DNA from: a phage | Length of the DNA: 64,000 bases | Direction: 5' to 3' (one strand) | NCBI GenBank assembly: GCA_029220445.1 | Contig: GCA_029220445.1_3666.1 | In this document: piece after piece, positions 1-64,000 of the stretch | Layout of the letters: each line of letters opens with the position of its first letter | Numbering within the stretch: the first letter of the stretch is position 1 | Translations under genes and position numbers: made by a program | The notes under the pieces: model-generated | The model's input: the letters and a program-made list of their open reading frames with translations, nothing else | Told to the model about the DNA's origin: nothing | Databases searched by the model: none

Positions 1-203
1 TCAGGGAATGCTCCCAAAGACTTCATGTCTGAGCCCTTGACAAATACAAGGTTTTGATCAAAAGCTTCTTGGGGATCAATCCGATACATATTTCGTAGAA
101 TATCGCTTACCTCCTCATCAAGAGGTGAGTATGCTGTGCACGTTTTTCCGATCAAGCTTTGAGAATCAGGGTATCCACCTGAAGTTTTAAAATAAACAAT
201 CAT
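1..203 (-). CDS. small protein of the acidic-tail paralog family (3' end cut by window edge)
   Basis: ATG at 203 (complement) preceded by GAGGTG; translation MIVYFKTSGGYPD...VFVKGSDMKSLGA shares the G-K...V.VKG.D...AGA core with ORFs 1821-2075, 2065-2292 and 5624-5857. Confidence 0.45.
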   Translation of the reverse strand, partial: MIVYFKTSGGYPDSQSLIGKTCTAYSPLDEEVSDILRNMYRIDPQEAFDQNLVFVKGSDMKSLGAFP

Positions 204-294
204 ATAGTATCACCTCTGGTAAGAGATTGGGATTCCTTTCCCACAAATAATTACAAATCTTCCTTATCGAGGAAGTATGCTAATCCAAGCAGGA

Positions 295-564
295 TTATTC
301 CTCTACAATCTCATACACATCAGGAGTTACAATCAACTCTTCTCCGTTACCCGGTGCAACAAACACCACCAAACCTTCAGGTGTGTGCTTTTTAGCCATC
401 TCGATAACATCTTCGCGCAGAGCTGGCTCCATCAGATCAAAACCTTCACCCAGGGCATCACTAACCACCTTCATATAGTCCACTGGTTGTGCTTCAACAA
501 TCATGCCTTCAACCAGTCCACAGTTTTTGTCTGCCAGCTCAGTTTTGAATAATTTAATTTTCAT
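295..564 (-). CDS. hypothetical small acidic protein ending ...YEIVEE
   Basis: 89-aa ORF in the tight minus-strand array; C-terminal EIVEE motif shared with neighbours. Confidence 0.5.
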   Translation of the reverse strand: MKIKLFKTELADKNCGLVEGMIVEAQPVDYMKVVSDALGEGFDLMEPALREDVIEMAKKHTPEGLVVFVAPGNGEELIVTPDVYEIVEE

Positions 565-701
565 TTAGAGGTCTCCTCAATTATTTGATATTAATAGCCG
601 TAACCTAACACATTAACTACAATTGCGATTGCAAACATAATTTCAAAGCATGCAATCTCTACATTTGGGACTAATTTCTTAATCACACCCATTGTAGCAC
701 C

Positions 702-1019
702 TCATTCTCCAAAGTCAATCTTTACTTTGCCTTTCCCCTTACCTTTCTTTCCACCACATTTAGCCAGCTGACGTGCTGCAACATCTACCATACGGTCAGT
801 TGCCTCGTAAGCATCACTGCCTTTAGCTTTGGCAATAACTTCTTTTCCAGAATTGTCAAAAATGAACGCCATAACTTCCTGGTGATCATTTTCAACTTTT
901 ACACTCACACGTGCATAGTTGGCAGAGGGGTGCAAACGCTCCAGCTTAGACATTTTGTGGGAAATGAAAGACACCATACCTTCAGTGATTTCTACGTTGC
1001 CAGTGATTTCAATTTGCAT
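702..1019 (-). CDS. ribosome hibernation promoting factor / RaiA-like protein (S30AE family)
   Basis: MQIEITGNVEITEGM...KLERL...VSVKVEN...GSDAYEATDRMVDVAARQLAK aligns by eye along its length with bacterial HPF/YfiA (MQLNITGNNVEITEAL...ARQLTK); AAGGAA Shine-Dalgarno upstream. Confidence 0.8.
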   Translation of the reverse strand: MQIEITGNVEITEGMVSFISHKMSKLERLHPSANYARVSVKVENDHQEVMAFIFDNSGKEVIAKAKGSDAYEATDRMVDVAARQLAKCGGKKGKGKGKVKIDFGE

Positions 1020-1101
1020 AACGTGTTCCTTTTAAAGAAGAGGGAACCAAACCCTCTTTGAAAACAATGATACTAAATCTGAAGCGTTGTGTCAACAGTT
1101 T

Positions 1102-1392
1102 TTACAGATTGTTGTCGATAGTATTTAAAATATCTACAGCAAGATCTGCCATTTTTCGAACATACTCTGCAAACTCAACAGGATCCTTGATCAAAGAATT
1201 TACAGGGTCGTACCCTAGAGCGTTCAAAATGGCTGCAGCATCTACAACCTTTTCATCATTTGCAAAGATCTCTCCGTCAAACTTATAGGTCCATTTTGAG
1301 TCAATCTTGGCAGGGCATGGCTGGTCCATGCTTGTTACACCATCGTCTTTAACCTCTCCTGCGTTATCAATATTCAGAACTAAATCCATCAT
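1102..1392 (-). CDS. hypothetical acidic protein
   Basis: 96-aa ORF packed between neighbours on the same strand. Confidence 0.45.
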   Translation of the reverse strand: MMDLVLNIDNAGEVKDDGVTSMDQPCPAKIDSKWTYKFDGEIFANDEKVVDAAAILNALGYDPVNSLIKDPVEFAEYVRKMADLAVDILNTIDNNL

Positions 1393-1409
1393 AGTGGCAC
1401 CTCACTGTT

Positions 1410-1808
1410 TCAGTTTAGCTTTTCTTCAACAACCCCATAGCTTGGGACAGAATCAAGAGCTTTCTGGTTTAAAAGTGGTGTAGCAGAATCTGCAAACGGT
1501 GTCCAAGTTTTTGTTCTGGAATTCCAGTAATGCTTCACTCTGGAATCTGGATGCACTATAACAAAAACTTTTTCACTTGTCAACACATTAATTTCTTCTA
1601 CACCCTTGCTGATAATTTCTCCGTCATAGCCCCCAGTCTGGTATCCTTCGTACCAGGTTCTTGCATAGGCATAGCCAGCCTGCCAGCATGCAGCCTCCTC
1701 CGAGGTGGAGACTACGTAGAAGTCCTTCTCAAATTCCGGAATACGCCCTTGCTTTACGCTCCAAGCTCCGCGAATTTTCATTGTAACTTTGAACAGTTTA
1801 TTTTTCAC
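1410..1808 (-). CDS. hypothetical protein (C-terminus ...GVVEEKLN)
   Basis: 132-aa ORF, same strand, short intergenic gaps. Confidence 0.5.
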   Translation of the reverse strand: MKNKLFKVTMKIRGAWSVKQGRIPEFEKDFYVVSTSEEAACWQAGYAYARTWYEGYQTGGYDGEIISKGVEEINVLTSEKVFVIVHPDSRVKHYWNSRTKTWTPFADSATPLLNQKALDSVPSYGVVEEKLN

Positions 1809-1820
1809 AACGGTTACCCA

Positions 1821-2075
1821 TCACAGCTCTACAATATCTGCATCTGACCCTACCCCAAAGGCATAATAGGACTCTTCCCCGAAATAATATTCAGGTGCAC
1901 CAGCGGTGATCAGGTCTGATCCTAAGATAAACACCACGTTGTGGCCTACATAACTGTGATGTTGCCGCACAGGATCATCCCACGGCAACCCTTCAAAGTA
2001 TACCGCAGGGACGACCTTTCCTTTCAGGAAGGATTGCCCCAAGTAGACGTTAGAATCAAGAATTTTAACCTTCAT
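1821..2075 (-). CDS. small protein of the acidic-tail paralog family
   Basis: MKVKILDSNVYLGQ...GSDLITAGA...DIVEL; paralogous to 2065-2292 and 5624-5857. Confidence 0.5.
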   Translation of the reverse strand: MKVKILDSNVYLGQSFLKGKVVPAVYFEGLPWDDPVRQHHSYVGHNVVFILGSDLITAGAPEYYFGEESYYAFGVGSDADIVEL

Positions 2076-2292
2076 GATCGTCCTCCACTATCTCTACATC
2101 CTCACCTAGGGCAAAGTTGTAGGTCCACTGACTGTCAAAGCATTCCTGAGATGCACCAGCGGCAATAAGATCTGCCCCTTTTATTTTTAAAAGGTCAGGG
2201 TAATCTTCGTTAGGGACAGCAGTAAACACTTTCCCCACTAAAGGCTCCTGACCAATATAGAATCTTGAATCTAAAACTTTAACTTTCATCAA
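2065..2292 (-). CDS. small protein of the acidic-tail paralog family
   Basis: MMKVKVLDSRFYIGQ...KGADLIAAGA...EIVEDDHEG; tandem with 1821-2075. Confidence 0.5.
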   Translation of the reverse strand: MMKVKVLDSRFYIGQEPLVGKVFTAVPNEDYPDLLKIKGADLIAAGASQECFDSQWTYNFALGEDVEIVEDDHEG

Positions 2293-2576
2293 CGGTCTCC
2301 ATCAGGTGGTTGTGGGACGTAAACACTGTTACGAATATCGTCCGCAGTATAGTAATAAGTGTCTCCAACCCTATCTCTGGCTGCAATGTACTCTGCTATA
2401 CCAATAAGTGCCATTGATTTGGTGGCGTATCTTCCCCACTCGTTAGCTCCCCAGTAGAATTTAGACCAATAGGGAATAAGACCGAACAAATATACCTTTT
2501 GACGAACTTCCCAGTAAGTGCCTTTCCCGACAAGTTTAAACTCAACTTCACCACTGTTAATCTTTTTCATTATCAA
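2289..2576 (-). CDS. hypothetical protein
   Basis: 95-aa ORF with 4-nt overlaps to both neighbours. Confidence 0.45.
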   Translation of the reverse strand: MIMKKINSGEVEFKLVGKGTYWEVRQKVYLFGLIPYWSKFYWGANEWGRYATKSMALIGIAEYIAARDRVGDTYYYTADDIRNSVYVPQPPDGDR

Positions 2577-2869
2577 TCTCCCTCTACCGTGGTCGGATTG
2601 TCAGTAAGAAATTGAGCATTAGCTGGAGGCACACCTGACATTTTCCACACGACCATAAGTTTGTAACCAGGCACTCTATTAAGCGCAGATCGAGTAGAGT
2701 TTGTGCACGTATACTTTCGCTTTCCAAACCCGTTCTCCATCATAATCCAGTACCCAGTATCTTTGTCACCAGGTATTGGTAGACCACCTTCATCAACCCA
2801 CTGAATGGACCACGGCACGATGGCTACAGCTTTATATTTAAACTTTTTAAACCACTCAAAAAGTTTCAT
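2573..2869 (-). CDS. hypothetical protein
   Basis: 98-aa ORF, overlapping stop/start with neighbours. Confidence 0.45.
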   Translation of the reverse strand: MKLFEWFKKFKYKAVAIVPWSIQWVDEGGLPIPGDKDTGYWIMMENGFGKRKYTCTNSTRSALNRVPGYKLMVVWKMSGVPPANAQFLTDNPTTVEGD

Positions 2870-3054
2870 AATTCAGCCTCGCTTGGCAACTCTTCCACCT
2901 TAACATGCCGAAAAGTGTTACCGTAATGGTTGATCCATGACATCAGCTCACTTTCTTGCTCTTCCTCTGGGATGAACTCTCGAATACTGACAAGTTTTAA
3001 GAAAACCCAATCACAATCTGCACCCATTCTACCAGACAGACAATAGTGCTTCAT
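2866..3054 (-). CDS. hypothetical protein
   Basis: 62-aa ORF in operon-like array. Confidence 0.4.
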   Translation of the reverse strand: MKHYCLSGRMGADCDWVFLKLVSIREFIPEEEQESELMSWINHYGNTFRHVKVEELPSEAEL

Positions 3055-3073
3055 AAAAACCCTCCATCCTGGT

Positions 3074-3274
3074 TTAGAATACTGCCTCTTTTAATGATCC
3101 AAGGAGCAGCAGGTGTGAAATCTGATCCACATCCATGGTAGATTCAATCTCCTCTTTTTTGAAAGGTTCTCGGCAAAACAGTACTACATTTGGGTTTTCG
3201 CTACGCACTATATAATACAGATCGTTCAAATCATTCTCATAGTAGGTATTAAATTTAAGAATTTTGTCACTCAT
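3074..3274 (-). CDS. hypothetical protein
   Basis: 66-aa ORF. Confidence 0.4.
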   Translation of the reverse strand: MSDKILKFNTYYENDLNDLYYIVRSENPNVVLFCREPFKKEEIESTMDVDQISHLLLLGSLKEAVF

Positions 3275-3558
3275 TTTCTAATCCTCTTCTTAGATTTTTG
3301 TGCAGAAACGCTTTCTGCAATACGAGACAGGCGTTCTTCTGAAGCTTTACCTACCCCAGGTTTCTTGAGCGGGTTATCTTTATGACCGCAATCCAATTGG
3401 ATGCTAGATACCTCCCCAACCTTGTAAGTCAATTCTAACAAAAGGTTGTCGTCCTTGTCAAATGTTTTTACGATAAATTTTTTATCGTCCTCCTGAACTT
3501 CATACCTAGTACCTGCAGTATACAGCATGGTGCCATCAGTGTAGGATATCCAAATCAT
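3271..3558 (-). CDS. hypothetical protein
   Basis: 95-aa ORF with basic C-terminus. Confidence 0.45.
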   Translation of the reverse strand: MIWISYTDGTMLYTAGTRYEVQEDDKKFIVKTFDKDDNLLLELTYKVGEVSSIQLDCGHKDNPLKKPGVGKASEERLSRIAESVSAQKSKKRIRK

Positions 3559-3902
3559 TGCACCTCCTTCTGCTGCAACAGCATTAACTCTTTGTTGGAA
3601 ATCTTTACTGCTGTCTTTATTGTTCCATCTTCACGGAACCACGACCAGAATTCTACAGTGTCACCACTATCAAGCAAGGCATGACCATGGTAAAAATCCT
3701 TGTCCTTAGACAGTTTCTCATCTATATCTGCATCGACACACTCGTGATCCATAGCATTTTGCCTGAATGCATCGGTTATGCCAATGCATGCCTTGCTCTC
3801 AAGACTGGTATATCCGATATCTTTTAATTCAGTTTCCCAAGTCCAGTATCCTACAAAAGCCACAACAGCTACCCACATTAATATCGATTTAATCTTTGAC
3901 AT
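3555..3902 (-). CDS. hypothetical membrane-anchored protein
   Basis: N-terminal hydrophobic segment ILMWVAVVAFVGYW. Confidence 0.45.
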   Translation of the reverse strand: MSKIKSILMWVAVVAFVGYWTWETELKDIGYTSLESKACIGITDAFRQNAMDHECVDADIDEKLSKDKDFYHGHALLDSGDTVEFWSWFREDGTIKTAVKISNKELMLLQQKEVQ

Positions 3903-3962
3903 TCTCTCTACCTCTTTCTTAATTTGTTTAATTATGGCACATCCTTTGTGCCTTGTTGCACA

Positions 3963-4424
3963 CTACTTAAACAACAGTTCAAAATAGTGCAAAATTAACA
4001 GAAGTTGAATTACGCCTAGCACAACAGCAAGTATGTTAATCTTAGAATCAAAAAACTTCTTAACTTTTACCCTAAAAGGTTCCTTAATGTCCTTTACGAT
4101 CCTATCTATAGATGACCTCATATCCCTGATTACCATCCTGAACATTAAAGACGGATGATCCCTCTCTGTAACGGAATCGAAAACATACTCTCTTTGATCA
4201 CAAGGGCCGCCAGCTCTGCGTATTAACCTCTCCACAGAGACCTCGTACGACACACCTGTAACGTAATCATCTATGACAAGGAGTGACGGGTCTTTATCGT
4301 CCAAGGGTATCAAAGTTATCTTTCCAGATTTTGTTAAAATTTCTCCTTTTTCAAGTAAGGTGTACCAATGCTCTCTGCCAAGACTGTTGAGGCACGTTTT
4401 TACATATTTAACAAACATCGTCAC
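3963..4424 (-). CDS. hypothetical protein with C-terminal transmembrane anchor
   Basis: 153-aa ORF ending ILAVVLGVIQLLLILHYFELLFK. Confidence 0.45.
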   Translation of the reverse strand: MTMFVKYVKTCLNSLGREHWYTLLEKGEILTKSGKITLIPLDDKDPSLLVIDDYVTGVSYEVSVERLIRRAGGPCDQREYVFDSVTERDHPSLMFRMVIRDMRSSIDRIVKDIKEPFRVKVKKFFDSKINILAVVLGVIQLLLILHYFELLFK

Positions 4425-4606
4425 CCCTCATCGCACGTCTGATATAACCACTCTATAAAATCTTGATACCATTCGCCCTCTGAGCGCTCCGTAGGCCAAT
4501 AATCTTCACCCTCTCGTGCATTAAAATCTGAGTATTCAACTTTCCACTCCTTTACCAGCTCGTGGAGAAGGTTTTCAGCCTGCTCTAAAGATTTATTTTT
4601 TGCCAT
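4421..4606 (-). CDS. hypothetical protein
   Basis: track ORF 4421-4624 begins at TTG; ATG at 4606 (MAKNKSLEQ...) follows AAGGAGA. Confidence 0.4.
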   Translation of the reverse strand: MAKNKSLEQAENLLHELVKEWKVEYSDFNAREGEDYWPTERSEGEWYQDFIEWLYQTCDEG

Positions 4607-4825
4607 TGCTGTCTCCTTTTTCAAGATAGTTATACATCAGAACTGCACCACCTAAGATGGCTACCAGTAACAATACCCCAGATAGCATCTCAATAAACAT
4701 GGCTTGAAACACTGGAAGGTCTCCCTAAATTAACGCACCATTTTAAATACATGCTCTTTTCCCATAAAGGTGCCTGGCTAAGATCTGCGTAGAACGCAAT
4801 CTCTTTAAGAACAGTATAAACAGTT

Positions 4826-5062
4826 TTAGGTGCGGTCTCCATCCCTACTCTCCTTTTTCTCCTTACGGATATTCTTGTAGTAATCAACTAGGCACATTAT
4901 TACAATGAAGATAACAATAGGCCAAAAAGGTGCAGCAGTGATGATGGTGATAAAATCATCAAACTCCACCTTTCGTCTAGCTAAGATGCATACACCTGTC
5001 AAGAATACCGCTGTTATAACGGCTATTACCAGGTAACCTATTAGCACAGCATTTATACTCAT
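4826..5062 (-). CDS. small integral membrane protein
   Basis: 78 aa with two long hydrophobic stretches and a basic C-terminus. Confidence 0.4.
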   Translation of the reverse strand: MSINAVLIGYLVIAVITAVFLTGVCILARRKVEFDDFITIITAAPFWPIVIFIVIMCLVDYYKNIRKEKKESRDGDRT

Positions 5063-5093
5063 TAGTCCTCCCTTTTGTAGGTTAAATTATATA

Positions 5094-5627
5094 CTACAGA
5101 TGGTTGCTTATGGTGTCAAGAAAATTATCTCGTTCTTTCTCGGAGTTTTCACGGGTGTAGCTGAAAAACATATCTAGAATAACCTTATTGATATATTCCA
5201 GCTCCTCTGTGTTCAGGTACTTAGCAGGATCTACAATGACATCCCAAATATCATACAGACCACACTCATGATATCCATAACGCCACTCAATTGTCAAGCT
5301 GAGCGGCAAATCTTTACCGTCACAAACAACCTTCCATCTACATATGTTGGTATCTGGGCGTATCTGTGCACGGTATACCTGTACAAAATCCAATTTGAAT
5401 TTGAGGTATTCGTCATGCAATTTAAGCACAAAGCTCTCGATTTGTGGAGACACTTTTGCAGCAAACTGTGCGTATTTGTATTTGCACTGGATGATCTTTC
5501 TGCGTTTTGCAGTTAAATTTTTTGCCGCCAGTTGTTCTTCAGTGTATCTCCACCTACGATCAACAAACGCAACAGGGTCTTTGTCCCCATAGAGGTCTTC
5601 CCAGTTAATCAGAAGCATACCTGTCAC
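5094..5627 (-). CDS. hypothetical protein
   Basis: 177-aa ORF. Confidence 0.5.
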   Translation of the reverse strand: MTGMLLINWEDLYGDKDPVAFVDRRWRYTEEQLAAKNLTAKRRKIIQCKYKYAQFAAKVSPQIESFVLKLHDEYLKFKLDFVQVYRAQIRPDTNICRWKVVCDGKDLPLSLTIEWRYGYHECGLYDIWDVIVDPAKYLNTEELEYINKVILDMFFSYTRENSEKERDNFLDTISNHL

Positions 5628-5857
5628 TCCTCCACAACTTCAAGGCCTTTACCGCCTCGCTCTGGCAGATTACTTAAAGATAGGTAATACATATAATCAG
5701 GAGAGATCCTGCCAGACTCTGCACCTGCAGATAGTAAATCTTTTCCCTTAACCATGACAACATTATCGTTTGCAGATAGTCGTTTTGCTTCCACAATTTT
5801 ACCAACGCAGTCAACCAAGGAAGGGTACCCTAAATCTGTAAGAAATTTAACTTTCAT
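5624..5857 (-). CDS. small protein of the acidic-tail paralog family
   Basis: MKVKFLTDLGYPS...KGKDLLSAGA...GLEVVEE. Confidence 0.5.
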   Translation of the reverse strand: MKVKFLTDLGYPSLVDCVGKIVEAKRLSANDNVVMVKGKDLLSAGAESGRISPDYMYYLSLSNLPERGGKGLEVVEE

Positions 5858-5896
5858 GCTACCTCCTACTTCTACCGTCCCTGGTAAGATAAATTA

Positions 5897-6295
5897 TTAC
5901 TGAACAAAGCGCGGAGCTGGGAAGGATAACTCTTCTAAAGAGAAGATTTCATTCCCCACAATCCATGTTGCAGGATCATCTGGGTTGACTGGATAGATAA
6001 TCATCACCTCGTCAGTGTTACATACCCGCTTTTTACCTGTGGAGTCATCAGCAACCAGCATGCGCGGTTCTTCAGAAATGCACAGGTAGCCTCCTCGGCC
6101 CACTGTTCCTTCCACAGGGTCTTGCCCTTTGATCACGATGATTATCTTCTCTCCTGAGGCGATATTACCTTGCACACTCACCGTTTGACCAACCTTGGAT
6201 GTGCCAATCTTAGTGACTTCGAACATTACATCCCTAATTACTGTTGCATAATCGCCAGACACTTTCTTACCTTCTTTAGTGATCTCAATCTTCAT
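5897..6295 (-). CDS. hypothetical protein
   Basis: 132-aa ORF. Confidence 0.5.
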   Translation of the reverse strand: MKIEITKEGKKVSGDYATVIRDVMFEVTKIGTSKVGQTVSVQGNIASGEKIIIVIKGQDPVEGTVGRGGYLCISEEPRMLVADDSTGKKRVCNTDEVMIIYPVNPDDPATWIVGNEIFSLEELSFPAPRFVQ

Positions 6296-6564
6296 ACACT
6301 GGGCTCCTTAAATGAATCTATGTAATCAATTAAATCCCAAGCATCCCTATGACCTGTCAGAGGGTATACTTCTCCAAGAGGGATCATAGCAATAAGTCTA
6401 TCAAAAACCCAATCTGGACGCAACATTTTATGGTGATACTCCCACTCACCTTCTACAGACTTTTTCTGAGTGATCAGGATCTCTGTGTAGTGTTTCGCCT
6501 GTCTTGAGTAGATTGAGAATGACTTGTACATAAATGGCCCCCTCTTGTTGAAAACAAAATACAC
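6292..6564 (-). CDS. hypothetical protein
   Basis: 90-aa ORF. Confidence 0.45.
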   Translation of the reverse strand: MYFVFNKRGPFMYKSFSIYSRQAKHYTEILITQKKSVEGEWEYHHKMLRPDWVFDRLIAMIPLGEVYPLTGHRDAWDLIDYIDSFKEPSV

Positions 6565-6566
6565 TA

Positions 6567-6881
6567 CTACCAGGTCACTGTCAAGTAGGCAACTGTGTTA
6601 TTTTTCTCCGGAGAGATGCCAACAACATCCACCTGCAGGCCTCCTGCCCTCAAATCCCCAACAATGTGTGGGAAGTAGTCTGAGAGATGCGAGGGTAGAT
6701 TTATCGAAAATCCGCATCCCAGAAAGCCTGCTAACGCTTTATTTTGTATCTCCCCTACAATCGCATCATAAATGGAGTTAAGCTCGTCAGGGAGCGTTAC
6801 AGGACGTTTTAGCGCTAACTGGTGTAATTTGTCCTTAGCACTCATTTTCATTTCAGGTCTACCTCTGGTGGTGCCAACCAC
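6567..6881 (-). CDS. hypothetical protein
   Basis: 104-aa ORF. Confidence 0.45.
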   Translation of the reverse strand: MVGTTRGRPEMKMSAKDKLHQLALKRPVTLPDELNSIYDAIVGEIQNKALAGFLGCGFSINLPSHLSDYFPHIVGDLRAGGLQVDVVGISPEKNNTVAYLTVTW

Positions 6882-7381
6882 ATAAATGGCGGCAAGCCTA
6901 AACGGTTTTTCTTATCCCACACAAAATATGCATATGCTTGCCCGTCAGTTCTACCATTTGATTGAAATGACGGACGCTTAGATATTGTGATCACAGTGGT
7001 AGGTGCATTATCAAGCCACCATTCAAATCTGGCTTTGCTTTCCAGAAAATTAAGACGTAAAAGCATAATAACTACGTCAGCATCTTTCAACGCCTTGTCT
7101 ACAAACTCACGAGCTAAGCTGTATGGTGGGTTGGTGATAATACAGTCAACATGGTTGTATTCTGTATTCAGATAGTCAACACCTTCTTGGATTTCTCCCC
7201 ATGCAGATCCTAACGGCATACGGGAGTAGAACACACCTGAGGCACTATTCCTGCAAGGCTCTAAGTAGGTCCAGTCTTCTGGGAACGGAATAAGGTCATA
7301 CAGCCCTTCTGCACACCACTCCGGTGTCACATACTCATCGTAGGCGTTACGTTGTTCATCAGGTTTTCTAGCACAAGTCAT
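6848..7381 (-). CDS. small DNA N6-adenine methyltransferase-like protein
   Basis: DCIITNPPYS catalytic motif (NPPY) in a 177-aa protein. Confidence 0.6.
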   Translation of the reverse strand: MTCARKPDEQRNAYDEYVTPEWCAEGLYDLIPFPEDWTYLEPCRNSASGVFYSRMPLGSAWGEIQEGVDYLNTEYNHVDCIITNPPYSLAREFVDKALKDADVVIMLLRLNFLESKARFEWWLDNAPTTVITISKRPSFQSNGRTDGQAYAYFVWDKKNRLGLPPFMWLAPPEVDLK

Positions 7382-7432
7382 GCAAATCTCCAGATCATAA
7401 AAGCCCTCCGAAGAGGGCTTTAGAATTAATGT

Positions 7433-8482
7433 TTAAACTTCTTCGACAATTCCTGCACCCAGGATTTTTTCATTGAGCTCTTTTGCTGTTTTAATAATAT
7501 TATCTACCAGACGCTTGCGAGTCTTATCTTTCACCTTAACCTCTTCACCGCCGTTCAGAGTAGTCTTCAATTGAGACAGAATATCCTGAAGTTCAACGAC
7601 AGAGAATCTCTGCAGATCTTCTGAAGTAATCTCACCCAGGGCAATTCGGACGGTCTCGCCACTTTCCATCTGCAGATTCAGGAACACAGTGTGAACATCA
7701 CCTTTCGAACCACCCGCTTTTGCAGATTCAACAGCATGAACTAACTCATCTAAAGATGTGCACTGGTGAATCTCCGGAAGACCTGCTTCACCTAACACGC
7801 CTTCTTCATCACCTTTTGCCAGAAGCTTTTTCGGTTTTTGTCCGTTCTGGATGCGTTGTATGTTGCCTTCATCCAGAATAATAGCTCCAGTGCGTGCTGC
7901 CAGCTCTTCTCCGTCCAACCACACTTCGCCACCAGCTGTGATGGATGCGATCTCATCTTCTGTCAGCACCCCACCGTAGTATTTTTCGATTAAGCGTTCG
8001 AAATGTTTTTTCCAGTAGCTGACCTGAGTATTCATGTTCACACCGTTACCATAAGTGCCACCTTGGTAGTAGTGGAACATAAACTCTGTGTCCGGAGCCA
8101 CAGTGCGTTCTTTGCAACCCAGCCATAAGATTGTTCCCGCAGAGCAGCACATCCCTTCAGCATGTGCAACAACGCTTGCCTGAGACTCGCGGAATGCCTG
8201 CAGATAAGCCATTGCAATGTTCACGCAACCCCCAGGACTATTGATGATCACCCGAATGCTTTCTTCCGGCTGAGCCATACGGATCGTCTGCAGACGAGAC
8301 ATATGATCTTGTAAGTCTTCCAAATCGTCGATATAAAGAACGTGGTCAACAACTGGTGTTGGGTAGCTGTATGTTTCCATAATACCACCCGGCATACCGA
8401 ACATTTTATTACTCATAGGTTCGAAACCGTTCTGTTTTTCTTTCATGCCGTGTACCATGGTGCTACGAGGTGTTAAATTCAT
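7433..8482 (-). CDS. ClpP-like serine peptidase with C-terminal extension
   Basis: IRVIINSPGGCVNIAMAYLQAF...HAEGMCCSAGTILW matches the ClpP/S14 active-site region; about 150 aa of extra C-terminus ending GIVEEV. Confidence 0.7.
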   Translation of the reverse strand: MNLTPRSTMVHGMKEKQNGFEPMSNKMFGMPGGIMETYSYPTPVVDHVLYIDDLEDLQDHMSRLQTIRMAQPEESIRVIINSPGGCVNIAMAYLQAFRESQASVVAHAEGMCCSAGTILWLGCKERTVAPDTEFMFHYYQGGTYGNGVNMNTQVSYWKKHFERLIEKYYGGVLTEDEIASITAGGEVWLDGEELAARTGAIILDEGNIQRIQNGQKPKKLLAKGDEEGVLGEAGLPEIHQCTSLDELVHAVESAKAGGSKGDVHTVFLNLQMESGETVRIALGEITSEDLQRFSVVELQDILSQLKTTLNGGEEVKVKDKTRKRLVDNIIKTAKELNEKILGAGIVEEV

Positions 8483-8542
8483 GAGAAATCCTTAATATTG
8501 GAAGTTGAAAGCTATTTATTTAAACCTGATTCACATTTACCT

Positions 8543-8854
8543 TTATTTAGCAATCACTATAGAGTACTTACGATTGTCAGAAGCATCGCAGCTCAATGAT
8601 TGCCAGTCTACCACATACCACGTATCATTGTCAACAATCACTTTATCGCCTGTTCTGTAGCAGGTGCTGCTTTCAATAATCCGAGACTCGATAAAGAATC
8701 TGTGTCGGCGCTCACGTAGCAACGCTAAGTTGATTATATTGCCACCACTGTCCTTGATCCATACATTCTTGGATCCTTTATATGCCAGAATTGTCTCGCC
8801 GTTATAGACAAACAGGCAGTATATTTTATTTAGTTTCTCTTGTATTGTGGCCAT
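8543..8854 (-). CDS. hypothetical protein
   Basis: 103-aa ORF. Confidence 0.45.
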   Translation of the reverse strand: MATIQEKLNKIYCLFVYNGETILAYKGSKNVWIKDSGGNIINLALLRERRHRFFIESRIIESSTCYRTGDKVIVDNDTWYVVDWQSLSCDASDNRKYSIVIAK

Positions 8855-8957
8855 ACTATCTCCTTCTCCTTGTCTTGTCCGATAATAATATCTAAAGCTT
8901 ACCTGTTTGTCAACAACTGTTTTAGATATTTAAGGGTGGAATAACCACCCTTCTGTA

Positions 8958-9746
8958 TTACTCGGAAACAGGGGTCCAAATATGATTTGCACGATCCTCT
9001 ATAAGATTGAGAGCAATCTGACGACCCAACCCGGAACGAACGACATCGTCTGGACTATCAAAGCTGATCATTCCAACCTCGGGATCTGGATGACGAGTAA
9101 AGAAATCCGTCACCCATGCAAGGCCAGATTTACCAGGGATGTCACGTTGGCTATTATCGCCCATAATTACAAGGGTGGCCTGATCAGAGATCCTTGTGAT
9201 AATTGACAACATTTCTTCAGGGTTAGTTTGCTGTGCCTCGTCAATCAGGACAAAGCATCGCTCATCGAAACTACGACCACGAATGCTTTCAACCTCACAA
9301 ATCTCGATACGGCTGTTCTGACCGTCTCCCAGCATTGCGGCAAAAGCACCTTTGCCAACACGACGACAAATCGTGTCCATCATGCTTCGAAGATAGGGCC
9401 ACAGTTTCTGCATTGCATTTCCAGGTTTAAATCCTGAAGTCTTTCCTGTCTGAACGTAAGGACGTGCAACAATGATCTTATCAATCTCGTTCTTACGCAG
9501 AAGATCACCTGCATATGCAGATGCCATGAATGTCTTACCGGATCCAAACACACCGTTTACAATAATAATCTTACGTGACCCTAGATAATCAAGATACTTT
9601 TGCTGCTTCTTATTCATTGGTCTGAGAGCTGGAGCGGTGTGCTCTCTTTCGTCAGCAAATTTCTCAGCAGCCTTACGCAGGCGATCAGATTTGCGAGCCT
9701 CTCTAGCCTCATCACGCATGCGTTTTGTTTCTTTAGCTCGACCCAT
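8958..9746 (-). CDS. phoH: PhoH-like ATPase
   Basis: Walker A GVFGSGKT and characteristic PhoH core (IVARPYVQTGKTSGFKPG, VLIDEAQ). Confidence 0.85.
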   Translation of the reverse strand: MGRAKETKRMRDEAREARKSDRLRKAAEKFADEREHTAPALRPMNKKQQKYLDYLGSRKIIIVNGVFGSGKTFMASAYAGDLLRKNEIDKIIVARPYVQTGKTSGFKPGNAMQKLWPYLRSMMDTICRRVGKGAFAAMLGDGQNSRIEICEVESIRGRSFDERCFVLIDEAQQTNPEEMLSIITRISDQATLVIMGDNSQRDIPGKSGLAWVTDFFTRHPDPEVGMISFDSPDDVVRSGLGRQIALNLIEDRANHIWTPVSE

Positions 9747-9784
9747 GTTGGTACTCCTTTCAGATTGAGATGTGCCAAGTACTT

Positions 9785-10135
9785 TTACTGCAACAGTTTT
9801 TCAATAGCCGCTTCCATGCTGCTTGCAACAGCCTGAACTCGGATATTCATCTCTTCTTGGTGGATCAGCTCCTTAAGCTCTTTAATGGTAAATTCTTTAG
9901 AGAAACCTTCCACCATAATCTTGTGCAAGGCTTCTTGCGTGTCTACTTGCAAGAACTTTTCCAGTTTGTTGGCAGAGGCTTCTAAATCAGCCCGAATACG
10001 AGGGTCATCTGTGCGATTCAGCATTAGACGTAAGCCATCGAGATTAGTAGAAATAGCGTCTGCATGTTGAGTAACTAACCGTGGCAAAATGAGATCTACA
10101 AACTTATTAGCCAAATCGATACGTTCTTGTGTCAC
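9785..10135 (-). CDS. hypothetical protein
   Basis: 116-aa helical ORF. Confidence 0.45.
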   Translation of the reverse strand: MTQERIDLANKFVDLILPRLVTQHADAISTNLDGLRLMLNRTDDPRIRADLEASANKLEKFLQVDTQEALHKIMVEGFSKEFTIKELKELIHQEEMNIRVQAVASSMEAAIEKLLQ

Positions 10136-10307
10136 TGTTGCACCCCCTCTTCATCCTCATGATATTTCTTTTCGCGCTTGTGTTTTTTCTTAAGCTCAAG
10201 CGCAATCTCTTTTTTGTACGCCTTCTTCAAGGCTTTTTTAGCCATTTGGCACCTCCTCTGCTTTCATTACGCTAATTATAACCAACTTAACAAAGCTTTG
10301 TCAACAA

Positions 10308-10781
10308 TTAGTCAACCTGAACCCAACCATCTGCTGCCTTTTTAAACATTCTTTGGTTATCACTACCTCTGAAGGGTTTTTTGGTGGGGTTATCTTTTTC
10401 GTACTTACCATCCATAATGTAATCGACACTATCTTTAATGTAATCGGGAACCTCTTCAAACAAATACCCTGTGTACACCCAGATAGTTTTTGTGTTGCCG
10501 AAGTGTTCACGGATAGCGCGAATGATCGAGTACATACCATCAATATTGTAAGGCGCTAAAGGTTCGCCACCGCATAATGTAACGCCAGTAATGTGTTTCG
10601 GCTCTATAGAGTGAAGTATGCTCTCAATAGTGTCATTTGTTAACGGTTCCCCTTTAGCTGGTGACCAAACACTTTTGTTTTGGCAACCGACGCAGTGATG
10701 TGGGCAACCAGAACAGAACACCGTTGTCCTAATGCCTGGGCCGTCAACCATGCTACACTCTATAATATTAACAACATTCAT
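10308..10781 (-). CDS. nrdG: anaerobic ribonucleotide reductase activating protein (radical SAM)
   Basis: N-terminal Cys cluster VFCSGCPHHCVGC typical of NrdG activases; sits next to nrdD. Confidence 0.85.
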   Translation of the reverse strand: MNVVNIIECSMVDGPGIRTTVFCSGCPHHCVGCQNKSVWSPAKGEPLTNDTIESILHSIEPKHITGVTLCGGEPLAPYNIDGMYSIIRAIREHFGNTKTIWVYTGYLFEEVPDYIKDSVDYIMDGKYEKDNPTKKPFRGSDNQRMFKKAADGWVQVD

Positions 10782-11014
10782 TCCTTATCCTCTTTTAGGT
10801 AAGGATATTCAGGCCCACAATAAGCTCTATCCAAGAAAACAGCTTCTTCCCCTCTGGAATCAGTAGATCTATAATACCCATCACCATGGTAACTAACGAA
10901 CCAGTGGCACCCATCATCGCTTTCTACTGTTGTGGCTCTGTCCGAATGAAAGATAATTTCGTAATCCTTACCGAATGTAAACCATCTGTTAGCTTTTACA
11001 CAGACACCTATCAT
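10778..11014 (-). CDS. hypothetical protein
   Basis: 78-aa ORF overlapping nrdG start by 4 nt. Confidence 0.4.
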   Translation of the reverse strand: MIGVCVKANRWFTFGKDYEIIFHSDRATTVESDDGCHWFVSYHGDGYYRSTDSRGEEAVFLDRAYCGPEYPYLKEDKE

Positions 11015-11165
11015 AAGGAACCTCTCTTCTGTGATGTGCTTCTATTCAAGATAAACCTATAAAAGTCCATTTGATGAAGCCGTATAACTTTTTATACTTA
11101 CGCTTCAGTGCTAACAATTTTATCTTGATTTTCTTGATAGATTTCCGCATTTCGACCCCTTATGC

Positions 11166-11282
11166 TTATAAGTACTCCGCATCGCATTCAGGGCAATGAC
11201 AAATAAAATCGTCCAGTGCCTTGCACCAACGAAGATTGCAACGACAACCACACTTGCAAATTTTATAAATACCTGATGACAT
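11166..11282 (-). CDS. 38-aa cysteine-rich small ORF (possible zinc-binding peptide)
   Basis: ATG at 11282 preceded by GGAGGTG; MSSGIYKICKCGCRCNLRWCKALDDFICHCPECDAEYL has 8 Cys and 1 His; below the 60-aa track cutoff. Confidence 0.3.
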   Translation of the reverse strand: MSSGIYKICKCGCRCNLRWCKALDDFICHCPECDAEYL

Positions 11283-11334
11283 ACTGCACCTCCTTAGTTA
11301 ATAGCATGTTTAAGATATGCATATCTTTCTACAA

Positions 11335-12462
11335 TCATTTACCACAAATCTTCTTGTATACCTCTTCTACCGTGTCAAACACTTCAGGCCTGTAGTAGAA
11401 AAACTCAGTGCTACCGTCAAATTTTACAGGAAAGTTTATTTTATACTTGCTGAAGGCCTTATGCACAGATTTTTCTAAATCTGCCATGTTTTGAGTTGAT
11501 CCTTCCCACGTTTTCGCCAGGTAGAGATCATAAATACCTGCCCCTGCCCTTTTGGCACTTTTCAATATCCTATCTTTTCTCTCTTCGACACTGACGCTAA
11601 TACCGATCTTCATAAGTGTTGGTACTTCTAAGTCATCAACCATAATGTAAAGTTTGCCGTGATTGTACGATAAAAAGCCGTAGTTAGCACATCTAGGGCA
11701 CCCATGTCCTTGCTTGAGCCTAATAGGAGCAGGAGACCATTCATAATCACAAATCTTACATCTACATAATACTTTTGCACTACCGTTTTTAATTTTTCCA
11801 AGCACTTTAATACTTGGATTGACAACCTTTATATGCCCTACCCATTCCACATGGGATCTCTTTGCATTGCCTTTACATCTAGGACACCCATGCCCTCGTT
11901 TAAGATGGGATGGTCTTGCTAGCCATTCATGACTGCAAATTTTGCATCGTGCCAATACTGGTGTATCGCTATTTTTAACTCTTTCTACTATTTCAATATA
12001 TGTATTTTTCTTCGTTATGTCCTCGACCCACTCGGTATGGGCTATAGCTCTGCTTTGTGCGAATTTTAGCTTGCCGCATCTAGGGCACCCATGTCCTTGT
12101 TTAAGAAGATAAGGCATTGCTGACCATTCATGACTGCAAATTTTGCAGCGGCACGGCACTTTTGTTCTGCAGCTTATTATTTCTCCAATCACTTCGACAT
12201 AAGGATTGACCTCTTGGATAACATTCAACCACTCCTTGTGTGGTATAATGTGGCTTTGTGCCATTTTTAGCTTTCCACATTCCCGGCAGCCTCGTCCTGC
12301 AAGGTGTTGGTGGGTAGCTTGTTCAAATTCTCCATGATATGGGCAGATAATTATAACCTTGGTGCAGGCATTTACATACTCAACCTTAGAGTAATCATAC
12401 TTATCTCCATGAACTGCTTTTGCCTTCTTTATAAACTCATCTGTTGTAAGTTTTCTGGACAC
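11335..12462 (-). CDS. free-standing putative homing endonuclease: three zinc-ribbon repeats plus C-terminal GIY-YIG/T5orf172-like domain
   Basis: three repeats of CxICxHEW...KxGHGCPRC; C-terminal LYIMVDD...KIGIS...ERKDRI resembles a GIY-YIG core; inserted between nrdG and nrdD. Confidence 0.6.
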   Translation of the reverse strand: MSRKLTTDEFIKKAKAVHGDKYDYSKVEYVNACTKVIIICPYHGEFEQATHQHLAGRGCRECGKLKMAQSHIIPHKEWLNVIQEVNPYVEVIGEIISCRTKVPCRCKICSHEWSAMPYLLKQGHGCPRCGKLKFAQSRAIAHTEWVEDITKKNTYIEIVERVKNSDTPVLARCKICSHEWLARPSHLKRGHGCPRCKGNAKRSHVEWVGHIKVVNPSIKVLGKIKNGSAKVLCRCKICDYEWSPAPIRLKQGHGCPRCANYGFLSYNHGKLYIMVDDLEVPTLMKIGISVSVEERKDRILKSAKRAGAGIYDLYLAKTWEGSTQNMADLEKSVHKAFSKYKINFPVKFDGSTEFFYYRPEVFDTVEEVYKKICGK

Positions 12463-12528
12463 TGCTGAACCTTCTTAGCTCTAATCTTTGAACTAAGTGT
12501 GCCACATCCTTGTGGCTTTTGTCAAGTA

Positions 12529-14652
12529 TCAGCAACCACAACTTCCGTAGTGCTTAACCCGTTCTATAACTTCCGCTTGCTTACCTTTATTGTAAGGACG
12601 GGAGTTAGGACTGGAAAGGTATCCAGACACTCTTCGGATCACTGAGATATATTGTTCATCGTGGCATCCGCACGCAGGGCAGCAGAACCCTTTAGCTGTT
12701 GCACTGAACTCACCAGAGAAACCACACTTGAGACATTTATCCACAGGTTGGTTAATACCAAAATACATAATGTGTTTATACCCGAAGTCAACAAGAGCCT
12801 CTAAAGCATCAAGGTTGTTTTTCAGGTTAGGTGTCTCTACGTATCCGATGTTGCCACCGGAGGAGATCATAGCAAAACCTTCCTCATACTCCCACTTATC
12901 AAAAGGAGAGCTATTGATCCATACTGGCTGATGGAAACTGTTGGTGAGATATTCATGCTCGTGCTTTAACACTTCTGGATATTCACGATCCAGACAGGTT
13001 GCAGCTTTATAGCATAGACTCTCAGAAGGAGTGCCGTACAAGCTAAATGCTAGTCTACTTTCCTTCTTGTATCGCTCACAAGCATCTCTCATGTGCTGAA
13101 GGATTCCAAGAGCTAAAGCCTTGTCACCTTCTCTGCCCAAAATCTGACAGGTTTCATACACACCAATGTACCCAATGCTGATGGAAGCGTACCCGTCATA
13201 GAAGAGTTTATCAATACTCTCTTCAGGGTCCAGGCGAGCAAGAGCGCCTTCACACCACATGATAGGGTTCTGCCCTGCCTTTGTCCCTTTTAGACGATTA
13301 ACCCTTACAAGGTGAGCCTCGTATGCAAGATCCAGGTATTCGTCAAGAACTGCAAAGAAATCAACACCTTCCGTTTTAGCTTTTGCCGCAATCATTGGCA
13401 GGTTAAGGCTAACAACGCCTAAGTTAAATCTGCCAAGGTATTTCTCCTCGCCTGTTTCCAAGTCATTGTATTTGCTAAGAAAACTCCGGCAACCCATGCT
13501 CGTTACTTTACCATCTGTCGAGCCTGTCACTTTACGATTTAGTGGAACAGAAACAAAGTCAGGATAAATCCGCTCTGCAGAGCATTCCAGAGCTAATCGT
13601 TTCAAATCATAGTTAGGATCTCCAGGGTTCATGTTGACACCCTCTTCTAGGAAGAACAACACTTTAGGGAACACAGGTGTGATACGTTCTTCACCAAGAC
13701 CCATTTTGTGGACTTTCAAGTAGTTTTTGGTAATCATTCTACCAAAGACTGAGGTGTCCAGACCTAAACTTAATGTGATGAATGGGGTTTGCCCGTTGAC
13801 AGAAGTTAACGTATTGATTTGATAGAGCAAAGTCTGCATGCTGTCAAATACGTCTTTATCTGTCATCTGCATTGCAACAGTCTCAGCATCTGGCAACCAA
13901 TGTTCCTGGCAAAATTTAAGGTTCTTCTCATAAGTCGCCTCAGCATACTGTGCCAGATAATGATCAATATGGCTCATAGTCTGACCCCCATATTGAGCAC
14001 TAGCTACCGCACTAGAGATTTGGCTAAGGATTGTTGTTGCAACCCCTATTGACTTCGGCTTACTGACATGGGCGTTACCAATGTTGAATCCGTTTTCCAA
14101 CATATCTGGATAATTTACCAAACAACAGTTTGTTAACGGACTGATCAAGTAGTCAAGATCATGCACATGGATGAAGCCTTTATTGTGCTCTTCTGAGACA
14201 CGGTCTGGCAGGATCTGTGTTGATGCAAGGTGTTTGCTAAGGATGCCTGCAAGCAGGTCACGATGAGTGTGTACATGATTGGTAGGCTTATTTGCGTTTT
14301 CTTTTGTAAATTCATCACAAGTTCGATCCAAGAAGCCACTAATATCTGCAAGCAGTTTTCCACCTGCCTCTCTGTTATTATCTCTTGTCTGTCTATACTG
14401 GATGTATTCTCTGGCTGCACATTTTAAACCCATATCCATAAGAGCATCTTCAACAAGGATATGGATATTTTTTACAGAGATCGTGCACTGGTCGGTTGGT
14501 AGATTGTTAGCAACAACTTCATTAACCGCACAAGCGATCCGGTAAGCTTCTTCTTCAGTATGTCCAGACTCAAGTAAGGCGGACTCTGCCGCCTTGATCA
14601 CCTTAATTCCGTTATAGACCTCTTCTCTACCGTCCCGTTTTACAACTTTCAC
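12529..14652 (-). CDS. nrdD: anaerobic ribonucleoside-triphosphate reductase (class III)
   Basis: C-terminal CxxC zinc site and glycyl-radical motif RVSGYL; 707 aa. Confidence 0.9.
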   Translation of the reverse strand: MKVVKRDGREEVYNGIKVIKAAESALLESGHTEEEAYRIACAVNEVVANNLPTDQCTISVKNIHILVEDALMDMGLKCAAREYIQYRQTRDNNREAGGKLLADISGFLDRTCDEFTKENANKPTNHVHTHRDLLAGILSKHLASTQILPDRVSEEHNKGFIHVHDLDYLISPLTNCCLVNYPDMLENGFNIGNAHVSKPKSIGVATTILSQISSAVASAQYGGQTMSHIDHYLAQYAEATYEKNLKFCQEHWLPDAETVAMQMTDKDVFDSMQTLLYQINTLTSVNGQTPFITLSLGLDTSVFGRMITKNYLKVHKMGLGEERITPVFPKVLFFLEEGVNMNPGDPNYDLKRLALECSAERIYPDFVSVPLNRKVTGSTDGKVTSMGCRSFLSKYNDLETGEEKYLGRFNLGVVSLNLPMIAAKAKTEGVDFFAVLDEYLDLAYEAHLVRVNRLKGTKAGQNPIMWCEGALARLDPEESIDKLFYDGYASISIGYIGVYETCQILGREGDKALALGILQHMRDACERYKKESRLAFSLYGTPSESLCYKAATCLDREYPEVLKHEHEYLTNSFHQPVWINSSPFDKWEYEEGFAMISSGGNIGYVETPNLKNNLDALEALVDFGYKHIMYFGINQPVDKCLKCGFSGEFSATAKGFCCPACGCHDEQYISVIRRVSGYLSSPNSRPYNKGKQAEVIERVKHYGSCGC

Positions 14653-14927
14653 TTTTTCTCTCCAAAACCATTCTTAACAAAAGAGATGAAATCGTCGGCA
14701 CCGCCTATATGGACACTTTCAAGATTGCTTTCTAAGAAGATCTGCGGCAACGTTCTGGGTACGATTGGACTGCACTTCTCAATAAGCTCTTCTTTTGTGT
14801 AACCCTCGCCAAGTGTCTTATATACAAAAGGCAGACCTTTACTGACTGCAAATTCTTTTGCTCTTACACAATGTGGGCAGTTATCTTTACCGTAAATAAT
14901 AAAGAAAAAAGATTTTTCACAGCTCAT
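14649..14927 (-). CDS. glutaredoxin-like redoxin
   Basis: CPHCVRAKEF active site in a 92-aa protein between nrdD and nrdB. Confidence 0.75.
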   Translation of the reverse strand: MSCEKSFFFIIYGKDNCPHCVRAKEFAVSKGLPFVYKTLGEGYTKEELIEKCSPIVPRTLPQIFLESNLESVHIGGADDFISFVKNGFGEKK

Positions 14928-14930
14928 GTA

Positions 14931-16019
14931 TTAAAACTCCCAAATTTCTTCTTCAGCGTCATTAACAGTTGTGTTGACGCGGTAGTCAGTGTTCGACATT
15001 TCTTGGTTCGCCGTCTGTTGCAATGAAGGTTTCATCCACACCTGCATAAACGGTAGAGGGTCCTTTGTTGGCGGCACAAAGTCTTTGTCGATGCCGTAGT
15101 AATCATAAATCGGTGAGCAGTTATAGTCAACCCATTCTTTAAGCAACGGTGAGTTAAGACCTATAATCGCTCTTCCTTCGCTGAAAATATAGTCACTCCA
15201 ACCGTACTCTTTGGTTCGTACTTCATCAAGAATCTCTTTTAACTCCCCTTTTATCTCAAGGAAGCTTTTCTCCCATGCTGGATCATTAAGCAGGATATCA
15301 ATGATGGCAAAATCACCTTTCGAGTGTAGCATTTCGTCAAGCATGATTTTTTGAACAAGCTGCGCCACCTGAACAAAAATACCCTGTTCAGCTACTGCGA
15401 AAGTGCATGCAAAACTTGCAATAAACTCAATACTTTCCAGAGCTAAAAGTGCAAAAAGCGCTCTAAGAATGCATTTCCGCACAATATCTTCTTCAACACT
15501 AGAAGGATCCAGTCGGTATTTTGCACCAATAACCTCAAGCTCTTGCATGTACTTGACAATAACGCCAGATCTGCTCAGAACGTTTTGGTTTTCCTGAATC
15601 TCTTCTATAATCTCACGGGCATTGGGGAGGCATTGTCTAACAATCTCTGAGTAAGTTAGTGCGTGAAGAACTTCAATCTCTGACTGTTTCATCAATAGAG
15701 TGAAAAGCTCACTATTAGTGATGAATGGTGAAAAGAGGCAGATGATCGATCTTGCCGCAACGCTATCAGCCTCCCATTGCCACATCAAGGTCTGCACCAT
15801 TACATCATAAGTTGACTTGGAGCATGTTACAAAATCTGAAATAGATTGCGACAAATCCACTTCATCCTCTGCCCAGTCTTGTTCTTTTTGTTTTTTGTAC
15901 AGTTCGAACAGTTGTGGATATTTTTTGTTGATAGAGTCGTACATACCCATTTGCTGTCCCAGAAACAGCGGATAGTCACCAGTTTTATGAGCGGTGTTCT
16001 CAGCATTAAATACAGCCAT
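14931..16019 (-). CDS. nrdB: ribonucleotide reductase class Ia beta subunit
   Basis: ferritin-like R2 fold motifs; start moved to ATG at 16019 (MAVFNAENT, GAGGT upstream) from the track's 16079. Confidence 0.9.
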   Translation of the reverse strand: MAVFNAENTAHKTGDYPLFLGQQMGMYDSINKKYPQLFELYKKQKEQDWAEDEVDLSQSISDFVTCSKSTYDVMVQTLMWQWEADSVAARSIICLFSPFITNSELFTLLMKQSEIEVLHALTYSEIVRQCLPNAREIIEEIQENQNVLSRSGVIVKYMQELEVIGAKYRLDPSSVEEDIVRKCILRALFALLALESIEFIASFACTFAVAEQGIFVQVAQLVQKIMLDEMLHSKGDFAIIDILLNDPAWEKSFLEIKGELKEILDEVRTKEYGWSDYIFSEGRAIIGLNSPLLKEWVDYNCSPIYDYYGIDKDFVPPTKDPLPFMQVWMKPSLQQTANQEMSNTDYRVNTTVNDAEEEIWEF

Positions 16020-16057
16020 TATTCTACCTCTAAAATGGGGCCGAAGCCCCTTTAAAA

Positions 16058-18373
16058 TTATAGTGCACAGCTTTCGCAATACGGATCTTCAACTGAACTA
16101 TCTGCAATCAAAGGATAGTTCTTTCTGGTTTCATCTTCAGCCTGTTTCTTGGCATGAAGTTCCTCTGCCAAGGAGTCACCCGCACCAACCCTGGAGTTTA
16201 AATAATACCATGTCTTCATTCCGAATTTAGTGGCACGGATAAGGTACCCTAGCTGCTCCTTCATTGAAATTTTACCATCTTTCAACTTGGTGTAGTCTAT
16301 GTATAAATCCGCGCTGATTGCCTGACCTGTAAATTTTTGAATCACAGCATACATATCGATCATGTCGTTAGTATCAACGTCCCAAGCCGAGGTGTAATAC
16401 TCTTTCAACTCATCATAGTCAGGAACGATAAACAGCACCTGCCCTTGTGGCGACTTTTTAAAGATAATGTGCTCACGGACAGGATAAACCCCGTTAGTGG
16501 TGTTTGTTGCCAGCGAAGAGCTTTCATTAGGCATATATGCTTCAAGAACGCTATTACGTAGCCCACCATTTTCAATGATTTCTTTACGTAACCCTTCCCA
16601 ATCCTGTTTAAGAGAAGGATCTTTCACCACGCTATCGACCTCTTTGTTATAGGTGTCGATTGGTAACCAACCCTCCGGGTATTTTGTTTTATGCATCCAC
16701 TCACAGACACCACGCTCTTTTGCCAATCGTAAACTTGCCTTATGCAAACTGTAGCTGTGAAGTTCTGCAAGATCGTGAACAAGCTGTTTACTTTCAGGAG
16801 ATCCGTAAGTAACCTTGTGGCTGGCAATAAAATGTGCAACATTGGTAAGGCCAACTCCGATGGATCTGCGTTTTTTAACAGTGCTCTCCATATTTTCATA
16901 CGGATATGTCATGATTTCCATAACATTGTCAATCATAAGCACCGTGTAATATGCAACATCCTCATACTCCTCTGGGGTAACCCTTCCGGCTACAAGGGAT
17001 GACAGGAAGCACAATGCAACTTCGCCATCATCAACATCGTGCTTGAAGATATTACGCATATCTGAATAGCCTTTTGTCGGGAGGGCTATTTCTGCACACA
17101 GGTTACTTGAATAGATCACATCTTTAAAAGGTGTATGTCTATTCATCTCATCTGTCCAATATACGTACAGTCTTCCCACCTCGGTACGCTGCGTGATCAG
17201 CTCAACAGCAAGATCTCTAGCTCGGATCCATGTTTTAGGAATACTGTCATCTTTAGCGATACGATCAACCTCTGCATCAAACTCCTCCATAGACATGGTG
17301 AAGATACCCTCATGCAGTTGAGGAGCGTGCTTATAAGAAACAAGCATCCAATCTAAATTCTTAGCCACACGGTTGATAAACGACCTATTAATACCGATGG
17401 AGTAGTCCATGGTGTTGATTCTTTTTGAAGCAACAGTCATAGGGTTTCTCAAACGGATTAGCTCATCAATCTGCGGGTCCAGTGCAAGGAATGATACTGT
17501 TGCAGAACCGCCACGTGATTGTTGTCTGTTCTCCTTAACACCAGCATCAATACCTCGATAATATGGAATCTTACCCATATGTTTAATAGTGTTACCACGA
17601 ACACCATCGCCTGCAGATCTTGAGGATAAGTAGTAGCCGATACCTGCTTGGTTAACCGTCATTGTGTACGCAACTTCACGTGCCACACCAATAGATTTTG
17701 CTGTATCGTCAGCTTTTATTACACAACAAGATGCATACCCTGTCTTACCTGTGCGCAGCCCGTTTAAGTACGGTGTCGGGGCATTGATCTTTAAGTCGGA
17801 CAGATAAGTGTATAATTTTACAACATCGTTGATACGACGTTCTTTCGGCATATTCTTCATGACAGCCATTGCTATCCCCATAAACATCATCTGGGGAGAT
17901 TCAAACAAGGTGTCTTTAAGAGTATCCTTGATCCCGTATTTGTCGCGAAACTGTTTAAGGACTGCATAGCCATAACCGAGATCTTTACTGTGGTCAATAA
18001 CAGCGTCTAAAGTGTTTAGCTCGGTAAAGCTATAACCCATATCCTCCCAATAACCTTTCTCAACCATGTCATTGTAAAATGATGGTAAGGAAGGGATCTT
18101 TGTAAACCCTCCAAAAGCCTCTTTATAGATCTGACCAATAAGAACACGACCAGCCATACGGGAATGTGCTTCGTCTTTACGGCTAACACAAGAGTCTATA
18201 ATAGCTTGGTTAACTTCTTTGGTTGTACATCCATCATACAACCGCTTGTAGGCATCCAGTGCAATATGTGACCAATTGCCGTTACCGTCGTCACCGAAAA
18301 TAGCTGCCTTATTTAAACGTTCTGGATCGAATGCCACTTCACATCCGTTGCTTTTAATTACCTTGGTGATCAA
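16058..18373 (-). CDS. nrdA: ribonucleotide reductase class Ia alpha subunit
   Basis: 771 aa; ATP-cone-like N-terminus, NLCAEIALPT active-site loop, C-terminal redox cysteines. Confidence 0.9.
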   Translation of the reverse strand: MITKVIKSNGCEVAFDPERLNKAAIFGDDGNGNWSHIALDAYKRLYDGCTTKEVNQAIIDSCVSRKDEAHSRMAGRVLIGQIYKEAFGGFTKIPSLPSFYNDMVEKGYWEDMGYSFTELNTLDAVIDHSKDLGYGYAVLKQFRDKYGIKDTLKDTLFESPQMMFMGIAMAVMKNMPKERRINDVVKLYTYLSDLKINAPTPYLNGLRTGKTGYASCCVIKADDTAKSIGVAREVAYTMTVNQAGIGYYLSSRSAGDGVRGNTIKHMGKIPYYRGIDAGVKENRQQSRGGSATVSFLALDPQIDELIRLRNPMTVASKRINTMDYSIGINRSFINRVAKNLDWMLVSYKHAPQLHEGIFTMSMEEFDAEVDRIAKDDSIPKTWIRARDLAVELITQRTEVGRLYVYWTDEMNRHTPFKDVIYSSNLCAEIALPTKGYSDMRNIFKHDVDDGEVALCFLSSLVAGRVTPEEYEDVAYYTVLMIDNVMEIMTYPYENMESTVKKRRSIGVGLTNVAHFIASHKVTYGSPESKQLVHDLAELHSYSLHKASLRLAKERGVCEWMHKTKYPEGWLPIDTYNKEVDSVVKDPSLKQDWEGLRKEIIENGGLRNSVLEAYMPNESSSLATNTTNGVYPVREHIIFKKSPQGQVLFIVPDYDELKEYYTSAWDVDTNDMIDMYAVIQKFTGQAISADLYIDYTKLKDGKISMKEQLGYLIRATKFGMKTWYYLNSRVGAGDSLAEELHAKKQAEDETRKNYPLIADSSVEDPYCESCAL

Positions 18374-18678
18374 TTTGCTTCCTCCACTTCATTAACGTAT
18401 TTATCAAGGCAGGTATCAGTATCTTGCTGGATAAAGGTATCCTCTTCTACAGAGATATTTATAATTTTACCTGTATACTCGTCATAATAAACATCATCAT
18501 ACATTTTAATATCGTTTGTCAGGCCGTTGAACCAAAGCCAACCAACATACTCTGCCCGACTTGCAAAACCAAGATCCTTCCACTTGGAGTTATGACTCAT
18601 CTTCACCACCTTAGCTTTCAATACCGAATAATTTTTCCAGGCGATGCAGATCTTCAAAATTGAAAGGTTCATCAACAA
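18370..18678 (-). CDS. hypothetical protein
   Basis: 102-aa ORF overlapping nrdA start. Confidence 0.4.
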   Translation of the reverse strand: MLMNLSILKICIAWKNYSVLKAKVVKMSHNSKWKDLGFASRAEYVGWLWFNGLTNDIKMYDDVYYDEYTGKIINISVEEDTFIQQDTDTCLDKYVNEVEEAN

Positions 18679-19111
18679 TATGAATATCTTCAGCCTTTTC
18701 AGATTGTTTTGTATACTTTCTTACATTAACACGATCCTCTACAGGGATATCATACGGAAGATCTTGAACAAGCATTGCCTCACCGGGTGCTTTATCTACA
18801 TCTAAAATATCTACACCGTTATACATTTGCGGGTATCTAAAGTCTGCACGCATGACACCAGCAAATACATCTGCCTTTCGATAATGTGTTGGCTTATTTT
18901 TGCATCGAACGTTTTTTCCACGAAGAACATCAATACTTTTTAAATCAAACCCTACGGCAAAGAGTGCAGCTCGGAGACCGTTTCGTGTGCGAACGTTAAA
19001 CCCGGGAACGGTAGATAGGAAATCCAAAGTAACTGAAATAAATGTCTTTTTAGGAATCATAACATTACTCATATCTGTCTCCATTTCTGGCTCACTAACA
19101 AAGTGAGCCAT
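18611..19111 (-). CDS. hypothetical protein
   Basis: 166-aa ORF; true start may be internal because of overlap. Confidence 0.45.
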   Translation of the reverse strand: MAHFVSEPEMETDMSNVMIPKKTFISVTLDFLSTVPGFNVRTRNGLRAALFAVGFDLKSIDVLRGKNVRCKNKPTHYRKADVFAGVMRADFRYPQMYNGVDILDVDKAPGEAMLVQDLPYDIPVEDRVNVRKYTKQSEKAEDIHIVDEPFNFEDLHRLEKLFGIES

Positions 19112-19170
19112 TATTATAGATTATCTGATACTATTAGTCAACACAAAAGTTACCTATCGCTGTGATAGGA

Positions 19171-20154
19171 TTAACCTTTCACGAAGTGGTTATTAAGCAG
19201 TTGTCTGTGCTGAACCCACCCACAAAAGTTGGCAGACCAGAATTTACCATCACGGTCTTGATGGGTTACACCTTCCTGCCAAGTACTGATGTCTTGTGTG
19301 ATTTCACATGAAGACAGGTAGTAGTTTAAACGTTCCATTGCGTTATCGTGATCCATAGGTGTTGCCTGGTGCTCGTAAGGGCTTGCATGAATACGATCCC
19401 CACCAATCAATTTTTTAGCCACACTGTCTGCCTTTTCAAACGTGCTGTCAATATTTCGATAAGATACTTGTGCACAGCAACTAGCACTGATAGACAGAGC
19501 TTCTTTAGTATCGAGAATGCAGAGCTTTCCTTCTGTGTCACGCACAGCGTAGTTAAACTCTCCGTCCAAATAAACGTGCTCTACATATGGGGTGTGCCAT
19601 TGACCCGGTTTAAGGATTTCAGGAGTGCTATTCCCAAGAGCCTCCCACATACAATTAGCCAACATCTGAATCGTAGGATCCGCATCGTGCCAGCAACGGA
19701 GGTGGAAAAAATTGTTCCACTCGGTGCTTGTTACAACTGTTTTCATGCGCTGAAAAGGCTCCACTAAGCGGTTACATACTTGCTTATGGTAACCAGCAAG
19801 TGCGAACTTCTCTGCATGCCAAGCGGCGTTTTTTGCAGCCTCTTTCCAAAACTCTTCAGGAGTTAGCTCCATGTCAGTGTACTCTACACGGATCTTTTGA
19901 TCGTGTTCCCCACCATCCTCCATTCCTCGCTTATTTACACCGAAGCGAACTGGCATTGCCGGATTCTCCACAATCTGTTGCAGCATCTTGCCGACAGGTA
20001 CTGCACGGGAAGACATGGCGTTTCGGCTGAACACTCGGTGCGTCATAAGCTCTGAGTGAATAATTCGAGGATACTCTAGTTCAAAAGTGGTGATACGCTT
20101 ACCTTTCTCGGAAATGCTGTCAGCAATAATCTTTGCAGTGCACAGTTTTAGCAT
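19171..20154 (-). CDS. thyX: flavin-dependent thymidylate synthase
   Basis: ThyX signature RHRxxxxxxxS present as THRVFSRNAMSSRA. Confidence 0.85.
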   Translation of the reverse strand: MLKLCTAKIIADSISEKGKRITTFELEYPRIIHSELMTHRVFSRNAMSSRAVPVGKMLQQIVENPAMPVRFGVNKRGMEDGGEHDQKIRVEYTDMELTPEEFWKEAAKNAAWHAEKFALAGYHKQVCNRLVEPFQRMKTVVTSTEWNNFFHLRCWHDADPTIQMLANCMWEALGNSTPEILKPGQWHTPYVEHVYLDGEFNYAVRDTEGKLCILDTKEALSISASCCAQVSYRNIDSTFEKADSVAKKLIGGDRIHASPYEHQATPMDHDNAMERLNYYLSSCEITQDISTWQEGVTHQDRDGKFWSANFCGWVQHRQLLNNHFVKG

Positions 20155-20354
20155 TATTTAGCTCTCCTTGTTTTAATTTTGGAAATTTCGTCTGGGTTTA
20201 TGTTGGCCTTAAATGCAAGGTATCTGTTGAACATGTCAGAGCACATATCTTGGGTGATCCTAGAGGCATACACTAGCTTACCTCCCAGATCATACACCTC
20301 TAGCCAGTCACCGTATCTGACTACAGGATCGCCACCTTTAGAACATCTGCCCAT
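20154..20354 (-). CDS. hypothetical protein
   Basis: 66-aa ORF. Confidence 0.4.
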   Translation of the reverse strand: MGRCSKGGDPVVRYGDWLEVYDLGGKLVYASRITQDMCSDMFNRYLAFKANINPDEISKIKTRRAK

Positions 20355-20355
20355 T

Positions 20356-20949
20356 TCAAATACCTTCTAAAAACTTTCCTATTTTATACCAGCTATTAGC
20401 GGTATAGTCAACACTGACCTTTAACTCCTCGAATTGCTCATAAGGCGTATCTTTTAGGATTTTAATAACTTCAGGTCGTGAAGCGAATTGGTTCAGGTAT
20501 TCATGCCTGTCATCAATTATAACATCTACAGCCACATTTCCTTTGAAATGTGTGGCGTAGAAGCCGTGGCCCTGGGTGTGATCGTCCAGATCCATAAAAT
20601 CACTGGTCCAACGCTTTAAGAACCTTGATTTAGATGCAAGGTGGCCTTTCTTGCATACCGAGATAAATGCAAGCTTGTGACCACGAGCCACCAAATCTTT
20701 CATAACCTCAATAGCCCCCTCTTCAGGCTTAAGGAAGTCGTAGAGGAACGGGTCACTCCAGAAATCAAAAGGCCCTATGATGTTTTCTTTGGGGCGATCA
20801 GGCCAATACTTCGACAGATCGTAATACATTAGCCCATTAGAAGGTTTAGCGACTGTCTTACTGGCTGGACCATACAAACGCTCCAACCACTCCCACCATG
20901 CTGTTCCTGAATCTACCAGTGTCAAATCTACATCAATTCCGATTAACAT
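20356..20949 (-). CDS. HAD-family 5'(3')-deoxyribonucleotidase-like phosphatase
   Basis: HAD motif I IGIDVDLTL and motif IV VIIDDR. Confidence 0.6.
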   Translation of the reverse strand: MLIGIDVDLTLVDSGTAWWEWLERLYGPASKTVAKPSNGLMYYDLSKYWPDRPKENIIGPFDFWSDPFLYDFLKPEEGAIEVMKDLVARGHKLAFISVCKKGHLASKSRFLKRWTSDFMDLDDHTQGHGFYATHFKGNVAVDVIIDDRHEYLNQFASRPEVIKILKDTPYEQFEELKVSVDYTANSWYKIGKFLEGI

Positions 20950-21557
20950 TCTTCTTGGGCCTCTTTAGCATCAATATACTTGCACACAATCTCCGATGCA
21001 CACTCCCAAGGTGCACCTTCAGGGTTTACAACATCAAACTCAACCCCTTTTATTCCGTTCTTTTCCAGACTTAGATAGGTTCTGGAATCATTTCCCCAGT
21101 CATATCCTACACGGTGAATACGGAACAACAACAGATCTCCACCTGTGCTGTATGCGTACTCGCTAAGGCATGCCAGCTCCTCTTTGAATCCACCATCGGA
21201 GTAAACAATAACCCCTTTACTTTCAGGAAAATCTTTCTTCAAAGATGCGACTGCGGCTTTACCGAAAGCATCTTCACCAAAGATAGGTTTAATCAGATTT
21301 TCACTACAATGGATCATCCATTTTCGCGGAGAAACATGCTTGCCGTCTATCATTAAGAAAGGGCAAGGCTCTTCTTTGTAGTGGCGGTCATAAAGTGCAT
21401 TCCAGAGTTGAGGAGTTACACCAGCTGCCTTAATTGCCACACTGAAGAGCATTTCCTTAACCTCACGGTGGTGTGAGTTAGGAATAGCTTCCAACAAGAG
21501 ATCTGCAATGTGATCCTTACCACTGCTGGGTGGGGCGTTAAGAACAATAATATCCAT
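20943..21557 (-). CDS. deoxynucleoside monophosphate kinase
   Basis: N-terminus MDIIVLNAPPSSGKDHIADLL resembles the P-loop start of T4-type dNMP kinase. Confidence 0.65.
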   Translation of the reverse strand: MDIIVLNAPPSSGKDHIADLLLEAIPNSHHREVKEMLFSVAIKAAGVTPQLWNALYDRHYKEEPCPFLMIDGKHVSPRKWMIHCSENLIKPIFGEDAFGKAAVASLKKDFPESKGVIVYSDGGFKEELACLSEYAYSTGGDLLLFRIHRVGYDWGNDSRTYLSLEKNGIKGVEFDVVNPEGAPWECASEIVCKYIDAKEAQEEC

Positions 21558-21760
21558 TAAAAACCTCCGTGGTATTCTTCAACTGCATCAATAATACTTT
21601 TACACTTATCTACCAGCTCGTTAGCCACTACAGCATCGTCTTCCCAAACAGCCTCCTCAATCTGATCAAGCAATGATCGCATCTTACTCATCATTTCTGG
21701 GATAAAGTTTTCTGAAAAGCTGTCTGGAATTGTTAACTCTAGTGTCATTTCGGTCTCCAA
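21557..21760 (-). CDS. hypothetical acidic protein
   Basis: 67-aa ORF. Confidence 0.4.
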   Translation of the reverse strand: METEMTLELTIPDSFSENFIPEMMSKMRSLLDQIEEAVWEDDAVVANELVDKCKSIIDAVEEYHGGF

Positions 21761-21775
21761 TCATACTATGCGTTA

Positions 21776-22234
21776 TTAGAAGTTTGTTTTTACACGTCCC
21801 TTCTCATCAACCTCGTTGTTAGCTAAAAGCGTTACAAAGTCTGTGAAACGAACATGAAGAACCCTTTTCTTATCAAGGTATCCTAAAGCCACCCCTGAGA
21901 AATTTAGCATCAAAGGGGCTAAAGAAGCTCTGGCACTGAAATGCTGTTGTTCTACCCTTCCAACACCCTTAGTGTAGGATGGGTTAAGATTGTAAGTTCT
22001 GAATCCCAGTTTTGTTGGAGCTTTAGAATTAAAAACGACTTTATAGCGTTTCTTACTCAACTTATGCTCCAGGATAAGCATTCCCTTATCACCTTTGATA
22101 AGTTGAAAATCTGTAAAGTGCTCTTTTAAGACGAAAGGTAGTGCCAGTCCCATCGCCTGTCCTCTTTGTACCGCTGTCTCACCAAAAGCTTTTGCATCAG
22201 TAAGTTCTTTGGTCAAGTCTATGCTTTTGATCAT
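21776..22234 (-). CDS. hypothetical protein
   Basis: 152-aa ORF. Confidence 0.45.
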   Translation of the reverse strand: MIKSIDLTKELTDAKAFGETAVQRGQAMGLALPFVLKEHFTDFQLIKGDKGMLILEHKLSKKRYKVVFNSKAPTKLGFRTYNLNPSYTKGVGRVEQQHFSARASLAPLMLNFSGVALGYLDKKRVLHVRFTDFVTLLANNEVDEKGRVKTNF

Positions 22235-23015
22235 ACCTGGTCTCCAAAATGTATTGTAGTTCTTTCTTACCTATACTCTTCATTCCAGCAGTCTTACCTG
22301 CTTCTTCTTGAAAAGAAGAATAGCATTCAGCAAACACTCTGTCAACACCGTTAACTAAAGATTTTATGAAATATGTTGATTCTTCAGATTTTGGGTCATC
22401 ATCCCCCAATACTTTTCCAGCATTATACCCAACACGTCTTACACAGAAGTCGTAGTCATCTGGTGTGCTAAAAGAAAATAACTTATTCTCTCCAATCTCT
22501 ACAGGATCCCTATTGCACGCCTTTTTCTCCCAAATTTGGAAAACACATGGCACGTCATAAGGTTTGCCATTAAGTAAAAACGAATTCTTAGGGCACCTTT
22601 CGCTGTAGACAAGGTGCATCGACATGTCCAGTTTGTTTGCAAAAAATATTTTTTCAAATGTCCGTGGCAAGATGAAGGCTATAGCCCCTCCAAGCTCTAG
22701 CAATGATGCACAATGGTTAAAGAATTTGCAAGCTAAGGATGAATTCTTGCCAAATGGTGGGTTACCTATGAAGACATCTGCCTTGGGATGCACCTCCAAG
22801 AAGTTTGCCTGAATGCACGGTGTTGGTCCTTCAAATTCAGGATCTGGTACTAAATCGTACGACAGTATCTCTGAAAATAGTTTTGAAAAAGAACCCCTTC
22901 CAGCAGAAGGCTCAACGTATGCACAATTCCCATACTTATCTTTTACTTTACCAACAAGATATTCTGCATACTCAGGGTTTGTGTAATATTTGTCGTTGGA
23001 CTCTTTCTTACTCAA
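22197..23015 (-). CDS. DNA N6-adenine methyltransferase
   Basis: YYTNPEYAEYLV N-terminal motif, SAM-binding EPSAGRGSF, catalytic FIGNPPF. Confidence 0.65.
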   Translation of the reverse strand: MSKKESNDKYYTNPEYAEYLVGKVKDKYGNCAYVEPSAGRGSFSKLFSEILSYDLVPDPEFEGPTPCIQANFLEVHPKADVFIGNPPFGKNSSLACKFFNHCASLLELGGAIAFILPRTFEKIFFANKLDMSMHLVYSERCPKNSFLLNGKPYDVPCVFQIWEKKACNRDPVEIGENKLFSFSTPDDYDFCVRRVGYNAGKVLGDDDPKSEESTYFIKSLVNGVDRVFAECYSSFQEEAGKTAGMKSIGKKELQYILETRYDQKHRLDQRTY

Positions 23016-23060
23016 AGTGCCTCCAAAAGGAAAAGGGAGGCTTGCGCCTCCCTATACTTG

Positions 23061-24044
23061 TTAGATTATCTGAATCAGGGTGTTTTTCATCTCTTCTCTG
23101 GTACGGATGTTGTTACGATCACGAACAACAGATCCACAACCTTCACAGCGGTATGTTTTAAATGCACTCAGCTGAGTATATGCCAAAGCTTCTTCCTCGT
23201 GAAGGTGTTCTCCACCACAGCGTGGGCAACGAACCTTTGGCTCCTCGTCCTGGTAGTACAATGACATGTTTGGGTGCTGCTTAGCAAACGGGCGAGCCAG
23301 CAAATACAGTCCTTCCAGAGACAGGATATCACCAACATTATACTCACGCATCTGTTTAAATGCCTCAAGATCACCATGGACACACTTGATCCACATTTCA
23401 AATGTGTGATCAATCAGTTTCTGTCGGGCCAGTTGGAAGTATTTGCATGCATACTCCAAAGTGTTTGCATTCAAACGAAATGCCTTTTTGATCATTTTAA
23501 GGGTGTCAACATCTTTGTAGGGGCTTGTTGGAGGCAACCCGTGAAATGCAAATCGTTGGTTGGCCCACCCGCAGTCAAAACCTGAATTGTGGGCTACTGC
23601 GACATCGCATTTATCCAGATAATACCACAAATCCTGAATCAATTCGAGATCATTGTGAATATCCTCATCCCACATTTTGTAATCAGGAAGAGCGCAGTCA
23701 ACCACACTAGGACTGTCTAACCACTTACCTGCGAAAGTTAGCATGTAGGGCATAATTTCAATACCGCAGGTTTGAATGTTGGTCTTATAGTGCCCAAAGA
23801 ACCAGCCGTTTGTTGGAGATGTCTCTGTATCATACACCCAAACTTTAGCACCTTTGTGCTCTTCAAGGAAGCGCTCCGTTGCTTCTCCTACAATCTCTGA
23901 CATATTCTCTTGTGCACGTTTAAGCTGTAGTCGGATCCAGCTCTCACGTGACTCACGGCCTAAAAATTCACGAGCAATTTGTCTATTAGTGTATCCCTGT
24001 TGCTTTAGTGTTAAAATTTGCTCAAGAGTTAACTTTGTCATCAT
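23061..24044 (-). CDS. DEDDh-type 3'-5' exonuclease with N-terminal HTH and C-terminal zinc ribbon
   Basis: VYDTETS (exo motif I), AHNSGFD (motif III H..D), CPRCGG...CEGCG at the C-terminus. Confidence 0.6.
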   Translation of the reverse strand: MMTKLTLEQILTLKQQGYTNRQIAREFLGRESRESWIRLQLKRAQENMSEIVGEATERFLEEHKGAKVWVYDTETSPTNGWFFGHYKTNIQTCGIEIMPYMLTFAGKWLDSPSVVDCALPDYKMWDEDIHNDLELIQDLWYYLDKCDVAVAHNSGFDCGWANQRFAFHGLPPTSPYKDVDTLKMIKKAFRLNANTLEYACKYFQLARQKLIDHTFEMWIKCVHGDLEAFKQMREYNVGDILSLEGLYLLARPFAKQHPNMSLYYQDEEPKVRCPRCGGEHLHEEEALAYTQLSAFKTYRCEGCGSVVRDRNNIRTREEMKNTLIQII

Positions 24045-24056
24045 CGTTAAGATTCC

Positions 24057-24278
24057 TTAGTAAAACTGAAGAATGTCTTTTAAAGCGAAGTCACGATATT
24101 CGCCCTTGTCTACATCGAAGGCACGCATCAACCACTGCTCTTCTTTATGATACTCTGTAGAGCCAAACCATAAATTAGGCTCAGTAACGCAGCGATCTGC
24201 AACAACACCTTTCCAGTTACGGTATTTCATCCTGATCAGAACTGAATCGCAAGGATTGAATACCTTTTTCATCCCCAT
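24057..24278 (-). CDS. hypothetical protein
   Basis: 73-aa ORF overlapping the next gene; coding status uncertain. Confidence 0.35.
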   Translation of the reverse strand: MGMKKVFNPCDSVLIRMKYRNWKGVVADRCVTEPNLWFGSTEYHKEEQWLMRAFDVDKGEYRDFALKDILQFY

Positions 24279-24822
24279 AGAAATCTCTCTCCTCAGTTTT
24301 CTTTATAAACTCCTGCATGTAGAACTCAATAGCCTCATGCTTGGTGCACTCCGGATTAATGACAAGATTGAGATCTGATTCTGCTCGTGCAATGATCGTA
24401 GCTTTAGAGCATCTCCTCAAGAACTTTGTCATATCATCTCTGTAGTTTTTGTGGAGCGGGAAGTCGCTGTAGTCTTTCTCCAAATAGTCAGCCATCCGGC
24501 GCAACGCCTCTGATAAACTGCAATCTGTATACTCGTTACAGTATTTCATCCAGTATTTAAGCACATACCCCTCAAAGGTATTAGTGCATTGGGACAAAAC
24601 ACCCCTGCAACGACCAGTCAGATGGTCATGATCCAAACAAGGCTTACGAAGTGGCTCGCACAAGATAGGATCAAGACCATCCTGCTCCTCTGACAATTCT
24701 TTTCGAAAGTTGGCTATGTCCTTAGAATCTTTTAACCACCCGTTATGAACGGGGGCTTTGACAGCTTTCTTTCTTATTTTACGCTTTGCGATAATCCCTC
24801 CAGATGCGCCCTGCCTATCCAA
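24217..24822 (-). CDS. endonuclease VII-like Holliday junction resolvase
   Basis: CLDHDHLTGRCRGVLSQCTN matches the T4 endo VII catalytic and zinc motif HLDHDH..G..RGLLC..CN. Confidence 0.8.
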   Translation of the reverse strand: MDRQGASGGIIAKRKIRKKAVKAPVHNGWLKDSKDIANFRKELSEEQDGLDPILCEPLRKPCLDHDHLTGRCRGVLSQCTNTFEGYVLKYWMKYCNEYTDCSLSEALRRMADYLEKDYSDFPLHKNYRDDMTKFLRRCSKATIIARAESDLNLVINPECTKHEAIEFYMQEFIKKTEERDFYGDEKGIQSLRFSSDQDEIP

Positions 24823-25403
24823 TAAGCATCTGCGAGATCGGCCTTACCTTGTACCAAATTGATCCCATCTAGGAACCCAGGTTCAGATACTTCGCAGGCC
24901 TTAACCATCAACTTTTTATCCATCGTAACAGGTTTCTTCACAGTATGCTCTTTACCTGTCTTTTTGTCAAGCTTTTTCTTCTCCTCGAAAGCAAGTTCCT
25001 CAGGAAGATGACCACGAGCAAACTTTTTGGCAGTTGTTGGTGTCACTGTGTGGACCTTAAACAGGCCGTCATTTTCACAATCAGCTAAGGCATCCCAAAG
25101 CATAACTTCAAGACCGTAAAACAACCCAGCCAGTTCACGTGTGGCATCCCCGCGTGATCCAAAGGAAAGCCCTTCCATAACTACAGTGTCAACGCCGTGC
25201 GTGTGGATATAATATCTGACCTGTTTGCAGATCCAGTCAATACGCTCAGCAGCTGTTGCAAAAGAAACCGTCCCTGGTTTCTTCTCTTTTGCAGATGAGC
25301 TTTGAGTTCGTAACACAACCTTATGAACAGGCTTTCCATCGTCCCATACAACGCAAGCTGTGTGTGTCAACGACTGGTCTATGGATAATAGACGCTCTCT
25401 CAT
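24774..25403 (-). CDS. RuvC-like resolvase
   Basis: LSIDQSLTHTACVVW, VMEGLSFG and DAYWIGRAHL align by eye to RuvC motifs (IDPG..TGY, IEQ.F, DA.AIA..H). Confidence 0.6.
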   Translation of the reverse strand: MRERLLSIDQSLTHTACVVWDDGKPVHKVVLRTQSSSAKEKKPGTVSFATAAERIDWICKQVRYYIHTHGVDTVVMEGLSFGSRGDATRELAGLFYGLEVMLWDALADCENDGLFKVHTVTPTTAKKFARGHLPEELAFEEKKKLDKKTGKEHTVKKPVTMDKKLMVKACEVSEPGFLDGINLVQGKADLADAYWIGRAHLEGLSQSVK

Positions 25404-25735
25404 GCTTCCTCATCCTCCTCTCCTTCATCAGGAGCATAAGCCTTATCTTTGAACAATACGAGAGAGCAAAGCTTAACATCTGTTTCCACACTGGTGAACA
25501 TGCATAACCGCTCGCCCTCAATCAGCTCACAATCCTCTTTTAAAACAGCAGACCATACACGGTCATCTGCGTAATCATCCGTGTACAGGATGTATGAAAT
25601 GGTGTCATCTTCATACAACCGCCACATACCTGTGGCAACAACGAATGTATTTTTTGTTTTAAGTGTCCCTGTTGTGTGATCATCCTCAAAAACAGCTTCC
25701 ATAATTGCGTTATCTACAGAATTTTTAGTCATCAA
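25400..25735 (-). CDS. hypothetical acidic protein
   Basis: 111-aa ORF. Confidence 0.45.
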   Translation of the reverse strand: MMTKNSVDNAIMEAVFEDDHTTGTLKTKNTFVVATGMWRLYEDDTISYILYTDDYADDRVWSAVLKEDCELIEGERLCMFTSVETDVKLCSLVLFKDKAYAPDEGEEDEEA

Positions 25736-26871
25736 ATTGCTCCAACATTTCTAAGAACGTTAACAAGTTTTGTTTGATCATTGAATGTTCGCTTCATATA
25801 CAAACAGTCAAAAATTATACTCATCCATTGACCTACGGAGATTCTACGATCAATACCATTGAAGTCAGTATACTTAACAACACCTTTCGGGAACCACTTC
25901 TTGTACTGATCAATAATAGCCACCCACATCTCCTTTGGAGTGCTGCACTGAGACAGTAGGTAGAATGCTGAGGCATCTCCGAACTTACCCTTACCGATAA
26001 GTCCTTGATACGGCTTGATGTTGTCAGCAGAGTCACCACACAGCATTTGGTATCCGAAGAACAGCATTCCGTAACCACCAACCTCTCCATTAGGCTTCAT
26101 GAAGATGTTCCCCATACCGTTATCGATCAGCATAGGGGTTTCCCTTACAAAATCTCCCTTATCGTTTCGCATGGGATCGAACACAAGCCCCGGTAGTGTT
26201 CTTTGGTCCTTATCAATAGAGATAATAAACTTGTTGAACTTACCTGTTTTTTGGTAGTGGTTCCAACCTTCAAATTGCTGGATAGCTAACCAGTCATCAG
26301 CCTCGATACCGTTGATCACTTGAGCATTATACTGCTTTTGGAGATACTGTCTTGCATCTTCAAGCAGCAGTGGTCGAAGAGTATTGTTACGGTTGGCTTT
26401 ATATCTTTCCGGCATGGGAAGATCTAGTCTGAAATTACCTGTGCCTCCAAGTACCCCCACGCACCGATCTTCCGGAATACCGAGATAATTAAGGACTGCA
26501 TTAGCTTTACACTTAATTGTGTGCAAGCAATTCTCTACAGGATCAGGGGTTTGGATATCCAAGACATCGAAATCTTCTCGTGTCCACGGAATAAACTCCT
26601 TGCCAGCCTTTTTACATGCAGCTTCACGGTTGGTATTCTCAGCTTTTAACCAACCACCAACGGTGTTCTTCTGCCGCCCCCAGAACTCTGTTCGTGTTTT
26701 AAACATCTTCTTACGTCCGGAGGCTTTGTGTGTTACCTCAATTGTCCTTTTTTCACAACTTGCTGCAGCTTGATATGCAACCTGATCGAAGTCATAATAA
26801 ACTATAGCGTCAGGTTCAAGAAGATCAGCCAGACAATCTATGGACTCAATAAGTGGATATTCTCTACTCAA
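25732..26871 (-). CDS. 5'-3' exonuclease / flap endonuclease (FEN family)
   Basis: VINGIEADDWLA (FEN GxEADD motif) and LCGDSADNIKPYQGLIGKG (H3TH GDxSDNIPG.GIG motif). Confidence 0.8.
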   Translation of the reverse strand: MSREYPLIESIDCLADLLEPDAIVYYDFDQVAYQAAASCEKRTIEVTHKASGRKKMFKTRTEFWGRQKNTVGGWLKAENTNREAACKKAGKEFIPWTREDFDVLDIQTPDPVENCLHTIKCKANAVLNYLGIPEDRCVGVLGGTGNFRLDLPMPERYKANRNNTLRPLLLEDARQYLQKQYNAQVINGIEADDWLAIQQFEGWNHYQKTGKFNKFIISIDKDQRTLPGLVFDPMRNDKGDFVRETPMLIDNGMGNIFMKPNGEVGGYGMLFFGYQMLCGDSADNIKPYQGLIGKGKFGDASAFYLLSQCSTPKEMWVAIIDQYKKWFPKGVVKYTDFNGIDRRISVGQWMSIIFDCLYMKRTFNDQTKLVNVLRNVGAI

Positions 26872-27172
26872 AGACCCTCCTGTTAGTTATTCTGCAAGAT
26901 GGTTGGATGCTGTAATGGAATGCATCATCACTTTCTGCAATAAGTGACTCAACATCCCAATACTTTTCAAAAAGGAACGGATTAGAACCCCAGTGATGAG
27001 TTATTTTCATCAAGGAGTCTGGTATCAGATAACCAGAGATCTTAACTACATCGCCAGGTTGAATTGTGTTTTCATGAAGGTTGCTTGCCTTCTTCAGGAT
27101 CATACCTTTATGATTCTCGTTTGCATACAACTGGACAATATCTTTATCTTCAACAATAAAAATTTTAAGCAT
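26864..27172 (-). CDS. hypothetical protein
   Basis: 102-aa ORF. Confidence 0.4.
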   Translation of the reverse strand: MLKIFIVEDKDIVQLYANENHKGMILKKASNLHENTIQPGDVVKISGYLIPDSLMKITHHWGSNPFLFEKYWDVESLIAESDDAFHYSIQPSCRITNRRVFE

Positions 27173-27231
27173 ATCTAGTTCTCCTGGTTTATAAATATCT
27201 GAACGATAATATCAGATTAATAACACTTTTG

Positions 27232-27525
27232 TCAAGACTTTTTAGTCTTTCTTGGAGAGCTTTTTGTTGATCTTTTCCTTTTGTGGTAGATTCCAAGTGC
27301 AGCGTTTTCTTGGGCGCACGTTTTAACAGTTCTCAGACAAGAACTTTCAGCTTTAGGCAGGTTTAACTCCCACCAACCAAGCCAGTAAAGTTCTGATTCA
27401 GACAACTGCTCAGATTCAGCCTTCCGATACAAGGTTCGCATACCTCTGATGATATCGTCCAGAGGTGTATCGAATACAAAAGCTGTCTTATCGAATTTCT
27501 CTTTTACAGGTCTCTTAGCCATCAA
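27232..27525 (-). CDS. hypothetical basic protein
   Basis: 97-aa ORF with lysine/arginine-rich C-terminus. Confidence 0.4.
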   Translation of the reverse strand: MMAKRPVKEKFDKTAFVFDTPLDDIIRGMRTLYRKAESEQLSESELYWLGWWELNLPKAESSCLRTVKTCAQENAALGIYHKRKRSTKSSPRKTKKS

Positions 27526-27979
27526 GGTAACCCTCTATCCACGAAAAGTCAGTCTTCCATTCTGGAACTTTACTAAGCTCACGCCACTCTGCAAAGCAGT
27601 CTCGGTAATACGCCTCTGCCATACCTTTGGTGATCTTATTCACCTTAGCCAACTGATTAACTGCCTGAGCATACTTTCCACGGATATTTGCTAACCCAGG
27701 ATGCACCGATGTGTGACAATCTGGGCACAACGCTATCAGTCCGACAAGCCGGATCACTCCCTCTTCGAAAGTGTAAAGTTCATGGCACTCCACTGGATGT
27801 TTGCTACCTTTACCGCCGCACACCTCACAAGTGTAGTTGGCTTCTCTATAGCACTTCTTACGGATCTTATCCCACTCACTCTTCTTCACAGCGTTTCGGA
27901 GGTTATTATACCAAGCTGTTTCTGGGATCAATTGCACAATAAGCCTGCGTTCAGACTTCATTAAACGTCCGTCTTCCAC
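27515..27979 (-). CDS. HNH endonuclease-like protein
   Basis: CEVCGG...VECHELY...ALCPDCHTSVH fits the HNH CxxC...H...LCxxCHxxxH arrangement. Confidence 0.55.
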   Translation of the reverse strand: MEDGRLMKSERRLIVQLIPETAWYNNLRNAVKKSEWDKIRKKCYREANYTCEVCGGKGSKHPVECHELYTFEEGVIRLVGLIALCPDCHTSVHPGLANIRGKYAQAVNQLAKVNKITKGMAEAYYRDCFAEWRELSKVPEWKTDFSWIEGYLDG

Positions 27980-27988
27980 GTATCCTCC

Positions 27989-28195
27989 TCATTCAAAGAA
28001 ATGGGTGCGAGGGCAGGAACCTGCCTCACCTTGTTTCACAAGTTCGTAGAGCTCACCTTGGCTTGTCTCATAAAGGCAAATACGTTTACCATTGTCCCGA
28101 TATACATCGACAAGATACGCTGTTTCACCTGCAAACACGACACCACAGGCCAGACATGCTGCCATGAACAAAATTGCCAACAGAAAATCTTTCAT
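27989..28195 (-). CDS. small secreted or membrane-anchored protein
   Basis: N-terminal signal-like segment MKDFLLAILFMAACLACGVVFAGE in a 68-aa ORF just downstream of the endolysin. Confidence 0.45.
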   Translation of the reverse strand: MKDFLLAILFMAACLACGVVFAGETAYLVDVYRDNGKRICLYETSQGELYELVKQGEAGSCPRTHFFE

Positions 28196-28258
28196 GGTTA
28201 AACCCTCCTAAACATTTTATGAGGTAAAAATACCACGTCCGTGTGGTTATGTCAATGA

Positions 28259-28729
28259 TCAATCAAGGACAACACCGCCTGCCTTTTTAAACACCTCGAT
28301 CAACTTCTCAATCTTCTGTTCATGCTGACCATATCCAGCACCAGGTAACGAAGCCCAGCGGGAACGGCATTTATGGATAGCCTCGTGGATACGCCCTTCG
28401 TCAATGTCAGCGAGAGCCTTGCACTCACGGATCAGTTGCAACGCAATCTTGTCCTGACTGGCAGGGCCAAAATCTGGTAATCCTAACTGTTTCATATAGT
28501 GTTTAGCAAACTTCTCCAAAACCTGGTAACGCCCAGCAGCGGAGGAGGTAAGTTTAGCATTTAGCTTAACGTAAACACCGGGGTGCTTGCTGTAATCGCT
28601 GAACAGCTTGCCGCCGACTATGACATCGTACCCCCGATCCTTGGTAGGTTGTCTACCATTATCTGTGCCTTCCGAATATGCGATCATATCCAAGAAAGCT
28701 TTTCGTTGAACATTTTTATCAAGTTTCAT
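28259..28729 (-). CDS. endolysin, lambda R-type lytic transglycosylase
   Basis: near-identical blocks to phage lambda R: NVQRKAFLDMIAYSEGTDNGRQ, GYDVIVGG, WASLPGAGYGQ. Confidence 0.9.
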   Translation of the reverse strand: MKLDKNVQRKAFLDMIAYSEGTDNGRQPTKDRGYDVIVGGKLFSDYSKHPGVYVKLNAKLTSSAAGRYQVLEKFAKHYMKQLGLPDFGPASQDKIALQLIRECKALADIDEGRIHEAIHKCRSRWASLPGAGYGQHEQKIEKLIEVFKKAGGVVLD

Positions 28730-28852
28730 TTTTCATACTCTCCAGTTTACTCATAACTAACCCGATCAACAACACTGCATAGTGTGGTTATGTAGGTGCC
28801 AATTGAAAACCATCATTCAATTGGTTACCGTTACCTACTAGACCTTCCTACA

Positions 28853-30118
28853 TTATTCCAGCACCTCCCAAGTTTCTGGATTAAGATTGCGGAATGCGAT
28901 ACCCACAGGGAATTGAGGCACACCGTCCACCGTACGCTGTTGGAATTTTATCGTGATAAATTTGCCAACATATGAGCAGCATTTTTCGTAGTTCCTTACG
29001 GCAAAAGTGCCTTTCATTTTGCATTTGCATTGTGTCCCATCTTTCTCTTCGCAGATAAGAACACCTTCCCCGTTTTTATCTTTTTCAACACCGATCACTT
29101 TTGCTTCAACATCGGTGAACAGTTTCCACTTGAGCAGATCAGTAGAGCGTTGACCGTATTCGTAGGTGCCACGGAAGTTACGAATAATAGATCCTTCATA
29201 ACCTTCCTGCATGTACTGTCCGATGGAGTTGCGAACCTCTTCCTCGTTGTAGGCGATCTTGAAAGGAACACCCTCGACGTTGGTGAGATGGTTAACTTCA
29301 CAATAATCAATAACTTCCTGAAGATTTGTGGCCCGATCTTCCCAGCGATGGATGCAATCAGGAACATCGAACACCATCAGTTTCAGGTCATAAGAGCAGT
29401 AACCTCCATACCGATCAGAATCACGGACAGGTTCTTCATAAACCGGATGATCAACCTTGTTGAAGTCTTTCCATGTCTCCTCTCCGGCCTTGATCGCTTT
29501 CTCACGGCGTTTTATGTCTGCCATGAAATCCTTATCAATTTCTTTCTCAATGTCTTCCAGACTACGCCATTTCTTAACGAGGGAGGTTATTTTCTGCAAC
29601 GGTAAACCGTGAATGTAGAACTCCCCATCAAATTCATCAAAGCCTGTTTCTTCATGCAGGTCTTGTAGCTCACGGAGGATGTTACCTTTCGGCTCATACA
29701 CTTTGTTACCGCGAGAGATGAATTTAGGTACACCGTCTACGAATTTGACAAAGCAACGGTTCCCGTCAAGTTTGTGTTGCAGGTGGCATGGATACACAAT
29801 AGCGTGTGGTTTTTTCGAAGCATCTTGCGCCAGCATAGGTGAAATGTCAATGGCCTCAAGGTCTTCGACATTTTCTTTGTAACCCAGCCGGACTTGCTTT
29901 TCCCATTTAGACTGCGCCTCTAAAACAGCTTGTTCTTCTGCTGTAGTTTCGTTGGATCGCCCGATGTTTTTGGCTTCACATTTTGTGGTTTTTGATTGTA
30001 CAGCGCCACCAACCCTGCCGAACACAACAATAACCTCGTTGCCGCTTGTATCTACTTTCCACATCTGGATGGACCCGTCTTTATTGCGAGCATAAAGTGT
30101 TGTTTTGAATTGATGCAT
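28853..30118 (-). CDS. ATP-dependent DNA ligase
   Basis: adenylation motif I HKLDGNR (KxDGxR), EGSIIRN (motif IV) and LLKWK (motif V). Confidence 0.8.
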   Translation of the reverse strand: MHQFKTTLYARNKDGSIQMWKVDTSGNEVIVVFGRVGGAVQSKTTKCEAKNIGRSNETTAEEQAVLEAQSKWEKQVRLGYKENVEDLEAIDISPMLAQDASKKPHAIVYPCHLQHKLDGNRCFVKFVDGVPKFISRGNKVYEPKGNILRELQDLHEETGFDEFDGEFYIHGLPLQKITSLVKKWRSLEDIEKEIDKDFMADIKRREKAIKAGEETWKDFNKVDHPVYEEPVRDSDRYGGYCSYDLKLMVFDVPDCIHRWEDRATNLQEVIDYCEVNHLTNVEGVPFKIAYNEEEVRNSIGQYMQEGYEGSIIRNFRGTYEYGQRSTDLLKWKLFTDVEAKVIGVEKDKNGEGVLICEEKDGTQCKCKMKGTFAVRNYEKCCSYVGKFITIKFQQRTVDGVPQFPVGIAFRNLNPETWEVLE

Positions 30119-30387
30119 TACTCTACCTCTTCCTTAAAAATTTTAAACATCTCTTCTTTACTCATTACCAACCAGTCACCCATAAAATCAACAAGCCAAT
30201 CACCCTGGTACAAGACTAGGTTACCAAACGGCTCTACAAGCTCACACATACGACGAAGATCTCTGGTCCGAACAGGTGACGATGTAAACACACCTGTATC
30301 AATCCACCGTTGCAGATCAGATACTGATGAAGAGCTTCCGTCAAACTGGTGTGCTTCTACAGGTTTAGCAAGATTAAATAACGGCAT
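30118..30387 (-). CDS. hypothetical protein
   Basis: 89-aa ORF. Confidence 0.4.
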   Translation of the reverse strand: MPLFNLAKPVEAHQFDGSSSSVSDLQRWIDTGVFTSSPVRTRDLRRMCELVEPFGNLVLYQGDWLVDFMGDWLVMSKEEMFKIFKEEVE

Positions 30388-30682
30388 TGCAGTCCTCCTT
30401 CTCTAATAGGTCTTTTATCGGGTAAACAAGCAGGTGTGGATCGTAATAATTTATAGTTTTATTCTGCCACACTATGAACTTAATTACAACTAAATTTACC
30501 ACATCTTTATCTCCATGTAGTCCAACACACAGATTTGTCCATATTTTGTGGTTGAATACTTTGCTGTCGATGTAGATCTTAGTGTCAAACTTATCCTCTA
30601 TCCTACCTATAAATTTAACCAATTCTTTCATCTGATCTCCAAACACAGCATCGTTTTCAAGATCTCTGGAGTGCTTGTACAT
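30374..30682 (-). CDS. hypothetical protein
   Basis: 102-aa ORF. Confidence 0.4.
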   Translation of the reverse strand: MYKHSRDLENDAVFGDQMKELVKFIGRIEDKFDTKIYIDSKVFNHKIWTNLCVGLHGDKDVVNLVVIKFIVWQNKTINYYDPHLLVYPIKDLLEKEDCNAVI

Positions 30683-30745
30683 AACTTTCTACCTCACTTG
30701 CATACTTTCCGAAACAAGTAAAGCCGGGTAATCCCGGCTATGTTG

Positions 30746-31459
30746 TTAAATATACTCTGTTACATCCTTGAAGCTCGAAGGCTTCATAATCTTACCTTTA
30801 TTGTCAAGGAATATGATAACTTTATTACCGTTGTAGAATTCTTCCTTGGCAACAAAACCTTCATATCGACCATCAAAGCGTCGTTCAAGATCTTTAATCT
30901 CCAACTCGATTAGTTGTTCAGCAGGCATATCTGCACTGGCACCGTGTGAATACCGTAGATGGTTGACCCGTGCAAACTTGCTGTCATTCGATTTGAGAAC
31001 CTTACGCATCATCCCGCACACATCGCCGCGAAGCTGGAACAGCAAAGCTGTTGACAACTCTGCTAAGCGGTAAGCAGACGCTCTTTGCTTAGAGGTGTTT
31101 TTCGCAGCGATCAGTGTATCATAGAACTCGCCGATCTTGAACTTAATACCTCGCGGATTATCAAACAGGTTTGACCACTTTTCGTGATTATCATTAACAA
31201 GATAAGCGGCATAACTTGTGACAACGTGAAGATCGCAGGCCTCTTTTAGCAGGTGATCTCCACCATCACCTTTCTCCAGCTCTTCCAAAACCTCATTGAA
31301 CTCTTCCTCAATGAAGCTAAGCTGTAATTCGAATGGTGTGTATGATTTTTTCACTTTAGCTGCCACACGGTTCCAGTTTTCCACCCAATTGGCAGACCAA
31401 AGGTAGTTTTCAGGCTGAGACAGTTTTTCCAGGTTGTCGATCAGTTTAGTATTCAGCAT
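30746..31459 (-). CDS. hypothetical protein, possibly MazG-like nucleotide pyrophosphohydrolase
   Basis: EEEFNEVLEELEKGD...LLKEACDLHVV resembles the MazG ExxE...ExxD metal-binding helix pair; weak. Confidence 0.4.
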   Translation of the reverse strand: MLNTKLIDNLEKLSQPENYLWSANWVENWNRVAAKVKKSYTPFELQLSFIEEEFNEVLEELEKGDGGDHLLKEACDLHVVTSYAAYLVNDNHEKWSNLFDNPRGIKFKIGEFYDTLIAAKNTSKQRASAYRLAELSTALLFQLRGDVCGMMRKVLKSNDSKFARVNHLRYSHGASADMPAEQLIELEIKDLERRFDGRYEGFVAKEEFYNGNKVIIFLDNKGKIMKPSSFKDVTEYI

Positions 31460-31472
31460 TAAAGGTCTCCTT

Positions 31473-32234
31473 TTAAAGTTCCATAAAGTTTTCTACAGTT
31501 TCAATAAATGCTTTATCAGAGAAAGCGTCAACAGCACCGTTAAACCATACAGGGATCCCGCGATCCTCATATTGATAAAGGTCGCTACGTGAAATGCCAC
31601 TTCCATCTGCACTCTGCGAATCATACTTGTTTACAATCAGCAGTTTTGTTCCTTTACAAGTAGCAGGAAACAATTCCCAGTTAAAATTAATAACTGTGTT
31701 AGAACAACCCACTAGGATCACCATATCATTGCTGGTGAGAGATGTCAACAGGTCATACATGTCTGTATACTTAGGAGCAACCTCACCGAAGAACACTACA
31801 TTGGGCTTAACCCAAGTATACTTGCCTGTATCTACCTCCGTGTATCCGATATTTTTAATTACATCATTACCTTCAGCATCTTCGTAGGTGATTTCAGGCA
31901 AATACCCGTGGACATGTAAAATATCTTCATGTTTTACACCAGCACGCTCCAGCAAATCATCTACATTGGTGGTAAGGTTGATCACACGACCAGACCAGCG
32001 GGAATACCACTCAGCGATCCGAAGATGTGCAAGGTTAGGATCAACACTGCCCAGAGCTACACGACGTGCATTGTAAAAGTCATGCACCTTATAGTAGTTC
32101 TTGGCAAAGGTGTGGATGTTGCACACCTCATCGATGCTGAAATTCTCCCACATTGCAGTGCTACCAGATCGGAAGGTGGGAATACCAGATTCTGCGCTCA
32201 AACCAGCACCAGAAATAACAATAAGTCGTCGCAT
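31473..32234 (-). CDS. Sir2-family (sirtuin-like) NAD-dependent enzyme
   Basis: GAGLSAESGIPTFR, TTNVDDLLERAG, catalytic HG (LHVHGYL), VFFGE; lacks the CxxC zinc ribbon. Confidence 0.85.
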   Translation of the reverse strand: MRRLIVISGAGLSAESGIPTFRSGSTAMWENFSIDEVCNIHTFAKNYYKVHDFYNARRVALGSVDPNLAHLRIAEWYSRWSGRVINLTTNVDDLLERAGVKHEDILHVHGYLPEITYEDAEGNDVIKNIGYTEVDTGKYTWVKPNVVFFGEVAPKYTDMYDLLTSLTSNDMVILVGCSNTVINFNWELFPATCKGTKLLIVNKYDSQSADGSGISRSDLYQYEDRGIPVWFNGAVDAFSDKAFIETVENFMEL

Positions 32235-32242
32235 AAATGTCC

Positions 32243-32593
32243 TTAGTAGATGTTTTGTTTGATCTCTATTCCAAACTTCTTGAATGAGTCAGCAGCAAGC
32301 ATAAATTTACGAGCTGCCGATGGATTAGAAGTATGCACGAAAATAATCACGTTGTCAATAAGTGGTGGCTTTCCGAATACAAGTTTCTCCTCTAGCGCAG
32401 AGAAGCAGTCGTACCCTTCAAGAACTTCACCTAGATCATTGTCAAAATACCATTCAGATACGCGTCTGTAGAGCTTTCTCTTATCATTAAGAAAATCCAT
32501 AAATTCAGAAGAATTCTTTAGCCACAGAGCGTCTGGGAGTCCATAATCTGACGGATCTCTAAAATCATCAAGCCACACAATCCACTTCTTCAT
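32243..32593 (-). CDS. hypothetical protein with CheY-like receiver (flavodoxin-fold) resemblance
   Basis: ATG at 32593 forms an ATGA overlap with the RNA ligase stop; IVWLDDF and VSEWYFDNDLGEV resemble receiver-domain blocks, with Glu at the phospho-acceptor position. Confidence 0.4.
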   Translation of the reverse strand: MKKWIVWLDDFRDPSDYGLPDALWLKNSSEFMDFLNDKRKLYRRVSEWYFDNDLGEVLEGYDCFSALEEKLVFGKPPLIDNVIIFVHTSNPSAARKFMLAADSFKKFGIEIKQNIY

Positions 32594-33525
32594 TGCATAT
32601 AGTCCTCGTTGTGGAAATAGCAGTCCAGTATCTCGCGACGCTCCTGCTCTAATAAGCAATTCCACACATCTTCTGTATAGTTGCTACGAATAAATTTTAC
32701 CATACCGTAAAACTCCTCGTCAACACGTTTAAAAATATCGTCATCCCAAATCTTCCATGCTTTACCTCTCATTACGGCCTTCCGTGCCAAATAGTATGGA
32801 GACTTGATCTTCAGCTGCAGGTCATAAGGGCAGTAAGGCTTACGGATCATATACCCTTCGCCCCTTGTTTCTGCAGCTAATTCTTTTGCATAGCTGAACG
32901 GGATTTCACGCACAGTGTGAGGACGTTTTGCACCAAGGTATTTGGCAATCCCATCTAAAGCTGCTTCTGGTAGCATTATTCCAGAATCATTATATCTGCA
33001 ACCTATCAAATATGCGCCATGGTCTTCTTGAACAATATGCGGATCTGAAGGGTGACAAATTTCAAACATGAATGTCATGTTTTCATTGCCCATAACCTTC
33101 TTGATAAGATCTAAATTACCACATTGCTCTTGGATGGTTTCCTTTGCAAGGTTACAATATGGAGAATCAAGAGACCCGGTTGTTGAGAACAATAGTTCAC
33201 CTTTATGAGATGATACCACACCGAGGAATCCGTTCTTTTTCTCTACCGCAGTAACAAGTTTACTGTCCGGTAGGTTGGTGGAGTTTTCTCCTAAGTTGAA
33301 TACTTTTGTGAAAGGCCATGCCACAACATTCCCCTCATTGCCAACAACAATACCTCGGCACTCCAGTAAACGCGGAGACAAATGCCACAGATTGTTGTAG
33401 AATACTTTTCTGGCATATTTATAGATCTTTAATCCAAGATCTGGATAATACCGACTGGTTACAAGACCTTTGTCTACTAGGTCATCTGCATTAAAATACT
33501 TCATCATACGTTCCTCATTTGTCAT
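32590..33525 (-). CDS. RNA ligase (Rnl2-like nucleotidyltransferase)
   Basis: EKKNGFLGVV (motif I KxNG), FMFEI (motif IV), GEGYMIRKPYCPYDLQLKIKS matching T4 Rnl2 EGYVLKP...IKCK. Confidence 0.75.
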   Translation of the reverse strand: MTNEERMMKYFNADDLVDKGLVTSRYYPDLGLKIYKYARKVFYNNLWHLSPRLLECRGIVVGNEGNVVAWPFTKVFNLGENSTNLPDSKLVTAVEKKNGFLGVVSSHKGELLFSTTGSLDSPYCNLAKETIQEQCGNLDLIKKVMGNENMTFMFEICHPSDPHIVQEDHGAYLIGCRYNDSGIMLPEAALDGIAKYLGAKRPHTVREIPFSYAKELAAETRGEGYMIRKPYCPYDLQLKIKSPYYLARKAVMRGKAWKIWDDDIFKRVDEEFYGMVKFIRSNYTEDVWNCLLEQERREILDCYFHNEDYMQ

Positions 33526-33568
33526 TTTGTCAGTCTATCCTGCCACACAAATAACCTAGTGTCAACAC

Positions 33569-33597
33569 TTGAAATTAACAAAACAGTTAGGTATACT
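33569..33597 (+). promoter_or_regulatory. sigma70-type promoter TTGAAA-N17-TATACT
   Basis: hexamers at 33569-33574 and 33592-33597 in the divergent intergenic region; GGAGGA SD and ATG at 33626 follow. Confidence 0.5.
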
Positions 33598-33625
33598 ATC
33601 ATTAAAATTAAAACGGAGGATTGCT

Positions 33626-34036
33626 ATGTCTAAAATGCTATATATCGTGCGTGGTCTGCCAGGGTCTGGCAAATCAACACTGGCAAATGCGCTATCTTTA
33701 GAAGGTCTGTATCCACATTTTGAGAACGACATGTTCTGGTATGACGATGACGGCAATTACAACTGGGATGCAAGTAAAGTAACACTCGCAGCAAAATGGT
33801 GCAAAGATAACGTAGAAGATATGATGAGTATGGGATACGACCGTATCGTGGTAAGTAATACGTTTACAAAAGAAAAACATGTGCAGGAATATGTTGACAT
33901 GGCAATCAGTCATGGGTATAGTTATACCGTGATCGTGGTTGAAAACCGCCACGGTAATAAAAGCATTCATGATGTTCCAGACAAGGTTGTGGATCGTATG
34001 GAACGCCAGCTTAAAAACTGCATTAAACTTAAATGA
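33626..34036 (+). CDS. P-loop polynucleotide 5'-kinase-like protein
   Basis: MSKMLYIVRGLPGSGKSTLA resembles the N-terminus of the T4 Pnk kinase domain; start taken at ATG 33626 rather than the track's TTG 33569. Confidence 0.65.
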   Translation: MSKMLYIVRGLPGSGKSTLANALSLEGLYPHFENDMFWYDDDGNYNWDASKVTLAAKWCKDNVEDMMSMGYDRIVVSNTFTKEKHVQEYVDMAISHGYSYTVIVVENRHGNKSIHDVPDKVVDRMERQLKNCIKLK

Positions 34037-34043
34037 GGAATGT

Positions 34044-34598
34044 ATGAAATACTTTGTAACAAGCGACACACACTTTCTCCACCAGCGGGTCATGGAGTTT
34101 GATTCATGTCAAAAACACAGATCTCAGTATGATCACAATCTTGACAGTATGAATGCGGGAATCATCGCCGAGTGGAACTCTGTTGTGTCACCTGCAGACA
34201 CTGTGTTCCACTTGGGAGATATTGCGTGCACTAATGATAAGAATATCAACAAATTACTTCCAGATATTCTAGATATGTTGAACGGACATATTATTCTTGT
34301 TCGTGGCAACCATGACACAAGGACGACTGTCAGAATTATGAAAGAGTTCTATCACGAGGTTGTAGATTATTACGAGCTTCGCCACAACAAGAATTTGATC
34401 TGTATGAGCCATTACCAATTTGCAAAGTGGAACAGAAAGCCTCACGGATCAGTCCAACTGTTCGGTCATGCTCACGGAACCACACAACAGTTGTTTGGCA
34501 GGCAGCTTGATGTCGGTTGGGATGTGTGGGGGAGACTCTTACCATTAGAAGAGGCATACCGTACTGCAATGAGTTTTGATATTGACAGCAGGGAGTAA
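34044..34598 (+). CDS. calcineurin-like metallophosphoesterase (putative 2',3'/3'-phosphatase)
   Basis: MKYFVTSDTHFLH, HLGDIA, LVRGNHDT, GHAH metallophosphatase motifs; start at ATG 34044 with GAGGAA SD. Confidence 0.8.
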   Translation: MKYFVTSDTHFLHQRVMEFDSCQKHRSQYDHNLDSMNAGIIAEWNSVVSPADTVFHLGDIACTNDKNINKLLPDILDMLNGHIILVRGNHDTRTTVRIMKEFYHEVVDYYELRHNKNLICMSHYQFAKWNRKPHGSVQLFGHAHGTTQQLFGRQLDVGWDVWGRLLPLEEAYRTAMSFDIDSRE

Positions 34599-34645
34599 TC
34601 CCTGCTATTTTAAAGAAAATTGCCACACAAGGAGAATCAGGAGAT

Positions 34646-34996
34646 ATGAAAGATGGGGATAAGCTGCTATATCTTAAAGTCCCCCTTGAAATACTGTCTA
34701 TGTCAAAAGTTTTGAATGACACAACTGGGGAGGTTGTTGTTCTTGACTTGTATGACAAGATCGTATACTGCTACCTGCACAACTGGTATAAACTTGGAGG
34801 AAATTCACGCTTCACACCCAGCACAAGGAAAATTGCAGCAGATGTTGGGATAAAGAAAACAAAAGCAGCAGCGTGCGTTAAAACTTTAGAATGTGCAGGA
34901 TTGGTTGAAACATCCACACAGGGGAGAGGTAAAAGATGCACATTTTCCAAAGTTTTGCCACCAGAAAAAGTTATTCGAATGTCAACAACTGGTTAG
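34646..34996 (+). CDS. winged-helix DNA-binding protein
   Basis: STRKIAADVGIKKTKAAACVKTLECAGLVE helix-turn-helix segment; gene ends 76 bp before the operator array. Confidence 0.5.
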   Translation: MKDGDKLLYLKVPLEILSMSKVLNDTTGEVVVLDLYDKIVYCYLHNWYKLGGNSRFTPSTRKIAADVGIKKTKAAACVKTLECAGLVETSTQGRGKRCTFSKVLPPEKVIRMSTTG

Positions 34997-35071
34997 ACCA
35001 GTAAAAACTTAAATATCTGTACTATAAGGATTCGTATGTTTTATGTTCGCTCTGGAACAGAGGTTAGTAAC

Positions 35072-35152
35072 TGTCCGTGATACGGACACTACTGTCCGTC
35101 ACGCGGACACATCTGCCCGTAATACGGACACTAACTGTCCGTGATACGGACA
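35072..35152. repeat. four phased 17-bp palindromic sites TGTCCGT-N3-ACGGACA (operator or iteron array)
   Basis: copies at 35072-35088, 35093-35109, 35114-35130, 35136-35152; copies 1 and 4 identical, 2 and 3 each one mismatch; spacing 21, 21, 22 bp. Confidence 0.7.
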
Positions 35153-35639
35153 CATAAAGAATATAACTAAAATAACTAAATAATAAAAAATAAAAGATCT
35201 AGTACTTATGGTACTAAAGTACATATACTTAACTTATGTAGAATATACTAGATCCTAAGTACCATGTTTTAAATTTATTACTTACTGTAGGTAGTGTCGG
35301 CCCTTCATTGGCACTCGCCTACGAGGGGCGAGATGCCGGGCCTCCGTAGTGCACACATGCAGGTCTGTTAACATGTGTGGGAGCGAAGCGATAGCGCAGG
35401 CCAAAGGCCGAGCACTAATGTGGACCACCGACGAAAGCTTGCCAGCGCCGTAAGGAGTCGGTTGAGAGCCTCCCGCGCGAGTTTGGATAAAGTTTATGTG
35501 TGGAAACGGACAATGAGGCCCCTAAATCGCTCCACAGCCATATAAACTATACCAAGTAAGGCAATCGCACCAGTTTGATAGAAAAGCTCGTTACAAAGCG
35601 ATACAGTGAGTTTTTCTATAACTTGAAGAGGAGGCAGCT

Positions 35640-36218
35640 ATGAGTCCACGCAAAGATGACCGTGAAAAGATTGCAAAACGTTATCAGAATGAAGAACAGA
35701 TGGAGAAAACTTTCAAGTGGAAGCCAGGTTTCCAGCGTAATCATTCTAACGCTCGTGATCGTAAGCATCCGGATAAGTGGTTAACACCGCCAAATGATGG
35801 CATGCAGGTTGGTGATGAGAAGGAGCTGTCACCTGGAAAAGATGGCAACTACATTCGCACTAAGGAAGCAGGTCCAAAGGATGACAGCTATCTTGTAGAT
35901 AAGGTTCTTGATGGTATTGATGTAGATGTTGACACTGCACGAAACCTTTTTCTTGGTTGGTATCGTACAGGGTTTTTCGACATCAAGGCGATTCGTCGTG
36001 TTTGTGATATTAAAAAGTCTGCCTATGATGATGACTCTCTACATCGCACTCTGAGACAATACTCAGAGAGATACGGTCATCCAGTTATCACTCTTGACGA
36101 TATTAACGAAGTGATGTATCATGCAGAGGTTGTTGCAGGTAGATTCGGTGATGCATATCTCGGTATTCTTTCTGCAAAAGATGAGGTGATGTTAAATAAA
36201 ATTTACTATGAACGCTGA
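35640..36218 (+). CDS. hypothetical protein
   Basis: 192-aa ORF with GAGGAGG SD. Confidence 0.5.
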   Translation: MSPRKDDREKIAKRYQNEEQMEKTFKWKPGFQRNHSNARDRKHPDKWLTPPNDGMQVGDEKELSPGKDGNYIRTKEAGPKDDSYLVDKVLDGIDVDVDTARNLFLGWYRTGFFDIKAIRRVCDIKKSAYDDDSLHRTLRQYSERYGHPVITLDDINEVMYHAEVVAGRFGDAYLGILSAKDEVMLNKIYYER

Positions 36219-36228
36219 GGAGCGCTTA

Positions 36229-36417
36229 ATGAACAACCCGGTAGCAAAGAACTGTAATAAGTTCAACAAGTCTGCAATTCACACTGACAGGAAAAAGAGC
36301 TGGTCTCCTGACATTGACGAGGAGCTTGAGAGTTACTTTGAAGACCTGGTCACTAATGCAGATGAGGTTGCGATTAAAGAATACGCAGACAGGAAGGATA
36401 AGGCCGGAATCTGTTGA
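36229..36417 (+). CDS. hypothetical acidic small protein
   Basis: ATG at 36229 with GAGGAG SD 7 nt upstream; the track's 36208 start overlaps the previous gene. Confidence 0.4.
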   Translation: MNNPVAKNCNKFNKSAIHTDRKKSWSPDIDEELESYFEDLVTNADEVAIKEYADRKDKAGIC

Positions 36418-36442
36418 CAAAAATAGTGTTACCTGATAAGAT
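36414..36442 (+). promoter_or_regulatory. sigma70-type promoter TTGACA-N17-TAAGAT
   Basis: consensus -35 with exact 17-bp spacer upstream of gene 36494. Confidence 0.5.
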
Positions 36443-36493
36443 CTGCAATATGATGTGATGCAATTTTAACTTACGAGGTCTACAGGTAATGCT

Positions 36494-36736
36494 ATGTTTA
36501 AGGTTAAGCTCGTTTTTCGTTCCATGAATGAGGATTATTTAGAAGATGAAGGTGAATTTCGTGCACTGGATGATGCAATAGATTTTGCCAACGACTTAGC
36601 TTGTATGAATACAGGTTATGGGCTATGTTGTTGGGATGGTGGTGTTCAGATCGGTGATAGCAAGATCTTCTACTTCTACCCTGAGCCTGATAACAAACAA
36701 ATTAAGTATGTTTTATTTATTTGTGCTTTACAATGA
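36494..36736 (+). CDS. hypothetical protein
   Basis: 80-aa ORF. Confidence 0.45.
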   Translation: MFKVKLVFRSMNEDYLEDEGEFRALDDAIDFANDLACMNTGYGLCCWDGGVQIGDSKIFYFYPEPDNKQIKYVLFICALQ

Positions 36737-36755
36737 GGTTGTTTTCGTGTATCAT
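36727..36755 (+). promoter_or_regulatory. sigma70-type promoter TTTACA-N17-TATCAT
   Basis: hexamers at 36727-36732 and 36750-36755; would start a transcript entering the GC-rich island. Confidence 0.45.
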
Positions 36756-36759
36756 GATT

Positions 36760-37020
36760 AATATCCAATTTAAAGATGAATTTGATGGCTTTATCTCTGG
36801 ATGCTTTGAAACAGGGTTCGGAGAAGGCTGAGTTCCCCTTAGAGGGCTTGATAGTGCACCACACTTAAAATGGTAGGGGCAGCCAGCACATGACGATGTG
36901 ACCCCAGCCAACCTGTAACAAGGTCGAGCCGAAGCGCGGGTAATAGGCCTCTGGTAACCCACTTGTTGGGTCTTGCTGGTCCAGGACGCTGGACAAGTCG
37001 CAGGGAATACCACCCTGCGG
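36760..37020 (+). ncRNA. candidate structured non-coding RNA (GC-rich ORF-free island)
   Basis: about 260 nt with GC content clearly above the flanks, several perfect hairpins (e.g. CGCAGGG-7nt-CCCTGCG at 36999-37019, GTCCAG-GACG-CTGGAC), own upstream promoter; the only ORF (36717-37058 minus) is low-complexity. Confidence 0.3.
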
Positions 37021-37025
37021 CGAAC

Positions 37026-37054
37026 TTGACAATCAGTATTTGCTATGATAAAAT
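37026..37054 (+). promoter_or_regulatory. sigma70-type promoter TTGACA-N17-TAAAAT
   Basis: consensus -35, 17-bp spacer, AT-rich -10; GGAGGAA SD and ATG 37083 follow. Confidence 0.55.
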
Positions 37055-37082
37055 CCACCTATCACGTGATAATGGAGGAAAC

Positions 37083-37421
37083 ATGGCGGATACAACTAAA
37101 AAGCGTCGCCGTAGAGGCAGACCTCTGAAAGAGGAGTCCAACGCCATTCAGCTAGAGAAGAACATCCTTGATATGAAGGAATCTTTTATAGCGATGGTTC
37201 CAGAAGCTCACAAAGTTTTAAGAGAGCTGATGTTGGACCCGAAAACCAAACAAAATATTCGTCAAAGCATTGCAGAGTATGTTCTTGATAAGGCAGACCG
37301 AATGCAGGAAGAATATGATGAGATGTTTGGTGAAGAGGAAGAGGTGGTAGTGGAAGAGGCTGAAAAACCAGCACCTTTTATGCCATTTACTACAGAAATA
37401 CAGCCTGTTAGCAATAGCTAA
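37083..37421 (+). CDS. hypothetical protein with AT-hook-like basic N-terminus
   Basis: MADTTKKRRRRGRPLKEE contains an RGRP AT-hook core; acidic C-terminal half. Confidence 0.5.
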   Translation: MADTTKKRRRRGRPLKEESNAIQLEKNILDMKESFIAMVPEAHKVLRELMLDPKTKQNIRQSIAEYVLDKADRMQEEYDEMFGEEEEVVVEEAEKPAPFMPFTTEIQPVSNS

Positions 37422-37430
37422 AATATTTTC

Positions 37431-37459
37431 TTGACAAACTTTGCTTAACAGTGTAATAT
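37431..37459 (+). promoter_or_regulatory. sigma70-type promoter TTGACA-N17-TAATAT for the tRNA cluster
   Basis: consensus -35 at 37431-37436, -10 at 37454-37459, about 60 bp upstream of the first tRNA. Confidence 0.55.
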
Positions 37460-37517
37460 TGTAAACATGGTCTCCCACCTTTTCTGGCGGCTAAGGTGTA
37501 AAAGAAAGCCACCCAGT

Positions 37518-37592
37518 GCCCTGTTAGCTTAGTGGATAAAGCAGCGGCCTTCTAAGCCGTTGACACTGGTTCGAGTCCAGTACGGGGTGCCA
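37518..37592 (+). tRNA. tRNA-Arg (anticodon TCT)
   Basis: manual fold: 7-bp acceptor, D arm GCTT/AAGC, anticodon loop CTTCTAA with U33, T loop TTCGAGT, encoded CCA. Confidence 0.8.
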
Positions 37593-37596
37593 AATT

Positions 37597-37683
37597 GGGG
37601 AGTTATCCCGTAGAGGTAGCGGTGTAGACTGTAAATCTATTGTCATTGCGACTCGGGTGGTTCGACTCCACCACTCCCCACCA
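37597..37683 (+). tRNA. tRNA-Tyr (anticodon GTA), class II with long variable arm
   Basis: perfect 7-bp acceptor GGGGAGT/ACTCCCC, anticodon loop CTGTAAA, T loop TTCGACT, encoded CCA. Confidence 0.8.
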
Positions 37684-37797
37684 AATTTATATTTTTAGAT
37701 GCATAAATAATACAGATAATGGCATTGATATTTATCGTCGTTTATACTAGTCACTAACTGCTCGAAAATCAGTGTCATTATCAGTATAATTTATAAA

Positions 37798-37888
37798 GGA
37801 GGGTAGGGAGCAATGGTGCTCAAGCGGTCTTGAAAACCGTCCCGTTGAGGATGACTCGATGATGGTTCGATTCCATTACTCTCCGCCA
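37798..37888 (+). tRNA. tRNA-Ser (anticodon TGA), class II with long variable arm
   Basis: acceptor GGAGGGT/ACTCTCC, anticodon loop CTTGAAA, 20-nt variable arm, T loop TTCGATT, encoded CCA. Confidence 0.75.
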
Positions 37889-37986
37889 CATTGTTGACCT
37901 TGTAATTAAGCGAAAGCCGGAAGCAGAACCGGATTATCAAATGTTACAGTCGTCATCGCCGACTAGCAACATGGTCAACATACTGA

Positions 37987-38083
37987 GCTAGGTAAGCCCT
38001 TTGGCAAGGGCGAGGATTTTTAATCCTGAAAATAGACGAGGTAGTCGTTGAATACATAGGTGGTTCGATTCCATCACCTAGCA
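37987..38083 (+). tRNA. tRNA-like element with aberrant anticodon arm (possible Lys-UUU variant or pseudo-tRNA)
   Basis: perfect 7-bp acceptor GCTAGGT/ACCTAGC, canonical D arm and T arm, but the anticodon-arm position is a 5-bp stem with a 5-nt loop TTTTA (or 4-bp stem with loop TTTTTAA) and about 30 extra nt precede the T arm; no encoded CCA. Confidence 0.35.
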
Positions 38084-38090
38084 CCTTTTT

Positions 38091-38166
38091 GCTGATGTAG
38101 CACAATCGGTAGTGCAATTGATTTGTAATCAATAGGTTGTAGGTTCAAGTCCTGCCATCAGCACCA
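38091..38166 (+). tRNA. tRNA-Thr (anticodon TGT)
   Basis: perfect acceptor GCTGATG/CATCAGC, anticodon loop TTTGTAA, T loop TTCAAGT, encoded CCA. Confidence 0.8.
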
Positions 38167-38167
38167 A

Positions 38168-38242
38168 GGCCCTGTAGCTGGAAGGTTCAAGCAAGCGACT
38201 CATAATCGCCAGACGGTGGTTCAATTCCACCCAGGGCCACCA
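38168..38242 (+). tRNA. tRNA with CAT anticodon (Met or lysidine-modified Ile)
   Basis: perfect acceptor GGCCCTG/CAGGGCC, anticodon loop CTCATAA, T loop TTCAATT, encoded CCA. Confidence 0.8.
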
Positions 38243-38253
38243 AATAGTAAATA

Positions 38254-38330
38254 CTCCGCGTAGCTCAGCTTGGTAGAGCGCCTGATTTGGGATCAGGAGG
38301 TCGAGTGTTCGAATCACTCCGTGGAGACCA
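38254..38330 (+). tRNA. tRNA-Pro (anticodon TGG)
   Basis: acceptor CTCCGCG/CGTGGAG, anticodon loop TTTGGGA with G37, T loop TTCGAAT, encoded CCA. Confidence 0.8.
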
Positions 38331-38376
38331 CTTTCAGTTATACTTTAAACATATACAAACAAAAGGAACCTTTAAA

Positions 38377-38646
38377 ATGTATACACTTAAAATTGTAGAG
38401 CGTGTAAATCCAACTCATACCGTAGATTTTCGTGACGATTTCAATCCTCTGGCTGTAAATCTTCGAGAGTCATATCATGAACTCAGCTGCGATGCAGTGG
38501 TGGTCTTTTTTGAAGACAACTCTGAAGGGGCGGTAGCTTGTGTTGTTGATAGTGAGCAGAAGTTTTATATTTACAGAGATGTAGATGCATACTTGATGAA
38601 TGAAAATGCAGTTACTGTTAGAATCATCCACCGAGTGCCTCGATAA
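38377..38646 (+). CDS. hypothetical protein
   Basis: ATG at 38377 (MYTLKIVERV...) after AAGGAA; the track's 38287 start lies inside tRNA-Pro. Confidence 0.45.
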   Translation: MYTLKIVERVNPTHTVDFRDDFNPLAVNLRESYHELSCDAVVVFFEDNSEGAVACVVDSEQKFYIYRDVDAYLMNENAVTVRIIHRVPR

Positions 38647-38702
38647 GTATTAGTCTCCTTTTAGTTAGTTTCGATCTATTTAGGTTACTCAATTTTAACC
38701 CG

Positions 38703-38733
38703 CCCCGTTAGCTGTATAGCTGCGGGGTTTTTT
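38703..38733 (+). terminator. rho-independent terminator
   Basis: GC-rich stem (CCCCG...CGGGG with inner AGCT pairing) followed by TTTTTT. Confidence 0.6.
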
Positions 38734-38751
38734 CGTTTCTGGAGCCTTAAA

Positions 38752-39150
38752 ATGATTTCAGTTTTAACATGGCTGAGTAGGTATAGAGGGATCATAAAAG
38801 GTTTAGTTTTTGCAGCTGCGATAGGTACAGCTTATCTTGGAGCCGTGTATTGGTTTAACTCTAAGCTTAATGATGCCTACCAAGAAGGTGTGTCAGCAAC
38901 AGAGTTAAAGTGGGAACGGATCCTTGATCAGCAACAAAAGCAGGCCGACAAAATTAAAATGGGCCACGCAGAGGAGGTTAAAAACCTTGAAAAATCCCTT
39001 TCTGACCTGCAGGATAAATTAAATATGGCTGAGAAGGCAGGTAAAGAAAAGCAGATTATTTACCTCCAATCACCTGAGGGTAAGAAGTCAACACTCCCTG
39101 ATCAGCTTATAGATATTTATAATGAGAGTATTAATCAGGAGGGTCGATGA
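38752..39150 (+). CDS. i-spanin (Rz-like inner-membrane spanin)
   Basis: N-terminal transmembrane helix followed by a charged coiled-coil-like region; stop overlaps the next start (ATGA). Confidence 0.6.
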   Translation: MISVLTWLSRYRGIIKGLVFAAAIGTAYLGAVYWFNSKLNDAYQEGVSATELKWERILDQQQKQADKIKMGHAEEVKNLEKSLSDLQDKLNMAEKAGKEKQIIYLQSPEGKKSTLPDQLIDIYNESINQEGR

Positions 39151-39434
39151 GAGTTGCTGCACTGTTTATTGTGTGCTTGTTATTGTGTGGGTGTGCAACC
39201 AGCGTTGAGAGAGAATACAAGATTGACCCTCCAGATGTAGGAAGGTTGATTGTTAAACCCCCGGAAGGTGCCATGAAACCACCTGCTAAAGCTATACCTT
39301 TAAAGAAAGGTGCGCCAGATGCGGTGAATTCTGGCATTATGAGGGATAATAATCTGTCTTGTAGCAATGATAGAGCTAAATTGATCATTTTGCAAGACTA
39401 TATTAGAACACTGTTTCCAAAGGAGAGAGGTTAA
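39147..39434 (+). CDS. o-spanin (Rz1-like outer-membrane lipoprotein)
   Basis: signal peptide with lipobox-like LLLCGC, proline-rich mature region, second conserved Cys near the C-terminus. Confidence 0.6.
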   Translation: MRVAALFIVCLLLCGCATSVEREYKIDPPDVGRLIVKPPEGAMKPPAKAIPLKKGAPDAVNSGIMRDNNLSCSNDRAKLIILQDYIRTLFPKERG

Positions 39435-40981
39435 TGTCTAAGATTTACGGACCGTGTTCTGAAAAGCAGAAGATGATCCTAGAAAACGATGCAGATATTT
39501 TGGTAATCGGCGGTGCCGCAGGGTCTGGCAAGTCGTTCCTCTTGCAGTTGATGCCGCTTAAAATTATTGATGACCCCCACAGCTCTGTGGTTATGTTCCG
39601 AAGAACAACCCCGCAGTTGGAAGGTGAGGGTGGACTATGGCCTAAAGCAGTAGCTATTTATAGTGATCTGCCTGAAAACATTAAGCCAAAGTTTAGAGAG
39701 AAGGATCATAAGTTCATTTTTCCACGGTTTGATCCGAGCACTGGCAAGTGGGATAGAAGCAAAAAGGGAGCTGTTGTAAAATACTGCCACATGGAGTATG
39801 TACAAGATAAGCTTAACCATCAGGGGCTTGAGTACACCATGGTTTGCTTCGATGAGGGCACGCAGTTCGAATGGGAGCAGATAGACTATCTGATGTCTCG
39901 TCTGCGATCTCAGTCAAAGTATCCATCAAGAATGGTTATCAGCTGTAACCCCGATTCAGAACACATGCTTGCCAAACTGGTTAGATGGTGGTTGGACGAT
40001 GAAGGGTATCCAGATCCGGAGAAATGCGGTAAGAAAAGATATTTTATCCGACGCGACGGTGAATTTATATGGGGAGACTCTAAAGAAGAGTTGATAGAGA
40101 AATACACCACGGTTAACGGACTGGGTGTGGAGATCAAGCCAAGACCGTTGTCATTCTCGTTTATAGGCGCAACAATATTCGATAATCCTGTCTGCTTAAG
40201 AGACAACCCAGAATACCTTGCTTTCCTTGAAGGTCTGCCGGAACTGGAAAAAGCTCAACTTCTTCATGGTAACTGGTTTGCAAAGCCTGAGGGTGCAAAC
40301 TATTTTCAAAGATCTTTCCTTCGTGATGCCGATAGAGTACCCCTTGGATCAGTATCTTGCAGGGCATGGGATAAGGCAGGAACCGAGAGAACTTCCGGTA
40401 ATAAATTTCCTGACTTTACCGCCAGTATTAAGGTAAGTAAAGATAGCGACGGCTTTTATTACCTGTCCGGTGATTATTGTCCTGAGAACGTGGATGACGG
40501 GAGGTATTCCACAGGTCTGGAAGGCAAGTTCTGTAAAAAGGCTGGTGAACGAGATGTGATCATCAGGAAACAGGCGCAGTTTGATGGTGATGATTGCATA
40601 ATCGTATTCTCTGTGGACCCTGGTCAGGCAGGTAAGAGTGAGTTCTTAACCTCATCCAGATCCTTGCTCGCCGAAGGGTTCAGGGTTGAAGAAGACCCAA
40701 TGCCTTCCAACAAATCTAAACTGACAAGGTTCTCACCTTTTGCCAATCTTGCACAACAAGGAATGGTGAGGATTGTAAAATCCAGTTTCCATCCTGATAC
40801 TCTGGAAGCATTTCTGACTGAACTTGAAAAATTCAACGGGGAAAGATCAACATTTAACAGAAAAGACGACTGGGCAGACTGTGTAGCTTCTGCGATTAAT
40901 TTCCTGGAGAAAGAGGAGGTAGCACTTCCTTGTGTGATTCCATCAATCTCATCACCTTCTATGTTCAAGCGTTTTATCTAA
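39434..40981 (+). CDS. terminase large subunit
   Basis: Walker A VIGGAAGSGKS near the N-terminus, 515 aa, immediately upstream of the portal gene. Confidence 0.85.
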   Translation: MSKIYGPCSEKQKMILENDADILVIGGAAGSGKSFLLQLMPLKIIDDPHSSVVMFRRTTPQLEGEGGLWPKAVAIYSDLPENIKPKFREKDHKFIFPRFDPSTGKWDRSKKGAVVKYCHMEYVQDKLNHQGLEYTMVCFDEGTQFEWEQIDYLMSRLRSQSKYPSRMVISCNPDSEHMLAKLVRWWLDDEGYPDPEKCGKKRYFIRRDGEFIWGDSKEELIEKYTTVNGLGVEIKPRPLSFSFIGATIFDNPVCLRDNPEYLAFLEGLPELEKAQLLHGNWFAKPEGANYFQRSFLRDADRVPLGSVSCRAWDKAGTERTSGNKFPDFTASIKVSKDSDGFYYLSGDYCPENVDDGRYSTGLEGKFCKKAGERDVIIRKQAQFDGDDCIIVFSVDPGQAGKSEFLTSSRSLLAEGFRVEEDPMPSNKSKLTRFSPFANLAQQGMVRIVKSSFHPDTLEAFLTELEKFNGERSTFNRKDDWADCVASAINFLEKEEVALPCVIPSISSPSMFKRFI

Positions 40982-40984
40982 GTG

Positions 40985-41013
40985 TTGCCAATCTTAATTA
41001 GATGTGGTAGAAT
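40985..41013 (+). promoter_or_regulatory. candidate sigma70-type promoter TTGCCA-N17-TAGAAT
   Basis: hexamers at 40985-40990 and 41008-41013 between terminase and portal. Confidence 0.4.
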
Positions 41014-41030
41014 AGAGTAATCGGAGATAC

Positions 41031-41056
41031 TAGCCCTCTAACACGAGGGCTATTTT
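41031..41056 (+). terminator. hairpin with T tract (terminator or leader attenuator)
   Basis: 8-bp stem TAGCCCTC/GAGGGCTA with 6-nt loop followed by TTTTGTT, downstream of the terminase stop and of the candidate promoter. Confidence 0.4.
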
Positions 41057-41083
41057 GTTATACTGTTTTGAGGGGTAAAGCTT

Positions 41084-42640
41084 GTGTCCAAAAAGAACCG
41101 CAGGAAACACAACGCCACAGCCAAAACTGTGAATAAATCTGGGAACGCAGGCGCACCAACTCATAATGTTCGTATGAGTGAGATCGGTTCTGGCGCACTT
41201 TCCCAAATTATGGCAGAATCGCAATCTATGATGGTTGAGGAATTGCGTTGGCCTCAGCTGATTGCCACAGTGGAGACTATGAAATGTGATTCCACAGTTG
41301 CTACTGCCTTAGATACAAAATATGTTTTCATCACGAAAGCATTCAATGATTTTAAGATCCTTTATAATGTTAAAAGTGAAGACTCTAAGAAAGCTGCTGA
41401 GCTTATAGAGTATTCTTTGCGTAATTTGGCAAACCAACAAACTCTTCGAGATATTGCAAGAAGCGCAGCTACCTTTAACGAGTATGGTTTTTCACTGTTT
41501 GAGAAAGTATACCGCAGAGAGAAAGAAGGTAAATATGCCGGGATGCTTCTTATTGATAAAATTGCATTCCGACCTCAGGCCAGTTTGTCCAGATCAGAGC
41601 CGTTTGTCTTTGACAAGAATAGTAGAACACTGACAGGTATTTATCAGTCACCTAATGCATTTCTAAACACTCAGAATGCACGCTGGGCTGGACCTCTTGC
41701 TGCAATGCCTTCAAAAGGCTTTAATGAGCCTGAAATTTTCATCCCTGCTAAAAAGCTTATGCTCATGACCCTGTCAGGAACAGAATCTAACCCTGCAGGT
41801 GTGTCACCGATGATAGGTTGCTACAGATCTTTCCGTGAGAAAGTTCTGATTGAAAACCTTGAGGTTGTTGGCTGTTCCAAAGACCTTGGTGGTGTGCTTG
41901 AGCTGAAAATTCCTTCCAATATTTTGAACAAGGCCAGCATTGACCCGAATTCAATGGAAGGGAGAATGGTTGCAGACCTTATGCTTGACGCAGCAAACGC
42001 CCATAGTGGTGAGCAAAGTTTCTTTATACTTCCGTCTGATAGAGATAAGTCTGGTAAAGAGCTTTACTCCATGACCCTGAAGGGGGTTGACGGTATGGGT
42101 AAGCAATATTCCACTAAAGATTTGATCGATGCCCGTAAGAAGGCGATTCTTGACCGTTTCGGTGCTGGCTTTATTAACCTCGGTAACGATAACGTTGGAT
42201 CCTTCTCTCTGTCTGAGTCAAAACAGTCTATCCATGGTCATTTTGTTCAGCGTGATATAGATATTATCACTGAAGCCTTCAATAAGGATCTTATTCCACA
42301 GCTTCTGGCATTGAATGGTATCATCCTTGAAGATGATGATATGCCTAAACTGAAACCTGGTCTGATTGAAGAGGTGGACATGGAGAGCTTCTCCAAGTTT
42401 GTCCAGAGGATCGGTGCTGTAGGTTACTTGCCAAAAACTCCTGCAGTAATTAATAAGATTCTTGAAGTAGGCGGGTTTGATGAAAGATTTGACGAGGACA
42501 TGGATCAGGAAGAGCTGATGAAGCTCTTGGGCCAGGACATCAGTAGGGCTGGTGATGGAATGGCTGCAGGATCCACTGGTAACGGCACTTCTAAGATGTC
42601 ATCAACCAGAGATAATTCCATATCCAACATGGAAAATTAA
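41084..42640 (+). CDS. portal protein
   Basis: 518-aa protein directly after the large terminase; GTG start with GAGGGG SD; acidic C-terminus. Confidence 0.7.
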   Translation: MSKKNRRKHNATAKTVNKSGNAGAPTHNVRMSEIGSGALSQIMAESQSMMVEELRWPQLIATVETMKCDSTVATALDTKYVFITKAFNDFKILYNVKSEDSKKAAELIEYSLRNLANQQTLRDIARSAATFNEYGFSLFEKVYRREKEGKYAGMLLIDKIAFRPQASLSRSEPFVFDKNSRTLTGIYQSPNAFLNTQNARWAGPLAAMPSKGFNEPEIFIPAKKLMLMTLSGTESNPAGVSPMIGCYRSFREKVLIENLEVVGCSKDLGGVLELKIPSNILNKASIDPNSMEGRMVADLMLDAANAHSGEQSFFILPSDRDKSGKELYSMTLKGVDGMGKQYSTKDLIDARKKAILDRFGAGFINLGNDNVGSFSLSESKQSIHGHFVQRDIDIITEAFNKDLIPQLLALNGIILEDDDMPKLKPGLIEEVDMESFSKFVQRIGAVGYLPKTPAVINKILEVGGFDERFDEDMDQEELMKLLGQDISRAGDGMAAGSTGNGTSKMSSTRDNSISNMEN

Positions 42641-42695
42641 AAATTATCAACACAGGGGGTTGCAAAACCTCCTTTGGCGTGATAAAATAATCCAC

Positions 42696-43127
42696 ATGGG
42701 GAATAATATGCCACAGGAAGAAATGATTTCCTACGAAATCATCTACGAGCCTGACACTAAAGATGCTCACGGTGAGTGGATGAGTAAAGACACCATCAAA
42801 AAGGCTAAAGATAACTGGGACGCAGCATACGCCGCAGGCCTAGTTTCTGAGAACCTTTTCCACTTGACCTCTACAGATGCTTTCACCATTGAAAAAACGT
42901 GGATTCAAGAAGAGTTTGATGTTGTAGTAATTGGCACTGAGCAGGTCATCAAGGCTGGCTCTTGGGTTGCTAAAGTTAAATACCATAATCCTGAACTATG
43001 GGAAGCTAAGAAGGCTGGCATTGTTGGTGGCCTAAGCATTCAGGCAACAGGTAATGTTGATGAAGAAACTGGTGAAATTACCAACGTAAACTTCGGGATC
43101 AGTGTTGTAGAAGAGGGCAATGAATAA
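42696..43127 (+). CDS. hypothetical head-module protein
   Basis: ORF between portal and scaffold; start at ATG 42696 or 42708 with no clear SD. Confidence 0.4.
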   Translation: MGNNMPQEEMISYEIIYEPDTKDAHGEWMSKDTIKKAKDNWDAAYAAGLVSENLFHLTSTDAFTIEKTWIQEEFDVVVIGTEQVIKAGSWVAKVKYHNPELWEAKKAGIVGGLSIQATGNVDEETGEITNVNFGISVVEEGNE

Positions 43128-44104
43128 TGTCTGAAAAAACGATTACTATTAAAGAGAAGGGGATTGCCCTGTGCCACAAGGCGCAAGGCTATAGCGCTAA
43201 CAATAGACCTGTATCTCTTTTGATGAAGAGTGATCTTAAGCCTGAGCAGTTAACAGACGATATTGTTAAGGCACTTCGCCAAGTTACTGTGGAGCTTAGT
43301 TTTGAAGAATACCTGCGTCGTTTCTTCGATATGTGGTATGATGATGCTAAAGCACTTGCACACATGCTTGGTTTTGAGATTGAAGAGGAGGCTTGGGCTA
43401 AAGAGCATCCTGATTGGGAATGGGCGCAAGCTGACGCAGAGTCTTGTATTGCATGGCTGGAAGAGCGTTGTGATAACGTGACCATTCATAAGGCTGCAAA
43501 AGAAGGCAAGCAGCTTAGTGTGGTAGATCAGTACAGCCTGTTAAAAACACAACAGATTTTTGAACAAGTAACCGCTGATCTCTTCGATAAAGAAGGGAAC
43601 CTGATCAAGGCGGTACAGGAACCTGCTGAGGTGGATAAAACTACCGAGGTGGATGATGTTGCAAAATCCGCAAATACCGAGGAGAATCCGGTGGACGTAA
43701 CCAAAACTAAAGAGTATCTGGATCTGCTGAAGCAAGTAGAAGAGCTGAAAGCAACCCAGAGTAAAGCTGAAGAAATCATCAAGGCCCAGGTTGAAGTTGA
43801 AAAAGCTAAAATGCTGACTAAGGCTCAAGCTTTAAGCTTTGTTGGTGAAGAAGATCACGCAACCCTGGTTGACTTCATGCTGGAAAAAGCTAACGAACCT
43901 ATCGTAGCTATGCTGGAGAAAGCTCAAGCAAAAATTGAAGAGCTGGAAGCAGAGGTGCATAAAACTAAAGAAGAGTTTGCCACCACTGAACATGGTAATG
44001 ATGGCGAACCTGTTGTGGATGATATTGCAAAATCCGCAGAAGAAATTCTTGCTGAAAACGTTGCAAAAGCACTTGCTCGTGCACGTGCAGAATCTAACAA
44101 ATAA
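43127..44104 (+). CDS. putative scaffolding protein
   Basis: acidic, helix-rich 325-aa protein with internal repeats (DDVAKSA / DDIAKSA), located before the capsid gene. Confidence 0.5.
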   Translation: MSEKTITIKEKGIALCHKAQGYSANNRPVSLLMKSDLKPEQLTDDIVKALRQVTVELSFEEYLRRFFDMWYDDAKALAHMLGFEIEEEAWAKEHPDWEWAQADAESCIAWLEERCDNVTIHKAAKEGKQLSVVDQYSLLKTQQIFEQVTADLFDKEGNLIKAVQEPAEVDKTTEVDDVAKSANTEENPVDVTKTKEYLDLLKQVEELKATQSKAEEIIKAQVEVEKAKMLTKAQALSFVGEEDHATLVDFMLEKANEPIVAMLEKAQAKIEELEAEVHKTKEEFATTEHGNDGEPVVDDIAKSAEEILAENVAKALARARAESNK

Positions 44105-44124
44105 GACATTAACGGGGGAAATAA

Positions 44125-44514
44125 ATGATTACCGCTCAATATTCTGATATCGTGCTCGGCAAAGTTGATTCTAGCGATGCTGGCTACAATTTTAAAGAGA
44201 TGGAAATTACACTGACAGAGCACCATCATGCTGGTACTGTTGTAACAAAAACTGGCACTATCGCTAACGATGATGGCTCAGACGTTTATGGCGTTCTCGT
44301 AGACCGAGCTCTGGTAAAAGATGCAGGAAAAGTTCATCTCGCTGAGCCTCTGCAAACAGGTCAGAAATATAAACTGGTTGTTGCAGTTCATGGTGTTACC
44401 TTTGCAAAAGATAAGCTGCTGGGGTCTAACGGTGAAGCAGCTAAGCAGGCTGTTCTTGAAAAGCTGGAAGCTCTGGGTAACAAAGTTCACGTCCAGACTC
44501 TTGGTGAAGAGTAA
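44125..44514 (+). CDS. hypothetical head protein (possible decoration protein)
   Basis: 129-aa ORF between scaffold and major capsid genes. Confidence 0.45.
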   Translation: MITAQYSDIVLGKVDSSDAGYNFKEMEITLTEHHHAGTVVTKTGTIANDDGSDVYGVLVDRALVKDAGKVHLAEPLQTGQKYKLVVAVHGVTFAKDKLLGSNGEAAKQAVLEKLEALGNKVHVQTLGEE

Positions 44515-44562
44515 GTCCTAAATTGTTCGGGAAAATATTTAAGTTTTACTTTGGAGAAATAA

Positions 44563-45570
44563 ATGATTACTCGTAAAGATGAATTTGGCATTGTTGATTT
44601 AGGTGCTACTCTGGACCTTGTTCCGCGTCAATTCCGCCTGATTACTGGTATGGATCTGTTCGAAACTCGTCTCGGCACCTCAACAATTGCTCAGATCGAG
44701 CGTGTTGATGAAGTTGTAACAGACATTCCGGCACGCCGTCGTGGTGGTGAGCGTAACTACGTTGGTAATGAACGTGCTCAGGTTAAAAACCTGAACATCC
44801 CGTTCTTCCCTCTGGATAAAGGCATCACTGCTGCAGATGTTCAGAACTTCCGTCGTTACTTCACTCCTGATGCTCCGAAAACTGTTCAGGACGTAGTAAC
44901 CCGCGTTGTTCGCCGTATCCGTGTTTCCCATGAAGCACTGCGTGAGAAAGCGCTGTTCCAGGCTATTCTGGGTAAATCCTATGCACCTGGTGACGCTACC
45001 TGCCAGTATGACTACTACACTCTGTGGGGTGTGGATCAGAAGTCTGTTGAGATTGACCCTGCAAAAGCAGATCAGGACCCCATGGAGGTTCTGGAAGAAG
45101 CTCGTCTGCACATCGCACTGCAAGCTGGTGATAACGCAGCTGGCTATCGCATCGTAGCCCTGTGCTCACCGGAGTTCTTCAGTGCTGTTACCCATCACCC
45201 GCTGGTAGAACTGGCATACACCTATTACGGCTCTGCTCAGGAACCTCTGCGTCGCCGTCTGGGTGCGGGTGGTCAAGACAGCGTATACCGTGTGTTTGAG
45301 CATAAAGGTATCACCTTTATCGAAGATATCTCTGGCAATATTCCTAAGAAAGAGGCTCGCATCCTGCCGATGGGTATTGATCAGATGTTCCAGCTGCACT
45401 TTGCTCCGGCAGACGATGTTAACGAAGCAAACACTCCAGCACAGGAACTGTATATGTGGTATAAACACTCTGCATACCTGCGTGAAGAGAAGATTGAATC
45501 TGAAACTTCCATGCTGGCAGTTAACACCCGTCCAGAGCTGGTTGTTAAAGCAACTCTGAAAAGTGAATAA
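44563..45570 (+). CDS. major capsid protein
   Basis: 335-aa ORF with highly-expressed-gene codon usage, after scaffold and decoration genes, followed by a strong terminator. Confidence 0.65.
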   Translation: MITRKDEFGIVDLGATLDLVPRQFRLITGMDLFETRLGTSTIAQIERVDEVVTDIPARRRGGERNYVGNERAQVKNLNIPFFPLDKGITAADVQNFRRYFTPDAPKTVQDVVTRVVRRIRVSHEALREKALFQAILGKSYAPGDATCQYDYYTLWGVDQKSVEIDPAKADQDPMEVLEEARLHIALQAGDNAAGYRIVALCSPEFFSAVTHHPLVELAYTYYGSAQEPLRRRLGAGGQDSVYRVFEHKGITFIEDISGNIPKKEARILPMGIDQMFQLHFAPADDVNEANTPAQELYMWYKHSAYLREEKIESETSMLAVNTRPELVVKATLKSE

Positions 45571-45594
45571 TCACTAAGGTGATTCATCCCATAT

Positions 45595-45622
45595 GGGGAG
45601 GGGGTTCTCCCCTCCCCTTTTT
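45595..45622 (+). terminator. rho-independent terminator
   Basis: 9-bp G/C stem GGGGAGGGG/CCCCTCCCC with 5-nt loop followed by TTTTT. Confidence 0.65.
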
Positions 45623-45650
45623 ATTTATTAGGGTTTAACAGGAGTGTCCC

Positions 45651-46478
45651 GTGAAGAGAGCTGTATATCCAGTCGAGTATGATCCTCTATTAAGAGTTTT
45701 CAACAATCAGTTAAGTTTTTATCAATTTTTATCACAATACAATCCAGAAATCAATGTTGGTTTATCAGCCCTGCTGCCACCAACAGAATTCGTTATTGGC
45801 AGTGTTCACTATCCGTGCAGAACGATTGTAGACTTCTTCGAGAAGATTGCAAAACACACAGGCCTGCCAATTGATACTGGTATCTCAACTATTCGTATGG
45901 GTGTTATTCTTCTGTTCTTCACAGAGAACCTTGATGAAAGCACTTTAACACTGCAAAGCGGTGATGTCAATATCACACTCACCCCGTCAGTGTTTAAAGA
46001 GGTAGATGCGGCTTTCCAAGTTTCCGTGGCAGAGGGCCATCTATGGGACCCTGTAGGGATGCCTAAAAAAGTGACCATAAACGATGAGCAATGCAACATT
46101 GTTTATGAAGAAGATACCCAAACTTTCACCATTGAGTGGCCTAAGAAACGTTCTCAGGTTGTAAATCTTGGACTGGTCTCTACGATAGCTCCACCGCCTG
46201 AACCAGAGCCGGAGCCACCTGTAGGTCCTACTGAACCTGGTGGTGACGGTGAAGTTACTGTAGCAGATCCGCAAGATGTGACTGTATCCTCTTCCTCATT
46301 TGTAGCCGTTGAGAATAAGGATGAAATCCTTAAACAGGCCGCAGATCTTAACAACGAAGATGACAAAAGTGGTTCAAAAGATGCACTCCAAACCTTCGCT
46401 AAAGAGTACGGTGTTACCTTAAGTAAGGCAAAAACTTTCCAAAATATGATGAAAGATTTTGAGGCTGCACTGGCATAA
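45651..46478 (+). CDS. hypothetical virion protein with Pro/Glu linker
   Basis: 275 aa containing a PPPEPEPEPPVGPTEPGGDGE linker. Confidence 0.45.
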   Translation: MKRAVYPVEYDPLLRVFNNQLSFYQFLSQYNPEINVGLSALLPPTEFVIGSVHYPCRTIVDFFEKIAKHTGLPIDTGISTIRMGVILLFFTENLDESTLTLQSGDVNITLTPSVFKEVDAAFQVSVAEGHLWDPVGMPKKVTINDEQCNIVYEEDTQTFTIEWPKKRSQVVNLGLVSTIAPPPEPEPEPPVGPTEPGGDGEVTVADPQDVTVSSSSFVAVENKDEILKQAADLNNEDDKSGSKDALQTFAKEYGVTLSKAKTFQNMMKDFEAALA

Positions 46479-46537
46479 TTTTGTTAAGGCCCCTTCCAAA
46501 TCAGGAATGGGGCTTTATTTTTACGAGGTATTTTCAA

Positions 46538-47158
46538 ATGGCATGGTATGAAGATGAAGAGATTATCCCGTCACCGCCTAACCATGATGGTGTAGTCGAT
46601 ACCCCAGAAGAACCACCAAAAGAAGATCCTGTGCCTCCGGAACCTGATCCAGACCAACCTCTTATTGATATTATGAGGTTATTGCTTGGCAATGTTGATG
46701 AGGAAACTCTCCCTGATGAGGTAATTAAAACATTCCTTGACATGGAGAAGTTGAAACTAAATTATCCGGCAGATCCTGATAAGCTACCGCTGCTTAAGTA
46801 CAATGTTCTTGTGCAACTTGTGCGGTGGCTGATGATGCAGGAAGTGTCCAGTGGTAATGCAAGTATAACTTCCCGTCTGGAAAAAATAGGTGATGAGACC
46901 ATAGAGATTCGTGGTGGATCTTCCTACGCCCAATGGAAGGATTTTCTTGATTGGCTGCTGGCACACCCAGACTATGTAGATTCTGAGTTAGATGCTTACA
47001 GCAGAATGATTATCATTGGTGGTGTTCGTGTAGACGAAGGAATTCGGGTTAAATTTAATGAAAACAGCAACGGACCGTTCGATGTCCAGGGGATTACACC
47101 TATCAGTGGTCTAAATAACCAACCTCCTCGCCACCCAAGACGCAAACGCAGTTTTTAA
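46538..47158 (+). CDS. hypothetical virion protein
   Basis: ATG at 46538 (MAWYEDEEI...); proline-rich acidic N-terminal region. Confidence 0.45.
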   Translation: MAWYEDEEIIPSPPNHDGVVDTPEEPPKEDPVPPEPDPDQPLIDIMRLLLGNVDEETLPDEVIKTFLDMEKLKLNYPADPDKLPLLKYNVLVQLVRWLMMQEVSSGNASITSRLEKIGDETIEIRGGSSYAQWKDFLDWLLAHPDYVDSELDAYSRMIIIGGVRVDEGIRVKFNENSNGPFDVQGITPISGLNNQPPRHPRRKRSF

Positions 47159-47164
47159 AAATTG

Positions 47165-47193
47165 TTGCTTTTGATGCATCTTTGTGGTAAAAT
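47165..47193 (+). promoter_or_regulatory. sigma70-type promoter TTGCTT-N17-TAAAAT
   Basis: hexamers at 47165-47170 and 47188-47193 upstream of gene 47212. Confidence 0.45.
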
Positions 47194-47211
47194 ACATTAG
47201 TGAGGGATATA

Positions 47212-47670
47212 ATGCTAAAGGTTAAATGTCAAACAAGGTTCAACCTAAAGCGTTTAGATCGCTTCTACAAAGAGCTTGTGAGACTTGAAAGTAAAACAAT
47301 AACCTACGGCTTTTATGACGAACCTCACCCGTCAGGCTTAAATATGGCAACATTGGCAGCCATTCACAACTTCGGTTGGAACGGGCTGCCTGTTCGCAAT
47401 TTCATGGAGACAGCTTTTGCATTTCATAGTACTCAACTACAGACCTTGACAGAAAAATTGTTGAGAGCTATGGCTAGGGGATCGAGTGCAGAGGCTATTC
47501 TTAAGCAGATGGGGGACACAGGGGCCAAAGCTATCCAGTTTGTTATTGAGGCTGGGCAGTTTAGTAATCCTACTGTTAGCGAGCAGTGGGCACAAGAGAA
47601 AGGCTTCAACGAGGCTATGCGGCATTACGATGTGCTGCTTGAATCTGCAACCTTTAAAATCGGACAGTAA
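47212..47670 (+). CDS. hypothetical virion protein
   Basis: ATG at 47212 after GAGGG; the track's start at 47200 is GTG. Confidence 0.45.
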   Translation: MLKVKCQTRFNLKRLDRFYKELVRLESKTITYGFYDEPHPSGLNMATLAAIHNFGWNGLPVRNFMETAFAFHSTQLQTLTEKLLRAMARGSSAEAILKQMGDTGAKAIQFVIEAGQFSNPTVSEQWAQEKGFNEAMRHYDVLLESATFKIGQ

Positions 47671-47686
47671 AAATAAGGGGGGTTGA

Positions 47687-48112
47687 GTGGCAGCAGGTTA
47701 TAAGCTGATAGGAAAGAACAGACTAATACCTCGTAAAACATTCAAAGGTCGCCACAGAGTGTATAACAAAACAGTTGGTGGCCCTTTTGCCAACGAGGGG
47801 TTAGAACTTGAGTATGAAGAGTTTGATGTCTTAGAGTGTGTTGTGCAGCCGTTGACAGGAAGGGCAGCTAAAGATTACTCCTCCCAGATAAATCCTGAGG
47901 GTGACAGACAGTACGAGGCTTTTACAGTTTACTCCTCAACCAAGTTGTATAGTCCAGACGAAGGAACATATGCAATGGCTGATCAAATTCAACTGCCTGA
48001 CATCCGTGGTGACCTGAAGTGGTTTACCGTTTTAAAATGTGATGCTTATGTCACGTCTGGTGGTGGAAGATATAGATTTTTTGTGGTAGAAGAGCCTGAA
48101 GGAGAAAACTGA
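47687..48112 (+). CDS. hypothetical virion protein
   Basis: 141-aa ORF, GTG start. Confidence 0.45.
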   Translation: MAAGYKLIGKNRLIPRKTFKGRHRVYNKTVGGPFANEGLELEYEEFDVLECVVQPLTGRAAKDYSSQINPEGDRQYEAFTVYSSTKLYSPDEGTYAMADQIQLPDIRGDLKWFTVLKCDAYVTSGGGRYRFFVVEEPEGEN

Positions 48113-48663
48113 TGGAAGCTTTCGAAAAAGTTTTTTCTGATCTTGAAACAACCATCGCTAAGCTTGTCAAGGTTGCCACAGGAAGAACTGTAGTTCTGGC
48201 AGAAAGCTCTACCATACCGAAGCCGGAAGGTGAGTTTGTACTTTTGCAAACCCTGGCGATCAATCCCACCACTTGGGAAGATAATGAGTTTCAAGATGCG
48301 GAAGGTAATGCTTACGTCACCCACAGTTACACTGTTACTTATCTGTTAACAGCTTATCGCGGCAGGGCATATGCTGCACTTAGCAGAGTATTGCAAGCAA
48401 TAAACCTTCCAATGTTTTATGACAAGTATTTCCCTCTGGGATCGTGCTTTGCCTACTCTAACAATTCAACAATCTCACCTCAAAGAGTGCCGTTGAATAA
48501 GCAGACGTATGAAAATAGAGCCACGGTAATGCTGACATTTAACGTAAGGTTTGTTGAGACAGACATTGGGGCTTTTGAGGATCTTCAGGGAATTAAGGCT
48601 GAAATAACCACACACTTCCCTTCACCCAATTCTGATAAATCGGTTACAGACAGTGGTCAGTAA
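48112..48663 (+). CDS. hypothetical virion protein
   Basis: 183-aa ORF; start overlaps previous stop (ATGA). Confidence 0.45.
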   Translation: MEAFEKVFSDLETTIAKLVKVATGRTVVLAESSTIPKPEGEFVLLQTLAINPTTWEDNEFQDAEGNAYVTHSYTVTYLLTAYRGRAYAALSRVLQAINLPMFYDKYFPLGSCFAYSNNSTISPQRVPLNKQTYENRATVMLTFNVRFVETDIGAFEDLQGIKAEITTHFPSPNSDKSVTDSGQ

Positions 48664-48735
48664 TCGTTATAATTGTGTAGTGTAATGATTACACTGCGTG
48701 TTTGATATCCGTGCACAGATATTAAGAGGAAACAA

Positions 48736-50112
48736 ATGCCATATTTAGATAAAGTGGTAGATGTTACAGTTAACCTCGGAACCCAACCTATTGACACTGT
48801 AGGTTTCGAAACTCCCCTGTTCATCGCTATCCACAACAACTTTACTGAGCGAGCTCGCGTATATGCGGAGCTGGATCAGATGGTGGAAGATGGTTTCGCA
48901 CAAGGCTCTGCAGCGTATGAGTTTGCAGCAAAAGCTTTTGGTGGTGTATTCCCTCCACAATATGTTATGATCGGCAGACAGGCCAAAGAAAAAACCACTG
49001 TAGATTTTAAAGGTATTGCTGCCGCAGCTGATACCGATGTAGTAATGACTATTGCAAAAGGTGGCTACAATACCTCTTTGATAGTTCCTATCTCTGGTGG
49101 GACAGCTGCAACTCAGATCGCAGAGTTCATGAAGACTAAAATCGAAGCAGATGATAACTTGGACGATATCACTGTAGCGGCTGAAGACGGTGTTATCACC
49201 ATCACTGGTGACTGCACTGTAGGTTATCATACTGGTAACTATACAATTAAAAATATCGCCAATGCTGAAAAACCTTCTACAGTAGTTGATAAGATCAATG
49301 CTGAGCGGGACAATTGGTACTTCCTGTGCCATGAAGACCACACCGACATTGAAGCATGTGCTAAGTGGGCTCAGGCCAACTACAAGCTGCACGTCTACTC
49401 TACTGCAGAAGATGTGACTGGCAAAGATAGTAACATCGCTACCAAACTGAAAGCTGCACAATATGACAGTGTTGGCATGTACGATCCTCGTGCAGATAAG
49501 GACTTCCCGGAGGGTGGTATCATAGGTGCTATGGCATCCAACGATCCGTCCTACGGCGACAGCTTGCACTTAAAACAGATGCCAGGTGTGATTGCACCGT
49601 CTCTGACTTTAACTCAGCGTATGGCTATTTGGGAAAACCACGTTAACTTCTACAGAATGATTAACGGTGTTGGCGCTTTCTGGGAAGGTAAGTGTGCTTC
49701 AGGTCAGTATGCAGACGCTATTCGTTTTGCACACTGGATCAAGTTCAGATCTGAAGAATCTATGTTTGGGTACATGCATCGTCGCTCCAACATGGGTTTA
49801 AGCATGAAGATGTCTGATGATGATCTTCCGGTTATCAAGTCTGTCCTGATGAACAACCCAATCAACACTGGCATTAAGAATGGTGCGATCCTGACAGGTT
49901 TTGACGAAGACAACAATGTGTTCTACGACCCGATCATCACAGTTCCTAAACGTGCAGAGATTCCAACCAATCAGTTAGCTGCTCGTGTTCTGGAAGGTGT
50001 GAAAGTAGAACTGGTGTATAACAACGCCCTGCACTTCGTTCGTATCCGGATCAACGTCCTTCTGGACAAAGTTGGTTCTAAATCCACCAATGCTGTTGCA
50101 ATGACTGAATAA
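48736..50112 (+). CDS. major tail protein (tail sheath-like or large tail tube protein)
   Basis: 458-aa ORF with highly-expressed codon usage, first gene of the tail module and followed by a 157-aa tube-like protein. Confidence 0.55.
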   Translation: MPYLDKVVDVTVNLGTQPIDTVGFETPLFIAIHNNFTERARVYAELDQMVEDGFAQGSAAYEFAAKAFGGVFPPQYVMIGRQAKEKTTVDFKGIAAAADTDVVMTIAKGGYNTSLIVPISGGTAATQIAEFMKTKIEADDNLDDITVAAEDGVITITGDCTVGYHTGNYTIKNIANAEKPSTVVDKINAERDNWYFLCHEDHTDIEACAKWAQANYKLHVYSTAEDVTGKDSNIATKLKAAQYDSVGMYDPRADKDFPEGGIIGAMASNDPSYGDSLHLKQMPGVIAPSLTLTQRMAIWENHVNFYRMINGVGAFWEGKCASGQYADAIRFAHWIKFRSEESMFGYMHRRSNMGLSMKMSDDDLPVIKSVLMNNPINTGIKNGAILTGFDEDNNVFYDPIITVPKRAEIPTNQLAARVLEGVKVELVYNNALHFVRIRINVLLDKVGSKSTNAVAMTE

Positions 50113-50122
50113 GGAAGACTAG

Positions 50123-50596
50123 ATGGAAACTCAAATTTTAACTCCTTATGCTTATGATCCTAAAAAGGTCAAACTGTATCTGATGCAGCAGCGTGTCACT
50201 GGCTTCGCTGCTGACACCAAGATCGTTGTTTCAAGAAACGAAGACAACATCTACCCTCACGTTGGTGTGGATGGCGAAATGTCTGCTGCCCTGTCTCGTA
50301 ACCAATCTGGTGTTATGACTGTATCTTTGCAGAACACTTCTGTATGGAACGCTTACCTTTCTGACTGGCAGAAACAGGCATCGATTACTGGCCTGGTATT
50401 CTTCCCGGTTCTGCTGGAAGGTAGCCAGGGCCCTGGTATTTCCACAATTGGTTGGATCCAGAAACAGCCTGACCTGACTTACGGAACCGAAGTAGGTCAG
50501 CTGGACTGGGATATCGGTATTCTGGATGCATGGCTCAACCGTGATAACATCACTGGTGCTCTTACTGGCCTCGCAGGTCTTGCAGGTATTATCTAA
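50123..50596 (+). CDS. tail tube-like protein
   Basis: 157-aa ORF between major tail gene and chaperones, followed by a strong terminator. Confidence 0.5.
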   Translation: METQILTPYAYDPKKVKLYLMQQRVTGFAADTKIVVSRNEDNIYPHVGVDGEMSAALSRNQSGVMTVSLQNTSVWNAYLSDWQKQASITGLVFFPVLLEGSQGPGISTIGWIQKQPDLTYGTEVGQLDWDIGILDAWLNRDNITGALTGLAGLAGII

Positions 50597-50613
50597 GGGC
50601 ACACTTTAGCATA

Positions 50614-50639
50614 AGCCTCACCTTCGGGTGGGGCTTTTT
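50614..50639 (+). terminator. rho-independent terminator
   Basis: 9-bp stem AGCCTCACC/GGTGGGGCT with TTCG loop followed by TTTTT. Confidence 0.65.
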
Positions 50640-50686
50640 GCTTTTATGGTTTTGACACACGTTCTTGAATTGCTTGAAAGGTTAAA

Positions 50687-50715
50687 TTGACAATGCACCA
50701 TAATCATGGTAAAAT
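50687..50715 (+). promoter_or_regulatory. sigma70-type promoter TTGACA-N17-TAAAAT
   Basis: hexamers at 50687-50692 and 50710-50715 upstream of the chaperone gene. Confidence 0.55.
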
Positions 50716-50758
50716 ACACAAATATGGTGCACAACATGACTAATAAGGATGCTATAAA

Positions 50759-51232
50759 ATGGCTATAAACTTTAGACCTACAACAGAGATTGATTTAGCA
50801 GGGCACAACTTTGTGATCACCCACTGGGGACCGATGAAAGCAATGAAAAACATGCCTAAAATCGGTAAGATTGTGGCTGTCCCGCTAGGTGCTATCGGTG
50901 GATCTATTATCTCAGGCGGTCAGAACATGGCAGAGGTCCTTCCTACAGCTCTGGCTTACCTGTTCCAAGAACTTGATGATAACTCTATTGAAGAGCTATT
51001 TAAAATCTTGTTCGAAGATATTACCGTAGATGGTGTGGATAAGCTTAACCCGGATGTTGTGTTTGCAGGGCATCTGCTGGAGATGATTAAGCTGGCAGGT
51101 AAGGTTCTGGAGGTTAACTACGGCTGTTTTTTCACACAAGACGGTTTAGGAAGCCTTCTGGAGATGTTACAGCAGATGGGTATGATTCAGCAGGTGAACA
51201 ACCTGGATCAGACTCAGGAAGAGCAGGAATAA
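50759..51232 (+). CDS. tail assembly chaperone (G-like, zero-frame product)
   Basis: 157-aa acidic ORF immediately upstream of the tape measure gene; AAGGAT SD. Confidence 0.6.
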   Translation: MAINFRPTTEIDLAGHNFVITHWGPMKAMKNMPKIGKIVAVPLGAIGGSIISGGQNMAEVLPTALAYLFQELDDNSIEELFKILFEDITVDGVDKLNPDVVFAGHLLEMIKLAGKVLEVNYGCFFTQDGLGSLLEMLQQMGMIQQVNNLDQTQEEQE

Positions 51233-51492
51233 GCAAGGTTGTTGTGAGGGCCAGTGAGTGGGCAGCCAAGAACAGTTCACTCAACTGGTTCGACTTTCTT
51301 TGGTGCAGGGTGCTCAAGAATTTCAAAGGGGAAAATTTTGAATCGCTAAATCTTGCAGATATGGCGTATTTCCTGAAGCTCTGTGAGTATCTTGATATCG
51401 AAGAATTCCTAGATACCGTCCAAAACAGGGAAATGGAGCGGGAGCAGAAGGCTGCCGCAGCTGCTGCGAAAGCTAAGCGCAGGAGAGGATAA
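50759..51492 (+). CDS. tail assembly chaperone frameshift product (GT-like, -1 shift at 51127-51133)
   Basis: slippery heptamer T TTT TTC in the zero frame; the -1 frame is open from the slip site to the stop at 51492. Confidence 0.5.
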
Positions 51493-51546
51493 TCTAAGGG
51501 CCGGATTCCTTTTCTGGGATCTGGCCCTTTTTATTATGAGGAAACC

Positions 51547-53883
51547 ATGGCTACAAACAAAATAGTTGCCACAACAGTCAACAAGATTGGCTTTGAGATA
51601 GAGAACTCCTCCTACAAAAAAGCTGTAGAGAAAATTCGCAGTATTGGGAGGGAGTTCAGGAAACTGGGCGAGGATTTTAACTCAGCCAACCCCATGAGTA
51701 GATGGCAGGCGGTAGCTGTTAAAACCCAGCAGACAATGCAGAGGGTTGCCAGACAGCAATCTCAGGCAAATGCTAAACTGCACAGAGAGAGCGTAGCACA
51801 GGCCAAGAAAGAGGCTGCAGTAAGGGCTGCAATAGAACGTAGGGAGAATGCGAGACGTAAACAAGCTGTAGGTAATCTTACCGCTAAAAATCCAGAAATG
51901 GCTAGGATGCGTAAGTTCTACCAGCAGCAAGCTAAAGAGGCCAAAAAGGCTGCCAAATCTGCACCAGTGTCTTACGGTGGTTATAAGGCACCTAAGGCAA
52001 GAGTTTTGGCTAATGCCAAATCTTTCAAATATATCCCCGGTAACCCTAATATGGGTGGTGTGGCTTCCGACCCTAACCTTGTGAAAGCTCAGACAGCCGC
52101 TATGAATCGTTATCATAGACAGCTAAGAAGAGACAGTAAAGCTGGTATGGATAATAGGCTTATGTCGGATCGTGAGGCAAGGAGAACCCACCTCTACAAC
52201 TCCGCGATAAGACTTTCTGCCAAGTATGGGGCCGGATTCCGTGGAAGCTTGCCAGGATACTCAGAGTTAGAGTCCAGGTTTGCTCGCGGGGAGATGAAGA
52301 AGTCAACCTTTAACGCCCACCTGTCAGCGCTGCAGTCTGGGTTTAAAAGCGCCACCAGTCAAACGCTTACACTAGGCGATGCCATGAGAGACTTACGTAG
52401 ATCTGTTATTAATGCAACAGCTGCGTATACAGCTTTTTCTGGATTTGCTGCGGTTAACAGATCCGGTCACATGATGGAGGGGGCAAGTGCTGCTCTTACT
52501 GCTGTTACTGGAGATCCAAACAAAGCCAACAGTGAGGTTGCGTTTGTCCAGCAAGAGGCTATGCGTCTTGGTTTTGATCTCAAATCTGGTCTTCAAGGTT
52601 ACGCCCAGATGTCGGTAAACGCCAAAAACCAGATGACAAATCAGGAAGTGCATGAGCTGTTTTCTGCATACTCCCAGTATGCTGCTGCTTATGGTGCCGA
52701 TGAGGTAAAATACCAGCGCGGTATTATGGCAATCCAACAGATGCTTGGCAAGGGACAAGTAATGTCCGAGGAACTGAAGCAACAGCTTGCTGAAGCATTG
52801 CCTGGTGCATACGAACCTTTTATCAAGGCCACCAAAGAGGCTTTTGGTCTTTCTGAACTCTCCATGGATCAGTTCATGGATATGATGAAGAAAGGCGAGG
52901 TTAAAACAGCCAAGATCATGAAGTATGTGGCTAAGTACATGAACGAGGCATCTGCAGCTGGTTATGAAAGAATGCAGAAGTCTAACGTGCTGGCAGAAAA
53001 CAGACTGAAAACCTTTATCGAACTGACTCGTCAGAAACTGTTCACCCGTTGGTCTGACGAACTAACAGAGTTCTATTATACACTAATCCGCACTGGTGAG
53101 ACTCTGCAATTTGTGTGGGATGCCTCTGGTGATTTTGTTAGCGGGTTTGTGAGAGGCCTTAACTGGGTAGTTGGTGAACTAAACAACACTATAGTCAAGA
53201 TCCGCATGTTTTTCCTTGAATGGGGGATTAAATGGGGGTTCATAACAGCCAAGACGAAGGAATATTCTGAAGAGCTTCATGACACCTTTAGCTATGCTAA
53301 ATGGGCAGGGTTTGCTGCTGCCATCATGCTGGTCGTCAACGCCCTAACAAAAGGTTTTGTCATGGCATCTATGCTTGTAAAAACCTTTAAATTCCTTAAC
53401 TCTCTAAGGGGTGCAGCTGGAGCAGCGGGTGCCGCTACTACAGAAGGATCTGGTGGTGGAGCTCCGGCAGGAAAAGGTGGAGGTGGCCTCAAGACACCTG
53501 GTGGCAAAGTTGGTCTGCTCGGTAAGCTGGGCATTATCGGTACAATACTAAGCGCCGGGGAATTATTTAATGACCGTTACAACCCACTAAGTGAAAGAAA
53601 TCAGCAGCTGGATACTATCAGCGATATGATTCGCAAAGATATCATATCGGGAGGTAACGGGTTTGTTAATCCTTTGGACACCTTACCGGGCGGGACTCTT
53701 CCGTTGCCGGGTGGCCCTGGTTTTGCTTCTCAATTAAGAACTATGGAAATGCTACCTTTAGAGATCAGTGATGGGAAAATCACGATTTCAATAGATGAGG
53801 GTGAGTTTAACAAAATATTTGATGCAAAACTTGAGTGGGAGAACAATAAAGATATCAACTTCATGTCTACCGACCTTTGGTAA
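51547..53883 (+). CDS. tail tape measure protein
   Basis: 778 aa, helical N-terminal half, Gly-rich segment GAAGAAGAATTEGSGGGAPAGKGGGG, positioned after the chaperone pair. Confidence 0.75.
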   Translation: MATNKIVATTVNKIGFEIENSSYKKAVEKIRSIGREFRKLGEDFNSANPMSRWQAVAVKTQQTMQRVARQQSQANAKLHRESVAQAKKEAAVRAAIERRENARRKQAVGNLTAKNPEMARMRKFYQQQAKEAKKAAKSAPVSYGGYKAPKARVLANAKSFKYIPGNPNMGGVASDPNLVKAQTAAMNRYHRQLRRDSKAGMDNRLMSDREARRTHLYNSAIRLSAKYGAGFRGSLPGYSELESRFARGEMKKSTFNAHLSALQSGFKSATSQTLTLGDAMRDLRRSVINATAAYTAFSGFAAVNRSGHMMEGASAALTAVTGDPNKANSEVAFVQQEAMRLGFDLKSGLQGYAQMSVNAKNQMTNQEVHELFSAYSQYAAAYGADEVKYQRGIMAIQQMLGKGQVMSEELKQQLAEALPGAYEPFIKATKEAFGLSELSMDQFMDMMKKGEVKTAKIMKYVAKYMNEASAAGYERMQKSNVLAENRLKTFIELTRQKLFTRWSDELTEFYYTLIRTGETLQFVWDASGDFVSGFVRGLNWVVGELNNTIVKIRMFFLEWGIKWGFITAKTKEYSEELHDTFSYAKWAGFAAAIMLVVNALTKGFVMASMLVKTFKFLNSLRGAAGAAGAATTEGSGGGAPAGKGGGGLKTPGGKVGLLGKLGIIGTILSAGELFNDRYNPLSERNQQLDTISDMIRKDIISGGNGFVNPLDTLPGGTLPLPGGPGFASQLRTMEMLPLEISDGKITISIDEGEFNKIFDAKLEWENNKDINFMSTDLW

Positions 53884-53895
53884 TAAACTGTGCAG

Positions 53896-53919
53896 GGGGG
53901 CTCCGGCCCCCTTTATTTT
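53896..53919 (+). terminator. rho-independent terminator
   Basis: GGGGGC/GCCCCC stem with TCCG loop followed by TTTATTTT. Confidence 0.6.
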
Positions 53920-53926
53920 ATCGGTG

Positions 53927-53955
53927 TTGTAAAAACGGCTATTTTATGATACAAT
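53927..53955 (+). promoter_or_regulatory. sigma70-type promoter TTGTAA-N17-TACAAT
   Basis: hexamers at 53927-53932 and 53950-53955 upstream of the distal tail genes. Confidence 0.5.
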
Positions 53956-53988
53956 ATCTAGATGGTATCGGAGTGTCCTGGAGAGGTT

Positions 53989-54873
53989 ATGCCAAGCAAT
54001 ATAGTTGATGAAAAAGACCTGTACAAGCCTCAAGAGGTTAAATCTCCAAAGGCTGAAAAGGCAGAGCAGCAAACTGAAAGCGATGTAAAGTACACTATGT
54101 TTGTCAGCGGTCTTAACTATGGCGGTCGCAATACGGAGATGAAGGGTAAAAACTTTACTAACGATCTTGCCATTATCTTCGATCAGGTTGAGAATTACTC
54201 TTTCAAACATTCTGTTGATAAGACTGGGTTTGCGGTGGAAGATAAATCTACCCTGTCAGACCACGCTGTAATTAAAGATGGTGTATTTTCTTTTACTGGT
54301 AGGGTAAATACATCCCCACACATAATTTATGAGCAAAACTACATTGATAGGAATACTGACTCTAAAAACCCTGCAGCATCTATGCGACCAGGCGCTGCAT
54401 TGGAGGCTTTGACTGAGATTATCAATAAGCGACAGTTGGTTTCTTTGGTTACCGAGGAGAGACTTCTTGAGAACTACATCATAACCAGTCTTTCTGCCAA
54501 CAAGTCTGTTGGTGAAGGCGCTGCAATGGTGTTTGATGTAGAGCTTACAGAGTTCCGCACATTCTACTTGAATAAGGTTGTTAATGCAACTGTATACAGC
54601 AATCCTAAGAAAGTAGGCAAAACCCAGCAAAAAGGTGCTGTCAACGACTGTAAGAATGGCAGTAACGTGGGTAACAAGAGGGACACAGGAGCATTCGCAG
54701 ACACTGCATCCACAAACGCTGCAGAGGAGTGGCAGCCATACAAATCTATGATGTGGACAGATGAAAACGGTGTTACCCAATCGGCTGCGGATTGGTATTA
54801 TCAGGAATATGGAAGACCTTCTACCATAGTCCCATCTGAGCAGGGAAACTACAACAAAGTTAACGGGAAATAA
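53989..54873 (+). CDS. tail or baseplate protein
   Basis: ATG at 53989 with GGAGAGG SD (alternative in-frame ATG at 53962 lies 7 nt after the -10 element). Confidence 0.5.
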   Translation: MPSNIVDEKDLYKPQEVKSPKAEKAEQQTESDVKYTMFVSGLNYGGRNTEMKGKNFTNDLAIIFDQVENYSFKHSVDKTGFAVEDKSTLSDHAVIKDGVFSFTGRVNTSPHIIYEQNYIDRNTDSKNPAASMRPGAALEALTEIINKRQLVSLVTEERLLENYIITSLSANKSVGEGAAMVFDVELTEFRTFYLNKVVNATVYSNPKKVGKTQQKGAVNDCKNGSNVGNKRDTGAFADTASTNAAEEWQPYKSMMWTDENGVTQSAADWYYQEYGRPSTIVPSEQGNYNKVNGK

Positions 54874-54885
54874 GGGGAGCGTATA

Positions 54886-55266
54886 ATGGAGCTTAAAGAT
54901 TGGTGCATAATCACCTTTGTGTGGGACATTGACGGCTTTCCTGACCAAACCATGCGTGTTGTTTTAGACAATGAAACGTATGAAATGCGTATGCAATGGA
55001 ATGAGAGGGATGAGTCCTGGTGGTTATCTCTTGGTCCAGTAGGTGATAGCCCTTTAGTAACCAGAAAAGTAACAGCTTGTCAAGATATTTTAGACGGACT
55101 GCATTACAGAGATGATTTACCGAAAGGAAGACTGATGGTGCTGTCGTTTAAAGACGATCAATATTGGGGTAGAGTTGGAAGATATAACCTTGGGGCGAGA
55201 TCTGAGCTACAACTTGTATACGGCACCCCGGTTGATCTTTACAAGGAACAGCAAGGGTTAGAATAA
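54886..55266 (+). CDS. hypothetical tail protein
   Basis: 126-aa ORF with AAGGGGAG SD. Confidence 0.45.
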   Translation: MELKDWCIITFVWDIDGFPDQTMRVVLDNETYEMRMQWNERDESWWLSLGPVGDSPLVTRKVTACQDILDGLHYRDDLPKGRLMVLSFKDDQYWGRVGRYNLGARSELQLVYGTPVDLYKEQQGLE

Positions 55267-56270
55267 TGGCAGAGTACAGACGTAGAACATGGCGATTATT
55301 GTTTGGTCGTCCGGTAGGGCATGGTGGTAAATCAAAAACCAATATCCCAAAATCTGTTGAAAAGAAAGGGGAGAGTGATTCCGGAGTTTATGAAGTTAGC
55401 TCAGACACTGGTGCTGCCAATATAGAGTTTGACATACAAAAGGACAATACCAAAGAGCCAAACAAAGGTTATGTGACAGTTTACAACCTGTCTGACGATA
55501 CAGTTAACTATCTGGATATGCATCAGGCTGATGCCCTTGCAGTTATGTTTGAGGCTGGCTATGATGATGAGAACCAGTTAATATTCTCCGGAACTGTGGA
55601 GTTTGTTGAAGACAGATGGGAAGGTCCGACCAGAAAAACTAAGTTCATCTTCGGGGATGGCACTGAGAACATCATTAAGTGCCAAAGCACAAGATCTTAT
55701 CAGAAAGGCACACCTCTGAACTCTGTGCTTAATGACCTGCTGAAGGATATGAACTTGCCAAAAGGTAGGGTTGTTGGTTTTGGAAACCAGACTTTGCAAT
55801 ACTCTATGGCTTTCTCTGGAAACACTGCAGAGAACCTCCGCAGGTTTGCAAGGCTGACCAACTCCACATTTAGCGTTCAGGATGGGGCTTTGTATTGGAC
55901 CAAGGTTGGAAAAAGGTTCAAAGACTCTGTGTTTGAAATAAGTGCAGAGTCTGGGATGCACGGATCTCCTACCCCTAAAAACCCAGAACCTGCTAAAAAA
56001 CGAAAAGCTAAAGCTGCTGCCAAAGGTGGTTCGACATCTAAAAAGAAAAAGAAAAACCCGAGAGAGGATGTTGGCCTTACTGTAACCACATGCCTTAACG
56101 GAGCTATCCTCCCAGAGTCCACTATTTATCTTAAAAGCAAGCAATATACAGGATTCTATAAGGTGATCACGGTGCATCATAAGGGCACCATAGAAGGAGG
56201 TGATTACACTACAGAGCTTGGCCTTGGGGAAACAGTGGGTGGAGTTGTTGACAAAACTGAGGAGGTATAA
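55266..56270 (+). CDS. tail or baseplate protein
   Basis: 334-aa ORF with a lysine-rich low-complexity insert. Confidence 0.5.
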   Translation: MAEYRRRTWRLLFGRPVGHGGKSKTNIPKSVEKKGESDSGVYEVSSDTGAANIEFDIQKDNTKEPNKGYVTVYNLSDDTVNYLDMHQADALAVMFEAGYDDENQLIFSGTVEFVEDRWEGPTRKTKFIFGDGTENIIKCQSTRSYQKGTPLNSVLNDLLKDMNLPKGRVVGFGNQTLQYSMAFSGNTAENLRRFARLTNSTFSVQDGALYWTKVGKRFKDSVFEISAESGMHGSPTPKNPEPAKKRKAKAAAKGGSTSKKKKKNPREDVGLTVTTCLNGAILPESTIYLKSKQYTGFYKVITVHHKGTIEGGDYTTELGLGETVGGVVDKTEEV

Positions 56271-56947
56271 TGGCAATAAATAGGAAAGATGCTGCTGTAA
56301 GATCCTTTATAGAAAAAATAATGAGGGACTACCACACCAGTATCAGGGCCAGAGTTGTCAGTGTTGACTACAGTATACCTTCTGCAGCCGTGCAGCCAAT
56401 AGCTGAAACTACGTTTGATGACGGAGATGTGGAGAGATACCCTCTTATCTATGACGTTCCAATTCAGGTGATGTCTGCAAACAGCGGAAAGGCAAGGTTA
56501 ACACTTCCTATTAAGGCTGGAGATGTTGTAGGATTACAGTTTTCAGAGAGAAATGAAAACAATAACGACGATCAACAAACTCACGGCCTGTTTCCAGGGT
56601 GGGCAATCACCTCTGTCCATTCAGACTCAAACGCTTTACAGATCGATCCTGATAACGTAGAGTTATGGAATGATAGGGTTTATTTTAAACTGACACCTTC
56701 TGGAGATTTTGAGCTTCAAACACCTGGTGGGACACTACGGTGCGACAGCAGCGGGGAGTTCTCTTTTACTAACGGGGCTGCCAATTTGCGAGCTGCTGTG
56801 GATGGAAATATCAGAATGAATGGTGCCACAATAGACCCGTCTGGTAGAATTATAACTGCTGCAGGTGTGGATTTGGATTCATTCTATGCAGAATATAAAG
56901 GTCATACCCACTCTTGCCCTGATGGCGAGACAAGTGGACCGCACTAA
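56270..56947 (+). CDS. baseplate or tail protein
   Basis: 225-aa ORF; start overlaps previous stop. Confidence 0.5.
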   Translation: MAINRKDAAVRSFIEKIMRDYHTSIRARVVSVDYSIPSAAVQPIAETTFDDGDVERYPLIYDVPIQVMSANSGKARLTLPIKAGDVVGLQFSERNENNNDDQQTHGLFPGWAITSVHSDSNALQIDPDNVELWNDRVYFKLTPSGDFELQTPGGTLRCDSSGEFSFTNGAANLRAAVDGNIRMNGATIDPSGRIITAAGVDLDSFYAEYKGHTHSCPDGETSGPH

Positions 56948-56959
56948 TAGAGGGCTTTC

Positions 56960-57676
56960 ATGGCTACGCTTTATAGTGATATATTGATGGACCCACAGAC
57001 AGGCGATTTGGCGATAGACAAAGGTCTTGAGTTGATAGATTCAAACCAGGTAAGTCTGCGCCAGCGCTTGTGGATGAGGTTTAATACGTGGAAGGGGAGC
57101 TGGTACTTTGACGAGTTGTTTGGCTTCCCTTATATGGACTTTCTCAGTAAGAAGGTCATGAAGACTGTTCTTGATAACAAGATTATGGAAGTGGCAAGAC
57201 AAGAGCCGGATGTGCTAAACATCATAAACTTCCAGTCTACCATGGATCGAAGATCGAGAACATACCAAGCGTTCTTTGAGGTTGTTACCAAAGAGAACGA
57301 GATTGTAAGGCTGGCTTTCGTAGGTCTTGATCAGTTCACCTACCCACAGCCTGATTCTGGGACAACCTCTCTCTGTGATGATGAGGGTTGGATTAAGTGG
57401 GCTAATAAACTGTACTATCTGATCAACTTCAGATTGCCTAGAACCGGAGATGCCACATGGTGGAACCAGTATGCTGGTCCTGAGATGGAAAACCCGATCC
57501 CTGTAGGCTCTCTGTTGACTCAGGATAAAGATCTGCTGATGACTGAGGCAGAACAAACCATTAACCGCAATACCTGGACGCTTGCTCCAGATGAGCGCGA
57601 ATACTCTGGTGTTATTGCTACCTCCAATGATGAGGCTATTGCCAACCAGTCTGGTCGTGCTATTGATGTTAACTAA
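56960..57676 (+). CDS. baseplate or tail protein
   Basis: 238-aa ORF. Confidence 0.45.
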   Translation: MATLYSDILMDPQTGDLAIDKGLELIDSNQVSLRQRLWMRFNTWKGSWYFDELFGFPYMDFLSKKVMKTVLDNKIMEVARQEPDVLNIINFQSTMDRRSRTYQAFFEVVTKENEIVRLAFVGLDQFTYPQPDSGTTSLCDDEGWIKWANKLYYLINFRLPRTGDATWWNQYAGPEMENPIPVGSLLTQDKDLLMTEAEQTINRNTWTLAPDEREYSGVIATSNDEAIANQSGRAIDVN

Positions 57677-57685
57677 GGAGAAATC

Positions 57686-58354
57686 ATGGCTGTAGCTTAT
57701 CCTACAATACCAATTCCAGATCTTGAAGATGCAGAAACAGTCCTGAGTGATGACTTCTTGGTTGTCAACCAGACTGATGGGACAAGAAAGGCTAAGATTG
57801 ACGATGTTGTCAACGATCTTAGTATTACTAAGATAGTCTATTTCACAGAGGGTGGTTATCTTAAGAGCAAGAAGGACTTTGCTTATGACCCAGAGACTAA
57901 GCGCTACTACACGTGGAACGGGGATTATCCTAAAATAATCCTCCCAGACTCCACTGTAGAGGGTGCTGGGGGCGTGTCTGCAAATGCATGGTCTGTTTTT
58001 GGTGAGCTTGCTGCAACTTCTTCTGGCAGAATAGTTGATTACGGATCTATCGGCGGTCAGCTTGATATGGATCTTGAAGTTGCGGATACCTTTAAGGTTC
58101 GACTAACTTCAAATACCACAATCTCTTTTGAAAATCAAACAGAAGGTCTTGAAGGGGTGGCGAGAACTATAACCGTATGCATTACTCAGACCTCTGGCGG
58201 CAACAAAGTCTATTGGCCTGGTAATGTTAAATGGTCCTACGGAAGAGATCCTATCCTAACATTTACAGCTGGTGCAACAGATATTTTCAAGTTGGAAACC
58301 TACGACAACGGGTTAACTTGGTACGGGGCACTGATTATCGCAGGAGCTATCTAA
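57686..58354 (+). CDS. tail protein
   Basis: 222-aa ORF; N-terminus MAVAYPTIPIPDLEDAETV resembles the N-terminus of the downstream fiber (MADIKVVRIESLPATTAVT). Confidence 0.45.
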   Translation: MAVAYPTIPIPDLEDAETVLSDDFLVVNQTDGTRKAKIDDVVNDLSITKIVYFTEGGYLKSKKDFAYDPETKRYYTWNGDYPKIILPDSTVEGAGGVSANAWSVFGELAATSSGRIVDYGSIGGQLDMDLEVADTFKVRLTSNTTISFENQTEGLEGVARTITVCITQTSGGNKVYWPGNVKWSYGRDPILTFTAGATDIFKLETYDNGLTWYGALIIAGAI

Positions 58355-58355
58355 G

Positions 58356-60953
58356 ATGCGTATTCAACATAACATTGATAACGTATTTCAGATGATTGAG
58401 GGGCACAGGAAGTGCCTCGATAACAACACAGGTATTACCAACACCCCTATACAAAATAAGCTAGTAAACCCGGATGGTCTTATAGCTGCAGGGTGGGCAG
58501 GTAATAAGATAAATAATGATTGGGCAATGCATGAGTCCCAAGCTGTGTTGATTCTGGGATACATTGAAGCATACAGGGCATCGAAAAGCGATTTCTATCT
58601 GGATAGGGCAAAAGATGCTTGGGAAGCTTACAATAGCCATCTTCTGGGTGCATATGCAGTAGAAAGTAAAATGCAAAGATTGTCCCACTACCCTCTATCC
58701 ACAGATGGGGTTCCATCACATGGTGGGTTTAAAGATGTGGTGGTGTCTTTTACCAACGGTAGAGGAAAAATCCCAGCTGGATCTCCGACATGGGGGGAAT
58801 ACCTTGACAAGGCATTCCAAGCGTATAACGGTGTGTTAGGAAGAAACACTGTAGACTCTGATGTTTACGGTGGCACAGATGCTAACCCAGATTGGACAAC
58901 ATCCGGATTAAGTTGGTGGGTTGAGTGGTACATAGCATGGGATGGTAACCGCTATTGGGCTAACGGTAGCATAGCCGACAGTGGTCATACGTCTGTAGAG
59001 TTCGGCACAATCCAATTACAAGATAAGGGTGTTACAGGCAGCCACAAGGTGACCTATTGTGTAAGATTACCTCAAGAGCAGGGCGGATCGGTGATACCTG
59101 CAGGATCCCCTGTAATTGTAAATCCTATAAACGTGGTTGCAGATAATCAGGCCCCAGAGTTGGACGGGGAAGAAATGTGGTGTGACGCTTGTTATCAACT
59201 CTACACCTTGACAGGTGAGGAAAAGTATTACACCGCGTTTGAACAGTCTTACAACAAATTGCTTAATTTCAGTGATATAAACGCCTACGACAAACTGTTT
59301 AGGAAGACCACGTTGATTAAGGCACCGTTTACAGATGGTACTTGCCTTGTTGCAGGAACAGTTCCTGCCATGAGCAGGGACAGTGACGGGTATATCAATT
59401 TTAGAATGAACGCACGCCAGCCTTGCGAAATAATTCAAAAAGGGACTACATACAAAATAGGCAGAGATGCTGAAATTGTTATGAATTTCGGAGGAGAAGG
59501 GGTTCTGTTCCAGCCACATTTCATCCTTAATGATGGCAACAATAACAAAAAACAGTACAGGATAGGGGTTCCTTTTGGAGGGGCAGAGGTAACAGAAATA
59601 GTTGCCAAGGTTACTGATTTCGTAGAGGTAGTTGGTAAAGACGGTAATCCGTATCTCTTACCTAAAGAGGAAAACATTGCCGTAAGCGGTGGCGCGAGTG
59701 TCAGTATGCAGTACGATACCGACATTTACAACCACTCTGACAACTTCACCCGTTGTAATATAGCAAGAGGTAAAGTAACTTTCAATTTTGGAAGAGAGAT
59801 TTCTTTAAACTCAGTAACTTATCGATCAGATGATGAGATGGTAAGGGTCAAATTTCTTGACAAAGATAGGTGGTTATGGTATGCTGATCTATATGCCACT
59901 AATGGACAATGGATAACAGAAACTCTTACTCTAGGAGACTTCAAACTAGATCCGACACAACCTCATCACACCGAAGAAGAGATTAAACCTTTCTTTGCTA
60001 ATCCTAAGGGGCTCACCTCTGTAGATTTCAGCCTAAGCGACAGACAGATAGGTAATGGCTTGTTTGATCTGTACTGCGTAAACACGCTGCCGCAGTTCTA
60101 TATTGCAGATAGGGATGCTTATCTAATATGGTTTAGCGTATGGATGGCAAGCAAGACAGAATCAACCGCTAAGGTTGGTGATTGCTATGTCAGAAACTAC
60201 AAGCAAGGTGCATACAGGCACACACCGGGTGTGTTCCCTGCCGGAAAGGTGATAGATAAGGAAAACTATCTCTTAGAGGAAAAGCCAAATTGGCCCTACC
60301 CTGGCATGCAATACCCAGCAGTATACTGCATGGGTGCAGAAAACATAGATCGCCATAGATTGTCAAATACAATAGGCTTTCTGTATGACGCTCAAGTCTG
60401 GTATAATAATACATTTAAGACAGAGGGTCCAGTTGCCTCGCGTTATGTATGGCAGAGAGGTAATGAAGGGCTGACTGGTTGGTGGGAGATGGTAGATAAC
60501 TCTAAGCTCCAGTCAAGATCTTTTGTTGCTGCGTGCCGCACAATATATGAGCTCAAGAAACATAAAGAACCTGTTGATGAAAGACTATTCCTGTTCTGCC
60601 AGAAATGGGCATGGTTCCTCAATAGATTCCAGTCATCTCATTCAGGAAATCTACCTACAGACTTTAACACCTCTGGGGGATATTCTTATCAGGACAGAGG
60701 AGACAGGATGTGGGTGGTAGGTGAATGGCTTGCAGGTTGCTGCTGGCTAGGTCTGTGCGGGTATTCAGAGACAATACCTCAAATAGACATTGTTGTAGAA
60801 GCCTGTATGAAGCTACTGCAAAAGCACCACTTCATCAATGGGGATAATGTTTTAAACGGCTGCTGGGCAGTTTCTGATCCGGTGGGCTATCACTCTGGCG
60901 AAATCCTTCGCGGTCTGGGCCTTTATGCTCAATACCGTGGATTGTACCTTTAA
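58356..60953 (+). CDS. large tail protein, possibly enzymatic (depolymerase-like)
   Basis: 865 aa, Trp/Tyr-rich, precedes the tail fiber. Confidence 0.55.
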   Translation: MRIQHNIDNVFQMIEGHRKCLDNNTGITNTPIQNKLVNPDGLIAAGWAGNKINNDWAMHESQAVLILGYIEAYRASKSDFYLDRAKDAWEAYNSHLLGAYAVESKMQRLSHYPLSTDGVPSHGGFKDVVVSFTNGRGKIPAGSPTWGEYLDKAFQAYNGVLGRNTVDSDVYGGTDANPDWTTSGLSWWVEWYIAWDGNRYWANGSIADSGHTSVEFGTIQLQDKGVTGSHKVTYCVRLPQEQGGSVIPAGSPVIVNPINVVADNQAPELDGEEMWCDACYQLYTLTGEEKYYTAFEQSYNKLLNFSDINAYDKLFRKTTLIKAPFTDGTCLVAGTVPAMSRDSDGYINFRMNARQPCEIIQKGTTYKIGRDAEIVMNFGGEGVLFQPHFILNDGNNNKKQYRIGVPFGGAEVTEIVAKVTDFVEVVGKDGNPYLLPKEENIAVSGGASVSMQYDTDIYNHSDNFTRCNIARGKVTFNFGREISLNSVTYRSDDEMVRVKFLDKDRWLWYADLYATNGQWITETLTLGDFKLDPTQPHHTEEEIKPFFANPKGLTSVDFSLSDRQIGNGLFDLYCVNTLPQFYIADRDAYLIWFSVWMASKTESTAKVGDCYVRNYKQGAYRHTPGVFPAGKVIDKENYLLEEKPNWPYPGMQYPAVYCMGAENIDRHRLSNTIGFLYDAQVWYNNTFKTEGPVASRYVWQRGNEGLTGWWEMVDNSKLQSRSFVAACRTIYELKKHKEPVDERLFLFCQKWAWFLNRFQSSHSGNLPTDFNTSGGYSYQDRGDRMWVVGEWLAGCCWLGLCGYSETIPQIDIVVEACMKLLQKHHFINGDNVLNGCWAVSDPVGYHSGEILRGLGLYAQYRGLYL

Positions 60954-60957
60954 CATA

Positions 60958-60977
60958 GGGGGCTGTTTGCCCCCTTT
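60958..60977 (+). terminator. hairpin, weak putative terminator
   Basis: GGGGGC-TGTTT-GCCCCC followed by only TTT. Confidence 0.35.
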
Positions 60978-60988
60978 CAGGAGAAAGA

Positions 60989-63900
60989 ATGGCTGATATT
61001 AAAGTTGTCAGAATCGAATCTCTTCCTGCCACTACCGCAGTGACAGAGGATGATTACCTGGTTGTTCAACAACCAGACCTGACCCGTCGTGTAAAAATTG
61101 GCGATGTTGTCCATGTGGATGGGACTGTTTCTCATGTAATCTCCTTTAAGGAAGGTGGTAAGTTAAACGGCCCAATGGATTTTGCCTACTTCGAAGAGGA
61201 AGACCTCTACCTGCGTTGGAAAGGCGAATTTCCACACACTGTTCCTGCACTATCTTCACCGTACTCCGATGGTGGGATTACTGACGCTGCATGGATGGTA
61301 TATACTGACCCGTCCCTAAGGGAGGAGCTGGAATCTACCATTGGCGCATCTATGATCATGACAGCTGAAGGGCAGTCTGTCCAGGATGTAATGGATGTTA
61401 CTGTTCAGACAGCTAACGATGCTAAAGCCCTTGCACAGCGTGTAGATTTTGGTACGGTGCACACTGTAGGTGATGTTATTCACCTTGATAACTTTGTGGG
61501 TCCTGCAGTTATTGAAGAGGGAAGAACCACCAACTACCCTTCTGTAGCAGCTGGTGAAAAATTTCTGAACGGTGTGGTATCTCGTCGTGATACTACAACT
61601 ATTGATGGTATTTTCCGTGGAGCTACCTCCGGAGCTATGTATACCATCGCAGTAACCAACGGTGTAGCGACAACAAAAAGAATAGCACTTCGTGATGAAT
61701 TTAAACGCCTGGAGGCAAACAACCCAACAAGAACAGTTATCCGTGCTGGAGATGATTTAAACACGGCAGGGTACTTGCAGCTTGATGCAACAGGCCGTTG
61801 GGGTATGTGGAACCAACAAACAGCCTCGTGGCAACCTCTTGCTATAGAGCAAGGCGGTACAGGGGCCAGAGATGCCGCTGGAGTCCGTATCAATATCGGG
61901 GCTTTCTATAAGCAACGTGCAGCCCTTGAGCCAAATTTCAATATCAATAACTTGACTGGTAATCAGGATGGTGTATACTACCAGCCAATGACTGCTTATG
62001 CAACTGAGGCAAATGGTTACCCTGCAGGTTCTGGTGCTGGTCACTTGATTGTTTGGCAGAACAATGCTAACGGAGGTACAGGTTGTCGTCAGGAATACTA
62101 TCCATTCTCTAACGTAGATGTTTGGTATTTGAGAACCTATCAGGCCAACACAAATCAGTGGACTGCATGGCAGCCGATGGTCAGACCTCGTAACGATGAT
62201 ACCTTCAGATCTCATATTGGCCTTGGTAAAAACAACTCGCCAGCCTTCGGGCACCTTTACTTAGCTCAATACTCTGGAGATGTTAAATCGGCCTCAGGTA
62301 TTCTCCATGGAGATAAATATAACACCGATGGTGTTCTTGAGCATGGCTATAGGATCTACTCTGAGGTAAGAAACGACAATAAGGCTTGGCTGACAATCCA
62401 CCTGCACAAAGGTGCAAAAGGATCTGAAACTCATAAATATTTAGGTTTCCGCGAAGACGGCGTATTAGACTGCCCTAAATATATGCAGGTTGGGGATCTT
62501 ACTGGTCAGCTGACAAACTGGGGTCTTGGAGAATGGATTCGTAGTTCAGGAGCAGAAAGAGGCTTCTGGGGGTCCAAGAAAGCCGCCAAGATGGTTATCT
62601 GGGATGGTGGGATGGACGAATCCGGTAACGGCACTCTGGAATGGGGTGTTTATAACAACCGGAAGGCCAAGTGGGAACCTCTACCTCAAGCCGCAGGTGG
62701 CACTGGGGCTACAACTTTAGCAGATGCTCAGAATCTGTTCAAAGTTCCTATAGCAGCAGGTGTGAAAGACTTCTTAACACTGCCAAGAACCGCAGGGATG
62801 GAAGATGGGAAATACTACCCGATCATCGTTAGAACAGATCCGTACTATGCTCCAGCAACTGGTACTGATATTACCATAGTTACCAGATCGTCATCTGGAA
62901 ATGACCCTATGAACTGTGCTACCTTACAGTGTCACTATAGAACTGGTGGTTGGACAGACAGAGGAGACTCTTTCTACGGGGTAGTAAATTTCTACCAGAA
63001 TGAAAAAGCACTTCTTGGGATGGTTGCTCCAACAAGGGGTAAACAAGAATATGTTGCTTTCTATGCAGAGGCGCGTGCTTTCCCTGTCAGCATATACGCA
63101 AGTAGAAATGTTGTCGAGGTGTTTACCAGGGAGCAAGATTACCAGGTTGGCTCTGTAACAGACAATCAGGACGGTGTTAAGTTCGTTGCACCTCTCCAGT
63201 CAGCAGATTTAAATCTGGCTGTTCTCGGAGATAACAATACCAACACCAGACCTATTGTTGACTTCAAAGGTACCTCTGGGTTCTACACTGGCGGCGGCAC
63301 ACAGTGGCACTATATAGGCACTGCTGAACGCTATGCGATAATGAGCAAAATGAACATGCCTAAAGTAGAGCTATGGGCTGACGGTTTTGACTATTTGTGC
63401 TACAGTGGTCCTAGAAAGGCGCTATTCTCTAACGCAGGATTCCAGTGTGCATCAGATGGAACAGAGGATCTAACTAACGGCACGTTTACCTCTAAATGCG
63501 GTAATGGTGCTGGCCTTAAAGGTCAAGCAGAGTTCAGGTCTACTCCAGAGGCTGGTCAAGTTATTGTTCGAGATGTTGTGGGCACAGCTCATAGATTCTA
63601 CAACTTCAATAAGGATGGTACTTTTTCAGCCCCAGGTGGTTTTGTATGTCATACTGGTGGAGACTGGAACAACCAGTTCGGGCCTAATAACCCGTCAAAA
63701 ATAATGGCTGGTAATGTTAACGGTCCACAAGATACCATGGTTGTAGGCGGGTTATCTGTAGGATTCTCGGGAAACTACGCTTTCCAGATTGCTGGCAGAC
63801 AAAGTAACTTATACACCAGGTCTATAGAAGGTGGTAATCACCATCCCTGGAATAAGGCTATGCAACACAGGGGTCAAGGTCTTGGTTCTTCAGACCTTAA

Positions 63901-64000
63901 CACCTATCACGGATTGTGGGAAGGTATTTACCATCAGCCTGTAAATAATGATGCAACATATGATCGTCATTATCCCGTAAATGAGGCCGGAACACTTATT
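60989..64000 (+). CDS. tail fiber protein (3' end beyond window)
   Basis: ATG at 60989 after AGGAGAAAG; frame read by eye stays open to the window end (over 1000 codons); Gly/Thr/Asn-rich with a GGTGA...RINIGA stretch. Confidence 0.65.
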   Translation, partial: MADIKVVRIESLPATTAVTEDDYLVVQQPDLTRRVKIGDVVHVDGTVSHVISFKEGGKLNGPMDFAYFEEEDLYLRWKGEFPHTVPALSSPYSDGGITDAAWMVYTDPSLREELESTIGASMIMTAEGQSVQDVMDVTVQTANDAKALAQRVDFGTVHTVGDVIHLDNFVGPAVIEEGRTTNYPSVAAGEKFLNGVVSRRDTTTIDGIFRGATSGAMYTIAVTNGVATTKRIALRDEFKRLEANNPTRTVIRAGDDLNTAGYLQLDATGRWGMWNQQTASWQPLAIEQGGTGARDAAGVRINIGAFYKQRAALEPNFNINNLTGNQDGVYYQPMTAYATEANGYPAGSGAGHLIVWQNNANGGTGCRQEYYPFSNVDVWYLRTYQANTNQWTAWQPMVRPRNDDTFRSHIGLGKNNSPAFGHLYLAQYSGDVKSASGILHGDKYNTDGVLEHGYRIYSEVRNDNKAWLTIHLHKGAKGSETHKYLGFREDGVLDCPKYMQVGDLTGQLTNWGLGEWIRSSGAERGFWGSKKAAKMVIWDGGMDESGNGTLEWGVYNNRKAKWEPLPQAAGGTGATTLADAQNLFKVPIAAGVKDFLTLPRTAGMEDGKYYPIIVRTDPYYAPATGTDITIVTRSSSGNDPMNCATLQCHYRTGGWTDRGDSFYGVVNFYQNEKALLGMVAPTRGKQEYVAFYAEARAFPVSIYASRNVVEVFTREQDYQVGSVTDNQDGVKFVAPLQSADLNLAVLGDNNTNTRPIVDFKGTSGFYTGGGTQWHYIGTAERYAIMSKMNMPKVELWADGFDYLCYSGPRKALFSNAGFQCASDGTEDLTNGTFTSKCGNGAGLKGQAEFRSTPEAGQVIVRDVVGTAHRFYNFNKDGTFSAPGGFVCHTGGDWNNQFGPNNPSKIMAGNVNGPQDTMVVGGLSVGFSGNYAFQIAGRQSNLYTRSIEGGNHHPWNKAMQHRGQGLGSSDLNTYHGLWEGIYHQPVNNDATYDRHYPVNEAGTLI

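What the first reader, a model, noticed from the sequence alone, without database searches (positions are those of the whole stretch)
702..1019. Phage-encoded ribosome hibernation factor homolog
The 105-aa product aligns along its length with bacterial HPF/RaiA (MQIEITGNVEITEGM..., ARQLAK), plus a Lys/Gly-rich C-terminal tail. A hibernation factor in a lytic phage early region would let the phage stabilise or silence host ribosomes during takeover. This is an uncommon auxiliary gene.
Basis: partly seen in the sequence, partly recalled or inferred. Interest (0 to 1): 0.7.

Follow-up and report, generated by a model that had tools for sequence, protein, structure and literature searches.

The report
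Known rV5-phage ribosome hibernation factor homolog
This is a real, well conserved phage copy of the bacterial ribosome hibernation factor HPF, but it has been annotated since the rV5 genome and was described and tested in a 2019 paper, so the finding is correct and not new, and its actual function is still unproven.

Summary
The 105-aa ORF at 702..1019 (minus strand) exists as described. It is a significant member of the S30AE/HPF-YfiA family: Pfam PF02482 E=1.8e-12, above the curated cut-off; TIGR00741 above cut-off; best solved relative is E. coli HPF, residues 1-89 to 1-89. An AlphaFold model has the β-α-β-β-β-α fold (TM 0.8-0.9 to HPF structures) with a disordered basic tail.

The window is Escherichia phage PDX, an rV5-like Vequintavirus. 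The protein is 100% identical to rV5 gp144. That gene was deposited as 'sigma 54 modulation factor' and now carries HPF/RaiA labels in about 119 phage records. Mizuno et al. 2019 (Nat Commun) reported it as a phage HPF and expressed it in E. coli. They found it in lysate but not in high-salt-washed 70S/100S ribosomes, with no change in 100S.

New here:
- Two further syntenic uncultured phage lineages carry it (56-64% identity).
- Purifying selection is strong (pN/pS 0.05-0.14).
- A conserved σ70-type promoter lies upstream.
- Several ribosome or tRNA contact residues of bacterial HPF are replaced (Lys80, Lys89, His55, Arg33, His95). Arg83 and Lys87 are kept, and new lysines appear.

Homology is certain; ribosome binding remains inferred. 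Already known; low interest.

The parts
702..1019 (-). CDS of 105 aa plus stop codon: the phage homolog of short ribosome hibernation promoting factor (rV5 gp144 / ABI79209, 100% identical)
   Evidence: ORF list; Pfam PF02482 E=1.8e-12; TIGR00741 above cut-off; E. coli HPF in PDB at E=5e-12; identical to the rV5 ORF 144 translation, with 0 nucleotide differences
759..1019 (-). S30AE core domain, residues 1-87 (β1 2-7, α1 13-29, β2 33-43, β3 46-55, β4 60-67, α2 70-92)
   Evidence: AlphaFold2 model with pLDDT 88-96 over residues 1-80. Foldseek: the top 35 PDB hits are all HPF/YfiA/pY. V. cholerae HPF 4hei gives TM 0.82/0.93 and rmsd 1.0 Å; E. coli HPF 6h4n_x gives TM 0.81/0.90
705..758 (-). Basic C-terminal tail, residues 88-105 (CGGKKGKGKGKVKIDFGE). 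It is 10 residues longer than E. coli HPF and is predicted disordered
   Evidence: pLDDT is below 50 for residues 91-105. Alignment to 43 bacterial HPFs that end ...KHKDKLKQH. Within the genus, changes in intact tails are mostly synonymous, e.g. 6 synonymous against 1 non-synonymous in L006. The tail sequence differs in the sister lineages P0004 and P0012 but stays basic. Frameshifted variants occur in APCEc02 and Murica
1067..1095 (-). σ70-type promoter-like site, TTGACA-17 nt-TATCAT (11 of 12 matches). It corresponds to promoter P144 annotated in the rV5 record
   Evidence: Consensus scan. rV5 annotation 'Sigma70-type promoter; P144' directly upstream of ORF 144. TTGACA and the -10 hexamer are conserved in 10 Vequintavirus relatives, and a TTGACA is also present upstream in the divergent lineage L002. 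Consensus match only; activity was not tested
1027..1031 (-). Shine-Dalgarno sequence AAGGA, 7 nt before the ATG
   Evidence: Read from the sequence. A ribosome binding site is annotated at the same place in phage Murica
1038..1058 (-). 7-bp hairpin (AAGAGGG-N7-CCCTCTT) near the predicted 5' end of the transcript, between the promoter and the Shine-Dalgarno sequence. Its role is uncertain: a 5' stabiliser, or a weak terminator of the upstream gene
   Evidence: RNA fold gives -9.9 kcal/mol, but z = -0.94 against shuffles, so it is not statistically unusual. A hairpin is present with sequence variation in relatives

Best explanation
The ORF encodes the Vequintavirus (rV5-like phage) homolog of the short bacterial ribosome hibernation promoting factor. 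It was derived long ago from a gammaproteobacterial, Enterobacterales-like hpf and has been kept as a core gene of the genus. I put that identity at about 0.97.

The most likely mechanism is inferred, not shown. The gene is transcribed by host σ70 RNA polymerase from its own promoter in the non-structural gene block. The protein then binds vacant host 30S/70S ribosomes in the mRNA/tRNA channel between head and body, as HPF and YfiA do.

Binding would use the retained α1/α2 residues (Lys25, Arg83, Lys87, Lys91 in phage numbering), the clade-specific lysines on β4 (Lys59, Lys64, Lys66) and the basic tail. Three features point to a salt-labile, YfiA-like '70S-type' parking or protection of idle ribosomes rather than RMF-dependent 100S formation:
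- the E-site tRNA contact (Arg33) and the G693 stacking contact (His95) of E. coli HPF are absent;
- Lys80 and His55 are replaced;
- the tail is longer than in HPF.

The benefit to the phage would be to keep the ribosome pool intact, for example shielded from ribonucleases, and available during takeover or in slow-growing hosts.
For: Family membership:
- Searches give profile and PDB E-values of about 1e-12.
- The predicted fold matches HPF structures at rmsd 1.0-1.1 Å, and only HPF/YfiA/pY chains are significant hits.

The gene is functional, not a relic:
- It is present in 119 of 122 phage records that match the region.
- It is syntenic in two further uncultured lineages at 64% and 56% identity.
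- Core pN/pS is 0.05-0.14 within the genus. Between lineages pN is 0.22-0.25 while pS (about 0.8) is saturated.

Expression signal:
- A conserved σ70-type promoter and a Shine-Dalgarno sequence lie upstream.
- The gene sits in unit 82-163 with DNA-metabolism genes, away from late genes 27-66 (PMC3606486).

RNA-binding surface:
- Lys26, Arg83 and Lys87 (E. coli numbering) are kept in all three lineages, Gln29 becomes Arg, and there are clade-conserved gains of Lys59, Lys64, Lys66, Arg28 and Arg37.
- There are 17-19 Lys+Arg against 12 in an enterobacterial HPF from the alignment (P0010).
- The contact roles of these positions come from bioRxiv 382572 and bioRxiv 2025.10.07.680626.

Other support:
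- The YfiA tail is reported to run toward the RMF site, which supports the inference about a longer tail.
- The abstract of PMC7913689 says hibernation factors block ribonucleases.
Against: Direct test: the identical rV5 protein, expressed from pBAD24 in E. coli NM522, was detected in the crude extract but not in purified 70S or 100S ribosomes, and it did not change the 100S peak (PMC6375957). That test used cells at OD600 1 and a 500 mM NH4Cl cushion. The authors themselves list growth phase and salt stripping as possible causes.

Residue evidence: positions called strictly conserved ribosome contacts in Gram-negative HPF/YfiA are replaced in all three phage lineages. These are Lys80 to V/T/I (100% Lys in 43 bacterial sequences), Lys89 to G/S/N, His55 to Phe, Thr53 to F/R/R and Arg33 to S/T/T, and there is no C-terminal His95.

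Scores: the HPF equivalog model is far below its cut-off (55.8 against 125 bits).

No expression or timing data for this gene were found.
Confidence: 0.45

Rival explanations
1. Anti-hibernation antagonist (the hypothesis raised by Mizuno et al.). The phage protein competes with host HPF/YfiA/RMF for the same site but does not support 100S formation. It dissociates easily, so ribosomes of starved or defence-arrested hosts stay available, or become available, for phage mRNA.
For: The hypothesis is stated in PMC6375957. The residues through which E. coli HPF holds E-site tRNA and stacks on G693 (Arg33, His95) are lost, as are Lys80 and Lys89, which fits weaker and reversible binding. The tail is longer and basic, like that of YfiA, which is reported to head toward the RMF site and to antagonise 100S formation. 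100S did not increase on expression.
Against: No decrease in 100S was reported either, and no ribosome association was detected at all. A competitor must still bind, so the same negative result counts against it. No data show that rV5-like phages infect stationary-phase cells better.
Confidence: 0.2
2. Exapted fold: the protein no longer binds ribosomes. The conserved S30AE scaffold with a re-patterned basic surface and tail binds another nucleic acid or protein target, for example a phage or host RNA.
For: No ribosome association was seen for the identical protein. Contact residues invariant in bacteria are replaced systematically in all three phage lineages, while fold-core residues are kept (G7, F18, L26, V42, A51, G58, A63, D69, Y71, D75, D79). 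Different, clade-conserved basic residues have been gained. The equivalog models for HPF and RaiA are not reached.
Against: Arg83, Lys87 and Lys26 of the known rRNA-binding track are retained under strong purifying selection. Every structurally characterised member of this fold family in the PDB hit list is a ribosome-bound or ribosome-binding factor. The high-salt preparation could have stripped the protein.
Confidence: 0.28
3. Neutral passenger: a recently captured host gene with no role for the phage.
For: Mizuno et al. suggested a relatively recent transfer on the basis of alignment conservation.
Against: The protein is only 38-45% identical to any Enterobacterales HPF. In an exhaustive search of 1.84 billion representatives, only the sister phage lineage scored below E=1e-10. 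The gene is present in essentially every Vequintavirus record and in two divergent syntenic lineages. pN/pS is 0.05-0.14.
Confidence: 0.02

Closest known systems
E. coli / Enterobacterales short HPF (YhbH; PDB 2rql, 6h4n chain x; NCBIfam NF007780)
   Same: Same single-domain β-α-β-β-β-α fold, collinear from residue 1 to about 89. Identity is 40-45%. It is the best hit in the PDB by both sequence and structure. Lys26, Arg83 and Lys87 and the fold-core residues are retained.
   Different: It scores 55.8 bits against the equivalog cut-off of 125. Lys80, Lys89, His55, Thr53 and Arg33 are replaced, and there is no terminal His95. The tail is 10 residues longer and Lys/Gly-rich. It is phage-encoded with its own σ70-type promoter rather than sitting in a host operon. 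No 100S promotion was seen on expression.
E. coli YfiA / RaiA (protein Y; PDB 4v8i, 1n3g; NCBIfam NF007654)
   Same: Same fold and the same expected binding site. It has a C-terminal extension beyond the HPF length. The inferred 70S-type (non-100S) behaviour would resemble YfiA. RefSeq labels the phage protein 'RaiA'.
   Different: Sequence similarity is much weaker than to HPF: 17.6 bits against a cut-off of 158, and PDB E-values of 0.35-0.78. The tail is shorter and differs in sequence. The RaiA label is therefore less well supported than 'HPF-like'.
S30AE proteins of jumbo phages (Cronobacter phage GAP32, Escherichia phage PBECO4; phrog_8990)
   Same: Also phage-encoded members of the same fold family.
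   Different: They share only 18-22% identity in the structural alignment and fall in a different PHROG: phrog_8990, E=1.5e-6, against phrog_12469, E=7.5e-71, for this clade. tblastn did not recover them at E<=1e-3, so they are most likely independent acquisitions.
Other phage-encoded ribosomal proteins (bS21 of pelagiphage HTVC008M, bL12 of Salmonella phage FSL SP-076)
   Same: They belong to the same class of 'translation-machinery auxiliary genes' and were described in the same paper (PMC6375957).
   Different: Those two were shown to be incorporated into E. coli ribosomes. The rV5 HPF homolog was not.

Membership tests
Ribosomal_S30AE / HPF-YfiA superfamily (Pfam PF02482; NCBIfam TIGR00741) | Profile match above the curated whole-protein threshold, covering the full domain | tested here: met
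   PF02482 scores 48.3 bits against 23.7, E=1.8e-12, model positions 1-83 of 88. TIGR00741 scores 45.9 bits against 40.9. The sister-lineage proteins P0004 and P0012 also pass, at 50.6 and 49.8 bits.
Ribosomal_S30AE / HPF-YfiA superfamily | β-α-β-β-β-α fold | tested here: met
   The AF2 model (pLDDT 83.9, pTM 0.73) has elements E2-7, H13-29, E33-43, E46-55, E60-67, H70-92. The 35 Foldseek hits at E<=1e-3 are all HPF/YfiA/pY, with best TM 0.82/0.93 and rmsd 1.0 Å. Caveat: this is a prediction made with an alignment of family members.
Ribosomal_S30AE / HPF-YfiA superfamily | Binds the 30S subunit in the A/P-site mRNA-tRNA channel | not testable with these tools
   Literature only. The identical rV5 protein was not found in 70S/100S ribosomes purified through 500 mM NH4Cl from cells at OD600 1 (PMC6375957). 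Those conditions make the result inconclusive.
Gammaproteobacterial short HPF (equivalog NF007780 / PRK10470) | Equivalog-level profile score | tested here: not met
   55.8 bits against a cut-off of 125.
Gammaproteobacterial short HPF | Strictly conserved basic track on α2 (Lys80, Arg83, Lys87, Lys89, Lys91) that contacts 16S rRNA | tested here: not met
   Arg83 and Lys87 are kept in all three phage lineages. Lys91 is kept only in the window lineage. Lys80 becomes V/T/I and Lys89 becomes G/S/N. The roles of these residues come from bioRxiv 2025.10.07.680626.
Gammaproteobacterial short HPF | Contacts to E-site tRNA (Arg33, Lys93), C-terminal His95 stacking on G693, and the His55/Glu60 pair to the uS9 C-terminus | tested here: not met
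   Arg33 becomes S/T/T, His55 becomes Phe, Glu60 becomes E/V/V, and there is no terminal His; the protein ends ...VKIDFGE. The roles of these residues come from bioRxiv 382572 and bioRxiv 2025.10.07.680626.
Gammaproteobacterial short HPF | Promotes or stabilises RMF-dependent 100S dimers | not testable with these tools
YfiA / RaiA (equivalog NF007654 / PRK10324) | Equivalog-level profile score and a YfiA-type C-terminal tail | tested here: not met
   17.6 bits against a cut-off of 158. PDB YfiA chains score E=0.35-0.78 against 5e-12 for HPF. The tail is longer than in HPF but is not alignable to YfiA.
Long HPF (Gram-positive type, with a C-terminal dimerisation domain) | A second, C-terminal domain of about 60 residues after a linker | tested here: not met
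   The protein is 105 aa. Residues 91-105 are a disordered tail with no second domain. Long HPFs (about 160-190 aa in the PDB hit list, e.g. 8uu4_w, 5nd8_v) match only through their N-terminal domain.

The most novel reading that the evidence does not exclude
The phage protein may be a re-engineered hibernation factor. In this reading it still docks in the decoding channel but through a redistributed interface: β4 lysines and a long basic tail replace Lys80, Lys89, His55 and His95. It would bind reversibly and block RMF/100S formation or ribonuclease and toxin access, so that the phage either wakes or shields host ribosomes, for example in stationary-phase gut E. coli. That would be a viral counter-measure aimed at ribosome hibernation or at ribosome-targeting defence.
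Probability: 0.25. Interest if true: 0.6.

Novelty: already known. Interest (0 to 1): 0.22.

Why it matters
A virus that carries a hibernation-factor homolog hints that phages manipulate the idle-ribosome pool of their hosts. That bears on how lytic phages cope with slow-growing or starved gut E. coli, which matters for phage therapy, where rV5-like phages are widely used. The gene itself is documented, and the open question is its function. The only experiment so far was negative under stringent conditions. The residue pattern found here, with some canonical contacts lost and new basic residues and a basic tail gained, shows that the protein should not be assumed to act like host HPF. It also points to specific mutants and assay conditions to try.

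Tried and rejected
- RaiA assignment, as in RefSeq. Rejected as the best label: the RaiA equivalog scores 17.6 bits against 55.8 for HPF, and YfiA chains in the PDB score E>0.3.
- Recent capture from the host. Rejected: identity to Enterobacterales HPF is at most 45%, and only the sister phage lineage falls below E=1e-10 among 1.84 billion representatives.
- A regulatory 5'-UTR hairpin at 1038..1058. It is present, but its folding energy is not unusual (z=-0.94), so no claim is made.
- A second S30AE gene next door. ORF 295..564 is labelled 'sigma 54 modulation factor' in some records, but it has no Pfam match and belongs to an unrelated PHROG of unknown function. This is a mislabel.
- IMG/VR scan for more relatives. 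It returned only 2 loci, which was of little use. The divergent lineages came from the protein database and contig look-ups instead.
- P0122, a 1160-aa repeat protein, at E=2.9e-9 in the representative search. It matches only query residues 35-81, over 8 repeated stretches of an unrelated repeat protein, so I treated it as spurious.
- Literature searches for functional work on phage HPF after 2019, or for Vequintavirus transcriptomes. Nothing relevant was found.
- Overlapping ORFs on the opposite strand or in other frames (882..1061 +, 919..1035 +, 785..895 -). There is no support for them, and they lie inside a coding sequence under strong purifying selection.

Full report
**Observation**

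The window carries a 105-codon ORF on the minus strand, with ATG at 1019..1017 and the stop at 704..702. An AAGGA Shine-Dalgarno sequence lies 7 nt upstream.

**Is the resemblance to HPF real?**

Yes.
- Pfam Ribosomal_S30AE (PF02482) matches residues 3-88 over model positions 1-83 of 88, at E=1.8e-12 and 48.3 bits against a gathering score of 23.7.
- NCBIfam TIGR00741 (HPF/YfiA family) passes its cut-off, 45.9 against 40.9 bits. The equivalog models for HPF (55.8 against 125) and RaiA (17.6 against 158) do not.
- Against PDB sequences the best matches are E. coli HPF (2rql, 4v8h, 6h4n) at E=5e-12 to 2.5e-11, collinear 1-89 to 1-89. YfiA chains score only E=0.35-0.78.
- An AlphaFold2 model built on an alignment with 43 bacterial HPFs and two phage relatives has pLDDT 83.9. 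It shows β-α-β-β-β-α topology and a disordered tail over residues 91-105.
- In Foldseek all 35 significant PDB hits are HPF/YfiA/pY. V. cholerae HPF gives TM 0.82/0.93 at rmsd 1.0 Å, and E. coli HPF from the hibernating ribosome 6h4n gives TM 0.81/0.90.

The protein is therefore a genuine member of the S30AE superfamily, closer to short HPF than to YfiA/RaiA.

**Where it comes from and whether it is known**

The first 6 kb of the window are 99.9% identical to Escherichia phage PDX and 95-99% identical to many rV5-like phages of the genus Vequintavirus.
- tblastn finds the protein in 119 phage records, 118 of them at 94% identity or more; the remaining record is a Salmonella genome contig.
- The rV5 copy (DQ832317 ORF 144, ABI79209) is identical at every nucleotide.
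- It was deposited as 'sigma 54 modulation factor'. It is now variously labelled 'ribosome hibernation promoting factor', 'RaiA' and 'ribosome hibernation factor'.
- Mizuno et al. 2019 (Nat Commun, PMC6375957) list it in their Table 1 as a phage HPF and discuss its phylogeny.
- Mathieu et al. 2020 (PMC6969025) record hpf as an auxiliary gene of their five rV5-like isolates.

The finding is therefore already known.

**Published functional test**

Mizuno et al. synthesised the rV5 gene and expressed it from pBAD24 in E. coli NM522. They grew cells to OD600 1 and pelleted ribosomes through a 500 mM NH4Cl/1.1 M sucrose cushion, then ran a 10-50% gradient. Mass spectrometry found four HPF peptides in the crude extract but none in the 70S/100S fractions, and the 100S peak was unchanged. 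In the same experiments bS21 and bL12 from other phages were incorporated.

The authors list inadequate growth phase, salt stripping or genuine loss of binding as possible explanations. This weighs against, but does not refute, ribosome binding. HPF-type factors bind vacant ribosomes, and a high-salt cushion is designed to remove loosely bound factors; this last point is my own background knowledge.

**New evidence gathered here: distribution and selection**

- Two further phage lineages carry the gene at the same place, in a long co-directional array of small ORFs. They are known only from assemblies, on contigs of up to 137 kb. P0004 has 103 aa and 64% identity; P0012 has 104 aa and 56% identity. 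Both pass Pfam.
- Between lineages, synonymous sites are saturated (pS about 0.8) while pN in the core is 0.22-0.25.
- Within the genus, core pN/pS is 0.05-0.14. In relatives with an intact tail, changes in the tail are mostly synonymous, for example 6 synonymous against 1 non-synonymous in L006.
- The nearest cellular proteins are Enterobacterales short HPFs at only 38-45% identity.
- In an exhaustive phmmer run over 1.84 billion representatives, only the sister phage lineage scored below E=1e-10.

The gene is therefore an old, selectively maintained core gene of this phage group, not a recent passenger. That qualifies the 'relatively recent' transfer suggested in PMC6375957.

**New evidence gathered here: expression signals**

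A TTGACA-17-TATCAT promoter-like site at 1095..1067 (11 of 12 matches) coincides with promoter P144 of the rV5 record. It is conserved in ten relatives, and the divergent lineage also has a TTGACA upstream. The rV5 genome paper places the gene in transcription unit 82-163 together with nucleotide-metabolism and replication genes, while late genes are 27-66 (PMC3606486). 'Early or middle' expression is thus a reasonable inference. No transcriptome was found.

**New evidence gathered here: residue-level comparison**

The roles of contact residues come from the E. coli hibernating-ribosome structure (bioRxiv 382572) and a 2025 comparison of Gram-negative HPF/YfiA complexes (bioRxiv 2025.10.07.680626). 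I tabulated those positions against 43 bacterial HPFs.

| Status in the three phage lineages | Positions (E. coli numbering) |
|---|---|
| Kept in all three | Lys26, Arg83, Lys87; Gln29 becomes Arg |
| Replaced in all three | Lys80 (100% Lys in bacteria) to V/T/I; Lys89 to G/S/N; His55 to Phe; Thr53 to F/R/R; Arg33 to S/T/T; His62 to I/M/L |
| Kept only in the window lineage | Glu60, Lys91 |
| Absent | C-terminal His95, which stacks on G693 in E. coli |
| Clade-conserved basic residues gained | Arg28, Arg37, Lys59, Lys64, Lys66 |

Lys64 and Lys66 lie on β4. The 2025 preprint names β4 and α2 as the elements commonly involved in ribosome binding by both HPF and YfiA, and their i, i+2 spacing with Glu60 and His62 suggests they share a face with those contact residues; this is my inference.

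The tails differ in sequence: KCGGKKGKGKGKVKIDFGE, KYSKSKGIDKRTAKWDY and KSNLTKSRRASKQEITLY. All are basic and are 8-10 residues longer than the bacterial KHKDKLKQH. The invariant positions shared with bacteria are mostly fold-core residues: G7, F18, L26, V42, A51, G58, A63, D69, Y71, D75 and D79.

**Interpretation**

The scaffold and a positively charged surface are under strong selection, but the specific HPF contact set is only partly retained.

My best reading, at about 0.45, is a salt-labile, YfiA-like occupant of the decoding channel of idle ribosomes. It would park or shield them, and given the longer tail and the lack of a 100S effect it would not drive RMF-dependent dimerisation.

The rivals are:
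- an antagonist of host hibernation, as Mizuno et al. proposed (about 0.2);
- an exapted fold with a non-ribosomal target (about 0.28);
- a neutral passenger, which the distribution and selection data effectively exclude.

**Comparison with known families**

The protein is a member of the S30AE superfamily, because the sequence threshold and the fold are both met. It should not be filed as an HPF or RaiA equivalog. The equivalog scores are not met, three of the five 'strictly conserved' α2 basic residues are missing in at least some lineages, the HPF-specific contacts to E-site tRNA and G693 are missing, and there is no second domain as in long HPFs.

Other phage S30AE proteins, in the jumbo phages GAP32 and PBECO4 (phrog_8990), share only 18-22% identity in the structural alignment and look like separate acquisitions.

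**Verdict**

The gene is already annotated and published, so interest is low. The residual value lies in the unresolved function and in the altered contact pattern described here.

Noticed in passing
window 295..564 (-): The 89-aa ORF two genes downstream of the HPF homolog is labelled 'sigma 54 modulation factor' in several GenBank records (APCEc02_082, nomo_102, and a second such label in nimi and pangalan). It has no Pfam match and belongs to phrog_11868 of unknown function. This looks like a propagated mis-annotation. Conversely, the true HPF homolog is labelled 'ATP-dependent protease La Type I' in OR062525, OR062530 and the MT884008/10 records.
   Followed up: yes
phage records MG065635-MG065690: Eighteen records named 'Campylobacter phage' (host C. 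jejuni) are 96-99% identical to E. coli rV5-like phages over this 6-kb region and carry the same HPF gene. They are probably coliphage contaminants or mislabelled records.
   Followed up: no
window 37518..38330 (+): A cluster of seven tRNA genes called by ARAGORN (Arg-TCT, Tyr, Ser, Thr, Met, Pro). It includes an odd 97-99-nt tRNA at 37987..38085 that ARAGORN calls with a four-base anticodon 'atcc'. That tRNA passes the Rfam tRNA threshold only modestly (35.5 bits against 29). tRNA-Ser at 37798..37888 was not recovered by Rfam at gathering score.
   Followed up: partly
window 1821..2075 (-), 2065..2292 (-), possibly 5624..5857 (-): Tandem paralogous small ORFs. Both of the first two match phrog_5009 and begin MKVK(I/V)LDS.... 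A third ORF (MKVKFLTDLGY...) looks similar by eye. This would be a small duplicated gene family of unknown function in the same block.
   Followed up: partly
window 591..692 (-): A conserved 33-aa hydrophobic ORF (phrog_15151, E=6e-26) lies immediately downstream of the HPF homolog. A σ70-like site (TTGACT-16-TACAAT, TG-extended) at 718..691 overlaps the end of the HPF gene. It may be a small membrane peptide with its own promoter.
   Followed up: no
L011 (APCEc02) 301..606 and L012 (Murica) 301..600; window equivalent about 705..750: The GGn/AAr repeat that encodes the GKGKGK tail is frameshifted or truncated in two deposited genomes (…KCGRKKGKGERQSKD, 101 aa; …GKGKAK, 99 aa) and in protein cluster P0003. 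These are either sequencing errors in a simple repeat or natural tail variants. If real, the exact tail sequence is dispensable.
   Followed up: partly
L008, L010, L012 (nomo, V18, Murica) codon 8-9: Some Vequintavirus copies have an extra Asn (MQIEITGNNVEITEG, 106 aa). This restores the residue that bacterial HPFs have at position 8, which is a ribosome-contact position (His8) in E. hormaechei and P. aeruginosa HPF according to bioRxiv 2025.10.07.680626.
   Followed up: no
search result P0122: A 1160-aa bacterial repeat protein scored E=2.9e-9 against residues 35-81 of the query in eight repeated stretches. It has no S30AE architecture, and I judged the match to be a repeat-driven artefact.
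   Followed up: partly

Follow-up and report, generated by a model that had tools for sequence, protein, structure and literature searches.

Among the genes for anaerobic ribonucleotide reduction in an rV5-like Vequintavirus lies a 38-codon, cysteine-rich open reading frame (hereafter the small ORF), which raises the question of whether so short a frame is a real gene and, if so, what its product might do. The window, by which we mean the entire 64,000-nucleotide stretch of phage DNA that was analyzed, can be placed securely: an 801-nt stretch around the small ORF is 99.6% identical to the Escherichia phages inoa, naswa, naam, nomine and A51.2, and matches 118 phage records, all of which are rV5-like. 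By itself, a frame of 38 codons could be a product of chance. It is the conservation of the small ORF, within and beyond the genus, that argues otherwise.

Coding status and competing annotations

The ORF listing returns the small ORF on the minus strand with a product exactly as quoted in the original prediction, namely a 38-aa peptide with eight cysteines and one histidine in the window copy (MSSGIYKICKCGCRCNLRWCKALDDFICHCPECDAEYL; Table 1). The strong ribosome-binding site claimed for it is indeed present (AAGGAGGTG), as is its location in the gap between a 375-aa gene coding for T5orf172 and DUF4379 domains and a 78-aa ORF. As an in-frame TAA lies five codons 5' of the ATG, with no alternative start codon between them, this ATG is the sole possible start. 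Comparable initiation signals are found throughout the family, with a Shine-Dalgarno sequence (AGGAGG, AAGGAG, TAGGAG or GAGGA) positioned 4-9 nt before the ATG in all 11 relatives, in seven of which the stop codon of the small ORF overlaps the start of the next gene, either nrdG or a ligase gene.

Selection on the encoded peptide is apparent from 11 non-identical DNA copies, across which substitutions were counted by the Nei-Gojobori method over 28 alignable codons. The frame of the small ORF yields a pS of 0.50 and a pN of 0.056 (pN/pS 0.11), as against pN/pS values of 1.29 and 1.83 for the other two frames of the same 11 sequences. Variable sites in this set fall on codon positions 1, 2 and 3 in the proportion 8/2/19, and the cysteine codons toggle between TGT and TGC among the copies while the residue stays cysteine. 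At the protein level, we recovered 15 distinct variants ranging in length from 36 to 54 aa, all of which keep C9, C11, G12, C13, C15, the stretch N16-L17-R18-W19 with the following C20, L23-D24-D25, I27, C30-P31, C33 and E36-Y37; the core of the family is thus NLRWC..LDD together with seven cysteines. Among the variants, the N-termini differ, with some bearing a Lys/Glu-rich extension (the 53-54-aa forms); the first of two cysteine knuckles, moreover, is subject to an indel of one residue, by which the CK-CGC form is distinguished from the CKHCGC and CKDCGC forms. Conservation of the frame and of the cysteine spacing was the test that the original prediction had itself named, and it is borne out in both close and distant relatives. 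The small ORF is therefore not a chance frame, and its pattern of substitution, which is that expected of a translated protein, identifies it as a genuine protein-coding gene under purifying selection.

The same comparison modifies the set of potential metal ligands. Eight cysteines and a histidine, as originally proposed, are present in the window copy; however, position 28 is Trp (TGG) in every other copy and Cys (TGT) solely in the window, so that the conserved set comprises seven cysteines rather than eight. This substitution of Cys for Trp, peculiar to the window, also accounts for the best database matches to the window peptide being identical at 37 of 38 positions, with none at 100%. 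The single histidine, His29, is replaced by Tyr in the L006, L037 and ACG-C91 types of the gene and is therefore not a conserved ligand.

Existing annotations offer a different account of this conservation, to which we give hardly any credence, namely that it reflects a 75-aa ORF in another frame, or an RNA element in the nrdD-nrdG interval, e.g., an attenuator or an intrinsic terminator. The RefSeq entry for rV5 annotates that other frame as gp109 (75 aa; 2436-2663 of L001), and a terminator-like hairpin does lie inside the small ORF, at which place phage Murica has an annotated terminator and no CDS. Nevertheless, the gp109 frame is among those with a pN/pS above 1, it is cut in the window by a homing-endonuclease insertion to a 43-aa ORF starting with GTG, and its product has no match to any PHROG. 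The hairpin, for its part, has only three G-C pairs and overlaps the start of the most conserved core, and the predicted RNA fold of the small ORF is no better than that of shuffled sequence (z = 0.22), on which ground an explanation by RNA structure or termination was rejected. The frame-specific pN/pS values contradict both the gp109 frame and the RNA element.

Table 1. Coordinates of the small ORF, its signals and its neighbors in the window
Feature	Position	Strand	Remarks
nrdD, class III (anaerobic) ribonucleotide reductase	12529..14652	minus	upstream of small ORF; annotated so in relatives
Free-standing homing-endonuclease-like gene, 375 aa	11335..12462	minus	inserted between nrdD and small ORF
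Shine-Dalgarno sequence AAGGAGGTG	11287..11295	minus	GGAGG core to ATG spacer 6 nt
Small ORF, 38-aa cysteine-rich protein	11166..11282	minus	ATG start; TAA stop 11166-11168
Codons 16-23 (NLRWCKAL), start of most conserved core	11214..11237	minus	invariant columns of 15-variant alignment
Weak terminator-like hairpin	11229-11213	minus	overlaps codons 16-23; annotated as terminator in some records
Two-ORF insert	10778..11150	minus	rV5-type genomes only; separates small ORF from nrdG
34-aa lysine-rich ORF	11046-11150	minus	part of two-ORF insert
78-aa ORF, phrog_3249	10778-11014	minus	part of two-ORF insert
nrdG, radical-SAM activase of NrdD, 157 aa	10308..10781	minus	downstream; Pfam Fer4_12 2e-38, Radical_SAM 3.5e-10

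Genomic neighborhood, distribution and existing names

The minus-strand order of genes in the window is nrdD, the homing-endonuclease-like gene, the small ORF, the 34-aa ORF, the 78-aa ORF, nrdG and then phoH. NrdD is complete without the small ORF peptide; it carries its own C-terminal zinc ribbon and glycyl-radical motif (…CLKCG…CPACG…RRVSGY…ERVKHYGSCGC). The homing-endonuclease-like protein that follows combines a T5orf172 domain with three treble-clef zinc-finger repeats of the DUF4379/CapR kind (Pfam: DUF4379 3.2e-16, CapR 2.8e-12, T5orf172 5.5e-11). Its gene occupies the spacer in the window, inoa, WalterGehring and SophiaRose, and is absent from rV5, FV3 and others; in rV5, FV3 and L006 the nrdD stop is separated from the start of the small ORF by 61-64 nt. 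In the alignment of the window with rV5, homology breaks off 33 nt past the nrdD stop and restarts 18 nt before the ATG of the small ORF, due to which the Shine-Dalgarno sequence is preserved despite the insertion. No strong promoter-like site was found directly upstream of the small ORF, and since it shares the orientation of the adjoining nucleotide-metabolism genes, we infer that it is co-transcribed with them.

On the downstream side, a block of two ORFs separates the small ORF from nrdG in genomes of the rV5 type, to which the window belongs. Where this insert is lacking, the small ORF abuts nrdG and ends in …TTATGA, the ATG of which is the nrdG start, as seen in FV3, SophiaRose, L006, L027/L028, L035 and L037; the same ATGA overlap with nrdG also recurs in L023 and L024. 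The nrdG alleles of these two downstream arrangements are only 51-52% identical, as opposed to 86-96% identity for the core of the small ORF and 84-100% for the last 147 residues of NrdD across both arrangements. It follows that the 3' end of nrdD and the small ORF are inherited as one block, with the mosaic boundary at the stop codon of the small ORF. The latter keeps its place despite the endonuclease insertion upstream, the two-ORF block downstream or the replacement of the nrdG allele, and we found no correlation of the small ORF with either the C-terminal tail of NrdD (…HYGSCGC) or the nrdG allele.

Searches with tblastn recovered the small ORF peptide from 122 phage records, of which 121 are of the Vequintavirus type and one is not, while NrdD of the rV5 type (at least 90% identity over a query of the last 199 residues) was found in 119 phage records. 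About 2,400 further phage records match this NrdD query at lower identity, and the small ORF was detected in none of these other nrdD-bearing records. It is, accordingly, present in essentially every Vequintavirus record and essentially universal in the genus. In two other lineages of the Vequintavirinae, L004 and L005, with NrdG proteins 82-84% identical, the nrdD-nrdG interval is filled by unrelated ORFs, and in Certrevirus CB7 the ORF numbers of nrdG and nrdD are consecutive (PMC7344957).

Broader searches reinforce this narrow distribution. Degenerate DNA patterns for the core of the small ORF were run on IMG/VR, the GTDB representatives and the JGI/ENA metagenomes, and returned three IMG/VR loci and six metagenome loci, the latter made up of five Vequintavirus loci and one chance match on a GC-rich contig; the genuine IMG/VR and JGI/ENA matches come only from Vequintavirus and ACG-C91 contigs (see below). 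The same core patterns gave no match in the 185,579 representative genomes of GTDB, and a search of the complete genomes of 5,426 E. coli likewise returned none. A single match to a 'plasmid' (CP057073.1, 137.5 kb) is evidently to a phage genome. Exhaustive screening of 1.84 billion representative proteins with a profile HMM yielded only two distinct relatives (P0006 and P0007), one of 41 aa and one of 54 aa, and one truncated fusion product (P0005); two longer matches (P0008 and P0009) are repetitive proteins and were set aside as false positives. A word-index search for homologs, for which the query was the 38-aa peptide together with the five upstream in-frame codons, recovered five clusters, all of which are the same peptide or frameshifted or fused versions of it. 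Consequently, the family is a very narrow one with limited comparative power.

The description of the ORF as unannotated in the original prediction holds for the gene track on which that prediction was based. However, related GenBank records do annotate the ORF, e.g., as CDSs of 38-41 aa in WalterGehring (bas51_0185), inoa (inoa_69) and SophiaRose (SOPHIAROSE_118), and the family is listed as PHROG 20137. The window peptide matches this profile with an E-value of 1.3e-28, its residues 1-38 aligning with positions 1-38 of 38, and the SophiaRose-type variant does so with 4.2e-23. The GenBank members of PHROG 20137 come from the same locus and are 87-97% identical to the window peptide, which differs in its unique W28C change. 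The small ORF is hence neither a new nor an overlooked gene, but belongs to a family already catalogued under misleading labels. The names in use are 'ribonucleotide reductase' (for PHROG 20137) and 'putative anaerobic ribonucleoside-triphosphate reductase'. We find that neither has a basis in the sequence of the peptide, which has no match to the Pfam NRDD or Gly_radical models; the family name was apparently taken over from the neighboring gene. Homology to the NrdD of the window or to its zinc ribbon was likewise considered and rejected, as BLASTP gives an E-value of 0.41 with five of 12 identities, restricted to the CPxC knuckle. A literature search returned no publication on the small ORF family, on relevant expression in Vequintavirus or on a zinc-ribbon partner of anaerobic ribonucleotide reductases.

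The main value of these observations lies in annotation: in the rV5 reference it is the wrong frame that is annotated (gp109), the gene is missing from the annotation of several genomes or has a 'terminator' placed over it, and the 'ribonucleotide reductase' label in PHROGs and in individual genomes could mislead automated transfer of function.

A second context between kinase and ligase genes

Outside Vequintavirus, the gene occurs in one record, that of vB_EcoP_ACG-C91, an SP6-like podovirus with a genome of 43.7 kb (Autographiviridae, Vectrevirus), as well as in four ACG-C91-like metagenomic contigs. The ACG-C91 copy is a 36-aa ORF (MSVFKICKCGCRCNLRWCKALDDVIWYCPKCNTEYL), left without annotation in that genome, which shows ten synonymous and six nonsynonymous differences from the window copy. 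It starts one base past the stop codon of a gene encoding a DUF3310 protein (phrog_1689, E 1e-43), named gp1.7-like nucleotide kinase in both PHROG and RefSeq, and its own stop codon overlaps the ATG of an ATP-dependent DNA ligase gene. The flanks common to this context and that of Vequintavirus amount to just 8 nt (ATGAATAT) at the start of the downstream gene. This comparison indicates that Vequintavirus myoviruses and SP6-like podoviruses, the latter of which are not known to carry nrd genes, have exchanged the small ORF as a cassette cut exactly to the ORF. We regard it as solid that the small ORF is a real gene, that its annotations are to be corrected and that it is a cassette exchanged between phage families.

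The same slot in other Vectrevirus genomes is occupied by different tiny genes. In K1E and UTI89UKE2, it holds a gene for a 38-aa classical C4 zinc ribbon (MTCPNCGSEETEHVVMSDTYHFYFCHSCDTTIEEEEAV) and, in vB_EcoP_B, one for a Cys-free 57-aa protein (phrog_15259), with all three occupants displaying the same start and stop overlaps. The K1E/UTI89UKE2 protein resembles the small ORF product in its length of 38 aa, its occurrence in the slot used in ACG-C91 and its acidic C-terminus, and its CxxC-x18-CxxC spacing is that of the SophiaRose, L027 and L028 forms of the small ORF family. In contrast to the small ORF product, it has four cysteines only and gives sub-threshold matches to generic zinc-ribbon Pfam models. 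An hhalign comparison of the small ORF family with this zinc ribbon found no homology beyond the CPxC knuckle. We treat the K1E protein as a positional and architectural analog of the small ORF product, with homology not being demonstrable.

Proposed fold, metal binding and role

The suggestion in the original prediction that the peptide binds zinc is plausible. A C4 zinc ribbon calls for two CxxC (or CPxC) knuckles with a spacing of about 15-20 residues. In its favor, the second knuckle, C30-P-x-C33 (CPxC), is invariant in the 15 variants, and the first is CxxC in five of them, giving the spacing CxxC-x18-CxxC, and CxC in the window peptide and the other nine. Pfam and NCBIfam, at E-values of up to 1-10 and with their zinc-ribbon models included, gave no match for the 38-aa and 41-aa forms, the sole model match being that of the 54-aa form to Cas12f TNB (E 0.36). 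The peptide likewise had no match in the anti-phage defense library PADLOC or to the rubredoxin models of Pfam and NCBIfam, and the models for Lar-type restriction alleviation proteins gave a sub-threshold match to the K1E slot protein only. AlphaFold models of the window peptide (pLDDT 64) and a 53-aa variant (pLDDT 59) are both poor. In the latter, strands 20-22/29-31 and 42-45/50-52 flank the knuckles, both of which lie in the turns of two beta-hairpins. A Foldseek search against the PDB with the former returned nothing, while the 53-aa model retrieved as its best matches the zinc-ribbon proteins ribosomal eL43 and Pol I A12.2 and the zinc ribbon of TnpB, with non-significant scores (E about 1).

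Nevertheless, a metal-dependent, zinc-ribbon-like mini-domain is a plausible and the most economical reading of the small ORF product, because seven invariant cysteines are packed into 36-54 residues, the CPxC is invariant and the variants display the CxxC-x18-CxxC arrangement. Beyond the knuckle pair, Cys 13, 15 and 20 may form a second or a shared, bridged metal site, and a set of seven thiolates might well hold two metal ions joined through one bridging cysteine. The putative metal could be either Zn or Fe. A CDGSH iron-sulfur domain, the motif of which is C-x-C-x2-(S/T)-x3-P-x-C-D-G-(S/A/T)-H, was also entertained on the basis of the sole PDB sequence match (7w5z_FS, E 0.2). It was rejected as Asp24 stands at the position of the His ligand, and it also fails on the one-residue indel of the variants, which breaks the C9-to-C11 spacing.

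Several known small metal-binding modules provide points of comparison at the level of motifs. Stand-alone C(P)xCG zinc-finger micro-proteins are known, such as the HVO_ families of Haloferax; like these, the small ORF product is tiny and has two cysteine knuckles, one of which is CPxC, but it differs in having three extra invariant cysteines, in the CxC of the first knuckle in its common form and in being unmatched by the models. The C-terminal zinc ribbon of NrdD, CxxC-x14-CxxC, is the Zn site of T4 NrdD. This ribbon resembles the knuckles of the small ORF in its CxxCG…CPxCG style followed by an acidic and an aromatic residue, but its spacing is different and the small ORF product is without a glycyl-radical segment. 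Finally, the motifs W-x-C-P-x-C and Y-x-x-C-x-C-G recall rubredoxin. Rubredoxin, in which the cysteines bind iron as Fe(Cys)4, has knuckles about 29 residues apart, a longer spacer than the 16-18 residues of the small ORF product.

Bringing these strands together, the explanation that we prefer, with somewhat more belief than doubt, is that of a real operon gene for a metal-binding mini-domain that serves as a portable module directed at the host or at nucleic acids. The small ORF belongs to the nucleotide-metabolism operon of Vequintavirus (nrdA/B, grx, nrdD, small ORF, nrdG), is probably translated from its own strong Shine-Dalgarno sequence and, in many relatives, is translationally coupled to the next gene by the ATGA overlap. 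Its product, a cysteine-rich mini-domain of 36-54 aa, is predicted from its sequence to depend on bound metal for its fold, with the likeliest form being a zinc-ribbon-like pair of knuckles, the first supplied by C9/C11 and the second by C30-P-x-C33. Most likely, it would function as a self-contained, metal-stabilized binding module, with a target that every infected E. coli cell can provide, whether a protein of the host or a nucleic acid. The movement of the cassette into SP6-like phages and the interchangeable tiny genes of the Vectrevirus slot are what lead us to favor a target found in any E. coli cell; the target and the effect of the product are in themselves speculative. Given its exchange as a cassette and its universality in the genus, it is reasonable to view the small ORF product as a candidate factor that acts on the host or tunes metabolism.

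An accessory role in the phage class III ribonucleotide reductase (RNR), in which the product would be a small Fe/Zn protein, synthesized along with NrdG and aiding the activation or upkeep of NrdD/NrdG, is an unlikely alternative that nonetheless carries some weight. It might take the form of a mini-rubredoxin-like donor to the [4Fe-4S] cluster of NrdG, a metal chaperone or a stabilizer of the zinc ribbon or glycyl radical of NrdD. The gene always lies between nrdD and nrdG in some 120 Vequintavirus genomes and in their metagenomic relatives, a fixed position that fits an RNR role as well as it does a host-directed module, and its stop codon overlaps the nrdG start in the FV3, SophiaRose, L006 and L027/L028 types. 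It is also inherited with the 3' block of nrdD, the core being 86-96% identical where NrdG is only 51% so, and its W-x-C-P-x-C and Y-K-I-C-K-C-G motifs, as read from the sequence, resemble rubredoxin or zinc-ribbon knuckles. Against this, the gene is absent from the roughly 2,400 other phage records with nrdD/nrdG, from L004/L005 and from Certrevirus CB7 (PMC7344957), and its Vectrevirus copies adjoin a kinase and a ligase gene rather than any RNR gene. Further, the peptide has no similarity to NrdD, and neither the NrdD tail nor the nrdG allele varies in step with it. We hence think that the small ORF product is not an obligate subunit of the phage anaerobic RNR. A more specific version, in which it is a third RNR component, i.e., a 4-kDa iron- or zinc-thiolate mini-rubredoxin with seven cysteines that serves NrdG/NrdD and, in phages without an RNR of their own, is portable to the NrdDG of the host, strikes us as improbable; if true, it would supply electrons or metal to NrdG or shield the glycyl-radical domain of NrdD. 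Any aid to class III RNR activation would amount to a new component of a well-studied enzyme system, which current evidence disfavors.

We consider it improbable, and less likely than an accessory role in the RNR, that the product is a tiny zinc-finger regulator binding DNA or RNA, which would either adjust the transcription or translation of adjacent nucleotide-metabolism genes or mark a homing-endonuclease target. Zinc ribbons often bind nucleic acids, the N-terminal half of the peptide is basic (K7, K10, R14, R18 and K21), the 53-54-aa variants add a Lys/Glu-rich tail, and the gene sits at a hot spot of homing-endonuclease and indel insertion. However, an acidic C-terminal half brings the net charge of the peptide to about zero, and no DNA-binding family was matched. 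Moreover, the two genomic contexts have no common flanks beyond the 8 nt noted above, which makes a common target in cis unlikely.

The remotest of the alternatives is a precursor of a radical-SAM-modified peptide (SCIFF/ranthipeptide-like) matured by the adjacent radical-SAM protein, as might be suggested by the size (about 40 aa) and cysteine content of the peptide and by the radical-SAM gene that directly follows its own and is coupled to it: this is contradicted by the domain content of that neighbor, a standard 157-aa NrdG (Fer4_12 2e-38) in which Pfam shows no SPASM/twitch domain, by the Vectrevirus copies, for which the genes called in the surrounding 4 kb or so on each side include none of a radical-SAM family, and by the NCBIfam result, with no match to SCIFF or any other model, and the peptide is also without a leader/core organization or a nearby transporter or protease gene.

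The small ORF product is best filed as an uncharacterized member of the small, Cys-rich, putatively metal-binding phage proteins. The genus Vequintavirus, which harbors it, is widely considered for therapy, and the small ORF also offers a clean example of a micro-protein gene that is smaller than the size cut-off of many gene finders.

Annotation and variant copies of the small-ORF site

The locus of the 38-aa cysteine-rich frame (hereafter the small ORF) is annotated inconsistently across the rV5-like phages. In rV5 itself (L001), the RefSeq annotation places there a different product, gp109, in an overlapping frame, which shows a pN/pS >1, has no PHROG match, and is shortened in the window to a 43-aa ORF with a GTG start. 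Since it is the 38-aa frame that is the conserved one at this position in rV5, gp109 looks like a mis-annotation. The site lacks any annotation in FV3, Murica, PDX and phiWec193/196.

Two protein-level relatives depart from the usual form of the small ORF. In P0005, from an ENA contig of 1,473 nt, codons 1-20 run straight into the last 42 residues of the neighboring 78-aa ORF, a fusion that stems from a deletion or from chimeric assembly. In P0002, from phage vB_Eco_Alma, a frameshift replaces the last three residues (EYL) and lengthens the product to 61 aa. Both could be either tolerated variants or sequencing errors.

Separately, we observed the locus in database records with unexpected labels. 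These include 18 unannotated records of 135-143 kb labelled ‘Campylobacter phage’ (e.g., GenBank MG065644 and MG065690), which over the small-ORF region match E. coli Vequintavirus genomes at identities of up to 99.6%, and a 137.5-kb E. coli ‘plasmid’ in PLSDB (CP057073.1). Such records probably name the wrong host or are phage genomes that assembly turned into plasmids.

Features of the nrd region and of the Vectrevirus slot
Feature	Coordinates	Strand	Remarks
Sigma-70 promoter	window 10304-10275	-	perfect consensus: TTGACA, 18 nt, TATAAT; just downstream of nrdG
78-aa ORF	window 10778-11014	-	
34-aa lysine-rich ORF, MRKSIKKIKIKLLALKRKYKKLYGFIKWTFIGLS	window 11046-11150	-	AAGGGG SD-like sequence 6 nt upstream
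gp109 frame, window counterpart	window 11120-11251	-	
gp109, 75 aa	L001 (NC_011041.1) 2436-2663		
Conserved 38-aa frame in rV5	L001 2501-2617		
Homing-endonuclease-like gene	window 11335-12462 (region 11300-12499)	-	free-standing; three DUF4379/CapR treble-clef repeats + T5orf172
Hairpin GCCACA-AGGA-TGTGGC	window 12501-12516		directly after nrdD stop; kept in rV5
Vectrevirus slot, ACG-C91 (L022)	3998-4108		
Vectrevirus slot, locus L031	699-815		
Vectrevirus slot, locus L032	699-872		

Two nrdG alleles and the accompanying insert

The Vequintavirus nrdG occurs as two alleles that are 51-52% identical overall (window 10308-10781 compared with loci L006, L023, L024 and L028), with a C-terminal stretch, approximately the last 22 residues as printed, that is similar between both. 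The allele of rV5 and the window is accompanied by an insert of the 34-aa and 78-aa ORFs (window 10778-11150), and the FV3-type allele directly adjoins the small ORF through an ATGA overlap; the stop codon of the small ORF marks the mosaic boundary. The 34-aa ORF, a candidate gene annotated in rV5 (gp110) and WalterGehring, is confined to genomes carrying the 78-aa insert and yielded no significant family match. The sole family match of the 78-aa ORF is phrog_3249, of unknown function, and its common label, ‘putative minor capsid protein’, looks like a propagated annotation because the ORF lies among the genes of the nucleotide-metabolism operon, where its end overlaps with the beginning of nrdG. 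The window promoter is the counterpart of the annotated rV5 promoter P118.

Mobile elements around nrdD

The window endonuclease-like gene is inserted in the 61-nt spacer from nrdD to the small ORF, its left junction directly following the post-nrdD hairpin. Relative to rV5, the insertion replaces ~16 nt and leaves the small-ORF SD untouched. In WalterGehring, this spacer site carries a different endonuclease gene of 330 aa, and in SophiaRose another one of 386 aa (‘GIY-YIG’). The nrd region is a mobile-element hot spot.

The nrdD gene, free of interruption in the window, is itself interrupted in several relatives (L002, L006, L024 and L028): FV3 has an HNH gene within it, the WalterGehring CDS comprises two joined pieces flanking a homing endonuclease, and in L006 and L028 it is broken into several ORFs.

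A variable tiny-gene slot in Vectrevirus

In Vectrevirus, the genes for the gp1.7-like nucleotide kinase and for the DNA ligase are separated by a variable slot holding one of three tiny genes per genome: in ACG-C91 the Cys-rich small-ORF peptide, which JN986844 leaves unannotated; in K1E and UTI89UKE2 a 38-aa C4 zinc ribbon of the classical kind; and in vB_EcoP_B a 57-aa protein devoid of cysteines (phrog_15259). Each of the three begins one base past the stop codon of the kinase gene and overlaps with the ATG of the ligase gene. Models of Lar-type restriction alleviation hit the K1E protein at a sub-threshold level (TIGR03655, E 3.7e-4).

Follow-up and report, generated by a model that had tools for sequence, protein, structure and literature searches.

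A putative T5orf172 homing endonuclease gene with four zinc modules in the nrdD-orf38 spacer of a Vequintavirus

Barth, Dunham and Seed (NAR Genomics and Bioinformatics 2023; PMC10448857) have described T5orf172 homing endonuclease genes (HEGs) that carry repeated CapR/DUF723/DUF4379-type zinc fingers. These zinc fingers were present in 87% of 229 T5orf172 genes, often in several copies per protein. The genes often lie beside essential genes, with ribonucleotide reductase (RNR) genes in 33% of the neighbourhoods; they are found at the boundaries of exchanged segments, and recombination within and between them swaps DNA-binding and nuclease parts (PMC10448857). Vequintaviruses are not mentioned in that study. 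The only T5orf172 member that we found with demonstrated cleavage is the origin-directed nuclease Odn (Gp88) of phage ICP1, a domesticated relative (PMC8263062). In addition, the paper on the BASEL collection reported that larger phage genomes are heavily infested with homing endonucleases (PMC8594841).

We analyzed a 64,000-nucleotide stretch of phage DNA (GenBank assembly GCA_029220445.1, contig GCA_029220445.1_3666.1; hereafter, the window), which belongs to a Vequintavirus (i.e., an rV5-like coliphage), the region under study being 93–97% identical to such E. coli phages. A 375-aa ORF in the window resembles the T5orf172 HEGs of ICP1, T5-like, and other phages (PMC10448857) in its N-terminal zinc modules and C-terminal T5orf172 domain, and also in being free-standing and RNR-adjoining, in module shuffling and inter-allele recombination, and in its position at an exchange boundary. 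It differs from them in its Vequintavirus host lineage, in its four-module array, and in its site, the spacer between nrdD and a small ORF (orf38), where at least five alleles occur. With a probability of about 0.8, we regard this ORF as a free-standing HEG of the T5orf172 branch of the GIY-YIG superfamily; the gene is selfish and probably mobile. The class has already been described, alleles in relatives have already been annotated, and a gene of this kind is ordinary for such phages. Taken alone, the result is therefore routine annotation that turns a hypothetical ORF into a putative T5orf172 homing endonuclease. What interest it adds is modest and comes from a single junction with a clean series of at least five alleles, from an intragenic crossover, and from a possible nrdD-coupled leader.

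Zinc-module array and nuclease domain of the 375-aa protein

The ORF occupies positions 11335..12462 of the minus strand, with a GTG start and its stop at 11335–11337, as delimited by the ORF list, Pfam, and PHROGs (families 559 and 681, both labelled "endonuclease"). Its N-terminus, M/V-S-R-K-L-T-T-D-E-F, aligns with those of the homologues (M-x-RKLT-x-EEF in alignment A1, which comprises 27 homologues of 44–57% identity), and the GTG start is credible for that reason. The LYIMVDD, KIGIS, and ERKDRI motifs named in an earlier, sequence-only reading of this DNA are all present. The protein belongs to a very large family (over 3,000 members at E ≤ 1e-10), and a tblastn search revealed no paralogue within the window.

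That reading had counted three zinc-ribbon repeats. Self-alignment of the protein instead resolved four modules of ~62–69 aa, all located N-terminal to the nuclease domain, the extra one being an N-terminal, DUF723-like variant (CPYH...GCRECG), whereas modules 2–4 share the pattern CKIC..EW...GHGCPRC. Direct DNA repeats match the modules, with spacings of 186, 201, and 201 nt. Three stretches match the Pfam family DUF4379, a "probable treble-clef zinc finger" (E 3e-16; 59.7 bits, with the cutoff at 24.5), and CapR matches as well (E 3e-12); the best DUF4379/CapR stretch is that in module 3 (aa 150/151–197/198). Module 1 (aa 1–69; 12256..12462, minus strand) was delimited by repeat alignment, a weak Pfam DUF723 stretch at aa 27–63, and a confident AlphaFold2 model, and its proposed ligands, by motif position, are C40/H43/C59/C62. 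Modules 2–4, all on the minus strand and delimited by Pfam, alignment, and repeats, comprise aa 70–137 (DUF4379/CapR-like; 12052..12255), aa 138–200 (11863..12051), and aa 201–262 (11677..11862), with proposed ligands C106/C109/C126/C129, C173/C176/C193/C196, and C235/C238/C255/C258, respectively. The cysteines (and one histidine) expected as ligands, which were assigned by motif, are mostly invariant or nearly so in alignment A1. Profile matches and motif positions thus point to CapR/DUF723/DUF4379 modules with four putative metal ligands each, and these modules would be the DNA-binding part of the protein. An AlphaFold2 model of the full protein, built with the 27 homologues, reached a mean pLDDT of 87.5 and a pTM of only 0.49; the latter is low because the modules fold independently, as beads on a string. 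When this model was compared with the PDB using Foldseek, only DUF4379 mitoribosomal proteins matched, with a weak match to Slx1, and a search of the PDB with a sequence profile returned DUF4379 proteins only and no nuclease.

The remainder of the protein (aa 263–375; 11338..11676, minus strand) is assigned to a T5orf172, GIY-YIG-fold nuclease domain by Pfam, modelling, and invariant residues. The T5orf172 profile (PF10544) covers aa 272–372 (E 5.5e-11; 43.3 bits, with the cutoff at 20; profile positions 4–100 of 101), and the related MUG113 profile also matches (30 bits against a cutoff of 22.3). GIY-YIG itself (PF01541) gave no Pfam match at E ≤ 1 in the 375-aa protein. Modelled alone, the domain yielded a pLDDT of 93.7 and a pTM of 0.84, with the predicted order beta-beta-alpha-beta-alpha-beta-alpha of a GIY-YIG alpha/beta fold. 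Y272, K285, G287, R295, E330, H334, and E353 are invariant in alignment A1, and in a BLASTP alignment with Odn (E 2e-4), R295 and E330 fall opposite Odn R148 and E180, respectively; their equivalence to I-TevI R27 and E75 is one of motif order, not of superposition. The Odn E180A substitution abolishes cleavage both in vitro and in vivo (PMC8263062). The putative catalytic Arg and Glu and the Tyr of the first motif are thus conserved; the second motif has another residue in place of the "YIG" Tyr (KIG), a typical trait of T5orf172 domains. Since profile, fold, and residue levels agree, the nuclease motifs proposed earlier hold up, with T5orf172 above its gathering threshold, and the protein would be an endonuclease.

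The same reading had described the domain order as the reverse of the usual one. The nuclease domain is indeed C-terminal, but this is the norm for T5orf172 HEGs (PMC10448857) and not unusual. The canonical GIY-YIG HEGs, I-TevI and T4 Seg, carry an N-terminal GIY-YIG domain with both Tyr motifs followed by C-terminal NUMOD/HTH elements, none of which applies here; with its C-terminal nuclease, K-I-G second motif, and zinc ribbons, the window protein is related to them at the superfamily level only. Compared with Odn, the T5orf172 domain is homologous and its Arg and Glu are conserved, but the window protein differs from Odn in its zinc modules and in its occurrence as an insertion polymorphism.

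Zinc modules of this type could also serve a site-specific DNA-binding regulator that does not cleave, acting by CapR-like repression or I-TevI-like autorepression, given that the CapR transcriptional repressor derives from the same modules and that I-TevI doubles as a repressor (PMC10448857). We give this explanation very little weight: CapR-type regulators lack a T5orf172 domain, while the window protein retains a full one, with all family-invariant residues and the equivalents of the Odn catalytic Arg and Glu among them, and the gene is dispensable in most relatives.

Insertion site and alleles at the nrdD-orf38 spacer

The genes upstream of the HEG on the same strand are nrdB, a glutaredoxin gene, and nrdD. 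The last of these (12529..14652, minus strand) is the conserved gene directly upstream of the insertion; it encodes 707 aa that match PHROG 487 end to end, confirming that nrdD is uninterrupted. The HEG had been placed between nrdG and nrdD. It does lie between them, but its direct downstream neighbour is not nrdG: on the minus strand, it is followed by orf38, a 38-aa Cys-rich ORF (11166..11282; PHROG 20137) with a strong Shine-Dalgarno (SD) sequence (TAAGGAGG), by a 34-aa ORF (11046–11150), by a 78-aa ORF (10778–11014), and only then by nrdG (10308–10781).

Using blastn against rV5 and the junction sequences, we delimited an inserted cassette of 1200 bp (11300..12499, minus strand), which replaces 16 aligned bases (~19 nt by inspection) of the rV5 nrdD-orf38 spacer; on either side of it, window positions 10000–11299 and 12500–15000 align to contiguous rV5 sequence (L001, positions 501–1799 and 1816–4316). 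Read in the direction of the genes, the empty site is nrdD-TGA TACTTGACAAAA GCCACAAGGATGTGGCA / TATTGTTGGCACAGTGAAC / TAGGAGGTACAGT ATG(orf38), where the middle segment of ~19 nt is the one replaced in the window. The insertion leaves intact the nrdD stop codon, the hairpin behind it, and the SD of orf38. This hairpin, GCCACA-AGGA-UGUGGC (12501..12516, minus strand), is found immediately behind the nrdD stop whether the site is empty or occupied; the left insertion junction comes right after the hairpin (GUGGCA/), and the right one lies just before the orf38 SD. The base composition of the insert is not distinct from that of its flanks. We also considered rV5 gp109 (75 aa; L001 1621–1848), which starts with TTG and overlaps the stop codon of nrdD, as a gene disrupted by the insertion. 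It was rejected, and looks to be in the wrong frame, because the conserved gene here is the 38-aa ORF with its strong SD, which is left intact.

The product of orf38 is MSSGIYKICKCGCRCNLRWCKALDDFICHCPECDAEYL, and the "ribonucleotide reductase" label of PHROG 20137 comes from propagated annotation. Every relative examined has this ORF, and its position is invariably between nrdD and nrdG. In addition, ~70 nt of the rV5 orf38 region matches, at 83% identity, an unannotated spot (NC_019403.1, 18870–18938) of vB_EcoP_ACG-C91, an unrelated 43.7-kb E. coli podophage; this small Cys-rich ORF may have a wider distribution.

To assess the occupancy of the site, related GenBank phage records were searched with a 201-nt probe spanning the rV5 junction, and a junction was counted as uninterrupted when at least 80% of the probe length matched in one piece. 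This analysis uncovered an uninterrupted empty junction in 92 of 122 records, and a larger probe, applied to 60 evenly sampled records out of 120, agreed with this result. The gene is therefore not a constant feature of the locus in relatives, most of which have the empty site on which the homing reading depended. About a quarter of the records have no uninterrupted junction, and in all of those that we inspected the site is taken by a different allele from this family. Scans of IMG/VR with junction patterns gave 0 matches for the occupied and 2 for the empty form, numbers too small to be informative. The window allele itself was found in only one of ~120 GenBank relatives, ECML-10, where it is unannotated (98.9% aa identity). 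An identical 375-aa protein is encoded on six assembled contigs of ~135–139 kb from metagenomic/SRA data, three of which were inspected (L009, L010, and L011).

The other alleles share ~40–50% amino-acid identity with the window protein. They measure 310 aa in naam and I29, 330 aa in WalterGehring, and 386 aa in both Mangalyan and SophiaRose, against 375 aa here, and their module sets differ. Existing annotations read "putative homing endonuclease" (WalterGehring, bas51_0186), "putative GIY-YIG nuclease family protein" (SophiaRose_117), and "phage T5 ORF172 domain containing protein" (I29_104); the remaining alleles are naam_182 and Mangalyan_119. Family, orientation, and spacer are the same throughout; the left junction is mostly common and the right one is common in three of four. 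More specifically, the left junction (…GATGTGGCA/C…) is exactly common to the window, Mangalyan, WalterGehring, and SophiaRose alleles, and the right junction before the orf38 SD is common to the window, naam, Mangalyan, and WalterGehring alleles, while the SophiaRose 3' flank differs. The locus thus displays a presence/absence polymorphism at a fixed site with clean junctions.

The naam type (naam, L003 2768–2990; I29, L008) departs from the window allele on its nrdD side. The last ~120 nt of nrdD (approximately window 12500–12650) are recoded: over 20 changes, most of them synonymous, are spread through the region of the glycyl-radical motif, and the nrdD product ends in a new tail, VGNVDCCPLSK. 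The HEG is preceded by an intrinsic terminator and a sigma-70-like promoter (TTGACT/TATAGT). This pattern suggests that the target of the naam type lies in the nrdD 3' end. The window allele, which comes with no such recoded end, terminator, or promoter of its own, is likely read through from nrdD.

The distribution of the gene also bears on a further explanation, namely that the nuclease has been domesticated and is kept for cutting competitors, be they phages in the same infection (marker exclusion) or a satellite, with no homing involved. There is precedent for this in ICP1 Odn, a T5orf172 domain co-opted for defence (PMC8263062), and Barth et al. have proposed similar co-option for E. coli phages (PMC10448857); purifying selection on the gene (see below) would fit as well. 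Nevertheless, we consider it unlikely. A gene that is missing from ~75% of close relatives and replaced by other alleles at its junction has the distribution of a selfish insertion rather than that of a retained accessory function, and the DNA-binding part is a standard HEG zinc array with no captured specificity domain such as RepA_N. PADLOC and NCBIfam returned nothing meaningful for the 375-aa protein, and the reading as a defence system is therefore unsupported. Since cutting competitors that lack the HEG amounts mechanistically to homing, this explanation also overlaps with the preferred one.

Mosaic flanks, purifying selection, and a predicted leader RNA

The same element was found in different genomic backgrounds and recombination tracts. 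The window combines a Murica-like nrdD 3' haplotype and an intact nrdD with the rV5-type downstream block (i.e., the 34-aa and 78-aa ORFs), and ECML-10 combines an rV5-like nrdD 3' haplotype with the Murica-type downstream block. In L009 and L010, nrdD is split at window position 13792/13793, and in L011, near 13456–13492.

Mismatch maps further revealed a recombination breakpoint at 11431..11452, in the nuclease-coding region. On the 3' side of the gene, window positions 11100–11451 follow the naam haplotype with a single mismatch, compared with ~20 differences from ECML-10 and L009, so that the naam type and the window are almost identical over the final ~115 nt of the ORF and in the flank downstream of it. 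On the 5' side, positions 11452–12499 follow the ECML-10/L009 haplotype and are highly diverged from naam. We therefore place a crossover within the T5orf172-coding region, and by these maps the window copy is itself a mosaic recombinant.

Several observations on the surrounding region may be of use for those who annotate these phages or build phylogenies from them, as they should be warned that the nrdD-nrdG region is a recombination mosaic. Block 10420–11172 occurs in two forms: the rV5 type (window and naam), with the 34-aa and 78-aa ORFs before nrdG, and the Murica type (ECML-10, L009–L011, and many others), in which the 38-aa ORF overlaps nrdG and homology resumes at 10419, inside nrdG. 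In nrdD, positions 12630–12690 (C-terminal zinc-ribbon region) form two deep haplotypes that differ at ~22 of 60 nt in otherwise ~96% identical phages: FCCPACGCHDEQY in the window, Murica, naam, and SophiaRose, and FVCPECGNHEEGT in rV5, ECML-10, Mangalyan, and WalterGehring. We considered an HEG-linked "immune" haplotype at the nrdD 3' end and rejected it, as the two forms are not correlated with HEG presence; they do not co-vary with the window allele and therefore offer no pointer to the target site. Furthermore, nrdD is the site of insertions in relatives (L002, L009, L010, and L011) that are absent from the window. One of these, of ~800 bp at 13792/13793, contains a 177-aa ORF with a weak HNH_3 match in its L009 copy, and other phages annotate an "HNH homing endonuclease" at this position, with nrdD in two pieces. 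The second site, near 13456–13492, holds a 169-aa ORF in L011.

Within the HEG, the window differs from L009–L011 at 11–12 nt with zero amino-acid changes, and from ECML-10 in 14 synonymous versus 3 non-synonymous codons. Judging from these substitutions, purifying selection acts on the protein, and this speaks against its being a dead relic. HEGs often degenerate once fixed, and the rarity of this allele (one of ~120 GenBank relatives plus six metagenomic/SRA contigs) could be read as that of an inactive, decaying gene fixed in a small lineage. However, the ORF is intact and full length with all invariant residues, the substitutions are almost all synonymous (11–12 versus 0; 14 versus 3), and the same allele sits in several flank backgrounds, which makes decay highly improbable in our view.

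With regard to expression, no promoter or terminator of note was found on the coding strand between nrdD and the HEG, and transcription by read-through from nrdD is therefore likely. A leader RNA structure is predicted for the 74 nt from the last nrdD codons to the GUG start (12462..12535, minus strand; MFE −32.4 kcal/mol, z −4.6). In this fold, the nrdD end UUGCUGA, which includes the UGA stop (12529–12531), pairs with UCAGCAG, whose last letter is the first base of GUG, and a second predicted hairpin sequesters the SD AAGAAGG (12470–12476). A homologous leader with the same predicted fold (z −6.6) precedes the SophiaRose allele, even though the two alleles share only ~41% aa identity, and there the stem of the SD hairpin shows a G-U to A-U change. 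This type of leader occurs in only 3 phage records, with two distinct sequences. As modelled, the structure probably damps translation of the HEG by sequestering its SD and GUG. According to Gibb and Edgell, sequestered ribosome-binding sites reportedly restrain phage HEGs such as I-TevI and mobE.

Proposed homing at the spacer and its significance

The explanations weighed above each fit less well than a homing endonuclease because the gene is dispensable in three-quarters of relatives, the catalytic domain is complete, and purifying selection acts on the protein. Empty sites, clean junctions, and nuclease motifs thus support the homing-endonuclease reading first made from the sequence; DNA binding by the modules, cleavage, homing, the location of the target, and translational control are what we infer. 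We propose that the four zinc-ribbon modules would bind, as beads on a string, a long target that lies in or close to the empty spacer, or in the adjoining conserved genes, and that the T5orf172 domain would cut close to the bound target. In a mixed infection, genomes with an empty nrdD-orf38 junction would be cleaved, and recombinational repair off the HEG-carrying genome would transfer a copy of the 1.2-kb cassette to the cut genome, along with flanking sequence of variable length. In the carrier, the site would be protected, since its spacer is split or replaced by the insertion, and expression would probably depend on read-through from nrdD. Part of the evidence has a second possible source, in that ordinary phage recombination, acting on a variable locus, could also produce the presence/absence pattern along with the mosaic flanks.

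We know of no T5orf172 HEG for which cleavage or homing has been shown at its own site, and the homing of this class so far appears to have been inferred only. Neither PMC10448857 nor PMC8263062 reports such a case. The present series of at least five T5orf172 alleles at one spacer could reveal recognition rules for zinc arrays and could give the first experimental case of T5orf172 homing, along with an nrdD-coupled leader, although we hold this as a tentative expectation with a rather modest chance of coming true. If it did, recognition rules would become readable, provided that it is settled whether different arrays bind the same target, and homing by a T5orf172 HEG could be demonstrated for the first time in a tractable E. 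coli system. Pairing of the leader with the nrdD end would then gate HEG translation by the ribosomes that terminate on nrdD; host-gene-coupled control of this kind has not been described for the T5orf172 HEG class. A public E. coli phage collection contains both an occupied site (WalterGehring) and empty sites (DrSchubert, CarlMeissner, MaxTheCat, and AlexBoehm), and therefore homing, target recognition, and RNR co-conversion are directly measurable.

Finally, the database searches brought up an oddity of labelling. Approximately 18–20 "Campylobacter phage" records (MG065644–MG065690, host Campylobacter jejuni) are 93–97% identical to E. coli Vequintaviruses over window positions 10000–15000, and these records are probably mislabelled or derived from contaminating coliphages.
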